Assembly (NCBI GenBank): GCA_027492205.1
Contig: JAOZFN010000006.1
Span: 113,409-177,408, forward strand
DNA from: Thermoproteota archaeon
Lineage (GTDB): Archaea; Korarchaeota; Korarchaeia; Korarchaeales; Korarchaeaceae
DNA length: 64,000 nucleotides
Direction: 5' to 3'
Below, piece by piece: positions 1 through 64,000 of this stretch. The notes beneath the pieces are model-generated. The model was not told where the DNA came from, made no database searches, and saw nothing but the letters and a program-made list of their open reading frames with translations. Position numbers and translations under genes: made by a program. Positions within the stretch are counted from its first letter, which is position 1. Each line of letters opens with the position of its first letter.

Positions 1-1
1 A

Positions 2-232
2 CGCCTCCTTAAGTATCCTCTGAAGGCTCTCCTTGTAGTCGGCGGGTATTCTGCTCAGGTGGTCGGACAGCGCTCCGGTGGGCTCGATGCCCAGGCTCTC
101 CAAGAATCCCCTCAGCGCGACCTTAACAGACTCCTGGGACTTCCTTATGGACGAGGCGCACTTGTCCTCTGAGTGGAGTTTCTTCGCCTCTTCTAGTATC
201 TCCCTGGCCTCTTCTAACTTCACGCGGCTCAC
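2..232 (-). CDS. HEPN-domain-like protein, 5' part (runs off window start)
   Basis: Manual translation from GTG at 232: VSRVKLEEAREILEEAKKLHSEDKCASSIRKSQESVKVALRGFLESLGIEP..., resembling the HEPN N-terminal helices (A..Q..E.ALK pattern). Not in the ORF track because it is truncated. Confidence 0.5.
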   Translation of the reverse strand, partial: MSRVKLEEAREILEEAKKLHSEDKCASSIRKSQESVKVALRGFLESLGIEPTGALSDHLSRIPADYKESLQRILKEA

Positions 233-296
233 CCCGATGCGCCTGACGATAGTTTTCGTAATAAGCTCTCCACCCACCCCCGCCACGGAGTTCAAT

Positions 297-1346
297 ATGC
301 TCAAGTTCCCACCCGTCCCCCGGCGGCGCCCCCGGCCCTGTGGACTCACCATCCACCCATCCCTGGGGTGCAACGTCGGGTGCGCCTACTGCTACCTGTG
401 GGAAATGGGGCTGATCGTCCCGTCGCCTCAAGTGAATCCCCTCCCTCCCGGGCGACTCATTCTCGAACTGAGAAGGAACCCGTACTTCGTAGAATCTCGA
501 GGGGGGACCTTTTTGGCCCTTGGAAGTCTGGGGGAACCGTTCCTCACTCCCAAAATTGCCCAGAGGACGCTCGAATACCTGAGCGCGCTGAAGGCGCTGG
601 GCAACCCCCTTCAAGTCTCGACAAAGCTGAAGCTCCCGCTGGACGACCGCCTGGCGGGCGTGAACGTCTTGGTGACCGTGGTCGCCTGGGAATCGTACAG
701 GTCCTTGGAGCCGGCGGCTCCGCCCCCGTGGGACAGGCTGAACTCAGCGGCCGAGGCCGCCGAAGTCGGCGCCGTTCCCACGCTGTTCGTGAGGCCCATA
801 ATTCCCGGTGTCACCCTGAGCGAGCTGCCGGACGTCTTGGACTACGCCAGGAAGAGCGGCATAGAGAGCGTAGTGTTTGGATCGCTCAGGGTGTCTCCCC
901 AGATCCTTAAGAGGCTCAAAAAGGCCGGAGTCGACGTCTCAGAGATTGAGCGGCGTGTGAGGGCTCCCCTCCACGACGGAGAGCAGGTCTACGTCTCATC
1001 GGCCGACCTCAAGGCGTGCGCCATGGAGGAGGCCCGGAGGAGGGGGATGATCGCGCTGGGCTCAGCCTGCTGCGCCAGCGCCCTGGCTCATGGAGTACCG
1101 TGCTTCGATGCGAAGTGGCTCCACCACATGTGCACAGGCTGTCCCAACGACTGCCTCTCCAAGCTCCCCCGTGAGTCTGAGGTCCTGAGCCTGCTCGAGG
1201 AGTGGGGGCTGGAGGGCCGGGTTGAGGAGGACAGGGTGATACTCTCCCCGGACTCTTGGAGCAGGCTGAGGGGGCCGGACAGGCACAGGCTCGAGGTCCT
1301 CACGAGGAGAATGGTGGTGAGAGGTGGCGGGCCCGGCGGGACTTGA
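297..1346 (+). CDS. Radical SAM protein (SPL-like family)
   Basis: CNVGCAYC motif, GEPF and STK motifs; likely ATG start at 297 (the upstream part of the ORF overlaps the divergent gene). Confidence 0.85.
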   Translation: MLKFPPVPRRRPRPCGLTIHPSLGCNVGCAYCYLWEMGLIVPSPQVNPLPPGRLILELRRNPYFVESRGGTFLALGSLGEPFLTPKIAQRTLEYLSALKALGNPLQVSTKLKLPLDDRLAGVNVLVTVVAWESYRSLEPAAPPPWDRLNSAAEAAEVGAVPTLFVRPIIPGVTLSELPDVLDYARKSGIESVVFGSLRVSPQILKRLKKAGVDVSEIERRVRAPLHDGEQVYVSSADLKACAMEEARRRGMIALGSACCASALAHGVPCFDAKWLHHMCTGCPNDCLSKLPRESEVLSLLEEWGLEGRVEEDRVILSPDSWSRLRGPDRHRLEVLTRRMVVRGGGPGGT

Positions 1347-1403
1347 ACCCGCGACCACCGGCTCCGAAGGCCGGCGCTCTGATCCTTGCTGAGCTACGGG
1401 CCC
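1325..1403 (-). tRNA. tRNA-Arg(UCG), CCA encoded
   Basis: Reverse complement GGGCCCGTAGCTCAGCAAGGATCAGAGCGCCGGCCTTCGGAGCCGGTGGTCGCGGGTTCAAGTCCCGCCGGGCCCGCCA folds as a cloverleaf with anticodon loop CT-TCG-GA. Confidence 0.95.
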
Positions 1404-1428
1404 ACTTCATCAGGGGGGTGCCCAGTAT

Positions 1429-2640
1429 TTACCCTTCTCCCCCCTTGAGTAGGCGCCTTATCCTACCCTTCGATGCGTATGCGGCGGCGCTTCCGAGGAT
1501 GGCGGCCAATATCAGCAGGACCGGCCAGACCTCCCCCCTGGAGAGGAGGTTGCCGATGTACCCGAACAGGGCGGCCCTCGGTATGAGGGCCACAAGGTTC
1601 GCGGCGAAGAAGTGGAGCGGGTTCATCCCGGTGAGCCCGGCCGCGTAGGAAATGAGGTCAATCGGGCTGAAGGGGATGAGCCTCGCGATCACCACGGCCA
1701 GCGGACCCCACCTCCTGAACCACCGGTCCACTGAGTCCAGGACCTCGCCCCTGAAGGCCCTCTCCACGAAGGGCCTGCCCGCCAGCCTCGCGATGTAGAA
1801 GTTGGCCATCGCCCCGAGGGCGGACCCTACTCCGCCCACCACCCCGACCGTCCAGGCGTCCATGCCGAGGGCGCCGGCGGCCACGAGGATGGCGTCTGCC
1901 GGAATGGGAGAGATCACCGACTGCACGATCATGGCCAGGATGAGCCCCGTCGGGCCCCACCTCCTCACCCACGACGCCACCCTCTGCGTGAGTTGGTCGT
2001 GGTACAGGCGCCTCTCGAGGAGGACCCTGACGCTCCCCGCGTTGGCCACTACGGTCGGAATGGATATCGCTAACGACAGGGTGGTGGGCTTGACTCCCTC
2101 CAGGGCCCTCGAGGCGACCACGATCCCAACGGCCGAAACGGCGAGGGGGATCAGGGACTCCCACCCGACCCCGGACGCCAGCGCGACAGGAACCCCGGCG
2201 GCGGAGGAGACGACGAGCGCCTCCCTCAGCCGAACTCCCATCGCGGTCAGGGCGGCGACGCTGAGGCCGGAGCCGCCGAACCCCATCATGCTGAGCCCCT
2301 GGACGATGCCGGCCACCGCACCCTCTGCCATCCCTATTCCCCTGAACTCCGAGGTCTGGAGGAGGCCCAACCTCGTCATGAGGGCGCCGGCGGCAGCCAT
2401 CACGCTAATGCCTAGTACGGCCACTCCCCCGAGTATCCAGTCGACCCTGAAGCCCAGCTTAATCCAGATGAGGGTAATGGTCACCGAGGTGGCGAGGGCC
2501 GAGGCCTCAGCGGGCATGAGATCTCTCGAGACGATGATCCTAGGGTCCGCCAGCAGCCCCGCGATGGCCTGAGATCTCTGCGACAGCTGAGCGGCCAGCG
2601 GCAGCCACTCCAGCGCCGCGTCCACTACGAGCCTCCACAT
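1429..2640 (-). CDS. Membrane protein: TauE/TSUP-like N-terminus fused to DedA/TVP38 (SNARE-associated) domain
   Basis: C-terminal part has SPIPAD, GAMANFYIAR and ARLIPFSPIDLISYAAG, typical of DedA/VTT; N-terminal part has GIVQGLSMMGFGGSG, like TauE repeats. Confidence 0.7.
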   Translation of the reverse strand: MWRLVVDAALEWLPLAAQLSQRSQAIAGLLADPRIIVSRDLMPAEASALATSVTITLIWIKLGFRVDWILGGVAVLGISVMAAAGALMTRLGLLQTSEFRGIGMAEGAVAGIVQGLSMMGFGGSGLSVAALTAMGVRLREALVVSSAAGVPVALASGVGWESLIPLAVSAVGIVVASRALEGVKPTTLSLAISIPTVVANAGSVRVLLERRLYHDQLTQRVASWVRRWGPTGLILAMIVQSVISPIPADAILVAAGALGMDAWTVGVVGGVGSALGAMANFYIARLAGRPFVERAFRGEVLDSVDRWFRRWGPLAVVIARLIPFSPIDLISYAAGLTGMNPLHFFAANLVALIPRAALFGYIGNLLSRGEVWPVLLILAAILGSAAAYASKGRIRRLLKGGEG

Positions 2641-2702
2641 TTCTCGACCGCCCTCTGCCGTTAACCTACTTAAGATCATGCGCGCCGTCGCTCAGCGGGC
2701 AA

Positions 2703-3506
2703 ATGCCGCTGAAGTTCGGCGCCATGAACAACCCCGCGAGAGACGTGCTCGAAGAACTTCGGGCGCTCAGCGAGCTCAATCTCGACTACTTGGAACTCAC
2801 GGTCGAGTGGCCTGGCGCGAGCCTCGAGAGGATCCGAGAGGTCGAGGGGGACATCCTGAGCCTCCTCTCCACGAGGGACATAGATGTGGTCGTGCACGCC
2901 CCCTGGTACCTAGAGATAGCGAGCCCCTACGAGGGGGTCAGAGAGGGGGCGATGAAGTACGCGGAGGGACTACTCAACCTGGCCGCCGAGCTGAACGCGC
3001 CTTTCATGACGGTTCACCCCTACACCCCCGGCTGGCTCGCCAGGTACAGGGACGAGGCCAGGCGGCTCAACCTGGAGGCCATGAGGAGGCTGGTGGCCAG
3101 GGGAATGGAAGTCGGGGTCAGGGTCCACGTGGAAAACGTTGATCACGGCGCCTTCAGTTCTGTCTCAGACGTTCTCTACCTGCTAGGGGCCCTTCCGGAG
3201 ATGGGATTTACCCTTGACTTGGGACACGCATTCTTGGGAGGGGTGGAGAAGGTCAGGTCTTACATCGAGAAGGCCAGAGGGAGGATACTCCATGTGCACG
3301 CCCACGACAACTACGGCAAGGGTGACGACCACATGCCCGTCGGTGCGGGAAGGGTCCCCTGGGAGAGGGTCTTGTCTCACCTCAGGAGCATAGGGTACGA
3401 GGGGACCGTTACCCTCGAGATCCACTGCAGCGACTTGGAGTACGTGGAGGTATCGAGGAGGAAGTTCATCGAGTACTGGGAGAGGGCCGGGGGGTCTGAA
3501 GGGTGA
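2703..3506 (+). CDS. Sugar phosphate isomerase/epimerase (AP endonuclease 2 TIM barrel)
   Basis: VHAP, VEN, TLDLGHA, HVHAHDN, DDHMPVGAG and TLE metal-binding motifs. Confidence 0.85.
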   Translation: MPLKFGAMNNPARDVLEELRALSELNLDYLELTVEWPGASLERIREVEGDILSLLSTRDIDVVVHAPWYLEIASPYEGVREGAMKYAEGLLNLAAELNAPFMTVHPYTPGWLARYRDEARRLNLEAMRRLVARGMEVGVRVHVENVDHGAFSSVSDVLYLLGALPEMGFTLDLGHAFLGGVEKVRSYIEKARGRILHVHAHDNYGKGDDHMPVGAGRVPWERVLSHLRSIGYEGTVTLEIHCSDLEYVEVSRRKFIEYWERAGGSEG

Positions 3507-4345
3507 GGCTGGAGAGGGTGGCCTTCGTCGCCTCCAAGGTGGATCCTGCCGCAAACCTCATGGCCGAGGAGCTCCTGAGCGAGACTGGTTCTGAGGAGTT
3601 CAGCGTGGGTTCCGTGAGGGCGTGGCTGTCCCGCCCGGAGGGTGAGGTTCTATACGCAAGGAGCGAGAGCGATCTGGGGGCCGACGGGGCCGATCTGATA
3701 GTCATACTGTCCAGGCACAGCGGGGTCCCCGGAAGCCCGGTCATCACGACGCACGTGTCCGGGAACTTCGGCCAGGCTCCCTACGGCGGGGAGCCGGAGG
3801 CCCTGTCGACGGCGTGCCCGCCCTTCATGAAGGCGTTCCTCCGCAGAGTCAACGACTCGGCCCTGGAGATCGGGTTTGAACCCGCGCAGGAGCCGACCCA
3901 TCACGGCCCGACGCTCGAGACCCCTCTCGCGTTTGTCGAAGTGGGATCCAAGCCCGAGCACTGGGAGATAAGGGAGGCGGCCAAGCTCGTCGTTCAGTCA
4001 TCCCTGCAGGCTCTAACGGACTTGAGGAATTCTGAGGAGGCCGGCCCCACGTTCGGTTACAAGCTGGCGGTCGGGTTCGGCGGCCCCCACATCAACCACT
4101 ACTTCACGGAGATTCAGATCAAGTCCCCGGAGCTGGCCATCGGACACATCCTCAGGAGGCACGACGCCTCCGCGGCGAGCGAAGAGGCGATCGCTCAAGC
4201 CTTCCGAAGGAGCTGCGGGCCCACCAACACGGCCATAGTCGACTGGAAGGGCCTCAGGGGAGAGGAGAGGGCGAGGATACTCGCCATTCTAGAGGACTTG
4301 GGCGTCAGGGTGCTGAGGGCGAGGAAGGTTGCCCACTCGCTTTGA
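3503..4345 (+). CDS. dtdA: D-aminoacyl-tRNA deacylase (archaeal DTD2/GEK1 type)
   Basis: LSRH, TTHVSGNF, EPTHHGPT, FVEVGS, GFGGPH and DWKG motifs. Confidence 0.9.
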   Translation: MRLERVAFVASKVDPAANLMAEELLSETGSEEFSVGSVRAWLSRPEGEVLYARSESDLGADGADLIVILSRHSGVPGSPVITTHVSGNFGQAPYGGEPEALSTACPPFMKAFLRRVNDSALEIGFEPAQEPTHHGPTLETPLAFVEVGSKPEHWEIREAAKLVVQSSLQALTDLRNSEEAGPTFGYKLAVGFGGPHINHYFTEIQIKSPELAIGHILRRHDASAASEEAIAQAFRRSCGPTNTAIVDWKGLRGEERARILAILEDLGVRVLRARKVAHSL

Positions 4346-4742
4346 GGGGGGGCCGAAGACCGGAGGTCGCCCGGTCGGCCGGCGAGCGAGGCCCAGATAC
4401 AAGACGCTCTTTATGTTCGACAGGACCGTTCCGAGGGATCTCTACTATTCCATTCAGAGGAGGCTCAACTACCTGGGCTACGGCGCGGTTTGGGCGCCCA
4501 GATCCGCCGTCAGGGGGAGGAGGAGACCTGAGGATCTAGTGGACTACTGCTTGGCGAGGGGCATACTGGTCCTCGCGACATTCGACAGGAGGGCTAGCCT
4601 GCCAGAGAGGGCGCGTGGGAAGGTGGTGCTCCTGCGGCTGAAGGGCGGGAAGTCTCGGACCGTGAACAAGATAGTGGCGGACATCTTTTCGGCCGTCCGG
4701 TGGCTCACAAGAACTTCCCCAAGCGAGAGGATAGACTGCTGA
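4329..4742 (+). CDS. Small PIN-like (DUF5615/Mut7-C-like) protein
   Basis: FMFDRTVP...LNYLGY...VLATFDR pattern. Confidence 0.5.
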   Translation: MPTRFEGGPKTGGRPVGRRARPRYKTLFMFDRTVPRDLYYSIQRRLNYLGYGAVWAPRSAVRGRRRPEDLVDYCLARGILVLATFDRRASLPERARGKVVLLRLKGGKSRTVNKIVADIFSAVRWLTRTSPSERIDC

Positions 4743-4815
4743 GTGAGCGGCGCCCAGTGCACCGAACTTATATATTGTGCCCTCGGGGGGTCCGAGGAGG
4801 AGGGAAGGAGGGCCG

Positions 4816-5136
4816 GTGTTCGGCTCTAGGTCGTCTGCGGAAGAGGACTCGCAGGTAGAGGAGAAGGAGGTACGCATAGTTAGACTGGTTCTGGACATCG
4901 TGAAGCCGCACAATCCCACCATAATCGAACTGGCAGAGGCCCTCAATGAACTTCCTGGGGTCTCGAGGGTTGAGATAGATGTTCAGGACTACGACACCAA
5001 CATAGAGAGGCTCAAGGTCATCTTGGACGGGGAGGACCTCGACTACGAGGAGATAAGCCGAGTGGTCAAGTACTACGGCGGGAACATAGCCAGCCTTGAC
5101 GGCGTCACCTCGGTCTCTGAGGATGAGTCGGATTAG
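4816..5136 (+). CDS. DUF211 family protein
   Basis: RLVLDIVKPHNP...GGNIASLD pattern; TATA-like TTATATA at ~4768. Confidence 0.85.
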   Translation: MFGSRSSAEEDSQVEEKEVRIVRLVLDIVKPHNPTIIELAEALNELPGVSRVEIDVQDYDTNIERLKVILDGEDLDYEEISRVVKYYGGNIASLDGVTSVSEDESD

Positions 5137-5193
5137 CCTCGGCCCTGGCGGGCGCGCCTCCTTATTAACCCGGACAGGCGGCGCCGCGTCGGA

Positions 5194-6582
5194 ATGGGCG
5201 GCCTCCGGAGGGTGTACATAGAGACCCACGGTTGCACCGCGAACAGGGCGGACTCCGACATCATGGCGGCGCTGCTCGAGCGCGCCGGATTTCAGCTGGT
5301 GGAGTCCCCCCAGGCGGCAGACGTGATAATCCTCAACACCTGCAACGTGAAGAAGCCCACCGAGGACAGGATGGCGCACCGGATCTCCCGGCTGGCGAGC
5401 ACTGGTCGGCCGGTGGTAGCCGCCGGCTGCATGGCCCTCACCCAGCCGGGGAGGCTCAGACCCCACGCGAAGGTCCTCCTCGGGCCCAAGTCCGTGCACA
5501 GGGTGGTAGACGCCGTTGAGATTGCCCTGCGCTGGGAGAGGGCCGAGTTCCTCGAGAGAGATCCGCTCGACAAGGCGGGCTTGCCGAGGACTCGTGGTAG
5601 GGTTATCTCGGCTCCCCTGCCCATAGCGGAGGGCTGCCTGGGAGCCTGCACCTTCTGCATCACCAGACTCGCCCGAGGAAGGCTGAAGAGCTTCCTTCCG
5701 GACGCGATCGTCGAGAGGGCCAGGGAACTACTCTCCGGAGGTGCGGTGGAGCTTCTGATAACGGCTCAAGATACGGCTGCCTACGGCTGGGACACCGGCT
5801 GGACCTTGCCGGGGCTGCTCGAGAGGATCTTGAAGATCCCCGGCGAATACAGGTTGCGGGTGGGGATGGCCAACCCGAACACGCTCGCGAGGGTGATCGA
5901 CGACCTCCTCGTCACCATGAGGGACCCGCGGGTGTATCGGTTCCTGCACGTTCCCGTGCAGAGCGGGAGCGATGACGTGCTGAGGAGGATGGCCAGGGGT
6001 TACAGAGCCGAGCTGTTCGAGAGGCTGGTTTCGAAGTTCCGGGCCGCCTTTCGCGACACCACCCTGGCCACCGACGTAATCGTGGGCTTCCCCGGGGAGA
6101 CCGAGGACGACTTCGAGATGACCGTTGGGCTGCTGGAGAGGACGAGGCCGGATGTCGTGAACATAAGCAGATACGGACCCAGGCCTGGCACTCCGGCCTC
6201 GAGGTGGAAGTCCCCCGATCCTGCGACCGTCAAGCGGAGAAGCAGACTGATTTCCGAGCTCGTCAAAGAGATCAGCCGTAGGGGGAACGAGGCCTACGTT
6301 GGCGATGAACTCACGGTTCTCGCCCTGGAGCGTGGCCCCAAGGGGTACCAGGGCAGGACGGACTTCTACAGACCCGTTGCCCTGGTGGGGTCCGACGTGG
6401 AGCTCGGCAGCTTCTACGACGTGGTCATCGAGGAGGCCAGGCCCACCTACCTGGTGGGCAGGGTACTGGCCAAGAGGGAGGTGAAGCCGCTGGAGGTCAC
6501 GTCAACAGTCACTCGGTCGGGAAGTAGTCGTAGATTGGCCACTGGGCGGGACGGAATCCCTCGGCGGCGCGCGGCTCCGTGA
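5194..6582 (+). CDS. mtaB: tRNA t6A37 methylthiotransferase (MiaB-like, e-MtaB)
   Basis: ETHGCTANRADS, NTC, AGC, EGCLGACTFC, HVPVQSGSD, DVIVGFPGET; C-terminal TRAM domain. Confidence 0.9.
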   Translation: MGGLRRVYIETHGCTANRADSDIMAALLERAGFQLVESPQAADVIILNTCNVKKPTEDRMAHRISRLASTGRPVVAAGCMALTQPGRLRPHAKVLLGPKSVHRVVDAVEIALRWERAEFLERDPLDKAGLPRTRGRVISAPLPIAEGCLGACTFCITRLARGRLKSFLPDAIVERARELLSGGAVELLITAQDTAAYGWDTGWTLPGLLERILKIPGEYRLRVGMANPNTLARVIDDLLVTMRDPRVYRFLHVPVQSGSDDVLRRMARGYRAELFERLVSKFRAAFRDTTLATDVIVGFPGETEDDFEMTVGLLERTRPDVVNISRYGPRPGTPASRWKSPDPATVKRRSRLISELVKEISRRGNEAYVGDELTVLALERGPKGYQGRTDFYRPVALVGSDVELGSFYDVVIEEARPTYLVGRVLAKREVKPLEVTSTVTRSGSSRRLATGRDGIPRRRAAP

Positions 6583-7603
6583 GCACCAATACGTAGAGGT
6601 TGCTGGAGTAGCCCGCCACGGAGTCCGCCAGGTTCGGTCTGCCCATCGCCTTGGCGACCTCTTCCGCGAGCCAGTAGATTGGGCTGTCCCTCGCGACTAG
6701 ATAGTGGTTGAGCCCAACGGCGACCCTCTCGACCGCAAAGCCCATCTCCCCGAAGCTCCTGAATACCCGGCTGATGTGGGACCCGAGTTCGTCGGGCAGG
6801 ATGCAGACGTATCCCCTGCGCCCCCTCTCTTTTACCAGCGCCTCCCAACCCCTCAGCGTGAATGTCTGGACCCCGGGGAGGGTGTACGTCGGATCTGCCA
6901 CGAAGACGTCGTGTCTGTCTCGCAGATCCTCCGGGAGTGGCTTTGTCAGGTCGTGCTTCACCACCCTGATGCTGAGCCCCTCTCGCCTCGCTATGTCCTC
7001 TATCCTCCGAATGACCCGCTCGTCGAGTTCGAACACGGTTACGCTGACGTCGAAGCTGGCAGCGAGCACCACGCTCTGGAAGTCGTCATCCCCCATCACC
7101 GCGACGCTCTTGCCGTCAAGGGGGACGTCAGACGCGATCTCCGCAATCCTCTCGAGGAGGCTCTCCTTCGACACTTGGAGCTGGTCGAACTCGTAGTTCA
7201 CATCTATCTGGGGCACCAGTCCTAGGACGCCGGGGTCCGGAGAGGTCTTGCCGAATGGGTTGACCCTGAACTCGACCTCCCCGTTTGAACCGATTTCAAC
7301 GAGGCCGACCTCTTCGAGCGACCTGGCCAGGTTGAGCGCCCTCTCCGGTATGAGAGGGACCTCCTTAATGAGCCCTCTTAGGCTTCCAATCTGGTGGAGC
7401 CTGTACGCTAGAACCTCGTACTGAAAGAAGGACAGCCTGTGAACCAACTCCCACGAGAGTCGTCCCTCTTCCGGCGACTTCCTCCCGTACACCGTGCCCG
7501 CCGCCTTGACGGTGGACTCCATGTCGTAGCGGGAGAAGAGTTCGAAGGCCCTCCTCAGGGCCTCCCTGGGGGATCCCCCCCGGGGAGAGGCGGGATCACT
7601 CAT
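6509..7603 (-). CDS. bpsA: Branched-chain polyamine synthase (N4-bis(aminopropyl)spermidine synthase, DUF43)
   Basis: EFDQ, VMGDDD, ELDER, HDLTKPLPEDL and DVFVADPTYT motifs characteristic of BpsA. Confidence 0.8.
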   Translation of the reverse strand: MSDPASPRGGSPREALRRAFELFSRYDMESTVKAAGTVYGRKSPEEGRLSWELVHRLSFFQYEVLAYRLHQIGSLRGLIKEVPLIPERALNLARSLEEVGLVEIGSNGEVEFRVNPFGKTSPDPGVLGLVPQIDVNYEFDQLQVSKESLLERIAEIASDVPLDGKSVAVMGDDDFQSVVLAASFDVSVTVFELDERVIRRIEDIARREGLSIRVVKHDLTKPLPEDLRDRHDVFVADPTYTLPGVQTFTLRGWEALVKERGRRGYVCILPDELGSHISRVFRSFGEMGFAVERVAVGLNHYLVARDSPIYWLAEEVAKAMGRPNLADSVAGYSSNLYVLVLTEPRAAEGFRPAQWPIYDYFPTE

Positions 7604-7961
7604 TCTTCCTTACCCTTCCCGCGCTTATCTCGACTATGCTATCGGTCTCCGGCTTCAGCCTCTCCCTCAAGAACTCCAGGGCCCTCTTCGCCCAGTCAGA
7701 CTCTCCCGGGGCGAAGTCGACTATGTTCACGGTCGCGTAATCGTGTTCTGGCCACGTGTGAAGGGCAACATATCCCCTCTCGGTGAGCAAGAGCGAACTG
7801 ACGCCGTACGGCTCGAACTCATGTATGTGAAGGGCCTTCACTTCTGACCCCACCACCTCCGCGAGCTCCCTCAGCATGGCCTCCATCTTCCTAGGGGAGT
7901 CGAGTATCTCAGACTCCCCGACGTTGTAGAACTCGACAACCACGTGGTTCTCCAGGGACAT
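7596..7961 (-). CDS. AdoMet decarboxylase-like protein lacking the pyruvoyl-forming Ser (probably inactive)
   Basis: FEPYGVS and HTWPE are conserved, but ESH is replaced by RGY and the catalytic Cys is absent. Confidence 0.8.
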   Translation of the reverse strand: MSLENHVVVEFYNVGESEILDSPRKMEAMLRELAEVVGSEVKALHIHEFEPYGVSSLLLTERGYVALHTWPEHDYATVNIVDFAPGESDWAKRALEFLRERLKPETDSIVEISAGRVRKNE

Positions 7962-8008
7962 CTCGCCTGATGAGGTGATCCGACCTAAAAAAGGCCGCTG
8001 GGCGGGGC

Positions 8009-8692
8009 TCAAAGCCCCTCTGAAGATCCAGGAGTGAGCTCCACCACCTCAGCATCCACCTTCCGGGCCCTGATCTCGTCCCTGAGCTTGTCGGGAGAGC
8101 CCCACAGGACGGGGAATGTCCCGTAGTGGATGGGCAGGACCTTCGGACTGCCCAGGAGTTCGAGGGCTTTCGCCGCCTCTCTGGGCCCCATGGTAAAGTG
8201 CCCGCCGATGGGAAGGATGGCGAGCTCAGGGGAGTAGAGTTCACCTATCAGGCTCATCCCCGGGAATATGCCGGTGTCTCCAGCGTGATAGACCGTGAAC
8301 CCGTCGGGGAACTTCACGACGGCGCCGGTCGGCGCCCCCAAGGGGGAGCTGTGGAGCGCCTCGGTCAGGATGACCTCGACGTCCCCGACCTTGAAGGGCC
8401 CCCCGATGTTCGCCCCCACGGCGTCTGCCCCCTTCTCAGAGGCGTGGTTCGCCAGCTCAAATATCCCCACGACCTTCCCTCCCCTCGTCTTCGAGAGCCT
8501 TATGGCGTCCTCGAGTCCGTGGTCGCCGTGCCCGTGGGTCACGACGTAGGCCAAGACGCCGTCGGGCTCCCCCATGCCCTTGGGGTAGGCCGGGTTCCCC
8601 TGTATCCAGGGGTCAAAGAGAACCCTAACGCCCCCGGACTCGATAAGCACGTTTGCGTGTCCCAGAAAGGTCACCCTCCCCATGGTCTCCAC
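8009..8692 (-). CDS. Metal-dependent hydrolase, MBL fold (UPF0173)
   Basis: FLGHA, DPW, THGHGDH, HSS, YHAGDT, PIGGHFTM and PIHYGTF motifs. Confidence 0.9.
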   Translation of the reverse strand: METMGRVTFLGHANVLIESGGVRVLFDPWIQGNPAYPKGMGEPDGVLAYVVTHGHGDHGLEDAIRLSKTRGGKVVGIFELANHASEKGADAVGANIGGPFKVGDVEVILTEALHSSPLGAPTGAVVKFPDGFTVYHAGDTGIFPGMSLIGELYSPELAILPIGGHFTMGPREAAKALELLGSPKVLPIHYGTFPVLWGSPDKLRDEIRARKVDAEVVELTPGSSEGL

Positions 8693-8719
8693 CTTGGAGT
8701 GTGGGACGGGCCTCAGATT

Positions 8720-9358
8720 TTAATCAAAATTAGACTCAGGCGCCCGGCGCTCTAACAGGGAGATGAGCGCGGAGAGGATGCCGATCCGCACCTCCGGGTC
8801 TCTCTCCTTACTCAGCGCGGCCCCCAGCTCGGAGGTGATCACCTCCCCGACCTCGGGCCTCGACTCCGCTATGCCTAGGAGGCTCCAGAGCGCCGAGAGG
8901 CGAACCTTCTTGACCTCCCACTCGGCCCTCAGCACCTTCAGAACCCCTTCAAGCGCTCTCCTGTTTCCAAGCTCCGCGAGCGCCCCCAAGACCTTGACCG
9001 CCGCCACGCGGAGGTCCGGTTCCACCCGCTCGAGCCACTTCTCGGCCGAGTCCATGGCGAGCCCCTCGAACTCTGGCGCGAGGTCCACGAGCAAGACCGT
9101 GAGGGCCGCCCTCAACCCGGGATCCAGCTCTTCGAACAGGCTGTCCGTCAGCCTGGAGAGGTCCTCCCATCCAGATGCGTGTGCTTCACAGATTCGGGTG
9201 AAGATCTCCCCTCGCTTCGTCTTCACAGTCGGACGTCTGCCCCTGGCAAGGGCGGCGGCGATGGCCTCGAGTTCCTCGGCCTCGCCGACCCCTCCGGAGT
9301 TCAGAGCGGCTGCCTCCGCTGCGAGCCGGAGCGCAATAGCCCGACGACGACCTTTCAA
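8720..9358 (-). CDS. HEAT-repeat protein
   Basis: Repeated DPxLR/VR..A helical units. Confidence 0.6.
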   Translation of the reverse strand: MKGRRRAIALRLAAEAAALNSGGVGEAEELEAIAAALARGRRPTVKTKRGEIFTRICEAHASGWEDLSRLTDSLFEELDPGLRAALTVLLVDLAPEFEGLAMDSAEKWLERVEPDLRVAAVKVLGALAELGNRRALEGVLKVLRAEWEVKKVRLSALWSLLGIAESRPEVGEVITSELGAALSKERDPEVRIGILSALISLLERRAPESNFD

Positions 9359-9535
9359 TCTCGCACCTCCGGAAAACTCTTAACGGTGATGATGGGAAAA
9401 TACGATCTCCCTGTCGTCAACTTCGTGCTGCAGAGTGTCAAAAGGCCCGACAGACTTTAATTACTTATCGAGGGGGGATAGTGGAAATCTGCCCGCCAGT
9501 CCGCTCGAGGGGCGGGCGGAGGGAGTTGGTGAAAT

Positions 9536-11248
9536 ATGGTGGAACAGAGCGTCGCAGAGAGGGTTGTCAGGGTAGCAGAGAGAGAAATACCAATTGGGGG
9601 CCCCACCCCGTCCGTGAGGGAGGGTGAGAAGCTCCTAAGGAGGACGCTCTCGCTGTGCCCCGAGTGCTACAGGCTGCTCCCGGCCGTGGTCTTTGAGAGG
9701 GACGGTAAGGTCTTCATTCGCAGAGTCTGCCCCGAACACGGGGAGATTGAGGAGCTCTACTGGGGAGACGCTAGGTTCTACGAGAGGGCGTTCCGTTTCG
9801 AGGTTCCACCGATGAAGATTGAGCCGATCGTCCCCATGACTGCCCCGTGCCCGTTCAGCTGCGGCCTCTGCCCGGCCCACGGCGACATGACCGCCCTCGC
9901 GAACATAGTGCTGACCAACAGGTGCAACCTCGACTGCTGGTACTGCTTCTTCTACGCGGAGAGGGCTGGATTTGTCTACGAACCGTCTCTGGAGCAGATT
10001 AGGCAGATGGTGAGGGTTCTCAGGAGAGAGAGGCCCGTTCCAGGTCTGGCCGTCCAGCTAACTGGGGGCGAGCCCACGCTGAGGGAGGATCTGGTCGACA
10101 TCATCTTGATGATCAAGGAGGAGGGTGTAAGGCACATCCAGCTCAACACCCACGGCATAACGTTCCTACAGAAGCCTGAGCTGATGAGGCAGGTCAGGCA
10201 GGCCGGAGTCAACACGATGTACCTGAGCTTCGACGGGGTCAGCCCGAAGACCAACGTGAAGAACCACTGGGAGATCCCCTACATCCTCGACATAGCCAGG
10301 GAGTCGGGCATGACCAGCATAGTGCTCGTTCCCACCGTGATAAACGGGTTCAACACGCACGAGCTCGGAGACATCATTCGCTTCGCGGCCCTGAATATCG
10401 ACGTCATCAGGGGGGTGAACTTCCAGCCCATCTCCCTGACCGGCAGGGTGCCTAGGTCAGAGAGGGAGAGGCTGAGGATCACGATCCCCGACGTGATAAG
10501 GCTCATCGAGGAGCAGACCAACGGCCAGATCCCGATGGACGCCTGGTACCCCGTGCCATTCGTGACATTCTTCAGCGACCTGGTCGAGGCCCTGACCGGC
10601 AAGCCCCAGTTCAAGATGACCAATCACCCGGCGTGCGGGGCGGCGACGTACGTGTTCCCCGAGTTCGAGCGCGTCGACGGGGAGAGGCGCGTGAAGAGGT
10701 TCGTCCCGATAACCGACTTCATAGACGTAGAGGGATTCAGGGAGTACGTGCTGGAGAAGGTAGAGGAACTCAGGGCCGGCGCCAACAGGTGGGTGACGCT
10801 CCTCAAGATCGCCGCCAACCTCTCCAGGTTCATCGACAGAGAGAGGCAGCCCGAGGGAATCAACGTGCTGGCGCTCATGAGGCATGTCCTCCTCAGAAGG
10901 AACTACGATGCCCTGGCGGAGTTCCACTACAAGTCGCTGTTTCTCGGCATGATGCACTTCATGGACCTCTACAACTACGATGTGCAGAGGGTTATGAGGT
11001 GCAACATCCACTACCTCTTGCCCGACGGGAGGGTGATCCCGTTCTGCACGTTCAACGTCCTGCCGGACCTCTACAGGGACTACATCCAGAGACGGCACGG
11101 AGTCCCCTTGGAGGAGTACGCCAGGACCCACGGGGCCAGGATGATCGGGCCTGAGAGCAAGTACAGGAGGGACGTGAAGAAGCTCGAGGCCGGAGAGCCC
11201 TACAAGAGGACCTACGCGCCCTTCATGCACCTCTGGAAGAAGTCCTGA
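9536..11248 (+). CDS. tes: Tetraether lipid synthase / GDGT-macrocyclic archaeol synthase (radical SAM)
   Basis: N-terminal SLCPEC...CPEHG, CPFSCGLCPAH, TNRCNLDCWYC, TGGEPT and C-terminal RCNIHY...IPFC, matching the MJ0619/Tes architecture. Confidence 0.88.
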   Translation: MVEQSVAERVVRVAEREIPIGGPTPSVREGEKLLRRTLSLCPECYRLLPAVVFERDGKVFIRRVCPEHGEIEELYWGDARFYERAFRFEVPPMKIEPIVPMTAPCPFSCGLCPAHGDMTALANIVLTNRCNLDCWYCFFYAERAGFVYEPSLEQIRQMVRVLRRERPVPGLAVQLTGGEPTLREDLVDIILMIKEEGVRHIQLNTHGITFLQKPELMRQVRQAGVNTMYLSFDGVSPKTNVKNHWEIPYILDIARESGMTSIVLVPTVINGFNTHELGDIIRFAALNIDVIRGVNFQPISLTGRVPRSERERLRITIPDVIRLIEEQTNGQIPMDAWYPVPFVTFFSDLVEALTGKPQFKMTNHPACGAATYVFPEFERVDGERRVKRFVPITDFIDVEGFREYVLEKVEELRAGANRWVTLLKIAANLSRFIDRERQPEGINVLALMRHVLLRRNYDALAEFHYKSLFLGMMHFMDLYNYDVQRVMRCNIHYLLPDGRVIPFCTFNVLPDLYRDYIQRRHGVPLEEYARTHGARMIGPESKYRRDVKKLEAGEPYKRTYAPFMHLWKKS

Positions 11249-11304
11249 TTGCCCTCTGTCTCCCTCTTTCTCAATTTTTGTTCCCACCGTGGGAGAGGGT
11301 AGGG

Positions 11305-12441
11305 GTGAGCCGGGAGAGGCGCCACGTTGCCGTGGTGGGGGCCGGGCCGACGGGGATCACGGCGGCGAATCTCCTCGCCGAGAGGGGTCTCGATGTGGTC
11401 CTGATATCCCGAGAGCGAGAGCCCGGCAGACCCACGATCTGCGGCGAGTTCATTCCGGAGCCAGGGTGGGCGAGGTCCATCCTCCCCGAGCACCTGTGGT
11501 GGGTCGTCGACTACACGTATGAGCTCCTGGATCTTCCGAGGACCACTCTGACGAGGATCGACGTCCTGGAACTGAGGCTTGGATCGAGGAGGGTCGTCGA
11601 GCTGGAGTTCCCCTCCAGGGTCTTCGACAGGGCCAGATTCCTCCGCGCAGCCGCTCGCCGGGCCGAGAGGCTTGGCTCAGAGCTCAAGCTGGGAACCGCC
11701 GTGTCCGGGGTCGAGCTTCAGAGGGACGGCGTGAGGCTCTTCCTCAACGGGGGGAGGGGGGCCACCTCCCTGTACGTGGACTGGCTCGTGGCCGCGGACG
11801 GGGTCCCCTCCACCGCCGCCAGATCCGCGGGCCTGGGTCCGTATCGAGAGGTGGCCCTGGCGGTCAACCAGAGGAGGTCTCGGGTGAGGTACCCCGAGGA
11901 CCGCCTGCTCATGTGGGTCGACTCCAGGGTGGCGCCCGGCGGGTACGCCTGGATAATCCCGAGGGGGAGGGGGACCGCAAATGTGGGGTTGGGTTACCCT
12001 CTCCCCTCCCCCCGCTCGGCGGCCGAGTACTTCTCGAACCTTGTCGCCAGGCTCCCTCAGCTATCCGACTCTTCGCCCGAGGATGAGCTCAGGGGCAGAA
12101 TTCTCCCCGTGGCTGGCCTCAGGGACCGCCTTCACGTCGGTCGGCTTCTCCTCGCCGGTGACGCCGCGGGGACGTGCATACCCTCCAACGGGGGCGGAAT
12201 AAACACAGGGATGATATCGGGCGCGCTGGCCGGGAGCTCTATTGCCGACGGCGGAGGCGGAGCGGCCTACGAGTCAGCGATGAGGGCCCACATAGCGCCG
12301 ATCCTGGGCAGGGCGCTGAGGTTCAGGAGGATCGCCACCCTCCTGATGAAATACGCGCCGGTCTGGGACCTGGTGTCGGCGATCCTTCCCAAAGGGCTGG
12401 TCAGGTCGGCGGTTACTCTCTCCGACTGGCCAGGGGCCTGA
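11305..12441 (+). CDS. Geranylgeranyl reductase family flavoprotein
   Basis: VVGAGPTG, ICG, AADG, PGGYAWIIP, ANVGLG and GDAAG...GGGI motifs. Confidence 0.85.
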   Translation: MSRERRHVAVVGAGPTGITAANLLAERGLDVVLISREREPGRPTICGEFIPEPGWARSILPEHLWWVVDYTYELLDLPRTTLTRIDVLELRLGSRRVVELEFPSRVFDRARFLRAAARRAERLGSELKLGTAVSGVELQRDGVRLFLNGGRGATSLYVDWLVAADGVPSTAARSAGLGPYREVALAVNQRRSRVRYPEDRLLMWVDSRVAPGGYAWIIPRGRGTANVGLGYPLPSPRSAAEYFSNLVARLPQLSDSSPEDELRGRILPVAGLRDRLHVGRLLLAGDAAGTCIPSNGGGINTGMISGALAGSSIADGGGGAAYESAMRAHIAPILGRALRFRRIATLLMKYAPVWDLVSAILPKGLVRSAVTLSDWPGA

Positions 12442-13660
12442 TATCTCTGAGCTTAATCCTCGCTCTCTTGGGCGGACTCCCCCAGACGACGAGCACCTCA
12501 TCGCTCTCGAGCTTCCTCAGCTCTCGAAGGCTGTCCCTGTCGAAGAGTCTGAGTCCCCCCAAAACTTGAGACTGCCAGGAGACCCTCATCCCTGGGCAGA
12601 GAACCAGCACGGGGAAGGCGTCCCAAATCCTCGCATCGGCGCTCGAGTCCACGGCGAGGATGAGGCCCCTCTCAGACATCTTGGAGATCAGGTCAATCAG
12701 CTCGGCCCTGAGTCTCCTGTCGGCGTCCCGAGACACAGACGCTGACAGCGCGGTAGCTACGAGGAAGGATGGGTAGTCTGTGGAGAGCCCCTGCATTGCC
12801 ACTAAGATGGCAGCCGACTCTCTGACCGTGGCGGGCTCAAGGGCTGAAAGGTCGACCACCAGCGCCCCGAACCTCGGCATCGCGTCTATTACCGAGACCC
12901 TCACCCCGCCGGAGAAGCTCCTTGCCAGCGTCCTAAGGTCAGGCGGAGAGGTGAGGTCCCTCGCCAGCGAGTCGAGTGACCTGTTCCTCAGCGCGGCCTC
13001 GACCGCCGCGGCGTTACCTCCGCAGGCCGCCGACAGTATGCTCGCGGCCTTGAGGTAGTGCTCTGGCCTGGCAGTGGGGCTGACCAGGTCCATATCCTCG
13101 GGGCCGACCTCTACATACGGAGAACCCAGCTCGTCGAGTTCCTCCTCTGCAACGCCGACCGTGTCCACCACCACAACCCTGAGGGGGGAGGCCGCGGCGG
13201 CCGCCGCCATCCTGAAGGCGACTCTGGCCGAGGACCTCAGGTCCGGACCGACGACGAGCAGGGACTCAAATGCCCGCGGGAGAGCGGGGATGCCACACCC
13301 CACCGACGCCTCCGCGACCCCTCCCCCCGAAGAACCTCGCTTCGCTCTTAAGAGGGGGGTTACGCCCTCAGTCCAGGGTTTGTACCCGGCGACGGCGGCC
13401 AGGGCGGCCCCCAGAAGCGGCGAGACCGTGTAGGCGATCGCCCCTCCGCCTATCAGCCCCAAGATGTCTGCCTGCCCGAGGCCCCTCCCCCTCCCTCCCC
13501 GAGTTGTCCAGGCCGAGGCTGTCCAAGCGAGGAGAACGGCCAGCGCCGGTGAGATCGCCAGACTGATGGGAGAATAGTGGACTTCGACGCTGAGCACGAA
13601 GAGGGCCGCGGCCAGGATAATGACTGCCTTGACGACCCGTCCTACAGCCAACACCGGCAC
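12413..13660 (-). CDS. Hypothetical membrane protein with a degenerate P-loop/HerA-like C-terminal domain
   Basis: About four N-terminal hydrophobic segments, then SLLVVGP, VVVVD and LVVDLS strands; start uncertain. Confidence 0.5.
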   Translation of the reverse strand: MPVLAVGRVVKAVIILAAALFVLSVEVHYSPISLAISPALAVLLAWTASAWTTRGGRGRGLGQADILGLIGGGAIAYTVSPLLGAALAAVAGYKPWTEGVTPLLRAKRGSSGGGVAEASVGCGIPALPRAFESLLVVGPDLRSSARVAFRMAAAAAASPLRVVVVDTVGVAEEELDELGSPYVEVGPEDMDLVSPTARPEHYLKAASILSAACGGNAAAVEAALRNRSLDSLARDLTSPPDLRTLARSFSGGVRVSVIDAMPRFGALVVDLSALEPATVRESAAILVAMQGLSTDYPSFLVATALSASVSRDADRRLRAELIDLISKMSERGLILAVDSSADARIWDAFPVLVLCPGMRVSWQSQVLGGLRLFDRDSLRELRKLESDEVLVVWGSPPKRARIKLRDIRPLASRRE

Positions 13661-13787
13661 CCGCTCTGCCGCAGGCCGGGGGGCACAGTTTTCAAAGCTT
13701 CCCAGCCATCCTGCCGGGACCGATGACTTAATAAGCCCCCTGTAAAACGGGCGTAATATATCGTAAAACCCCGTGAAGGTGAAGCGC

Positions 13788-14222
13788 ATGATAGCTCAGC
13801 CCTGCGAACTCGTTGTAAAGACGCTGATCCCAGCGATAAGGGCGATGGTGGCGAGAGAGCTGGTTATGAACTCGGGGAAGAAGCAAGTTGAGGCGGCCGA
13901 ACTCCTCGGAGTCACTCAGGCGGCCATTAGCCAGTACCTGAGGGGGACCAGGGGAGGAAAGCTGAGGCTGGACAAGTACCCAGAGGTGATCTCCATCGTG
14001 AAGAGGTTGGCCCGAGGATTGGCCGAGGGCAAGCTCGGGAAGGACGAGGCGGCGATCCTGGTCTGCGAGGCCTGCTACACGGCCCGTAAGCTCGGAGTCT
14101 TCTGCGACTCGGATGTCGGGTCCAGGGAAAAATACGCGGAGACGGCGCAGCTCATCTGCAAGTACGACGCCATGAGGCCTGAGCTACTCAAGAAGGTCTC
14201 TCCCAAAGGCTCTCTTGACTAG
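13788..14222 (+). CDS. HTH transcriptional regulator (COG2522-like)
   Basis: PCE...PAIRAMVAREL...Q.EAAELLGVTQAAISQYLRGTRG; C-terminal CxxC. Confidence 0.85.
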   Translation: MIAQPCELVVKTLIPAIRAMVARELVMNSGKKQVEAAELLGVTQAAISQYLRGTRGGKLRLDKYPEVISIVKRLARGLAEGKLGKDEAAILVCEACYTARKLGVFCDSDVGSREKYAETAQLICKYDAMRPELLKKVSPKGSLD

Positions 14223-14361
14223 CCCTAAACCAAAGTTACAATCCAAGAGGAAGGCCAACGGTCTCGCTCCGCCTGCCCTCAAGGGGCCAGAGAGATTGCT
14301 CAGACTCCAAAGGGGATAATATTTTTACGATTCATTGAGGGGGGGCTTCGGGTGTCGGCTC

Positions 14362-15708
14362 TTGGAGGAGGTTCCCAAGATACTTGTCGAGCCGCCCGGC
14401 CCCAAGGCCCGCAAACTCCTCGAACGGGATCAAAGGGTCATCTCGCCGTCCTACGTGAGGTTTTATCCCTTGGTGGTCGATCACGCTAAGGGTGCCCTCG
14501 TCTATGACGTTGACGGCAACGTGTACATAGACCTCAACTCGGGCCTGGCCGTCATGAACGTTGGCCACGGGCACCCCGAGGTCCTCAAGGCCATAAAGGA
14601 GCAGGCGGATCTCCTACTTCACTACTCGAACACGGACTTCTACTACGAGCCCTCCGTCAGGCTAGCCGAGAAGCTCGTCGAGATCACGCCGGGAGACTTC
14701 AGGAAGAGGGTCTACTTCGGGAACAGCGGGACAGAGGCAGTCGAGGCTGCGCTCAAGATGGCCCGCTGGCACACCAGGCGGCAGTACTTCATCGGCTTCA
14801 TAGGGGCCTTTCACGGCAGGACCCTCGGCTCGTTGAGCCTGACGTCAAGCAAGCCCGTCCAGAGGGGGCGGTTCTCCCCGCTCATACCGAGCGTCGTCCA
14901 CGTACCCTACCCCTACTGCTACAGATGTCCGTTCAGGCAACAGTTCCCGGACTGCGGGCTCTACTGCGTGGACTTCATCGAGGAGTGGGTGCTGAACAAG
15001 TATGTCCCTCCGGACGAGGTCGCGGCCTTCGTGATCGAGCCAATCCAGGGGGAGGGTGGCTACGTCCCGCCGCCCCGGGGGTACTTCGAGCGGCTCAGGA
15101 AGCTAGCAGACAGGCACGGGATCCTGCTGATAGTGGACGAGGTCCAGTCCGGCATGGGGCGGTCCGGCAAGTGGTGGGCCATCGAGCACTGGGGGGTGGT
15201 GCCCGACGCCATCACCTCGGCCAAGGCCCTCGGTGGAGGGCTGCCGCTCGGGGCACTGATAGCGAAGGAGGAGCTTATGGACTGGGTCGGAGGGTCCCAC
15301 GCCAGCACGTTCGGCGGCAACCCCGTCTCGTGCGCCGCCAGCCTCGCGACGATCTCCGTCATCGAGAGGGAGAACCTGGTTGAGAGGGCAGCGAAGCTCG
15401 GAGAGGAGGTGAAGAAGCGGCTGGTGGACGCCATGAGCGAACACCCGCTGGTAGGAGACGTCAGGGGGAAGGGCTTCATGATAGGCGTCGAGCTCGTCAA
15501 GGACAGGGAGACCAAGGAGCCAGCGAAGAAGGAGGCGGCGGAGGTCATGATGCGGGCCTGGAAGAGCGGCGTAGCCGTGATCACGGCCGGCGTCAGCACA
15601 ATCAGGATAGCCCCGCCCCTCAACATACCGGAGGAGTACCTCTGGAAGGCCATCGACATAATCCTGGACAAGATGGGAGAGGTGGAGAGAGAGAAGGGGA
15701 TGTCCTGA
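14362..15708 (+). CDS. Class III PLP aminotransferase (acetylornithine/4-aminobutyrate type)
   Basis: PPGPKA, NSGTEA, FHGRT, EPIQGEGG, DEVQSGMGRSG, AKALGGG and STFGGNP motifs. Confidence 0.92.
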   Translation: MEEVPKILVEPPGPKARKLLERDQRVISPSYVRFYPLVVDHAKGALVYDVDGNVYIDLNSGLAVMNVGHGHPEVLKAIKEQADLLLHYSNTDFYYEPSVRLAEKLVEITPGDFRKRVYFGNSGTEAVEAALKMARWHTRRQYFIGFIGAFHGRTLGSLSLTSSKPVQRGRFSPLIPSVVHVPYPYCYRCPFRQQFPDCGLYCVDFIEEWVLNKYVPPDEVAAFVIEPIQGEGGYVPPPRGYFERLRKLADRHGILLIVDEVQSGMGRSGKWWAIEHWGVVPDAITSAKALGGGLPLGALIAKEELMDWVGGSHASTFGGNPVSCAASLATISVIERENLVERAAKLGEEVKKRLVDAMSEHPLVGDVRGKGFMIGVELVKDRETKEPAKKEAAEVMMRAWKSGVAVITAGVSTIRIAPPLNIPEEYLWKAIDIILDKMGEVEREKGMS

Positions 15709-15775
15709 GGGAACTTACTACCATAAGGCGGGCGTCGAGCGCCCGTCTTTTTTACCCTCGGTTTCGATACTGCAG

Positions 15776-16036
15776 GTGTCTCGGTTGGGAGGGTGGCCCA
15801 GGCGACTCGCCGCGATGGCGCTCGTGGCGGCGTTGGCGAGCACCACGGTAGCTCTAGCGATCCCATATCAAGTCGTAGTCGTTTATCTACCTTATGAGAG
15901 GGTTTCCGAGGAGCACGTTGTCCATTGGACCGGGATAGGAGCACCTCAGCCGGCGCCCGACCCCCCCGCGGCTATATGCGTGCCGCCTCATCCGCCGCTC
16001 AGGGGCCTGCTGACCTCCCTCCCCGCGCCGATCTGA
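15776..16036 (+). CDS. Small hypothetical protein with signal-peptide-like N-terminus
   Basis: Basic-then-hydrophobic N-terminus ending ALA; T-rich tract downstream. Confidence 0.3.
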   Translation: MSRLGGWPRRLAAMALVAALASTTVALAIPYQVVVVYLPYERVSEEHVVHWTGIGAPQPAPDPPAAICVPPHPPLRGLLTSLPAPI

Positions 16037-16139
16037 CGCCGCCCCTCTCTACTGAATTTTTTATTTTATCTGAGAGAGACGGTGACCTACAAGGAGGCCT
16101 CGCCTCCTTAGCGGTACAAATTGGAGGGAGGGACGAGTC

Positions 16140-16367
16140 ATGGAGGCAAAGCTGGTTTCAGACGATGTAGCAGCCAAGCTGAGGGAGAGGGGATACGTCA
16201 TCAAGAGGTACCCGACCAAGACCGTGGCCGAGTCCAGCTCGGGGTGCCTGGTGGTCTTCAAGCACGGCGGCTGGGTGTCCATATCCTACCAGGGCCGGGC
16301 GGTCAGCGCCCACCTGTCTCTCGATAAGGGCAAGCTTGAGGAGGAGGTTCGGGAGGCCTCCTCCTGA
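16140..16367 (+). CDS. Small hypothetical protein
   Basis: ATG preceded by GGAGGGA; host-like codon usage. Confidence 0.55.
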   Translation: MEAKLVSDDVAAKLRERGYVIKRYPTKTVAESSSGCLVVFKHGGWVSISYQGRAVSAHLSLDKGKLEEEVREASS

Positions 16368-16488
16368 ACTCACACTTTTCTTGCGGGGGTTCGACCCACC
16401 GGGCACGGGACGGTGCCGATTTTCGGCGACCTTACACGACCGCATAATATAAAAGCGGGGATCTTATGCTTTACGTGGGGGTGATTGG

Positions 16489-17568
16489 ATGGGCAAGGTC
16501 AGGGTGGCCTTGGCGGGCGTCGGGAACGTTGCCTCCGCGATCGTGCAGGGTGTCTATTTCTACAGGGATGCCCCGGATGACAGCTTCGTTCCGGGGCTGA
16601 TGCACGTCAAGTTCGGCCCTTACCACGTGTCTGACATCGAGTTCGTGGCGGCCTTTGACGTGGACGAGAGGAAGCTGGGTAAGGACCTGTCTGAGGCGAT
16701 ATTCTCACCTCCTAACTGCGTGCCCAAGTTCGCGGACGTTCCCAAGCTGGGGGTCGAGGTCCTCAAGGGGCCCGTGCTGGATGGGGTGGCCCCGCACATG
16801 AGGGACTTCAAGTACGGCGAGGGCTTCAAGGTGGACGACTCCAGGCCCAGCGTCAACGTCGCCGATGTCCTGAAGGAGGTCGGCGCCGATGTGCTCGTGA
16901 ACCTGGTTCCCGTCGGCTCCTACGAGGCCAGCAGGGCATACGCCAGGGCGGCGCTGGAGTCGGGCACCGGATTCGTCAATGGGATACCCGAGTTCATCGT
17001 CAGCGACTCAGAGTGGGGCAAGAAGTTCGAGGAGGCTGGCGTGCCCGCCGCGGGCGACGACTTCAAGAGCCAGCTCGGCGCGACCATTCTCCACAGGGCC
17101 ATCGTCGACTTGGCCGTGGCCAGGGGCCTCAAGATTATCGAGACCTACCAGCTGAACATAGGAGGCAACACAGACTTCCTCAACATGATCGAGGAGGACA
17201 GGCTCACCACCAAGAGGATCAGCAAGACGGAGGCGGTCACCAGCCTCGTCCCGTATGAGGTCAAGGCAAGGATCGGCCCCAGCGACTTCGTTCCATTCCT
17301 CGGCGACAGGAAGGTCATGTACGTCTGGCTCAAGGCCGAGCAGTTCGGCGGGTTCCCGATCTACATCGACGTCAAGCTGAGCGTCATGGACTCGCCGAAC
17401 GCCGCAGGCGTGGCGATCGACGCGATCAGGGCCGTGAAGATAGCGAAGGACAGGGGAATCGCCGGGCCTCTGGTCGGGGTCAGCGCATACTTCTTCAAGC
17501 ACCCGCCCAAACAGTACCCCGACCCGGTGGCCAGGCAGATGGTCGAGGACTTCATTAGGGGAGGCTGA
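16489..17568 (+). CDS. ino1: myo-inositol-1-phosphate synthase
   Basis: GVGNVAS, GDDFKSQLGAT, YQLNIGGNTDF and DSPNAAG motifs. Confidence 0.95.
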   Translation: MGKVRVALAGVGNVASAIVQGVYFYRDAPDDSFVPGLMHVKFGPYHVSDIEFVAAFDVDERKLGKDLSEAIFSPPNCVPKFADVPKLGVEVLKGPVLDGVAPHMRDFKYGEGFKVDDSRPSVNVADVLKEVGADVLVNLVPVGSYEASRAYARAALESGTGFVNGIPEFIVSDSEWGKKFEEAGVPAAGDDFKSQLGATILHRAIVDLAVARGLKIIETYQLNIGGNTDFLNMIEEDRLTTKRISKTEAVTSLVPYEVKARIGPSDFVPFLGDRKVMYVWLKAEQFGGFPIYIDVKLSVMDSPNAAGVAIDAIRAVKIAKDRGIAGPLVGVSAYFFKHPPKQYPDPVARQMVEDFIRGG

Positions 17569-17667
17569 CCCCTCAACCCCCTTTTTGGAACAGTCTTTTC
17601 CAATTCTGAGCCTGCCCCGGGCCGACCGGGGTGTTAATATATTCGGGCGACCGCTGACCAACCAACA

Positions 17668-18672
17668 ATGCCCATCAGGGCCAGGGCATCAGCTCCCTCT
17701 CAGGCATTCCTGCTTGGAGAGCACGCCGTCCTATACAGGCAGCCGGCTCTGGCAGCCTCCATAGACGTGAGGTCTCACGTCACGGTGGAGGTGACTTCCA
17801 AGCCGGGAGTGGTGGAGATAGAGTCTACAGCCTTCGAGTCCGGTCTCCTGGCCAGGCTGTCTGGGGGGTACTCGCTGGTCGATGTGAGGGGGCACCCGGC
17901 GCTCGAGCCCCTGGCCAGGGGAATTGCCGGATTCCTTGGGAGATGGATGGGGCGCGACGTCGGTCTCAAGGTGGAGATCGACTCGGACGTACCGGTCAAC
18001 AGCGGGATGGCGAGTTCCGCGAGCGTCTCGGCCGCGCTGGTGGCCGCCGCCTCTAGGGCCCTCGGACTGGACCTCTCCCGTGAGGAGATCTTGGAGGAGA
18101 CCTACTCTTTCGAGACCATTATACACGGGAAGGCCAGCAAGACGGGCCCAGCCTGCGCGGTCCTCGGAGGCATAATATGGATAGAGTGGTCGGACGGAGG
18201 TATGTCCGCCGAACCCCTTGGCGAGGCGCCGAGTCTGAGCTTCGTCATGGGGATTACCGGGAGGCCCAGCAGGACCAAGGAGATGATTGAGAGGGTTGCC
18301 AAGCTGGCAGAGGAGGTGCCCGCTCCCCACGCCAAGATAGTCTCCGCGATCGGAGATCTCGTCCGCTCCGGAAAGGAGGCGCTGATTTCCGGCGACGCGG
18401 CCGCCTTGGGGCGCCTCATGAACGTGAACCACGGCCTCCTCGCCGCCCTCGGCGTCTCCTCACCCGAGCTAGACCGCATAGTCTGGGCTGCCAGATCCGC
18501 CGGCGCGCTTGGCAGCAAGCTCTCGGGCGCCGGCGGTGGAGGCTGCGCCGTCTCGCTCAGCGAGAAGGGTGCGGCCGAGAGGATAGCCTCGGCCATAGAG
18601 GAGTGCGGCTTCAGGTCTCTCCCCGCCCCCCTGGCCGAGGAGGGCGTTCGAATCGAGGAGGTGGTATCGTGA
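17668..18672 (+). CDS. mvk: Mevalonate kinase (GHMP family)
   Basis: LLGEHAVLY, PVNSGMASSAS, HGKAS and KLSGAGGGG motifs. Confidence 0.88.
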   Translation: MPIRARASAPSQAFLLGEHAVLYRQPALAASIDVRSHVTVEVTSKPGVVEIESTAFESGLLARLSGGYSLVDVRGHPALEPLARGIAGFLGRWMGRDVGLKVEIDSDVPVNSGMASSASVSAALVAAASRALGLDLSREEILEETYSFETIIHGKASKTGPACAVLGGIIWIEWSDGGMSAEPLGEAPSLSFVMGITGRPSRTKEMIERVAKLAEEVPAPHAKIVSAIGDLVRSGKEALISGDAAALGRLMNVNHGLLAALGVSSPELDRIVWAARSAGALGSKLSGAGGGGCAVSLSEKGAAERIASAIEECGFRSLPAPLAEEGVRIEEVVS

Positions 18673-20507
18673 AGATATTCGCGCTTCATTCGGACAGGAT
18701 CTGGTATAGGGTTAGGGATAGGGCCGTGGCCTCCGCCCCCGAGCCTGAGGAGCGCGAGGCCGAGTACGAGGAGGTTCTCGTCCTATTCACCGCCTTTGAG
18801 TCCTTTGACGACCAGAGTTCCGTTGACAGCGCGGTCTCAGAGGTCAAGACGCTGGCGAGCCGCCTCGGAGTGAGCGAACTCGTGCTGTATCCCTGGGTCC
18901 ACCTCACCGAGGAGCCAGCCCCGTTCCAGAAAGCCCTGGATCTATACACCTCGCTGCTGAAGTCCTTGGCCGATACGGGCTTCACCGTTCACCCAGTGCC
19001 GATCGGCTGGTACAAGGAGTTCGAGATCAAGGTGAAGGGTCACCCACTGGCCGAGTCCCTGAGGACCATCCGCCCGGAAGGGGAGGGGGAGGCCTCGGTA
19101 GAGGAGGAGGCTGAGGAGGTCAGCAGGTTCGTAATTCTCTTTCCCGACGGAAGCGAGCGTGAAGTAGACGGCTGGGAGTGGATCGAGGACCCCGAGCTCA
19201 GGATAGTGGTGCGAAATGAGGTGTTCGGCAAGCCCCCATCCGGCAGGGAGCCCGAGCACATACGGCTCATGAGGAGGCTGGAGCTGGTCGACTACGAGCC
19301 CTCCTCCGACGTCGGTCACTTCCGCTTCTACCCCGAGGGAACGCTGGTGAAGAGGCTCATCGAGGACCTCGCGTTTGAGGTCGCCCACAGGATAGGGGCC
19401 ATGGAGATCGAGACTCCCCTTCTCTACAGGCTCGACGACCCCGCCATAGCTGGCCAGGCGGCGAAGTTCAGGGAGAGGAACTACCAGATCCCCATGGGGA
19501 AGACCACCCTTATACTGAGGTTCGCCGGCGACTTCGGCCTCTTCTCCATGATGAGAGACATGAACATCTCCTATAGGGATCTGCCCCTCAGCTTCTACGA
19601 GATCTCCCCATCCTTCAGGCTCGAGCAGAGGGGGGAGTGCGTCGGCCTGAGGAGGCTCAGGGCCTTCACGATGCCCGACATCCACTCCTTCGTGGCCGAC
19701 GTGGATCAGGGGATGGAGATGTACGAGCGGTACTTCACGGAGTACCACCGCCTGCTGCGAGATCTCAACGTGGATTACGCGGTCGTGTTCAGGATCGTGG
19801 AGAGCTTCTACGAGAGGCTCAAGCCGGCAATCGTGAGGATGCTGTCGGCCGTAGGCAAGCCGGCCCTCATAGAGCTTCTCCCAAAGATGAAGCACTACTG
19901 GGCCCTAAAGCACGAGTTCCAGGTCGTCGACACCTCTGAGGGGAACGGCCAGCTCAGCACGGTCCAGCTGGACGTGGAGGACTCTGAGAGGTACGGTATC
20001 TTCTACGTCGACAGGGACGGAAACAAGAGGCCGGGCGTCATAGTCCACACCTCCATGGGGAGCGTCGAGAGGCTGATGTACGCCATCTTGGAGACCGCGG
20101 CGAAGTCGACCGCCAGGGGGGAGAAGCCCTCCCTGCCGGTGTGGCTAGCGCCCACGCAGGTCAGGGTTATCCCGGTATCGCCGGACAACGCTGAATTTGC
20201 CCTCTCCCTCGCTGATAGATTGAATTCAAGCGGAATAAGGGCAGACGTCGATGATAGGGAGCTGACTCTGGCCAAGAGGATAAGAGAAGCCGAGAGAAGG
20301 TGGATTCCCTATGTCGTCGTTGTGGGCAAGCGGGAGCAGGAGACCGGGAGGCTCTCGATCAGGAGGAGGAGAGACGGCGCTGAATACGAGGCCGGCCTGG
20401 TGGAGCTGATCTCTGAGATCAAGTCTCTCACCGAGGGCAAGCCATTCAGGCCTCTAAACGTCCCTATGAGGCTGAGCAGGAGACCGGTGTTCGTGGGATC
20501 CTCCTGA
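18669..20507 (+). CDS. thrS: Threonine--tRNA ligase (archaeal type with N-terminal editing domain)
   Basis: YPWVHL, KGHPLAE, LRFAGDFG, RLRAFTMPDIH, QLSTVQLD and WLAPTQVR motifs. Confidence 0.95.
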   Translation: MKIFALHSDRIWYRVRDRAVASAPEPEEREAEYEEVLVLFTAFESFDDQSSVDSAVSEVKTLASRLGVSELVLYPWVHLTEEPAPFQKALDLYTSLLKSLADTGFTVHPVPIGWYKEFEIKVKGHPLAESLRTIRPEGEGEASVEEEAEEVSRFVILFPDGSEREVDGWEWIEDPELRIVVRNEVFGKPPSGREPEHIRLMRRLELVDYEPSSDVGHFRFYPEGTLVKRLIEDLAFEVAHRIGAMEIETPLLYRLDDPAIAGQAAKFRERNYQIPMGKTTLILRFAGDFGLFSMMRDMNISYRDLPLSFYEISPSFRLEQRGECVGLRRLRAFTMPDIHSFVADVDQGMEMYERYFTEYHRLLRDLNVDYAVVFRIVESFYERLKPAIVRMLSAVGKPALIELLPKMKHYWALKHEFQVVDTSEGNGQLSTVQLDVEDSERYGIFYVDRDGNKRPGVIVHTSMGSVERLMYAILETAAKSTARGEKPSLPVWLAPTQVRVIPVSPDNAEFALSLADRLNSSGIRADVDDRELTLAKRIREAERRWIPYVVVVGKREQETGRLSIRRRRDGAEYEAGLVELISEIKSLTEGKPFRPLNVPMRLSRRPVFVGSS

Positions 20508-20534
20508 CGCGCCGTCCCGCATTAAAGATCAGAG

Positions 20535-20611
20535 TGGCGGCGGGGGTGGGACTCGAACCCACGACCGCCCGGTTAACAGCCGGGCGCTCTACCTAGCTGA
20601 GCTACCCCGCC
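20535..20611 (-). tRNA. tRNA-Asn(GUU), CCA encoded
   Basis: Reverse complement GGCGGGGTAGCTCAGCTAGGTAGAGCGCCCGGCTGTTAACCGGGCGGTCGTGGGTTCGAGTCCCACCCCCGCCGCCA; anticodon loop CT-GTT-AA. Confidence 0.95.
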
Positions 20612-20650
20612 CGGAGGGGGGGAGGAAAGCCCCATAAAAAGGGTTTCCCC

Positions 20651-22894
<2,244 letters not shown>

Positions 22895-22931
22895 TTAGCG
22901 CAGGATATGCCCGAGTTATAAGGGGTTCACC

Positions 22932-24047
22932 TCACGCCGAGGAGATCACCGGCTTGCCCCTGGACTCGAGGTCCCTCACCATCTGCGGCATGACCGCCCA
23001 GGTGCTGTGGGCCACTATCTCCTCCCAGTCGTCCTCCACGAACCCGTAGTGAATGGAGGCCATCAGGAGCTCGTCGAACTCGCTGAAATCGGCGAGGAAA
23101 CGCTCGTCGCTCAGGGCGAGGATGATCCTGGCGGCCGCGAGGCGCGAGTCCACCTCCCGGTAGACCGGCCTCTTGCCCCTCACGTTCGCGCGCGACCTGG
23201 CCTCCCTCACGAGCACCCCGGCGAGCCTCTCGACCTCTCCCATAGCCCACCTGGCCAGCTCTGCCTCGACAGGCATGAGCTTGGCCCTCTCCTCGTCTAT
23301 GGGAAGGTTGGCCCGCACGATCTCCGCTTCTCTGCTCAGCAACTCGCGGACGCGGGCGGAGCCGCCGTCTAGGCGCTCCGCCGCCCTGGTCTTGACCGCG
23401 TTCAGCTGCCCCCACCTGGAGATGTTGACCTCGCTCTCAGGAGTCACGCTGTCAGCTGGCACCTCCACGTCCGTCTCGGACGCGAGTGCGTCGAGGACCT
23501 CTCCCATGTCGAAGAAGACCAGCGCCTCCCTCACGGCGGCCGCCGGGTCGTCTGAGGCGTGGACGAGGTTGAGGACCCTGTTGACCCCCTTGAGGTCGTA
23601 CCTTATCTGACCGGGTCTGCCGGCGTCGGGGGTCGTCGGCCCCAGTATCTCCCTCAACCTCCCGGCGAGGTGCCCGCTGGCTCCGGGGTTCCCCTTGAGG
23701 AGCAGGGCCACGGTAGGCGATGCGGTGTAGACCTTCTCCATGATCCACCAGGAGTTCGCGTACTTCAGCTTCACGAACTTGTAAAGCTCGTCGATTATCT
23801 CAGGCGTGAACCTGGCGATCCTGTAGTCGACGATCCTGAACCCGGCGGACTTCAGCCTCCTGATGACCTCCGGCGCCAGGCCTCTCGCGTAGCACCCCGG
23901 CTTTATCAGGGCGAAGGTGAAGTTCGGCAGCTCTCTCAGGTGGCGGGGGGAGGCCTCCGCGACGAACCTCTTCTTGAGCTCCACAAAGGCCTGCCTCTCC
24001 ACCTCGTCCTCGCGTTCGAAGTATGAGAGTGGGTCAGGGGCCCTCAA
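22932..24047 (-). CDS. Nucleoside-diphosphate kinase domain protein with long C-terminal extension
   Basis: TFALIKP, GPTTP...PGQIRY and NLVHASD (phospho-His motif). Confidence 0.8.
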   Translation of the reverse strand: MRAPDPLSYFEREDEVERQAFVELKKRFVAEASPRHLRELPNFTFALIKPGCYARGLAPEVIRRLKSAGFRIVDYRIARFTPEIIDELYKFVKLKYANSWWIMEKVYTASPTVALLLKGNPGASGHLAGRLREILGPTTPDAGRPGQIRYDLKGVNRVLNLVHASDDPAAAVREALVFFDMGEVLDALASETDVEVPADSVTPESEVNISRWGQLNAVKTRAAERLDGGSARVRELLSREAEIVRANLPIDEERAKLMPVEAELARWAMGEVERLAGVLVREARSRANVRGKRPVYREVDSRLAAARIILALSDERFLADFSEFDELLMASIHYGFVEDDWEEIVAHSTWAVMPQMVRDLESRGKPVISSA

Positions 24048-26103
24048 TCCCTCTCACCCTGTAGATTGCGACGTTCGGCACTCCGATGGACCTCCCGCCT
24101 ATGTGCACAAGATCGAACATCTCCGGGGATGGCCCGTAGGTCTGGTTCTGGAACTCGGAGATTGCGTGTAGGCTCAGCTTGAACAGGGACTTCTGCAGCG
24201 CGTAGTCCGTCGGGAAGTACCTGTTCGCCTCCTGGACATACTGGAAGAGCCTCGGGATGTCGTACTCGCCGAACTTGTACGGCTCGGTGTAGGGGCTGTA
24301 CTCGAACTCCCCCGCGATCCAGCCTATCGCCAGCCACTTTCCGCCGTGCGGGCTGAGGAACTGGCCAGTGTAGGGGTCGTAGACCTCCCCGAGTAAGTCG
24401 ATGATGACGTAGCTGGCGTTGAACCTCATGGCTAGGTCGAGGAGGTCCTCCTCCGACCCCATGAAGCCCTTCGCTATCAGCCGGATCTGGGTGCTGTTTA
24501 TGGTGAGCCCGTCTGCCAGCGTGACGACGTCCGAACCGTAGGCTAACCAGTAACCGTAGTCCCACCAGGAGATCGCGGTTTGCCGCTCCGCGTTCTCCCT
24601 CATGTAGGAGAGGGCGTCGTCCCAGCCCTGGGTGAACCCCAGCCTGTAGTGGGCGGCCAGCTGATAGGACCTGTAGGCTGTTCCAGAGAGCGGGAGGACC
24701 GTGAAGAGGACGACCATGGCGATTGGAAGGGCCAGAACCTTTATCTTGCGGGACAAACCGATTTTCTTGGCTTTTCTCCTCTTATTACCCACGGCGAACT
24801 TCTTTACCCTGGACTCCCAAACATCCCAAGCCCTGTGGGTGAGGTAGGCCGCGGATAGCGCCACGAACGGGGAAGCCAGGGGCGGAAGCCTGATCATGGA
24901 GTAGGAGAAGTACAGCGTAAGTGTGGTGAAGTATATGACGAGGAGGTGTCCCTTGTCCCTCCTCCTCTCTAGGAACATGAGCACCAGGCCGAGGAGGGCG
25001 GGCAGAAGTATAATCCTCATGCTCCGACCGAGTTCTCGCCCGGTAAACTTGTGCTCGGCAACGGTCTCCACCACGCTACCCTTGGGGAGTTCGATCCACG
25101 GGAACACCACCCTTGCCAGCCGGTAGGTTAGCGGTTTGTACACTCCCAGGGCGAGGAGGACGGCGATCACAGCGCCGAAGGTGGCTAGGGCGGCTATCCT
25201 CTCGTCGACCTTCCTGGCGAGGTCTGACCTCAACCTGGGCCAGAGCAGGTAGGCAGCTCCGGCCAAGAGGGCGCCGTAGACCAGCGTGGTCTCCATGCCG
25301 ATGTAGACCCTCCTCTGCTTGAGGTGCGGATACAGGGCGATCGAGGAGAGTATCACGTAGCCCGAGGGCAGTGCCAGCGCGAGGTAGTCCCTCAGGTCGG
25401 CCCAGTTGAACGCCATTAGCCCGAGCAGGAAGAGCGGATACCCGTCGTAGAGCGCCCTGAACCCAGCCCAGAGCCCCGCCGCGCACACGAGCATCAGACC
25501 GCTCAGCCCTGCGAAGAGCAGGGACTTCGACTCGTCCTCCTCCCTCATTGCCCTCAGCGTGAAGTAGAAGCTGGCCGCCAGGAAGGGAAGAGCGAACTGC
25601 TCGTGCCTGTAGAAGCCCGCGATGGTCCTCATGACCGCAGGGTAGCTCACGCTGGCCAGCATCGCGGCGGCGAAAGCTGGCACCCTCCTGCCGTCCCACA
25701 GGAGCTTGGCGGTGAAGTAGACCGGGAAGACCATGAGGGGCGCGAAGAAGGCGGGCGTGTATACCACGACCTCCAGCAGGGAAATGCCTGGCTTAACCAG
25801 GGCCGCCAATCGATAGATCAGCGCACCTAGGTAGTAGTGGAGGACCGGCAGCACCCTCGCGGGGTCGTAAGACCAAGGGTGCCACCCAAGCGGCCAGTAG
25901 TGCGGAAGGTGGCCGTGCTCGATGAGATACCTGGTGATCATGTAGTGAAGGAGCGGATCGTCGGAGGTGAGCTTCACCCCGTAGTTGAGGGCGCTCTGGG
26001 CGCGGATGAAGACGCCGGCCGCATACGCCGCGAGAACTAGCGCGGAGTCTATGAGATGACCCTTAAGGCCCCTCGAGTCCTCCTTCTTGGTCTTGGCAGG
26101 CAC
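24034..26103 (-). CDS. aglB: Oligosaccharyltransferase (STT3 family)
   Basis: Multi-pass membrane protein with DDP, ETVAEH, SWWDYGYW and ADG motifs. Confidence 0.92.
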   Translation of the reverse strand: MPAKTKKEDSRGLKGHLIDSALVLAAYAAGVFIRAQSALNYGVKLTSDDPLLHYMITRYLIEHGHLPHYWPLGWHPWSYDPARVLPVLHYYLGALIYRLAALVKPGISLLEVVVYTPAFFAPLMVFPVYFTAKLLWDGRRVPAFAAAMLASVSYPAVMRTIAGFYRHEQFALPFLAASFYFTLRAMREEDESKSLLFAGLSGLMLVCAAGLWAGFRALYDGYPLFLLGLMAFNWADLRDYLALALPSGYVILSSIALYPHLKQRRVYIGMETTLVYGALLAGAAYLLWPRLRSDLARKVDERIAALATFGAVIAVLLALGVYKPLTYRLARVVFPWIELPKGSVVETVAEHKFTGRELGRSMRIILLPALLGLVLMFLERRRDKGHLLVIYFTTLTLYFSYSMIRLPPLASPFVALSAAYLTHRAWDVWESRVKKFAVGNKRRKAKKIGLSRKIKVLALPIAMVVLFTVLPLSGTAYRSYQLAAHYRLGFTQGWDDALSYMRENAERQTAISWWDYGYWLAYGSDVVTLADGLTINSTQIRLIAKGFMGSEEDLLDLAMRFNASYVIIDLLGEVYDPYTGQFLSPHGGKWLAIGWIAGEFEYSPYTEPYKFGEYDIPRLFQYVQEANRYFPTDYALQKSLFKLSLHAISEFQNQTYGPSPEMFDLVHIGGRSIGVPNVAIYRVRGIEGP

Positions 26104-26147
26104 GAGCCAGGCCGCCAGGCGGTCTATAAATTACTTGACCCGACGGA

Positions 26148-26456
26148 TCACGAGCCCCCCACGCGCCTCAGTTCCTCTTCTACGGACTCCTTCAGCGCCC
26201 CAAACTCATCTTTGAGAAGCCGAAGGGCCTCGAAGATCTTCCTAACGGGGTCCCCATCCTTGGACCTGACGTAGAGCACCCCCTCCTCTTTCAGCGGGTG
26301 CGGAACGTCGTACCCGGCGAAGTCAACGCCCACCTTGTGCAGGGCCTTCACCAGCGGGTCCAGCAGCGTGTAGGTCTCACCCCGAACCCGGACGGTGACG
26401 AGGTCTCCGTCTCTCTCTATGGAGACCTCCAACCTCTCCTCCTGCTCGCCGCTCAA
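26148..26456 (-). CDS. rpo11: DNA-directed RNA polymerase subunit Rpo11 (L)
   Basis: GETYTLLDPL and FAGYDVPHPL motifs; csl4 neighbourhood. Confidence 0.9.
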   Translation of the reverse strand: MSGEQEERLEVSIERDGDLVTVRVRGETYTLLDPLVKALHKVGVDFAGYDVPHPLKEEGVLYVRSKDGDPVRKIFEALRLLKDEFGALKESVEEELRRVGGS

Positions 26457-27076
26457 CTCTCCTCCCCCTTGAGCCTAGTGATGACCACCTCAGGAGGCGC
26501 CCTGAACCAGAAGACGCCGTCCTCATCTTCCTCGATGAGGCCCTCCTCCAAGGCCTCCTCTAGGACGTCCAGGAACGGCCTGCCGGAGACGTAGGCGGCG
26601 GCCACGAGGGTCTCCCTGACCTTTCTCTGCCTTATCTCGGCCCTGGCCTCCGTGACGAGGTCCTGAAGTTCGGCCACCATCTCCTGGAACTCATCCGGCG
26701 TCACGTCCGTGACCAGCTCGTCGCCCACCCACCCGACCTCGTGACCGGCCGCCTCCAGCGCGGTCGTCAAGAGGCTGTAGGACACCCATCCCCTGCGCTC
26801 GTCTATCCAGTCCCTGGGGTACCTCCTGGTGGGACCCTCGGCGTGGACGAGGGCGAAGTTCCTGTAGGCCGACCGGGCGACCCTCTCGGCCCTGGTCATC
26901 TCCTCCTTGGTCCCGTAAACGGTGATGTAAAGCTTTCCGGGCACGGCGAACCTGTAGCTGTAGTCCAGCCCCTCCATCTTCCTCTCGAGGTAGTCGAGGA
27001 AGTCCGACAGACTCTCCTGGCTGACGTTGAGCACGAAGCTCCTCTTCTCGATCCTCTTTAGGCCGCCGTGCCTCAC
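26453..27076 (-). CDS. DUF2067-like protein
   Basis: Lies between csl4 and rpo11, a conserved archaeal context; YITVYGT pattern. Confidence 0.6.
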   Translation of the reverse strand: MRHGGLKRIEKRSFVLNVSQESLSDFLDYLERKMEGLDYSYRFAVPGKLYITVYGTKEEMTRAERVARSAYRNFALVHAEGPTRRYPRDWIDERRGWVSYSLLTTALEAAGHEVGWVGDELVTDVTPDEFQEMVAELQDLVTEARAEIRQRKVRETLVAAAYVSGRPFLDVLEEALEEGLIEEDEDGVFWFRAPPEVVITRLKGEES

Positions 27077-27080
27077 CAAC

Positions 27081-27647
27081 TCACACCGTCCCCCTGAACG
27101 GGTTTTTGCCATATAAGTCGCTTACCCTCCTGTCCAGAACCACCCTACCGCAGTCCTCGCAGACCAGCGTGTAGCCCACCCTCTTCAGCGGGGCCCCACA
27201 CTTCGGGCACCTGGCCAGGATTACCCCCAGCGAGGGGCCCGCCATCGTCAGGACAACCTGCTCCGAGTCGGACCTCATCACCCTGGCCAGGATGAGGTCG
27301 CCGGGCCTGGCTCCCTGGTTGGCCGGGTGAGACTTCAGCATGATCCCTGATATGGGCTCCTGAAGCCTGATCGGCCGCTTCCCAGCGATCCCGATAATCT
27401 TGACGTGGTGCAGGGCTCTCTCAGTCCCCCACACCACACCGACAACTTCCGTCCCGGGCTTGAGCGGGAGCAACGGCCTCCTAAGAGGTTCAACTCTGAC
27501 CTTGCCCCCTTCCACGACGAAGTAGCCGAGCCTGGTCGACCTGACCTTACCCTCAGCGTCCACGTAAGCTCCCTCTCCCGGAAGAACCTCCTCGATGACC
27601 CCCAGAGGCTCACCGGGGATCACAAGCCTCTTCTGATCTTTGGACAT
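27081..27647 (-). CDS. csl4: Exosome complex component Csl4
   Basis: VIPGEPLGVIEE, S1 domain (PGDLILARV), GVILARCPKCG...CEDC Zn ribbon. Confidence 0.9.
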   Translation of the reverse strand: MSKDQKRLVIPGEPLGVIEEVLPGEGAYVDAEGKVRSTRLGYFVVEGGKVRVEPLRRPLLPLKPGTEVVGVVWGTERALHHVKIIGIAGKRPIRLQEPISGIMLKSHPANQGARPGDLILARVMRSDSEQVVLTMAGPSLGVILARCPKCGAPLKRVGYTLVCEDCGRVVLDRRVSDLYGKNPFRGTV

Positions 27648-27658
27648 GCAATCACCCC

Positions 27659-28294
27659 TCAGGGAGGCTCCTCGTCATATAAGCGTTCGAATCTGAGGAC
27701 CTCAACGCCCACCTCGACGCTCTTCCTTCTGTGGAATTTGAACCTCCTGGCAATGGAAAAAGGATATCGCCGCACGTGCGTCAGCTCGGCGCCGAGCCTG
27801 GAGGCGGCCCCGGCGAGGAATTCGGCGTTCCCCTCCCTGTGAATGGAGTAAACCACCCTCCCGGACCTGAGGGCCCTCACTAGGAAGGTTAGGTCGGGGA
27901 CGCCACCCCGGATGCCGAACGGCGGGTTCATGACCACCGTGTCCACGGCCTCCCTGAAGTCCACCACGTCGCTCACGTAGATCCTCACCCTATCCGCCAC
28001 GCCCAACCTCCAGGCGTTCCTCCACGCCGTGACCACCGCAAGCGGATCCACGTCGATGCAGACGACCTCCCTCGCGCCGAGCAGGGCCGCGCCCAGCCCC
28101 AGCACCCCCGATCCGCAGCCGAGGTCGGCGACGATCCTCCCCTCGATGTCGCCCAGGTCGAACGCCCACGCGAGAACCTGGGACGCAAGCTCGGGGGGAG
28201 TCTCGTACTGCTCCAGCTCCGGCTTCGGGTTTGGAAGGGGCTCGAGGGAAGAGAGGAGCCTGGCGAGCTTCCCCTCGGAGGGCCTACCCGCCAC
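27659..28294 (-). CDS. METTL5-family RNA adenine methyltransferase
   Basis: LEQYETP, DLGCGSG, MNPPFG, YSIH and FKFH motifs. Confidence 0.9.
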   Translation of the reverse strand: MAGRPSEGKLARLLSSLEPLPNPKPELEQYETPPELASQVLAWAFDLGDIEGRIVADLGCGSGVLGLGAALLGAREVVCIDVDPLAVVTAWRNAWRLGVADRVRIYVSDVVDFREAVDTVVMNPPFGIRGGVPDLTFLVRALRSGRVVYSIHREGNAEFLAGAASRLGAELTHVRRYPFSIARRFKFHRRKSVEVGVEVLRFERLYDEEPP

Positions 28295-28796
28295 CGGAGA
28301 TCCTCTCTACCACCAGCCTCGTCATGTGGGGGAGCTTCCTCTTGCCGACGCTCAGGCAGTACTTGCCCTCCTCTAAGTCCTCCTCCTTGACCCTGAGGAG
28401 GAGGATGGTCTGCCCCCTCCTGACCTGGGCGGCTCTACCGTCGGGCTTGCCGAAGGCGAGCCTCATGCCCTTCTGGAGCCTCTCCGCCTTGTGCACACCC
28501 GCCATCGCGTGCTTCCTGAGGATGTGGTGCGGGTAGGGCACCACCTTGAAGAAGTACTCGCCGCTCACTATCCTCTTCCTGAGCTGCGAGAGCACGGCCA
28601 TCCTGGCGGCCTCCATGGCGTTGGCCCTCAGCTGGAAGCTGGCGGTGGCCTCGACCCTGATCTCGTAGTCGTAGTCCAGGTTTGGGTTGCCGTGGTCGAA
28701 CTTCTGGATCTTGCTGTAGGGTATGCTCTTGATGTACTCCTTGCGGGTGTAGGGCCTCTGGATTGCCCTGTAGTTCCGGGCCGGTCTCAGCGACAT
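28284..28796 (-). CDS. rpl10e: 50S ribosomal protein uL16 (L10e)
   Basis: LRPARNYR...YTRKEY, EAAR, YPHHILR and GMRLAFGKP motifs. Confidence 0.95.
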   Translation of the reverse strand: MSLRPARNYRAIQRPYTRKEYIKSIPYSKIQKFDHGNPNLDYDYEIRVEATASFQLRANAMEAARMAVLSQLRKRIVSGEYFFKVVPYPHHILRKHAMAGVHKAERLQKGMRLAFGKPDGRAAQVRRGQTILLLRVKEEDLEEGKYCLSVGKRKLPHMTRLVVERISGGG

Positions 28797-28797
28797 A

Positions 28798-29499
28798 TCA
28801 ATCACCCACCATCGCGTCTCTTATCCTCCTCACCGCCCCGAGCGCGTAGAGGGTCTCCTCCTCGGTAAGCCCGCAGGGAAACACCCTCCCGATCACCCGG
28901 CGGGCCATGAGGCGGAGCCTCCTCCTCTTGTGCTCGGGCAGGTCTACGCGGTCGATGATGTCGTCGAGGTACTTAAGCATTATCTCGACGGTCTTCCTCT
29001 CCGGGGGCCTGATGTCCATCTCCCCGGCGTCAATCGCCATCCTGAACTCGTATAGCACTACCGCCACCGCGTTGGCCAGGTTCAGCGTCGGGTACTCCCC
29101 CGAGGTCGGAATCGTGATCAGGACGTCGCACCTGGTGAGCTCCTCGTTGGTCAGGCCGGTCGACTCCCTGCCGAACACAAGGGCGTACTCGGCGTCCCAC
29201 CTCAGGCTCTGGACGTACTGCCTGAGCGGCACGACCTGCCTGAGGATCGACCCCGGCGAGCCTGGCTTCGCGGTGGTGCCGACCACCACGTGGGCGCCCT
29301 CGAACGCCTCCTCTAGGGAGGTCACGACCCTCGCCCCCTCCAGGACGTCCCTCGCCCTCATGGCCGCGGCGTAGGCCCTGTCGAACGACTCGAACATGGG
29401 GTTCACGAGGTAGAGCCTCCTGAAGCCGAAGTTCTTCATGGCCCTGGCTATCGAGCCAACGTTTATTGCGTTCTCGGGCTCGACCAAGATCACTCTCAT
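28798..29499 (-). CDS. trmJ: SPOUT tRNA 2'-O-methyltransferase, TrmJ family
   Basis: NVGSIARAMKNFG, VFGRESTGLTNEEL and YPTLNLA motifs. Confidence 0.9.
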   Translation of the reverse strand: MRVILVEPENAINVGSIARAMKNFGFRRLYLVNPMFESFDRAYAAAMRARDVLEGARVVTSLEEAFEGAHVVVGTTAKPGSPGSILRQVVPLRQYVQSLRWDAEYALVFGRESTGLTNEELTRCDVLITIPTSGEYPTLNLANAVAVVLYEFRMAIDAGEMDIRPPERKTVEIMLKYLDDIIDRVDLPEHKRRRLRLMARRVIGRVFPCGLTEEETLYALGAVRRIRDAMVGD

Positions 29500-29530
29500 C
29501 GTCGCCAACGGAACCACCAGGTGACCGAGA

Positions 29531-30211
29531 TTGCTGGAACTCCTGCCAGACTTAATAACGCTCATCGGGCTCGAGATCGGCTTCCAGTCCATCTACCTCG
29601 CCGCGACGGGCAGGTTCTACGAGGCCGCGAGGCTGTTCTTCCTCGCCCTCTTCTTCGACTACCTGGACGGGCTGGCCGCCAGGCTGCTCGGGACCGAGTC
29701 TCCCAGGGGGGAGGTTCTGGACAGGGCGGTGGACAGGATAAACCAGTGCGTGGCCCCGGCAGTGCTCTACGCGGCTGCCGGAGGTCCTCTGGAGAGCGCG
29801 GTGGCCTCCCTGCTCGTGATAATAGGGATTGTGAGGCTGTCCATACCCAAGGACTCGCGATACTTCAGGGGGGCGCCCCTGTTCATCCCGGCCCTGTTGA
29901 TCGAGTGCTCCGTACTGGCGGGTCTGGACCTGCACCCCCTGATCCTGCTCCCCTTCATTCTGGCGACGGGCCTCCCCATCCCCTACCCGAGGTCCCAGGC
30001 AACGTCGGTGGGGGAGGGGAGCGGGTGGAGGAGGTTCCTCTGGGGCCTCAGGCCGATCCTCCCGCTGGTCATGGTCTTGGGGCCTACCGAGCTGGTCTCG
30101 CCCCTGTCCAAGGCGGTCGTCATCTTAGCGGCGGCCTACACCCTCGTTGGGCCGGCGATAGCCAGGATGAGGTGGGTGGGGGAGCCAATCTGGGCCAAAA
30201 ATAGGGGGTGA
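29531..30211 (+). CDS. CDP-alcohol phosphatidyltransferase family (archaetidylserine synthase-like)
   Basis: DYLDGLAAR...S..GEVLD..VD signature; YFRGAP. Confidence 0.8.
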   Translation: MLELLPDLITLIGLEIGFQSIYLAATGRFYEAARLFFLALFFDYLDGLAARLLGTESPRGEVLDRAVDRINQCVAPAVLYAAAGGPLESAVASLLVIIGIVRLSIPKDSRYFRGAPLFIPALLIECSVLAGLDLHPLILLPFILATGLPIPYPRSQATSVGEGSGWRRFLWGLRPILPLVMVLGPTELVSPLSKAVVILAAAYTLVGPAIARMRWVGEPIWAKNRG

Positions 30212-30258
30212 ACTTGGGCCCGACCCCCCTGAGATCAAAAGAGGGGGCCCCGGAGGGC

Positions 30259-32478
30259 TCACAGGCGGTCGATGTAGTCCTCCGCTCTCGGGAGCTCCTC
30301 CTTCATGCCCTTCCTTCTCCTGATCTCTAGGATCACCTGCTCCATCAGGGACTTCGGCAGGGGTTCCCAGTGGGAGAACTTCGTCTGCCAGAAGGCCCTT
30401 CCGCCGGTGACGCTCCTCATCTCGTTGCTGAAGTCGCCGAGGGTCTCCCTGACGGGTATGTAGCCCTTGACCACGCTGATCCTTCCCCTCTCCTCTACCC
30501 CGGAGACCTTGCCCCTCTTCTGCGAGAGGAGGCCTATTACACTCCCTATCAGCTCTGGAGGGACGGTCACTTGGATCTCGTAGACCGGCTCCAGCAGGAC
30601 CGGGTCGTCGCTGAGCATGGCGCCGAATATCGCCCTCCTGATCGCCGGCACCAGCTGGGCCGGACCTCTGTGGGCCGGATCCTCGTGAATCATAGCGTTG
30701 ACCAGCCTTATGACGAGCCCCATAGACGGCTCCCCGGCGAGCGGGCCCTCCTTCATGGCCCACATGAAGCCCTGCTTCAGGATCTCCCTGACCTCGTCGA
30801 GCCTCTGGACTCCGACGGTCCTGTTGATGAACAGGTTGTAGTTCTCCTCGTCGATCTTCCAGACGTTCCTGGCGTCGTCGGTCTCCATGCCGCCCTCCTC
30901 CCTCAGGATCTTGGCGATGGACCTGCTGTCCATCCTCTCGTGGATCCTCTTCTCCCTGATGAGCTCGGTGACCTTCTCCGGCAGCCTCTCGGCGGTGACC
31001 CAGAGCCTGTTGAGCTTGTTGGGGGACTTGGCCAGCACGGGCTCCGGCGAGGACGACTTCATGCTCTCCCTGTAGACGACGGTTGGCTCGCTGACCTCGA
31101 ACTCGAGGCCGGACTTCTTGATGTCGTAGAGAGACACCTCCAGGTGGAGTGCGCCGGTACCCTTCAGGAGGATCTCGCCCGTCTCGGTGTTGTGGATCAG
31201 GATCAGGTTCGGGTCTTGGAGCGTGAGCTTCCTGAGGGCGTCCACCAGCTTGGGCAGGTCGGACGGCCTCTTGGCCTCTATGGCCACGGTGACGACCGGC
31301 TCAGTGACGTAGTGCATGGCCTCAAAGCCCTCTTGGACCCTCTCCCTGATCGATGGCACGACCAGGGTCTCGCCGGAGCTGGCGGCGTCCACGCCGAGCA
31401 GGGCGGCTATGTTCCCAGCCGGGATCCGCTCCATCCTGACCCTGTACGGGCCCATGTAGATGGCGGTCTGCTGTATCCTCTGGGTCTTCTTGGCGTTGAG
31501 CAGGTAGACCTCCTGGCCCTCTCCGACGGTCCCGCTGAACACCCTCCCGGTGACCACCACGCCGGCGTGCGGGTCGAGCTTGGCGGCGTTGACTCCTATG
31601 ATTAGCGGCCCGTTGGGGTCGCACTTCTTCAGGGCTTCGAGGATCTCCTCGTCGTGCTTATCCTTCCATATCCTGTCGATTCTGTACTGCTGGGCCTCTA
31701 TCGGGCTGGGGACGTGCTTCACGACCATCTCTAGGATGGCCTCGTGCACCGGGAGTTCGTGCTTGAGCCTGACGTGGTCGTCCTCTGCGTAGGCCTTCAG
31801 GATCTCGCCGAAGGTGACGCCCTTCCTCTTGGAGATGGACGCGTTGAGGCCCCAGCCGTGGAGCCCAGAGCCGAGGGCCACGGTGTCGTTCTCCCATCTG
31901 ACCTTCCACTTGTCCCTGAACTCCGGCTCCGCGTAGGCCTCGATGAGGTCGTTGAACTGGGTGATGATCCTGGCGATCTTCTTCTGGGTCTCCTGGGGGG
32001 TCAGCCTCAGCTCCTTGATGAGCCTGTCGACCTTGTTGATGAACAGCAGCGGCCGAACCCTCTCCTCCAGGGCCTGCCTGGTCACGGTCTCGGTCTGGAC
32101 CATGACCTCCTCAACCGCGTCGACCACGACTATGGCGCCGTCTATCACCCTCAGCGACCTAGTGACGTGCCCCGTGAAGTCTATGTGGCCAGGGGTGTCC
32201 ACCATGTTGATGGCAAACTCCCTCCCCTCGTACTTGTAGTACAGAGAGACGTTCGCGGCCTTTATCGTGATTCCCCTGGCCTGCTCTAGCTCGTGGTAGT
32301 CGAGCCACCTCATCTCGCCCGCCATCTTCGTGCTGATCATGCCGGCTGAGGAGAGGAGGTTGTCAGAGAGCGTCGTCTTGCCGTGGTCTATGTGGGCGAT
32401 GATCCCAATGTTCTTTATGTTCCGGGGGTCCATCATCAGGCCCTGGAGGTGCTCTACGATCTTCTTGTACTTCTGCAA
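30259..32478 (-). CDS. fusA: Translation elongation factor 2
   Basis: AHIDHGKTT, RGITI, DTPGH and NKVD motifs; diphthamide loop HEDPAHRG. Confidence 0.97.
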   Translation of the reverse strand: MQKYKKIVEHLQGLMMDPRNIKNIGIIAHIDHGKTTLSDNLLSSAGMISTKMAGEMRWLDYHELEQARGITIKAANVSLYYKYEGREFAINMVDTPGHIDFTGHVTRSLRVIDGAIVVVDAVEEVMVQTETVTRQALEERVRPLLFINKVDRLIKELRLTPQETQKKIARIITQFNDLIEAYAEPEFRDKWKVRWENDTVALGSGLHGWGLNASISKRKGVTFGEILKAYAEDDHVRLKHELPVHEAILEMVVKHVPSPIEAQQYRIDRIWKDKHDEEILEALKKCDPNGPLIIGVNAAKLDPHAGVVVTGRVFSGTVGEGQEVYLLNAKKTQRIQQTAIYMGPYRVRMERIPAGNIAALLGVDAASSGETLVVPSIRERVQEGFEAMHYVTEPVVTVAIEAKRPSDLPKLVDALRKLTLQDPNLILIHNTETGEILLKGTGALHLEVSLYDIKKSGLEFEVSEPTVVYRESMKSSSPEPVLAKSPNKLNRLWVTAERLPEKVTELIREKRIHERMDSRSIAKILREEGGMETDDARNVWKIDEENYNLFINRTVGVQRLDEVREILKQGFMWAMKEGPLAGEPSMGLVIRLVNAMIHEDPAHRGPAQLVPAIRRAIFGAMLSDDPVLLEPVYEIQVTVPPELIGSVIGLLSQKRGKVSGVEERGRISVVKGYIPVRETLGDFSNEMRSVTGGRAFWQTKFSHWEPLPKSLMEQVILEIRRRKGMKEELPRAEDYIDRL

Positions 32479-32594
32479 CGCCTTTTCACCCTTCCAAGGC
32501 CAGCCCGCGCGCCTGCGTTAAAAAAGAATGCCCCCGCCGCCGGGAGACGCGGGCCTATTATATAGGCCCGGGCGCCCCTTCCGCGGTGGATTGA

Positions 32595-33872
32595 TTGGCG
32601 GGCCTCGCTGGAAGGGAGAGGAGCCTCGAAGTAATCCTCGGCCTCTCCAGGAACCCGTTCACGCCCCTAGCCGACTTTGACCCCGAGCTGACGAGGCAGA
32701 TGTTCGTCCCCCTCGCTCAGGACTCGAGCCTCCACGCGATGGCGAGCGACACGCTGGCCAGCACCGGGTCGGCGTTCATAGCAGTGGTGGGGGGGCCCGG
32801 GATGGGCCGGACGACGCGGCTCAACGTCCTAGCCCACGACTTCTGGGAGTCCGAGGGGGAGTACATACTCTACGAGGTCAGCCCGCTGGAGGGGCCCGAC
32901 GCCATAGACGACCTCCTGAGCTTCACTTACGAGCGGAGCAGGGGCATGAGGAAGGCGCTGAAGAAGCTAGTCCTCGGGATATCCGAGCTGAGCGAGGAGG
33001 AGCTGGAGAGGCTGAGGAGATCCCCCGCCAGCGTCGGGGAGGCTCTGGTGGACTACCTCGACCCAATAAGGCCAGTCGCCCTCCTCCTTGACGACGCCCA
33101 CAACATGCTCCTGAGCGGGGACAGGTGGTCCTTCTTCTTCTTCGAGAGCATCAGGGAGCTCGTGTCCGTGATGCCAGAGGGGATGATGGTCGCCATGACG
33201 ATAAGCCCCGAAGCCTTCAACGCCCTGAGGAAGAGGCACTCCGCCCTTATATCGAGGATGCACGACAAGGTGGAGCTCCAGCCGCTGACCGACGACGAGG
33301 CCATCCAGATAGTGGAGAAGAGGTTGTCGGCCTTCAGGGTGAGGGAGCCGAGGTTCGACCTCGATCCGTTAACGCCCGAGGCGGTGGAGACCGCCAACAG
33401 GTACGCACGCGGGGTGCCAAAGAGGCTGATGGAGATACTCTCCCAGGCCCTGGAGGCCGCCGTGGCCTTGAGGAGGACTACCGTCACCGAGGTCATTGTG
33501 GACGACGTGATGGAGCCCGAGAAGCCCTTCTTGGACTTCCTAGACAGAGTGCCGGAGAGGTACAGGCGGGAGGTTGAAACTCTGATGAGGGACTTCGGCG
33601 GCGGTCCAACGACCCTCGAGAAGCTGGCGCTCGCGACGGAGGTTCCGGTGGACGAGGAGTACAGGAGGCTGGAGACTCTGGTTGCCGCCGGGTACCTCTC
33701 CAAGGACGCGGCGGGCATGTACTACATACCCAAGGAGGTGCTGGAGGCGGGAGGAGCGCGCGAGGAGCCCTCGAAGAGAAAACCCGGCAAGGCTCCTCCG
33801 AAGGGGGACAAAAGGACCAGGAGAGTCTCTAAGTCCATAGAGAAGATTCTCAGGAGGTCCAGGAGGCGCTGA
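32595..33872 (+). CDS. AAA+/P-loop NTPase with C-terminal winged helix
   Basis: NPF, GGPGMGRT (Walker A variant), LLLDDAH (Walker B), ALISR, GVPKR; wHTH-like C-terminus. Confidence 0.7.
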   Translation: MAGLAGRERSLEVILGLSRNPFTPLADFDPELTRQMFVPLAQDSSLHAMASDTLASTGSAFIAVVGGPGMGRTTRLNVLAHDFWESEGEYILYEVSPLEGPDAIDDLLSFTYERSRGMRKALKKLVLGISELSEEELERLRRSPASVGEALVDYLDPIRPVALLLDDAHNMLLSGDRWSFFFFESIRELVSVMPEGMMVAMTISPEAFNALRKRHSALISRMHDKVELQPLTDDEAIQIVEKRLSAFRVREPRFDLDPLTPEAVETANRYARGVPKRLMEILSQALEAAVALRRTTVTEVIVDDVMEPEKPFLDFLDRVPERYRREVETLMRDFGGGPTTLEKLALATEVPVDEEYRRLETLVAAGYLSKDAAGMYYIPKEVLEAGGAREEPSKRKPGKAPPKGDKRTRRVSKSIEKILRRSRRR

Positions 33873-33932
33873 GACTCCGTGGGATAATCTTTTAACGGAT
33901 TGGGCCAAAGCTTGTCGCGGTGACGTGCGTCC

Positions 33933-34628
33933 ATGCCTGAGGGGAGGGAGATAATCCAGGGAGCCATCTCTGAGGGCAGGAAGGTCCTACTCGAGCCAGA
34001 GGCCAAGGCCCTCATCGCTGACTACGGCATCCCCGTGACCAGGGTGAAGGTCGCCAAGACCGAGGAGGATGCCGTCCAGTTCGCCAGGGAGATCGGCCTC
34101 CCGGTCGTCCTCAAGATAGTCTCCCCAGACGTCCTCCACAAGAGCGACGTGGGCGGCGTGAAGGTGAACCTGAGGACGGAGGAGGAGGTCAGGAGGGCCT
34201 ACAGGGAGATAATAGAGTCCGTCAAGTCGAAGGTCCCGAATGCCAGGATCGTGGGAGTCCTCATCCAGGAGTTCGCCCCGGCGGGCGTCGAGGTGATAAT
34301 AGGCCTCATCAAGGACCCGCAGTTCGGCCCAACGGTCATGTTCGGTCTCGGAGGCGTGTTCGTGGAGGTCTTCAGGGACGTGTCCTTCAGGGTCGCGCCG
34401 CTGACCGAGAGGGACGCAGAGGAGATGATCAGCGAGATAAGGGGCAGAAAGCTCTTAGAGGGCTACAGGGGAATGGAGCCCGTCGACAAGAAGGCTCTCG
34501 TAGACGCGCTGGTGAAGGTGGGCCAGATAGGGGTCGAGAACCCCGAGATAAAGGAGATGGACCTCAACCCGGTTATGGCTTACCCGAGCGGCCTTAAAGT
34601 GGTGGACGCCAGGGTCATACTGGGGTGA
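33933..34628 (+). CDS. Acetate--CoA ligase (ADP-forming) beta subunit
   Basis: PVVLKIVSPDVLHKSDVGGV, DPQFGP, FGLGGVFVE and DLNP motifs. Confidence 0.93.
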   Translation: MPEGREIIQGAISEGRKVLLEPEAKALIADYGIPVTRVKVAKTEEDAVQFAREIGLPVVLKIVSPDVLHKSDVGGVKVNLRTEEEVRRAYREIIESVKSKVPNARIVGVLIQEFAPAGVEVIIGLIKDPQFGPTVMFGLGGVFVEVFRDVSFRVAPLTERDAEEMISEIRGRKLLEGYRGMEPVDKKALVDALVKVGQIGVENPEIKEMDLNPVMAYPSGLKVVDARVILG

Positions 34629-34632
34629 TGCC

Positions 34633-34842
34633 TTGGCGAGGAGGGTGTCGGAGCTATACGACTTGGAGGTCTACACCACCGACGGCAAGTTCATAGGCAC
34701 GGTGGACGACATAGTGTTCGACGACGCCGGGGGTCGCCTCGCCGCCATAATCGTGGCGCTGGACGAGAAGGGCAAGGAGAGGAGGACGATCCCCTACTCA
34801 GCCATAAGGGCCTGCGCCGACATAATCCTCGTGTCGGTGTGA
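34633..34842 (+). CDS. PRC-barrel domain protein
   Basis: EVYTTDGKFIGTVDDIVFD...IPYSAIRACADIILV. Confidence 0.85.
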   Translation: MARRVSELYDLEVYTTDGKFIGTVDDIVFDDAGGRLAAIIVALDEKGKERRTIPYSAIRACADIILVSV

Positions 34843-34954
34843 GTCGGCCCCCAGCGGCGAACCTTTTTAATCTCCTAACACCGGCCCGATCCGAGCACGC
34901 TTGGTGGCGAGCGATCTCTCAGGCAACGCAACAGCTGAGAGAGGAGGAGCCCCC

Positions 34955-35869
34955 ATGGGAGCAGCACAGGCGCAGGATCTTGACGATCTCCGGCGTAGGG
35001 TTGAAGACCTTAGAGCGAAACTTCTCTCCATCCGGGACGAGAGGAGGGCCATAATCGAGGACCTGAAGGGCCTCAGGGAGAAGAGGAGGGAGCTCATCGA
35101 GCAGGTGCGAAGCAAGAGAGCCAAGATAAGGAATCTAATCGAGGAGAGAAAGAAGATCAGGGAAGAGGTCGAGAAGCTCTTCGAGGAGAGGAGGAAGGTC
35201 ATCGAGGAGTACCGAAAGGCCAAGAAGGAGGCCACCGAGATAAAGAACAGGTACGAGAGCCTCATGGCGGAGGTCGGAGTCCCAGAGAGGGTACTGAGGA
35301 GGAGGATAGCGGCCCTGGAGAGGCGGATCGAGACCCAGCCCCTCTCGAGGGACGCGGAGAGGGACCTGGTGGTGAGGATAAGCCACTTGGAGGCCCAGCT
35401 CCAGACTCTCATGGAGGCCAAGAAGCTCAAGAGGAGATACATCGAGATCATGGCCGAGGCGGAGAGGTGGAGGTTCTTCATCAGGGACACTGGAGAGAAG
35501 ATCAAGGAGCTCAAGGCTAAGATCTCGGAGATCAACGGCGAGATCTCGGAGTTGATCAAGGAGCTCGACGAGATAAGGCCTCAGATAGACGAGCTCAGCA
35601 AGGAGATAGAGGAGAAGAGCGGCAAGGTTGACGAGATGAAGGCCCAGATGGACGAGCTGTTCCAGCAGATAACGCAGACTAGGGAGTTCCTCAAGAAGGC
35701 CTACGAGGACATGCAGGCCGCCGCCAGGCTGACGGAGGAGCAGATCAAGACCAGGCTCGCCCAGGAGGCCCTGGAGAAGTACAAGGCCGGCGAGAAGCTG
35801 ACACTGGAGGAGCTCAGGGCCCTCATGGAGGCGGGCCTCCTCGAGGGGAGCCCGGCGTCCTCCAGCTAG
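34955..35869 (+). CDS. Archaeal coiled-coil protein (COG1340-like)
   Basis: Long heptad repeats; LERRIETQPLS..ERDLV and KYKAGEKLTLEEL motifs. Confidence 0.85.
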   Translation: MGAAQAQDLDDLRRRVEDLRAKLLSIRDERRAIIEDLKGLREKRRELIEQVRSKRAKIRNLIEERKKIREEVEKLFEERRKVIEEYRKAKKEATEIKNRYESLMAEVGVPERVLRRRIAALERRIETQPLSRDAERDLVVRISHLEAQLQTLMEAKKLKRRYIEIMAEAERWRFFIRDTGEKIKELKAKISEINGEISELIKELDEIRPQIDELSKEIEEKSGKVDEMKAQMDELFQQITQTREFLKKAYEDMQAAARLTEEQIKTRLAQEALEKYKAGEKLTLEELRALMEAGLLEGSPASSS

Positions 35870-35923
35870 CCTCGCCTCAACCCACATTTTTAATTCCCGG
35901 GCGCCCGGGGACACGCGATAGGA

Positions 35924-37021
35924 TTGGTCACCAGGGGCCCCGAGGGAACTCCACGACGAGTGCTCATCTTGTGCGTCGACCGAGACGACGATCTCGGCCT
36001 GAAGACCGGCCTGAGGGGCCCCGTGGTCGGCGTTGAGGCCAACACGGAGGCTGCGACGAGGCTCGCGCTCGCCGACCCTCAGGAGGCCGACGCGAACGCC
36101 ATATTCGGGGCCGTCAAGGTGGCCGAAGAGGTAAAGCGGGAGCTGCCGGAGGCCGAGGTGCTGTTGGCCACCATAACCGGGCACCACACCAGCGAGCTGA
36201 TCGCGGACCAGGAGATCATCAGGCAGATGGCCGAGGTGACCTCCACGTTCCGGCCGGATCACGCCATCCTGGTCTCTGACGGCGTCGACGACGAGAGGGT
36301 CATCCCCCTCCTCCTCAAGTTCGTGCCGACGATAAGCGTCAGGCGCATCGTGGTTCAGCAGAGCCCGCAGCTGGAGGAGACGTACCTCCTCATAAGGAGG
36401 TACATAGAGAGGCTGCTCGAGAGCCCGGAGGCCAGGGCTTACGCCCTGGGCATACCCGGCGCGCTCCTGGCGCTGGCCGGGATTCTGTCGCTGCTGAACC
36501 TCCAGAGGTACCTCACAACTGGATTCATACTCTTCCTGGGAGTACTCTTGATGGAGAAGGGATTTTCGATCACTGGCAGGATCGTGAAGGCCATTAAGTA
36601 CTTTGGCGGGGCTACCGGTATCTTCTCGCTGTTCTTCGGGCTTACTGGTATAGCCGTCAGCGCGTTCCAGGCCTACAGGACGGCTTCAAGCATGATTGAA
36701 AGCAACCCTGCGAGCGTGGTCATCGGGACCGTGCTGAGGGACACGTCCCACCTGTTCTTCCTCTTCACCTCCGCAGCCTTCCTGGGGAGCGCAATAGAAT
36801 CGTATGCGATGAAGCGCGGAGACTACGTGGAGAAGCTACTGGCCGTGCCAGTATCCTTCTCCGCGTGGCTAGTGGCCTACTACGCGGGCGAGTACCTGCT
36901 CGGAAGGATAGGCGCGGTCGTGCTCGCCCTGGGGCTAACAGCATCCCTTCTATTCTCAATAGCCTCACTCTTCTTCCTCAGGGCCCTCGTAGGAAGAGGA
37001 AGGAGATCCCACGGTGAATGA
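35924..37021 (+). CDS. DUF373 family membrane protein
   Basis: LCVDRDDDLG, DPQEADANA, VSDGVDDE and VVQQS motifs. Confidence 0.9.
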   Translation: MVTRGPEGTPRRVLILCVDRDDDLGLKTGLRGPVVGVEANTEAATRLALADPQEADANAIFGAVKVAEEVKRELPEAEVLLATITGHHTSELIADQEIIRQMAEVTSTFRPDHAILVSDGVDDERVIPLLLKFVPTISVRRIVVQQSPQLEETYLLIRRYIERLLESPEARAYALGIPGALLALAGILSLLNLQRYLTTGFILFLGVLLMEKGFSITGRIVKAIKYFGGATGIFSLFFGLTGIAVSAFQAYRTASSMIESNPASVVIGTVLRDTSHLFFLFTSAAFLGSAIESYAMKRGDYVEKLLAVPVSFSAWLVAYYAGEYLLGRIGAVVLALGLTASLLFSIASLFFLRALVGRGRRSHGE

Positions 37022-37471
37022 GGCGTCGGCCGCCTTCCTGAGCGCCACGCTGAAGCCCGGCTCGGCCCCGATCACCGCAACCTCCTTTCCAGCCTCCTTC
37101 GCCCGGTAAACCAGCGGGAGGTAGGCCGCCGACCTCGTTGCGAGGGCCAGGGCGTCTATCTTGTCGTCGTGTATCGTGTCCATGGCGGCGATCGTGAAGT
37201 CGACCTCCGGCTTGCCCGGGGAGATCAGCGCCTTGTAGCCCGCATTCATAACAGCCTCCACAAGCTTCTCCGGAGCCTTCCTGTCCAGCACGACCACCTT
37301 AACCCTGACGTTCCCCAGATCAGAGGCCACCTTCGAGATTTCCTCGAGGTCAACGCCCAGCTCCTTCCTAAGCATGTTAGGGCCGTCCACAATTACGGCG
37401 ACGCGCCTCCTCCTGTGCCTCGACGGAAGTCTGAGCGGAACCCTGGGGACGGAGACGCGGCGGTGGCTCAT
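36965..37471 (-). CDS. NYN-domain protein (TIGR00288 family)
   Basis: VDGPNMLRKE, KLVEAV and EPGFSVAL..AAD motifs. Confidence 0.88.
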   Translation of the reverse strand: MSHRRVSVPRVPLRLPSRHRRRRVAVIVDGPNMLRKELGVDLEEISKVASDLGNVRVKVVVLDRKAPEKLVEAVMNAGYKALISPGKPEVDFTIAAMDTIHDDKIDALALATRSAAYLPLVYRAKEAGKEVAVIGAEPGFSVALRKAADASFTVGSPSSSYEGPEEEE

Positions 37472-37544
37472 CGGACCTCCCCTCTTCTGGACCTAATTAA
37501 CGGTTGGCCCGTCGCCCGCGCAAACTAGATTAATCGCCACGCCC

Positions 37545-37895
37545 GTGAGACGCACCCGAGGGATAGAGTTGATCTGCCCGAAATGCGGGGCCCTGATGTC
37601 GCCGAGGGTCGAGGACGGCAAGGTCGTGTTCAAGTGCCCCAGGTGCGGGTACGAGGGGACTGAGGGTAGAGCTCTCAACATCACCAGGAGGGTGTCCGCG
37701 GGCCCAGAGAACAAGGTGGTCGTGATAGAGCACCCAGAGGAACTCATCTCCCTCCCCAAGGTCAAGGCCGTGTGCCCGAAGTGCGGGCACACCGAGGCCT
37801 ACCTGAGGATAGAGCAGACCAGGTCGGCGGACGAGCCCCCCACCAGGATCTACACCTGCGTCAAGTGCAAGTACACCTGGCGGGAATACTCCTAA
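37545..37895 (+). CDS. tfs: Transcription factor S (TFS)
   Basis: Two Zn ribbons and QTRSADEPPT...C..C. Confidence 0.93.
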   Translation: MRRTRGIELICPKCGALMSPRVEDGKVVFKCPRCGYEGTEGRALNITRRVSAGPENKVVVIEHPEELISLPKVKAVCPKCGHTEAYLRIEQTRSADEPPTRIYTCVKCKYTWREYS

Positions 37896-38564
37896 TTGTT
37901 AGTATTATCTCCTCCCAGTGACCGCCCGGAAGGCCTGAGTTGGCCTCCATCCACGTAAACGTAGTCGTCCGCCACCTTAACCCCCTGCCATCCCGCGAGC
38001 TCAGAGCTGGTCGCCGTGACCCTAGTGTAGCCGTGGTAGGTTCCGCTCTGGGAGACGCTCCATGTAAGCGCCCTCCGCCTCAAGGTTCTGGAGGTAGGCT
38101 TCCGCTTTAGACCGACAGAGAGAGGGGAGATCCCGGTAGCAGTAGGTGCAGCTCCACCTATTCTTGGACTTCACGGTCCCCAGGTTCGCGCTCTTGTCCT
38201 CCCAGGCGAAGTAGCCTCCGGGTGGCATGACCTCAGCCACGGAGTCCCTCCAGCTCCCCGTCTTGTTCAGGGTGACTCCATATTGCTTCCAGACGTTCCC
38301 GCTGGGGTCGTAGATCGTGATGGTGACGTTCCTCTCGCTGCTGTGGACGTCTATGGTCACGGAGTCGAGTCTGCCCACCAGGTCTGGGTAGACCTCGACG
38401 TCGATGAACGCGCTCTCCCCCTGGGCGGTTATGTTGGACGTGTCAGCTCCTCCATCAGCCTGCGCGGTGACGTTGGCCTGTCCCCCTGGGGGGAGATCGA
38501 CGTCCACGGTTATCGTGGCCTGCCCACCGGCAGGGAGGAAGACCTGGGTTGGCGTGACGCTCAC
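37892..38564 (-). pseudogene. Frameshifted, 5'-truncated beta-rich (Ig-like/surface) protein remnant
   Basis: ORF 38022-38564 continues plausibly in the frame of ORF 37892-38083 (ALTWSVSQSGTYHGYTRV) after a shift near 38085; no signal peptide. Confidence 0.5.
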
Positions 38565-38611
38565 GACGTTTATCCGTCGTCATTTCGCTGAGAGGGAAGA
38601 GGAGAAGCCTA

Positions 38612-38738
38612 TTATAACGGCCGTTCTAAAAGCTCGGAGATCGCGCAATTCGCGCGATGTATGTAGATCTACGATTAGACTAGCTATCTCTGCGAAAGGG
38701 GCTACTTCCTGGCCTACTTGGATCATGTGTAGGTGAGT
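38612..38738 (+). repeat. Left copy of 127-bp imperfect inverted repeat (partner 40195-40321)
   Basis: Ungapped manual alignment with the reverse complement of the partner: 88/127 identical, 63/81 in the outer part. Confidence 0.9.
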
Positions 38739-38822
38739 CCCAATATTTTCTGAGGGCAGGTTCCACTCAGTACTGGAAGTCCAACCAGAGATCTCACCTC
38801 GCTTTCCGGGGGAAGGAGCATC

Positions 38823-39128
38823 TTGGACGACGAGAGTGAGAAGATTAGAGAGGTTCTAACGGGGGAGATACTGGAGATTCTACTTGAAATCGATGAGATG
38901 AGCGAGGAGGAGCTTGCGGCTGTGGTCGTGAGGACTGTCGCCCGTGCCGCGGTCTACGTAAAGCTCGTTGAGCTGAAGGCGCGAGAGCAGGGTCTTTTCC
39001 CTCTCCCAGAGGAGGCGGAGCGAGCGGTGGAGGTGCTCGCCGGATTCCTTCTCCCCGCCGCGCTCGGGCGGATCGAGAATTCTAAGGCTCCAAGCAGACG
39101 GCCTACGCGTGACCCCCAGCCGAACTAA
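38823..39128 (+). CDS. Small helical hypothetical protein
   Basis: TTG start with AAGGAG upstream; protein-like composition. Confidence 0.55.
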   Translation: MDDESEKIREVLTGEILEILLEIDEMSEEELAAVVVRTVARAAVYVKLVELKAREQGLFPLPEEAERAVEVLAGFLLPAALGRIENSKAPSRRPTRDPQPN

Positions 39129-39177
39129 CCCACGTGGGGGGCATTCATAAATTGGATCTGCCCAGGGGGTTCTGTCG

Positions 39178-39891
39178 TTGGACTACGTGTTTGTGGACGA
39201 GTCGGGGGACCCGATGCTGACGAGCAAGGCCACTAGGCACTTCGTCTTAGCTTTCGTCCACGTCAGGGGAAGGGACAAGCCGTCGGTGGATAAAGTTCTC
39301 TCTAGGATCCTCAAGAGGCTCAAGAGGAGGAATCTGTATCCTCCACAAATGGATGAGCTGAAGTTCAACCTCCCCAGCAGATCGACCAAGCGGGTTCTCA
39401 GCGCCGAGGAGCACAGGCTGTACCTGTCGAAGATGCCCGAGGTTCGGAGGAGAGTTCTGAGCGTTATCACTACACTCGACGTCAGAATCGGCGTGGTTAT
39501 AGTGGACAAGTCGAAGGCGTATCCGAGCTGGACGAGCGACAGGCTCTACAACTACATGATCGTTCACAACCTGTTTTTCGGCTTCCTTGAACTTGTTCAG
39601 CCTGACCCCGAGCTTACCGTGATGGTGGACAAGAGGCTGAGGGGACAGGCCAAGAGGGCCTTCGACGACTACTCCAGGAGGAAGTACGAGTTCCTCAGGG
39701 ACTGGGGCTACATCCACTACGAGCTGAACTCCCTGAACATAGAGCACGTTGCGTCGAGCGAAGAGCCTGGGATCTGGATGGCTGACTTCGTGGCTGGCTC
39801 TTACTTCCAGAAGTACGAGAGGGGGAACTCGGAGTACGCGGACATCATAGATCGATCCGGGAAGAGGATCTACATTGAGGTGAAGTGGTAG
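39178..39891 (+). CDS. DUF3800 family protein (RNase H-like fold)
   Basis: N-terminal VFVDESGD, ELKF, central VMVD and C-terminal S..EPGIWMADFVAG (QxAD-type motif, W in place of Q). Confidence 0.85.
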   Translation: MDYVFVDESGDPMLTSKATRHFVLAFVHVRGRDKPSVDKVLSRILKRLKRRNLYPPQMDELKFNLPSRSTKRVLSAEEHRLYLSKMPEVRRRVLSVITTLDVRIGVVIVDKSKAYPSWTSDRLYNYMIVHNLFFGFLELVQPDPELTVMVDKRLRGQAKRAFDDYSRRKYEFLRDWGYIHYELNSLNIEHVASSEEPGIWMADFVAGSYFQKYERGNSEYADIIDRSGKRIYIEVKW

Positions 39892-39994
39892 CCAGCACAG
39901 GGAGGAGGTCATCGCGCCCCGCGGTACTCGTTGGGCTGCGCCTCTCATCCTTTCCCGCGGAGCCACCCCGTATGGGGTGGGCTTACCGCTCCCC
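39884..39994. ncRNA. Putative DUF3800-associated structured RNA
   Basis: P1 39884-93/39980-90, P2 39916-24/39955-63, P3 39964-69/39974-79; minus-strand TATA (TTATTTA, 40024-40018) about 24 nt upstream. Strand not certain. Confidence 0.6.
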
Positions 39995-48651: not shown

Positions 48652-49875
48652 TCACCTCACCCTCCTGACCACGAGCTTGAACCCCTCGACCCCGACCACC
48701 TCGACGGCCTCCCCCTCCTCGATCCCCTCACCCGACTCCGATATGGCGGTCCAGAGCTCGGAGCCCACCAGGACGACGCCCTCTCCTCGGGACTCTATGG
48801 CCCTCTTGACGACGCCCCTCCTCCCGACCAGCTCGCTCAGGTCGCCCCAGACCCTCTTGAGCCTGAGGGTCTCCCTGATCTTGTACAGGTAGAACCCCAC
48901 TATCCCAGAGGCGACCACCGCGCCAGCCACGGCGGTCCCGACGCCGGCGCCGGCCGAGAGTAGGGGGCTCGACCTGTACACCATCATGAGGCCGATGGCC
49001 GTCATCGCGGCACCCGTGAGGGCCAGGACTCCGTGCCCGGTCTTCAGCTCCAGGAACATGGTGACCACGCCAGCCAGCATCAGGGCAGCGGCGGCCAGGC
49101 CGACGCCCATCAGGCCCATCCCTGCCAGCCCGAGGACCAGCATGCCCGTCCCAACGCCCTCCATGACGAAGGTCGGGTGGGATAGGCCCGCAAGCAGCAG
49201 GAGCCCGCCGAGGATCACCAGGGCCCACGCGTGGAGGGGCTCGGTTATCAGGATCACGATGGACGTCCTCGGGCTGGGCCTGACCTCCTCGGCCGGCGCG
49301 GGCCAGCCGATCTCCACCAGGAACTCGTCGAGGCTGTCTGCCACGTGCTCGATCACCCCGAGCTGGAGGGCCTCCTCGGCCGAGAGGGCCAGGTTCTCCG
49401 TGACGAAGGCCTCAGCAGCCGTGGCGTTCCTGCCCGCGCTCTTCGCGAGGCTCCTGAGCCAGCTCGCCACCGCGTTGGCCACCTTCTCGTCGTAGGGCCT
49501 CGGCTCCGCGGCGCCCACGGCGGACCCCGGCCCCATTCCGGCGTGGTCGGCGGCCATGAGGATGATGCTGCCGGCGGAGAAGGCCCTCCCGCCCGGCGGC
49601 ACGTAGACCGCCACCGGGACCTCCGACTCCCTGATCGCGAGCACTATGTCCTGGGTGGCCTCCAGGAACCCGCCGTTCGTGTTGAGCGAGATCACCACGC
49701 CGGTCGCGTCGACGGACTCGGCGTAGTCCAGGGCCTCTCGGATGTAGTCGGCCACGCCCTGGGTTATGGTCCCGTCCACCGTCACTCGGACAACCACCCC
49801 ACGGGCGGGTTCGAGGGCGGCGACGGCCGCGGGGGTCAGGAGTAGAAGGAGCGCGAGAGCCAGGCTCTTGGTCAT
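48652..49875 (-). CDS. nfeD: NfeD family membrane serine protease
   Basis: NTNGG, AFSAG and GAAEP motifs; TM region; C-terminal OB (GELW-like) domain; paired with stomatin. Confidence 0.9.
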   Translation of the reverse strand: MTKSLALALLLLLTPAAVAALEPARGVVVRVTVDGTITQGVADYIREALDYAESVDATGVVISLNTNGGFLEATQDIVLAIRESEVPVAVYVPPGGRAFSAGSIILMAADHAGMGPGSAVGAAEPRPYDEKVANAVASWLRSLAKSAGRNATAAEAFVTENLALSAEEALQLGVIEHVADSLDEFLVEIGWPAPAEEVRPSPRTSIVILITEPLHAWALVILGGLLLLAGLSHPTFVMEGVGTGMLVLGLAGMGLMGVGLAAAALMLAGVVTMFLELKTGHGVLALTGAAMTAIGLMMVYRSSPLLSAGAGVGTAVAGAVVASGIVGFYLYKIRETLRLKRVWGDLSELVGRRGVVKRAIESRGEGVVLVGSELWTAISESGEGIEEGEAVEVVGVEGFKLVVRRVR

Positions 49876-49921
49876 GGGGCAGCAGAAGGACCCCGCCAGG
49901 GGTAATAAACCTGACCCAGGG

Positions 49922-50497
49922 TCAGCCCCCTCCGGCCCGGAGGGGTATGGAGGCGAGCGTCTCGTATATCGGACCCTTGGGCGTTAGGGTGCTCTTCTTG
50001 AGCCTCATCTCCCTCACCTCGATCTCGCCGAAGTCCGTCGAGAGCAGGGACGACAGAACCCTCCTGAGGGACTCCCTGTCCCTCAGCCACTTGACCCTCG
50101 CGATGGTCAGGTGCGGGTGCGGCTCCCTGTCCTCTTTCGGGAACCCGAGGCGCCTCAGCCTGGAGTCCACCCACCTCATGAGCCTGACCAGCTCCTCCCT
50201 CCCCTCCTCGACGCCGACCCATATCACCCTGGGGCGCGACATGTTCGGAAAGGCCCCCACGCCGAAGAGCCTGGCCCTGAAGGGCGCGACATCGGGCCCC
50301 TCCAGGGCCCTCGCGATCTCGGGCACCAGGGCCTCGTCCACGCTGCCCAGGAACTTCAGGGTGATGTGCAGGTTCTCCAGCTCCACGGACTTCACCCCGT
50401 TGTCGGTCGCCTCTATCCCCCTCTGGACCTCCCCGATCTTCGCGGCTATCTGGGGGTCCACGAGGTCGACCGCCACGAAGGTCCTGATCCTCCCCAT
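49922..50497 (-). CDS. thpR: RNA 2',3'-cyclic phosphodiesterase (2H family)
   Basis: HITLKFLG and PHLTIAR 2H motifs; PRVIW; GPIY. Confidence 0.93.
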   Translation of the reverse strand: MGRIRTFVAVDLVDPQIAAKIGEVQRGIEATDNGVKSVELENLHITLKFLGSVDEALVPEIARALEGPDVAPFRARLFGVGAFPNMSRPRVIWVGVEEGREELVRLMRWVDSRLRRLGFPKEDREPHPHLTIARVKWLRDRESLRRVLSSLLSTDFGEIEVREMRLKKSTLTPKGPIYETLASIPLRAGGG

Positions 50498-50608
50498 GGC
50501 GGACCCCGGCCGCGAGGGGGCGAGCCGATATAAGGAGGGGGTGAGGAGTCGCCGTGCGCGAGTCAGTTATATACTTCTTGAGTCCCCCAACGCTCCAGGA
50601 GGTAGCCC

Positions 50609-51565
50609 GTGAATACGAGACGCGGATCCGGGGGCGCGGAGATAACTAGGCTGGAGCTGGAGGAGTTCTTACTCGGCGTGCTCTCCGACCAGGGCCCCTG
50701 GATCCTCGACCCCCACGAGCCGTCGACCTTCAGGTTCCAGAGAGAGCTGGAGCCGGGCGGGCTCATCGTCGGCCTCCTGCTGGCGGTCGGCAGGGGCGGA
50801 GCGGAGGGGGGCTCTGGCGGGAGGGTCGCCCCCTTGGTCTTCTACAGGGACAAGGACGGCTGGTACGCCTCCGTGGGTTTCGAGGCGCTCCACGGCTGGG
50901 CCGGCTACTACCTAGCCAGGAGGGTGACCGACTCGCCCGAGCTCATGCTCTTCCCTAGCGAGGTCCTCCGGGACCTGTCGGAGAGGGCCAGGTGGCTCCC
51001 CTCCACCGGCGCCAAGATCGAGGACCCGAGCGGCCTCACCCCCCGGCTGTCCGGGTTCGACGAGGCCGACTCGAGGTGGGTCCGGTCTGTCCTGAGGAGG
51101 TTGATCGAGCTCGGCGTGGTCAGGGACGAGGGCGTGAGGGTGGAGGCCAGCCTGTCCTTGGTGCTGGGCAGGTGGTCCGCGGAGGAGTTCAGGCGGGACT
51201 ACGGGCTCTCGGCCGAGTTCACCGATCGCGTCGAGACGGCGGCCCGGAGGGGGGCCGGCCGCGCCGCGGCGTCCGGCATCTCGGAGTTCGTCCTCGTCGG
51301 CATGTTAGATTTCGAGGCAGACCGAGGCGGGGACAGGGTGGGCGTGCTGGCCGAGGTCTCTCTGAGGGGGGTTGGCTTCGAGCTGAAGGGCGAGCTGCCC
51401 GGCCAGCCGAGGATGGTCGAGAGGAGGGTCACGCTGGGCACCTCCAAGCTCGATCTGCTGCCTTCCAGCGGAGAGGAGCTCGATGAGTGGCTGGGCGAGC
51501 TGAGGAAGGCCATCAGGCGCATCTTGGTCACCTCCCTAGAGAGCGACATAGCCCCGACCGCCTGA
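50609..51565 (+). CDS. Hypothetical protein
   Basis: 318-aa ORF with host-like codon usage; TTATATA at ~50567. Confidence 0.65.
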   Translation: MNTRRGSGGAEITRLELEEFLLGVLSDQGPWILDPHEPSTFRFQRELEPGGLIVGLLLAVGRGGAEGGSGGRVAPLVFYRDKDGWYASVGFEALHGWAGYYLARRVTDSPELMLFPSEVLRDLSERARWLPSTGAKIEDPSGLTPRLSGFDEADSRWVRSVLRRLIELGVVRDEGVRVEASLSLVLGRWSAEEFRRDYGLSAEFTDRVETAARRGAGRAAASGISEFVLVGMLDFEADRGGDRVGVLAEVSLRGVGFELKGELPGQPRMVERRVTLGTSKLDLLPSSGEELDEWLGELRKAIRRILVTSLESDIAPTA

Positions 51566-51813
51566 ATTCGGCCGAGGGGGCGGCCAAATCTCGACCCGTC
51601 TCGACCGGAGTGCTCCTCAACGTGCCCATCTCGGGGGGAGGGGATAGGGGGGTCCCCCCTATGTCGATACGGTCTCGTTGGAAATCCATTTTGGCAAGAA
51701 AAGACAGTATTTGACCGCTCCGTTCCGGATTTGGCCGAGCCAGGCGCTGTAACATCAAGTTTTTATTGCCCTACTTTGGCGCTTCAACGTGCGGACGACG
51801 GAGGTGATGCCCC

Positions 51814-52200
51814 ATGCCTGAGGCCTTTGAGTTCCACGTGATTGGCGAGCTCAGGGGAGTCGACGAGAGCCTGCTCACCGACGAGGCCTTCGTGAGGGAC
51901 GCGCTGGTCAGGTCGGTGGTGGAGGCTGGCCTGACGCTCTTCGACGTCTACGTCCACCGCAGGGGCGAGGGGGTCATCGGCGTCGCGGTGATAGGCGAGA
52001 GCCACGTGGCGGTCCACACCTGGCCTGAGCACCGCGTCGTGACGGTCGAGGTCTCGTCTTGCAAGGACCCCGAGAGCACTTGGGAGGTCTTCGCCCTTCT
52101 CAGGGAGACGTTCGGAGCCGAGTCCTACAGCGCGGTGGACCTGAGAAGCGGGATAGCCCTCATGGAGAGCCTTAAGGGGGCGGCCGGGGCCACGGCCTGA
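51814..52200 (+). CDS. speH: Pyruvoyl-dependent S-adenosylmethionine (or arginine) decarboxylase proenzyme
   Basis: Intact GESHVAVHTWPE cleavage motif and SSC cysteine. Confidence 0.85.
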   Translation: MPEAFEFHVIGELRGVDESLLTDEAFVRDALVRSVVEAGLTLFDVYVHRRGEGVIGVAVIGESHVAVHTWPEHRVVTVEVSSCKDPESTWEVFALLRETFGAESYSAVDLRSGIALMESLKGAAGATA

Positions 52201-52287
52201 TCTGCGGGCACTCCGGCCCCAACCCAACCCGACTCGAGTGACCCCAGCCTCCGCTGAGGCTGTTTCATCGGTGCCCCGCACCTCTCA

Positions 52288-53115
52288 TCAGCCCTTTGGG
52301 GAGAACCTGATTATCCCCAAGCCGTTCTGCCTGTGGGCACCCACGCCCACCAGCTCCCCCAGCCTCAGGAGCCTGCTGGCCCAGGTGGACATCTCCTCGT
52401 GCTCCTTCGGGGACCAGTTGGGGTGCATTATGCACTTGTAGTGGGCCCAGCCGACGAACCCAACCACGTTCTCCCCGCTTACCTCTATCGGCCTCGATGT
52501 GCAGAGCTCGTGGCCGGTCTCCACGACGCTCAGCCTAGCCCAGGACACCATGTCCCTGACCCTCGGCCCGTCCTCCCTGAGCCTGTTCCAGCTGCTCGCT
52601 AGGCTGTGGATCAGCATGGAGGGGAGCGGGAAGAGCCTGCAGTACGGCGTCGACTGCCTGCGGAACAGCGTGGGGGTGAGGAAGTTCACCCTGAAGGCCT
52701 TGACCGGCTCGTCGACGCATATCTCCTCCCATCCGAGCCTCTCGGCCTCCACGGAGCTGACCTCGAACTCCATGCCGGATAGCCTAACCCTCGGGCTCCT
52801 GGCCGCCCAGCTCCTGATCAGCGTGGAGGCCGCGTCGCTGAACGTCACCACCCTGGCCCTGTAGGTGGCTCCCCGCGATACGCCCACCGCCCGCTCGCTG
52901 CACTCAACCAGCGGCCGCAAGCCCGTGTACAGGGGAGACGCTATGATCTGACCCCTCGGCCCGGCCATCCTTATGGCCCTCGCCGTCAGCGGGTCGGCGG
53001 ACGACATGACCCTCAGGACGGCCCTCCTCAGCGGCTCCCCGGTGGCGGTCAGCTCTCCGTCCTCGTGGGCCGTGAGCTCCAGAAGGATCGTCCATATCGG
53101 CGGGGGTTGCCCCAA
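52288..53115 (-). CDS. cas6: CRISPR-associated endoribonuclease Cas6 (orphan in this window)
   Basis: FLTPTLFR, P.P..L..SL...WN, GFVG and C-terminal G-loop GVGAHRQNGLG. Confidence 0.85.
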   Translation of the reverse strand: MGQPPPIWTILLELTAHEDGELTATGEPLRRAVLRVMSSADPLTARAIRMAGPRGQIIASPLYTGLRPLVECSERAVGVSRGATYRARVVTFSDAASTLIRSWAARSPRVRLSGMEFEVSSVEAERLGWEEICVDEPVKAFRVNFLTPTLFRRQSTPYCRLFPLPSMLIHSLASSWNRLREDGPRVRDMVSWARLSVVETGHELCTSRPIEVSGENVVGFVGWAHYKCIMHPNWSPKEHEEMSTWASRLLRLGELVGVGAHRQNGLGIIRFSPKG

Positions 53116-53182
53116 ATTAGTTCACCCTCCGGAGGAGGCGGTGGGCAGCCCTTTCCATTAATCTTTTATCACCCGCCCCGCG

Positions 53183-53785
53183 TTGAGGAGCGTGCGGCGT
53201 CGCGTCCCCGGGGCCTACCGGTGCGTCATGCTGGTCGGCCTGCCGGGCTGCGGAAAGAGCGCGGTGGCCTCAATTTTGCGGGACGAGCTTGGATATGAGG
53301 TCATCGACATGAGCGACCTCGTAAAGGAGGAGGCGAGGAGGAGGGGCAGGGGGGTCGACAGGGAGAGCCTCAGGAAGACGGGCGAGGAGCTGAGGAGAGA
53401 GATGGGGAGGTCGGCCGTCGCCAAGCTCGCCCTGAGGAGGATAAGGGAGTTAGAGGCGAAGGCGGCGAGGCCGGGATACGTCGTCTCCGGGATCAGGAAC
53501 CAGGAGGAGGTGGACGAGATCAAGGCCGCCTTCGGCTCCGAGGCCGTCTGCGTGGCCATACACACGCCGAAGAGGCTACGGTACCTGAGGATGATCAGGA
53601 GGGGGAGGAGGGGGTTCGACGCCCCCACCCTGGAGGAGATGGAGAGGCAGGACAGGAGGGAGGTGGAGTTCTTCCGGATGGGCGAGCCCTTCATACTGGC
53701 CGACGAGCTGATAGTGAACTCGGGCTCCCTCGAGGAGCTGAGGTCGAGGGCCCTGGCAGTGGTCCTCAAGATACCGGGGGGCTGA
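53183..53785 (+). CDS. P-loop nucleotide kinase (UPF0200/dephospho-CoA kinase-like)
   Basis: GLPGCGKS, GIRN.EE, RY.R...R.R, D.RE and N.GSLEE motifs; start may lie slightly downstream. Confidence 0.85.
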   Translation: MRSVRRRVPGAYRCVMLVGLPGCGKSAVASILRDELGYEVIDMSDLVKEEARRRGRGVDRESLRKTGEELRREMGRSAVAKLALRRIRELEAKAARPGYVVSGIRNQEEVDEIKAAFGSEAVCVAIHTPKRLRYLRMIRRGRRGFDAPTLEEMERQDRREVEFFRMGEPFILADELIVNSGSLEELRSRALAVVLKIPGG

Positions 53786-53807
53786 CCCCGCCCGCCCTCC
53801 CCTCCCC

Positions 53808-54899
53808 TCAGCTCACCGACCTCCACCTCAGGCCCAGCCGGTCGGCCTCCTCCCTCGCCCTAACGATCTCCTCCCTGGTGGGGCGGCGGGCTATCTCGGG
53901 GAACCCGTGCGCCCGGTACTCCGGCCTGTACTGATCCATCACGTTCACCAGCGCCCCCGGGGTGTTGTCGGCTATCCACCTGAGTATCGGCACCGTGCAG
54001 CAGTCCACGTGCCTGGGCATGACGAGGTGGCGGACCACCATCTCCGGCCAGTGGTCATACGCCATCCTGATGTTCCTCGTCACGACCTCCCTGTACCTGG
54101 GGGCGGAGCTGTACTTGAGGGCGTGTGAGTCGTCCCAGTACTTGAAGTCCGGCAGCCAGAGGTCTATCACTCCAAGGAGGAGCTCTGTTGCCCTCTCGCT
54201 CATGTACATGTTGGAGTTCCACACGACGGGCACGCTCACCCTGGTCAGCCTCAGCGCCTCGAGTATCCAGGGCAGGTTCGGCGTCGGCTCACCCCCGACG
54301 AGGTTGACGTTCCTCGCGCCCCTCTCCCTCAGGGCCTCGAACAGGGACGCCAGGTAAGGGGCGTCGACGGGCCTGCCGGAATCCGGCTCTTGGGAGATGT
54401 CCCAGTTCTGGCAGAAGACACACCTGAAGTTACAGCCGGAGAAGAAGACCGTCCCCGAGGGGGTTATGGGGGCCTCCTCACCCATGTGGATGAAGGCGGA
54501 GGCCACCCTCGGCGCTCCCCCCACGCCGCAGACCCCGACAAGGCCGGAGAGCCTGTCCACCCCGCAACCCCTCTCGCAGAGCGTGCAGGGGCTCGCCAGC
54601 TCCCTGGCCAGCCTGACCTTCAGGTCGAGGAGGCTGAACTCAGGCCTCTCCGGCAGGGGCGAGCCCGAGTCGACCTCCCTGATCAGGTCCCTGAGTTCCC
54701 CGACGAGGGCCCGGTGCTCCTCCCATGCGCGCTCTCCTGAGAGACCAGAAGGAGCCTTCAGCCTCTTGGCTAGGACGAACTGGGCCTTGACCTCACCCCT
54801 GGCGGCCTTAACGTACCGGGGGAGCGCCTCGAGTATCTCACGGTCGCGAAACGCCATCGCCGCGTCTGGGCGGAGGACCCACCAGCCGGCAACCTCCAA
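53808..54899 (-). CDS. Radical SAM protein, PflX-like
   Basis: CTLCERGC, HMGEE, GCNFRCVFCQN, GGEPTP, WNSNMY, DFKY and RHLVMP motifs. Confidence 0.9.
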   Translation of the reverse strand: MEVAGWWVLRPDAAMAFRDREILEALPRYVKAARGEVKAQFVLAKRLKAPSGLSGERAWEEHRALVGELRDLIREVDSGSPLPERPEFSLLDLKVRLARELASPCTLCERGCGVDRLSGLVGVCGVGGAPRVASAFIHMGEEAPITPSGTVFFSGCNFRCVFCQNWDISQEPDSGRPVDAPYLASLFEALRERGARNVNLVGGEPTPNLPWILEALRLTRVSVPVVWNSNMYMSERATELLLGVIDLWLPDFKYWDDSHALKYSSAPRYREVVTRNIRMAYDHWPEMVVRHLVMPRHVDCCTVPILRWIADNTPGALVNVMDQYRPEYRAHGFPEIARRPTREEIVRAREEADRLGLRWRSVS

Positions 54900-54931
54900 A
54901 CAGACACCCTCTCTCCCTCAGCCGTCCACGC

Positions 54932-55146
54932 GAGAGAAAACCGAGGGGCCGGGGGAGGTTCCCCCCCGGGCGGACGACGGAGGCGACCCCCCGGAGGGCC
55001 GCCGGCGGCCCTCAAAGAGGGCCGTGTCCTGTGCGGGGTGACCCCGCAGAGGAGGGGGCCAATGGTGGGCCCCCTTCACCCCCGAGGGGGCAGCGTGCGC
55101 TAGCCGCCCCTGTGGGGCTGCGGGCCCTGCAGGCCGCCGACGGCCC
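54932..55146 (-). ncRNA. Putative ~210-nt structured non-coding RNA of unknown class
   Basis: TATA box TTTATTA 23 nt upstream; 15-bp closing stem with a U-G pair on this strand; several internal GC hairpins; terminal hairpin plus UUUUCUCUC. Confidence 0.65.
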
Positions 55147-55250
55147 GTGTAATGTAGGGCCGAAGGGGGTAATAAAGGCTCCGGGGGGTCCCCCGCAGTT
55201 GGGTTAATTCTTTTTGCGACCCACGGGTGATGGGCTGAGGGGTCTCGGCG

Positions 55251-56132
55251 TTGGAGCTTGACAGGGTGAGGTTCGGGCCAGCGGGCTTCCCGATAGACGC
55301 CAGCAGGCAGGAGGCCTTCAAGTACCTCAAGAAGATCGGGCTCGACGCGATGGAGTATCAGGCGGTCCGCTCCGTCCCCAAGAAGGAGGAGACCCTGCGC
55401 GCCATCGGGGAGGATGCCGAGGAGCACGGGATTCTGCTGACTCTCCACGCCCCCTACGCCCTGAACCTGTCCGCTGAGGACGAGAAGAAGAGAGAGGGGA
55501 GCATAGAGAGGCTGTTCAGGGCCTGCCGGGCCGCCCACGTCATGGGCGCAAAGCACGTCACCTTCCACCCGGGATACTATGGGGGCCTCGACCCCGCAGA
55601 GGCCTTGGAGAGGACGGTCGACGCCATAGAGCGCGTGATCGCCATGATGAGGGAAGCCGGCTTCGTGGTCGAGCTCGGACCCGAGACCACGGGGAAGCCC
55701 TCTCAGGTGGGCTCCCTGGAGGAGGTCATAGACCTGGCCCAGAGGTTCGACGAGGTCTGGCCCACGGTGGACTTCGCCCACCTCCACGCCAGGGAGGGAG
55801 GCTCGATCAAGGGGAGGGGGGACTACGCCCGGATACTTGACCGCCTGGAGGAGGGCCTGGGGACGCTGGACGGTCTCGTCATCCACTTCTCCGAGATAGA
55901 GATGACCAAGTCGGGCGTCGGGGAGAAGATGCACCACGACCTGGGCTCCGGATACGGGCCGGACTTCGAGCCCCTCGCGCGGGAGATGGCCGAGAGGGGC
56001 GTCAAGTGGGTCGTGATCTGCGAGACCCCCCTCCTCGAGAGGGACGCCTTAAAGATGAAGGAGATCTACGAGAGGGTCTCCGGAGCCCGCCCCCTGGGGC
56101 GAGCGAGAGGCCGGAGACGGAGGCGGCGCTGA
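55251..56132 (+). CDS. nfo: Endonuclease IV (AP endonuclease)
   Basis: RFGPAG, HAPY.LNLS, FHPGYY, PETTGK..QVG, DFAHLHAR, HFS and ICETP motifs. Confidence 0.9.
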   Translation: MELDRVRFGPAGFPIDASRQEAFKYLKKIGLDAMEYQAVRSVPKKEETLRAIGEDAEEHGILLTLHAPYALNLSAEDEKKREGSIERLFRACRAAHVMGAKHVTFHPGYYGGLDPAEALERTVDAIERVIAMMREAGFVVELGPETTGKPSQVGSLEEVIDLAQRFDEVWPTVDFAHLHAREGGSIKGRGDYARILDRLEEGLGTLDGLVIHFSEIEMTKSGVGEKMHHDLGSGYGPDFEPLAREMAERGVKWVVICETPLLERDALKMKEIYERVSGARPLGRARGRRRRRR

Positions 56133-56169
56133 TCGACCGCCTCCCCGGATCCTCCCCAACGCCTCGAAG

Positions 56170-56930
56170 TAAACCATCGGTCCGATCACCGATTGGCGTC
56201 GTCAGAGAGGCCACGTTGGGAATCGGGAGCATGGCCACAAGCCACACGTAGCTGGCCGAGGCTCCGGCGAGCAGCGCGAGCACGGGGACCTTCGCCCTCC
56301 TGACCCCCAGGAGAAGCGTGGTGTTCCGGACACCCGCTAGCCCGTCGACCTCGAAGTCCTTATCTGCTGCGAGAGCTGGCTGGCCATGGAGAAGAGGGCG
56401 ACCATCACGGCCATCGCCAGGAGCGTGGCGTCGAGGGGCTGAACACAAGGAAGGCCTCGGGAGCCGCGGGACCCCCAGGGTGGCGTGGGACAACAGGTCC
56501 AAGATCGGGACGGCCTTCAGCCTGATCCTGCGCCAGGAGTAGGCCGCGGAGTTGGCCGAGAAGAGGGAGCCGGAGATCAGAGACTCCATGCCTATGGCGG
56601 CCATCAGGGCGAGTCCCGCGGCCAGAAACGCAGGGCGATCGCGTAGCCTGCCCTCCTGCTCACCAGTCCGGCTGACACGGGGTTTCTCTCGCCCTTTACC
56701 GGTCGAAGGCGTCGTCGGCGTCCTCCACGGCGTTGAGTGAGTACGCGAAGGCCGCGTACAGGAGGTTCGCCGCGTAGGCGAGGAGAGCCCTCAGGCTCAG
56801 AAGGAGGCCCGGGGCCCGACCTCGATCACAGGGAACACGAGCGTTAGCTGGATGACGTACTCTCTGGCCCTGGACAGGCTCAAGGCCGCCGAGAACACCC
56901 TTGTTACAGGAGCGATCACGTCGAGCACCT
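56170..56930 (-). pseudogene. UbiA-family prenyltransferase pseudogene
   Basis: Fragments in different frames: AFAYSLNAVEDADD, RNPVSAGLVS, AYSW..IRLKAVPILDLLSH, DFEVDGLAGVRNT; boundaries approximate. Confidence 0.65.
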
Positions 56931-57140
56931 CACGCGCACGGCCAGGGTCCTGGGTTTCACACATACGACGACCCCCTCATCCCGAGCGCCGCGCGGCCCA
57001 TGAAACCCCCACCAGAACCTTCTTCGAGGCAAGCAGACTCCTTTTTGGCTCCCTCAACTCCGCCAGCCCATTATGCCGGTTCTCCACTTCCCTGAAGATC
57101 AAGCCGTATACTACCTCCGGGACCAGACTCACGGGGGTGT

Positions 57141-57300
57141 GTGGCCTCCTCTAATGCCTGCGGGAGGTGTGCCTCCCTGGTAAGGGCGCTGGGCGTGGAG
57201 GTGATTGCCCCCAGCACGGGGCCATAATGGGGGGGGGACAACGTGCAGAGGTCTGGGCCGGCTGGAGAGCCTGGAGTGCGGCGTCGACCTGCTCCGACGC
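57141..57300 (+). pseudogene. C-terminal remnant of an ODP/flavodiiron-like MBL-fold protein
   Basis: Stitched across frameshifts: VASSNAC..CASLVRALGVEVIAP/QHGAIM..DNVQR/LGRLESLECGVDLL. Confidence 0.5.
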
Positions 57301-57329
57301 TCTCACAGTCCACAGGGAGACTCCGGCGG

Positions 57330-64000: not shown

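Follow-up and report, generated by a model that had tools for sequence, protein, structure and literature searches.

A conserved folded leader RNA of one korarchaeal family, located upstream of a radical SAM gene and predicted to pair with a decarboxylase ribosome-binding site

The window analysed here is the whole 64,000-nt stretch of korarchaeal DNA, and the RNA described below lies on its minus strand. Downstream of it on the same strand, positions 53808..54910 comprise an SD-like AGGGUG (54910-54905), a TTG start codon (54899-54897) and the coding sequence of a PflX-like radical SAM protein (Pfam Radical_SAM, 3.9e-17). An NCBIfam equivalog was sought for this gene and none matched, and no account of the function of the PflX family was found in the main texts of the literature searched. 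Translation is predicted to start at TTG 54899 and not at ATG 54857, because the stretch LE..WW.LRPDAAM is conserved codon by codon. This start agrees with the spacing of about 35 nt that the first-pass annotation had given between the end of the RNA and the PflX-like gene. The divergent neighbour on the plus strand (55251..56132) encodes a xylose-isomerase-like TIM-barrel protein (AP_endonuc_2, Pfam 1.2e-36); it serves as context only and is the divergent neighbour at every family locus inspected. Another gene of importance is located 3 kb from the RNA, on the plus strand at 51814..52200. It encodes an AdoMet_dc-family pyruvoyl decarboxylase, i.e. a SAM or arginine decarboxylase (Pfam PF02675, 1.1e-27), and its TATA box, TTTTTATT (51760-51767, plus strand), was read from the sequence. 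In g1 (the genus of the window), g3, g4 and g5, a distance of 1.5-3 kb separates this gene from the radical SAM gene; it was detected in 0 of 5 genomes of genus g2.

The RNA itself is preceded by a TATA-like box, TTTATTA (55170..55176, minus strand), whose centre is about 27 nt 5' of the first nucleotide of the closing stem, P1. The box, CGGAGCCTTTATTACCCCC, is unchanged in all four species of g1, and an A/T-rich box situated 21-27 nt 5' of P1 was recognised by eye in 32 of 32 sequences inspected. From this spacing, the first P1 nucleotide is the predicted transcription start. The structured core (54996..55146, minus strand) is a 151-nt domain closed by P1. All coordinates given for it in the first-pass annotation are correct: TTTATTA at 55176-55170 is followed, after 23 nt, by GGGCCGUCGGCGGCC (55146-55132), which pairs over 15 bp, including one U-G, with 55010-54996. 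A P1 of 10-18 bp is found in 32/32 family sequences; it is 95.4% paired, with both sides changed in 6 of its 11 pairs. The inner stem P2 (55018..55128, minus strand), formed by AGGGCC at 55128-55123 and GGCCCU at 55023-55018, surrounds a multi-hairpin junction, and both this stem and the four hairpins proposed inside it are present. The first two small hairpins can, however, just as well form a single nested hairpin, which is what the minimum free energy (MFE) structure shows. P2 varies within the family, with an A-U pair replaced by U-G in G004, UGGGCC/GGCCCA in genus g2, and a 3-bp equivalent only in g3, where it competes with a local hairpin.

Within the junction, the 5' sub-domain (55079..55118, minus strand) consists of GCCCC-ACA-GGGGC and CCCC-CUCG-GGGG, or of the single nested hairpin, and contains a conserved GGCUAG motif (55105-55100). 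Two family pairings compete for this region, a GGGC-UUA-GCCC hairpin and UAGCCC/GGGCUA together with a 3-bp P2, and each is 78-97% paired. The most conserved element is hairpin P4 (55053..55075, minus strand), AGGGGGCC-CACCAUU-GGCCCCCU, with the loop consensus C-N-N-N-R-U-U. P4 is 89.2% paired in the family alignment and its stem covaries, reading GGGAUC/GAUCCC in g5, GGGGUC/GACCCC in G045 and ACGGGC/GCCCGU in g2. Inspection by eye led us to reject P4 as a K-turn, T-loop or anticodon loop. Hairpin P5, UGCGGGG-UCA-CCCCGCA (55032..55048, minus strand), carries two G-U pairs in G004, and 3' of it a GGAC motif (55029-55026) is nearly invariant across the family alignment. Overall, the internal helices come and go among genera, and the junction core is strongly divergent between them. 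A perfect 20-nt palindrome at 55013-54994, pointed out earlier, is indeed present here, its occurrence being restricted to g1, g2 and g4.

The MFE of the minus strand is -151.7 kcal/mol, to be compared with -131.5 +/- 5.4 kcal/mol for 200 shuffles (z = -3.74). The plus strand folds equally well (z = -3.95), so folding energy is not informative on the strand. The initial assignment to the minus strand is nevertheless upheld by three other lines of evidence. Read from the opposite strand, the G-U pairs seen in P1 and in hairpin GCGGGG/UCCUGC of G004 would become A-C; covariance-model scores are 42-129 bits on the minus strand versus 21-39 bits on the plus strand; and the TATA-like box is conserved.

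A homologue search combined with a covariation check had been suggested for this RNA, and it yielded single-copy homologues in 33 genomes, in which P1 and the hairpins covary. A preliminary covariance model built from four g1 members (R1) was too narrow, giving only 18-35 bits for distant homologues, and was superseded by model R2. With R2, exactly one copy was found in 33 of the 36 genomes of one korarchaeal family, covering all five genera. The three genomes missed (G002, G044 and G047) are 70-72% complete. No match was obtained in the 7 other genomes of the phylum sample. When loci with orthologous radical SAM genes were considered, 16 of 99 matched on the forward strand, all from close relatives, and the RNA was found at none of the 83 such loci of other archaea. 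A metagenome scan provided no additional leader, its match L148 being identical to G042. A partial BLAST match in another genus (L005) was rejected as a chance similarity inside a coding sequence. In the family alignment (A4; 34 rows, of which one, L032 on the plus strand, is a wrong-strand match retained in the counts), 90.0% of cells are paired. Changes on both sides were recorded for 16 of 29 pairs, versus 8.2 +/- 1.7 after shuffling (0 of 500 shuffles reach 16) and 2-9 in slid controls. The RNA is thus genuine, conserved and well beyond chance, because of this conservation and covariation in 33 genomes.

It is important to establish whether this RNA belongs to a known class. At gathering score, Rfam detected no family for it in the whole window, the only hits being two tRNAs located elsewhere. 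When Rfam 15 was run on 54700-55500 with matches accepted up to E = 10, PyrR207 came first with 19.3 bits for a gathering score of 60, and the homologous g3 and g2 loci gave only tRNAs and noise. The literature searched, main texts only, yielded no description of the leader RNA. A diverged H/ACA guide RNA could be envisaged in view of the GC-rich hairpins of this hyperthermophile RNA, a feature in common with archaeal H/ACA-box sRNAs, and of weak H/ACA-type alignments, PyrR207 (19.3 bits, a local alignment over 55035-55081) and GlsR21 (17 bits). Gathering thresholds are 60 and 100 bits, so that both scores fall well short. The leader RNA also differs from these sRNAs in having no conserved ACA box, no pseudouridylation pocket and no conserved K-turn. 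By eye, the sequence 3' of P1 reads CACC, CCGC, CCAU, CAUC or UCCG, so that ACA is not conserved, and neither is a UGA...GA arrangement around P4 (UGAA/UCCU in g1, UGUU in G004). The first-pass annotation had also seen no hallmark of tRNA, 5S rRNA, SRP RNA or RNase P RNA, and the present data bear this out. ARAGORN finds 0 tRNA genes, and the genome has its own RNase P RNA on contig C12 (99 bits) and 5S rRNA on contig C9 (84 bits). SRP RNA is encoded elsewhere in genomes that also carry the leader RNA, in 20 of 21 g3 and 4 of 4 g5 genomes, which argues against a diverged SRP RNA, even though in G000, the genome of the window, none was found by RF01857, by nhmmer --max with a g3/g5 profile or by helix-8 regular expressions. 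Finally, the resemblance of P1 to terminal inverted repeats might evoke a fossil MITE. A multicopy element is contradicted by the single BLAST match at E <= 0.001 in its own genome and the single R2 match per genome, and the changes in P1 are compensatory. A diverged stable RNA of known class or a fossil MITE is therefore largely refuted, and we regard either as extremely improbable. This leader RNA is new and confined to one korarchaeal family.

The position of the RNA points to a 5' leader of the radical SAM gene, as had been supposed: at 32 of 33 loci it is placed after the TATA box and before the SD of this gene (the exception is G022, where only a pseudogene is present), and the linkers are short and have no conserved U-run. 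The distance from the end of P1 to the start codon is 12-36 nt in g2, g3 and g5, and 74-97 nt in g1. In the window, this linker contains a terminal hairpin, CCGGGGG/CCCCCGG (54969-54949), followed by UUUUCUCUC (54940-54932), the whole spanning 54932..54969 on the minus strand, just as described previously. The terminator function attributed to it is not supported. The hairpin is present in 4 of 4 g1 species but the U-run in only 2 of 4, and across the family a single linker out of 29 has a run of at least five T. Since the U-run is not conserved, one transcript would carry both the RNA and the radical SAM ORF, if only as a result of read-through. The terminal hairpin could act as a weak terminator or attenuator, or could contribute to a structure that involves the SD of the radical SAM gene; in the fold, UCUCUC is able to pair with GAGAGA beside this SD, a region that also gives a weak mir-149 Rfam alignment. 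The switch-like folds, in which the 3' strand of P1 would pair with CGGCCCCUC instead, are not conserved, this pairing being lost in G004.

Between P1 and the terminal hairpin, the linker carries an element which the first-pass annotation had overlooked. This single-stranded segment just 3' of P1, GUCGCCUCCGUCGUCCGC (54970..54987, minus strand), is complementary to the 5'UTR and SD of the AdoMet_dc-family gene and constitutes a candidate antisense seed. Its target, GCGGACGACGGAGGUGAU (51791..51808, plus strand), takes in most of this 5'UTR together with the SD, GGAGGUGAU, and stops 5 nt short of the AUG at 51814. The seed is identical at 17 of 18 nt in 4/4 g1 species, with a single change, C to A, in G004, and the g1 duplex comprises 18 bp including 2 G-U. 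The CACCUCC/GGAGGUG part of such a match is expected from any mimic of the 16S 3' end facing any strong SD. In g4, the duplex has 12 Watson-Crick pairs and shows, relative to g1, compensatory changes from U-A to C-G and from C-G to G-C. The duplexes of g3 are 14-18 bp long for types A and C and 15-16 bp for type B, and that of G043 reaches 23 bp. In total, 18 of 22 genomes show at least 12 contiguous pairs (12-23), and the distance from these duplexes to the AUG is 3-16 nt. Seeds and targets fall into five sequence types, each complementary within its lineage; pairing runs across lineages are mostly 7-10 bp, which corresponds to the common SD/anti-SD core. When seeds and targets of five lineage representatives are permuted at 80 C, none of the 120 arrangements gives a better total duplex energy than the matched one, the energies of the own pairs being -16 to -24 kcal/mol.

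The specificity of the match was also examined within genomes. The exact 15-mer occurs three times in the complete genome of G013 (self-antisense, target, and one site within an ORF) and twice in G006. The exact 14-mer occurs twice in each of G001 and G003, as the target and antisense to the leader only, and the exact 13-mer twice in each of G046 and G043. Third exact sites complementary to the seed, noticed in G013 and G024, were dismissed as they are inside ORFs and not conserved. In the GC-rich G000, where run length tolerating G-U is uninformative (14 sites have 18-nt runs), the target ranks second among non-self sites by duplex energy (-38.9 versus -39.3 kcal/mol). The case for the target depends on the co-variation across lineages. 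Extended pairing is absent in G045 (a 5-bp run) and in G014 and G017 (6-7 bp), and G008 has only a 10-bp match, located within the core. The core is kept where pairing is absent, including in g2, which means that antisense action would be neither the sole nor the ancestral function of the core.

Read on one DNA strand, the two complementary sites also form a pair of direct repeats, 13-23 bp long, on either side of one gene block (radical SAM gene, kinase and decarboxylase), which is the same in g1, g3 and g4. They could thus be att-like or recombination sites bounding a cassette, kept identical by recombination and not by RNA pairing, and unrelated to the leader. Against this, the block has no integrase or other mobility gene, and synteny is fixed on both sides across the family. 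One copy is exactly a ribosome-binding site and the other lies in a linker that would be transcribed and otherwise evolves fast. The differences between copies in the paired run are compatible with G-U pairing, and the repeats would seem too short for gene conversion. We consider such a recombination origin very unlikely.

A more serious question is whether the leader acts in cis only. It could be a riboswitch-like aptamer or a protein site, with P1 beside the SD controlling translation of, or read-through into, the radical SAM gene, and the match with the decarboxylase could be a by-product of an anti-SD element that sequesters its own SD. The placement between promoter and SD would be consistent with this, as would the proximity of P1 to the AUG in G008 and G011 (12-14 nt) and the persistence of the core in g2, g5 and G045 without visible trans pairing. 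Of 18 g3 sequences folded at 75 C, 8 are predicted to form a 7-bp hairpin between the CCUCC segment and the own SD; in 8 other sequences of these 18, and in g2 and g5, no such hairpin is predicted. Moreover, the trans duplexes are 12-23 bp long versus 4-7 bp for the cis hairpins, and they reach well past the SD core with lineage-specific compensatory changes. The strong variability of the junction core among genera would also be unusual in a ligand pocket.

G022 provides information on both sides of this question. In this genome, the radical SAM gene has decayed to a pseudogene, and a syntenic decarboxylase was sought and not found. The RNA core still scores 96 bits. Lineage-specific changes amount to 8 of 134 nt in the RNA versus 126 of 739 nt in the pseudogene, i.e. 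6% versus 17% changes per site on this branch, and all those in stems keep the pairing, which speaks against a role solely in cis. Conversely, the RNA has evolved faster than that of its sister (8 versus 0 polarised changes) and has lost the near-invariant GGAC, an acceleration after ORF loss that favours the cis-only explanation. We therefore did not retain G022 as proof of an ORF-independent function. Because the polarised counts show the RNA to be slower than the pseudogene and faster than the sister, this genome is mixed evidence, and partial relaxation after gene loss also fits. Taken together, action in cis only appears unlikely to us.

The reading that we favour, and hold to be reasonably probable, is that of a dual-function 5' leader/sRNA masking the decarboxylase ribosome-binding site in trans. 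The tail of the leader probably silences the decarboxylase gene by base pairing, since it is complementary to the ribosome-binding site of this gene. The minus strand would be transcribed from its own TATA promoter from P1 nucleotide 1 onwards; the initial ~150 nt fold, as covariation shows, into the P1-closed multi-hairpin domain; and the transcript, judging from the spacing, would run on into the PflX-like radical SAM ORF. In g1, the hairpin and short U-run may additionally release an sRNA of ~215 nt. The seed would then pair with the decarboxylase mRNA, encoded on the opposite strand, over its 5'UTR and Shine-Dalgarno sequence, and block ribosome access, and expression of the radical SAM locus would thereby be coupled to repression of a decarboxylase of the SAM or polyamine pathway. 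In g3 types A and C, the CCUCC segment can pair with the SD of its own radical SAM gene, and binding to the target mRNA could free this SD. We infer the start and end of the transcript, co-transcription and pairing in vivo.

As for the folded core, sensing, scaffolding and stabilisation are all conceivable roles; most likely it would stabilise and present the seed, or gate it. That the P1-closed core is an aptamer that senses a polyamine, SAM or one of the by-products of SAM, with ligand-dependent folding that exposes the seed or not, we judge decidedly unlikely. If this were true, a single archaeal RNA would control a radical SAM gene in cis and a decarboxylase in trans, and would represent an archaeal, family-specific 'trans-acting riboswitch' dividing SAM between radical chemistry and polyamine synthesis.

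Our analysis provides a new RNA family with a covariation-backed structure together with a specific candidate target that co-varies across genera, and support for a target by co-variation, without experiments, is rare for an archaeal sRNA. The predicted pairing connects a PflX-type radical SAM protein with an AdoMet_dc-family decarboxylase, both SAM-related, and offers a testable hypothesis on the regulation of SAM and polyamines in hyperthermophiles. At high temperature, trans pairing may as a rule involve a long GC-rich seed (12-23 bp). Archaea have very few known riboswitch classes or riboswitch-like leaders, and hardly any regulatory RNA is known from uncultured archaea. A 2017 survey lists one known riboswitch representative in Korarchaeota (PMC5473149).

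Several known systems resemble the leader RNA in part. Riboswitch aptamers of the SAM-I type have a P1-closed multi-helix junction. Likewise, the 5' end of the leader RNA pairs just upstream of the ribosome-binding site, hairpins radiate from a junction, conserved unpaired GGCUA and GGAC are present, and the downstream gene uses SAM. Unlike them, it matches no Rfam riboswitch model at E up to 10, its internal helices vary, and it is found in one family only. Another related case is sRNA162 of Methanosarcina mazei, which reportedly masks a ribosome-binding site and is said to be a free-standing methanogen sRNA without a large P1-closed domain or a leader role. This archaeal sRNA is reported to have both cis- and trans-encoded mRNAs as targets (PMC3510493), and regulation of a trans-encoded mRNA by an archaeal RNA through base pairing is what is predicted here. 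The leader RNA, in contrast, comes from a different phylum and is supported by cross-species co-variation. A further parallel in mode of action is offered by SreA/SreB of Listeria monocytogenes, SAM riboswitch elements which also act in trans (PMC8079631). As presented there, a structured 5' leader pairs with a distant mRNA 5'UTR and blocks translation in connection with SAM metabolism (PMC8079631), an effect that is predicted for our RNA. There is no homology in sequence or structure, the Rfam SAM families being unmatched by the leader RNA, and ligand binding and premature termination are features of SreA/SreB. SreA pairs ~80 nt upstream of the SD (PMC8079631), whereas the leader RNA would pair directly over it; the leader RNA is, moreover, archaeal, and its target is encoded at its own locus.

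The best-supported reading of the 151-nt minus-strand RNA domain at 55146-54996 (hereafter the core) is a dual-function RNA, which would be the 5' leader of a radical SAM mRNA and act in trans, by its tail, on an AdoMet_dc-family mRNA. The RNA lies in a 393-nt spacer separating two divergent genes, a xylose-isomerase-like TIM-barrel gene (55251-56132, plus strand) and, downstream of the RNA, a PflX-like radical SAM gene (minus strand). The elements listed in the first-pass annotation were all recovered. On the minus strand, the TATA-like TTTATTA (55176-55170) is followed by 23 nt and by the 5' strand of the closing stem P1, GGGCCGUCGGCGGCC (55146-55132), forming 15 bp (one U-G) with 55010-54996. 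Also confirmed in the sequence were the inner AGGGCC/GGCCCU stem and the four small hairpins within the core, the CCGGGGG/CCCCCGG hairpin, UUUUCUCUC (54940-54932) and the 20-nt palindrome (55013-54994). Within the genus, LE..WW.LRPDAAM is conserved codon by codon, which places the start of the radical SAM gene at TTG 54899, with AGGGUG as SD. The first ATG of the frame (54857) is not the start; the 14 upstream codons (54857-54899) are protein-conserved genus-wide, and the MWFLRPD start is also conserved in other genera. A 16-nt block at 55204-55219 (minus-strand reading GCAAAAAGAATTAACC) is unchanged in the four genus members and most likely serves the TIM-barrel gene as its TATA/BRE (plus-strand TTAATTCTTTTT), in which case the spacer carries two back-to-back promoters. 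A 339-aa open frame (54918-55937, minus) spans the whole RNA, antisense to the TIM-barrel gene. It was rejected as a gene, being an artefact of high G+C, and its automatic annotation could mask the RNA.

The first-pass annotation had also suggested that no known RNA family is present, and this was borne out. At the gathering score, Rfam 15 returned only two distant tRNAs. At E <= 10 eight weak matches appeared, the best being PyrR207 (H/ACA) with 19.3 bits versus a gathering score of 60. ARAGORN found no tRNA, RNase P RNA and 5S rRNA are located on other contigs of the genome, and literature searches yielded no description of this RNA. A MITE was rejected since the sequence is single-copy in its own genome. 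As a separate observation on the whole genomes G000 (the window's own), G001-G004 and G007, SRP RNA (RF01857) was not detected in any of the five genomes of the window's genus, G000 included. The sister genus g4 gave a 22-bit match only, and RF01857 matches 20 of 21 genomes of genus g3 and all four of genus g5. In G000, neither nhmmer --max with a g3/g5 SRP profile nor helix-8 motif regexes found it. Extreme divergence or a systematic assembly/binning gap could explain the missing SRP RNA.

BLAST detected orthologues of the RNA in three of the four other genomes of the genus (97, 88 and 81% identity). A covariance model built from genus members gave weak 135-149 nt matches in two further genera, and all its matches sit between the TIM-barrel and radical SAM genes, on the strand of the latter. 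For the remaining genomes, the region upstream of the orthologous radical SAM gene was fetched and inspected. The RNA was found in all five genera of this korarchaeal family; in the two neighbouring families it is absent upstream of the radical SAM orthologue, where only a promoter and SD are seen. A family-wide model found exactly one copy in each of 33 genomes out of the 36 in the family; the three it missed are 70-72% complete. It matched none of the seven other genomes of the phylum sample. Among 99 orthologous radical SAM loci from many archaeal lineages, it matched only the 16 korarchaeal ones, with 42-129 bits on the forward strand versus 21-29 on the reverse. E-values of both models are rough, and the genomes are related, so that genome counts are not independent events.

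P1, of 10-18 bp, is present in 32/32 extracted sequences. Covariation was assessed on a model-based alignment of 34 rows, including one wrong-strand row, in which 90.0% of cells hold standard pairs. Both sides have changed in 16 of 29 pairs, versus 8.2 +/- 1.7 in shuffled alignments (0/500 reach 16) and 2-9 in slid controls. P1 alone is 95.4% paired, with double changes in 6 of 11 pairs. The most conserved element is the P4 hairpin inside the core (55075-55053), with loop consensus C-N-N-N-R-U-U and compensatory stem changes in g5, in genus g2 and in genome G045. Two unpaired motifs, GGCUA and GGAC, hardly vary across the family alignment. The other helices vary from genus to genus, and the 5' sub-domain has two alternative pairings that are not separable on the alignment. 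Folding energy alone is uninformative on the strand, since the plus strand (z = -3.95) folds as well as the minus strand (-151.7 kcal/mol; z = -3.74, 200 shuffles). The RNA is fixed on the minus strand by G-U pairs in the genus member G004 and by model scores that differ between the two strands.

The TATA-like box ends 21-27 nt 5' of the first P1 nucleotide (by-eye reading), a spacing from which transcription should begin at the first P1 base. From the end of P1 to the start codon there are 12-36 nt in g2, g3 and g5, and 74-97 nt in the window's genus. A second promoter has no room, and the RNA and the radical SAM ORF would therefore share one transcript. Runs of at least 5 T occur in only 1 of 29 P1-to-gene linkers. 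As for the terminator initially proposed, its hairpin is kept in all four genus species and its U-run in only two; in the window's genus an sRNA of about 215 nt may be a further product. The suggested alternative pairing with CGGCCCCUC did not hold up, as it is lost in G004. At 75 C, the gene's own SD is predicted to pair with a CCUCC segment in a 7-bp hairpin in 8 of 18 g3 sequences, and nowhere else.

Directly 3' of P1 lies the seed GUCGCCUCCGUCGUCCGC (54987-54970), which hardly varies within the genus (a single change, in G004). When the whole genome was searched for this sequence in either orientation, a near-copy turned up on the same strand at a distance of 3.2 kb. It is antisense to the 5'UTR of the plus-strand gene 51814-52200 (Pfam AdoMet_dc, 1.1e-27). 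The leader seed and GCGGACGACGGAGGUGAU (51791-51808) form 18 contiguous RNA pairs, two of them G-U; this target covers the SD and stops 5 nt short of the AUG. By such pairing, the leader tail would mask the ribosome-binding site of the AdoMet_dc-family mRNA. The decarboxylase gene is syntenic in the window's genus, g4, g3 and g5 (convergent with the radical SAM gene at a distance of 1.5-3 kb) and was found in none of five g2 genomes. A Cas6-family endoribonuclease gene (52288-53115, minus; Pfam CRISPR_Cas6, 3.6e-15) lies between the two.

The decarboxylase 5' region was fetched from 21 further genomes and, with G000, each of the 22 was compared with its own leader tail. At least 12 contiguous pairs are formed in 18 of 22 genomes by lineage-specific sequences: UCCGCCGUCCGG with CCGGACGGCGGA in g4 (12 pairs, two compensatory changes versus the window's genus), CACCUCCGCCUCCCU with AGGGAGGCGGAGGUG in g3 types A and C (14-18 pairs), CCGCACCUCCACCUCC with GGGGGUGGAGGUGCGG in g3 type B (15-16 pairs), and 23 pairs in G043. 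The independent evidence for pairing amounts to five distinct seed/target types. The g3 seed begins within the last P1 nucleotides. Mismatched lineage combinations mostly give 7-10 bp, which is the common SD/anti-SD core. For five lineage representatives at 80 C, own duplexes have -16 to -24 kcal/mol, and of all 120 permutations the one that pairs each seed with its own target gives the lowest summed energy. The exact seed complement is unique or nearly so per genome, with two sites each in G006, G046, G043, G001 and G003, and three in the complete G013 genome (self, target and one in an ORF); in the GC-rich G000 alone, the target ranks only second by duplex energy. Third sites at G013:C1:1347811-1347825 and G024:C6:477478-477490 were rejected as targets, as both lie in ORFs (one NAD-kinase-like) rather than at a ribosome-binding site, and are probably due to chance. 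The exceptions to pairing are G045 (5 bp), G014 and G017 (6-7 bp), and G008, with only a 10-bp match located in the core. In the g5 genomes G008 and G011 (loci L053/L054), a CCUCC-containing segment, GCCUCCUUCGAG, lies between P4 and the 3' strand of P1, and forms 10 Watson-Crick pairs with the G008 decarboxylase 5'UTR UCGAAGGAGG. The seed may have shifted relative to P1 during evolution.

G022 (g3) provides a natural knock-out. It retains the RNA at 96 bits. The radical SAM gene has decayed heavily and is a pseudogene (about 600-2270 of L238, G022:C16:55400-58800) that carries stops and frameshifts, lacks the CxxxCxxC motif and has about 100 aa deleted. Its TIM-barrel gene has no ORF of at least 80 aa, and no syntenic AdoMet_dc gene was found; an ORF similar to the Cas6-family gene follows. 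The apparent joint loss hints that the three genes work in one pathway. Compared with its nearest relative G045, 119/134 positions of the RNA are identical without gaps, versus 494/739 in the pseudogene (325 gap columns) and 245/321 in an intact neighbour gene. Changes specific to G022 and to G045, polarised with two outgroups, number 8 and 0 in the RNA (134 sites), 26 and 20 in the neighbour gene (321 sites), and 126 and 39 in the pseudogene (739 sites). Every stem change in the G022 RNA keeps pairing; the GGAC and CCCUCC motifs are altered and the tail is without seed. The core is thus still constrained after death of the ORF, but less than in the sister lineage. The evidence from G022 is mixed, being against a purely cis role and compatible with partial relaxation.

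The antisense role does not account for the core, which persists without visible pairing in g2, g5 and G045. The core may serve to stabilise and present the seed, be a protein-binding site, or act as a ligand sensor. What the sequences show is the structure, its conservation and position, and the complementarity with its co-variation; pairing in vivo and the direction and sign of the regulation, like the transcription start and co-transcription, are inferred. By mode of action, the closest known analogue is SreA, a SAM riboswitch element of Listeria that acts on its own operon in cis and on the 5'UTR of prfA in trans (PMC8079631). The closest archaeal precedent is Methanosarcina sRNA162 (PMC3510493). 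In Archaea, riboswitches of known classes are very rare (PMC5473149). Neither SreA nor sRNA162 is homologous to the korarchaeal RNA.
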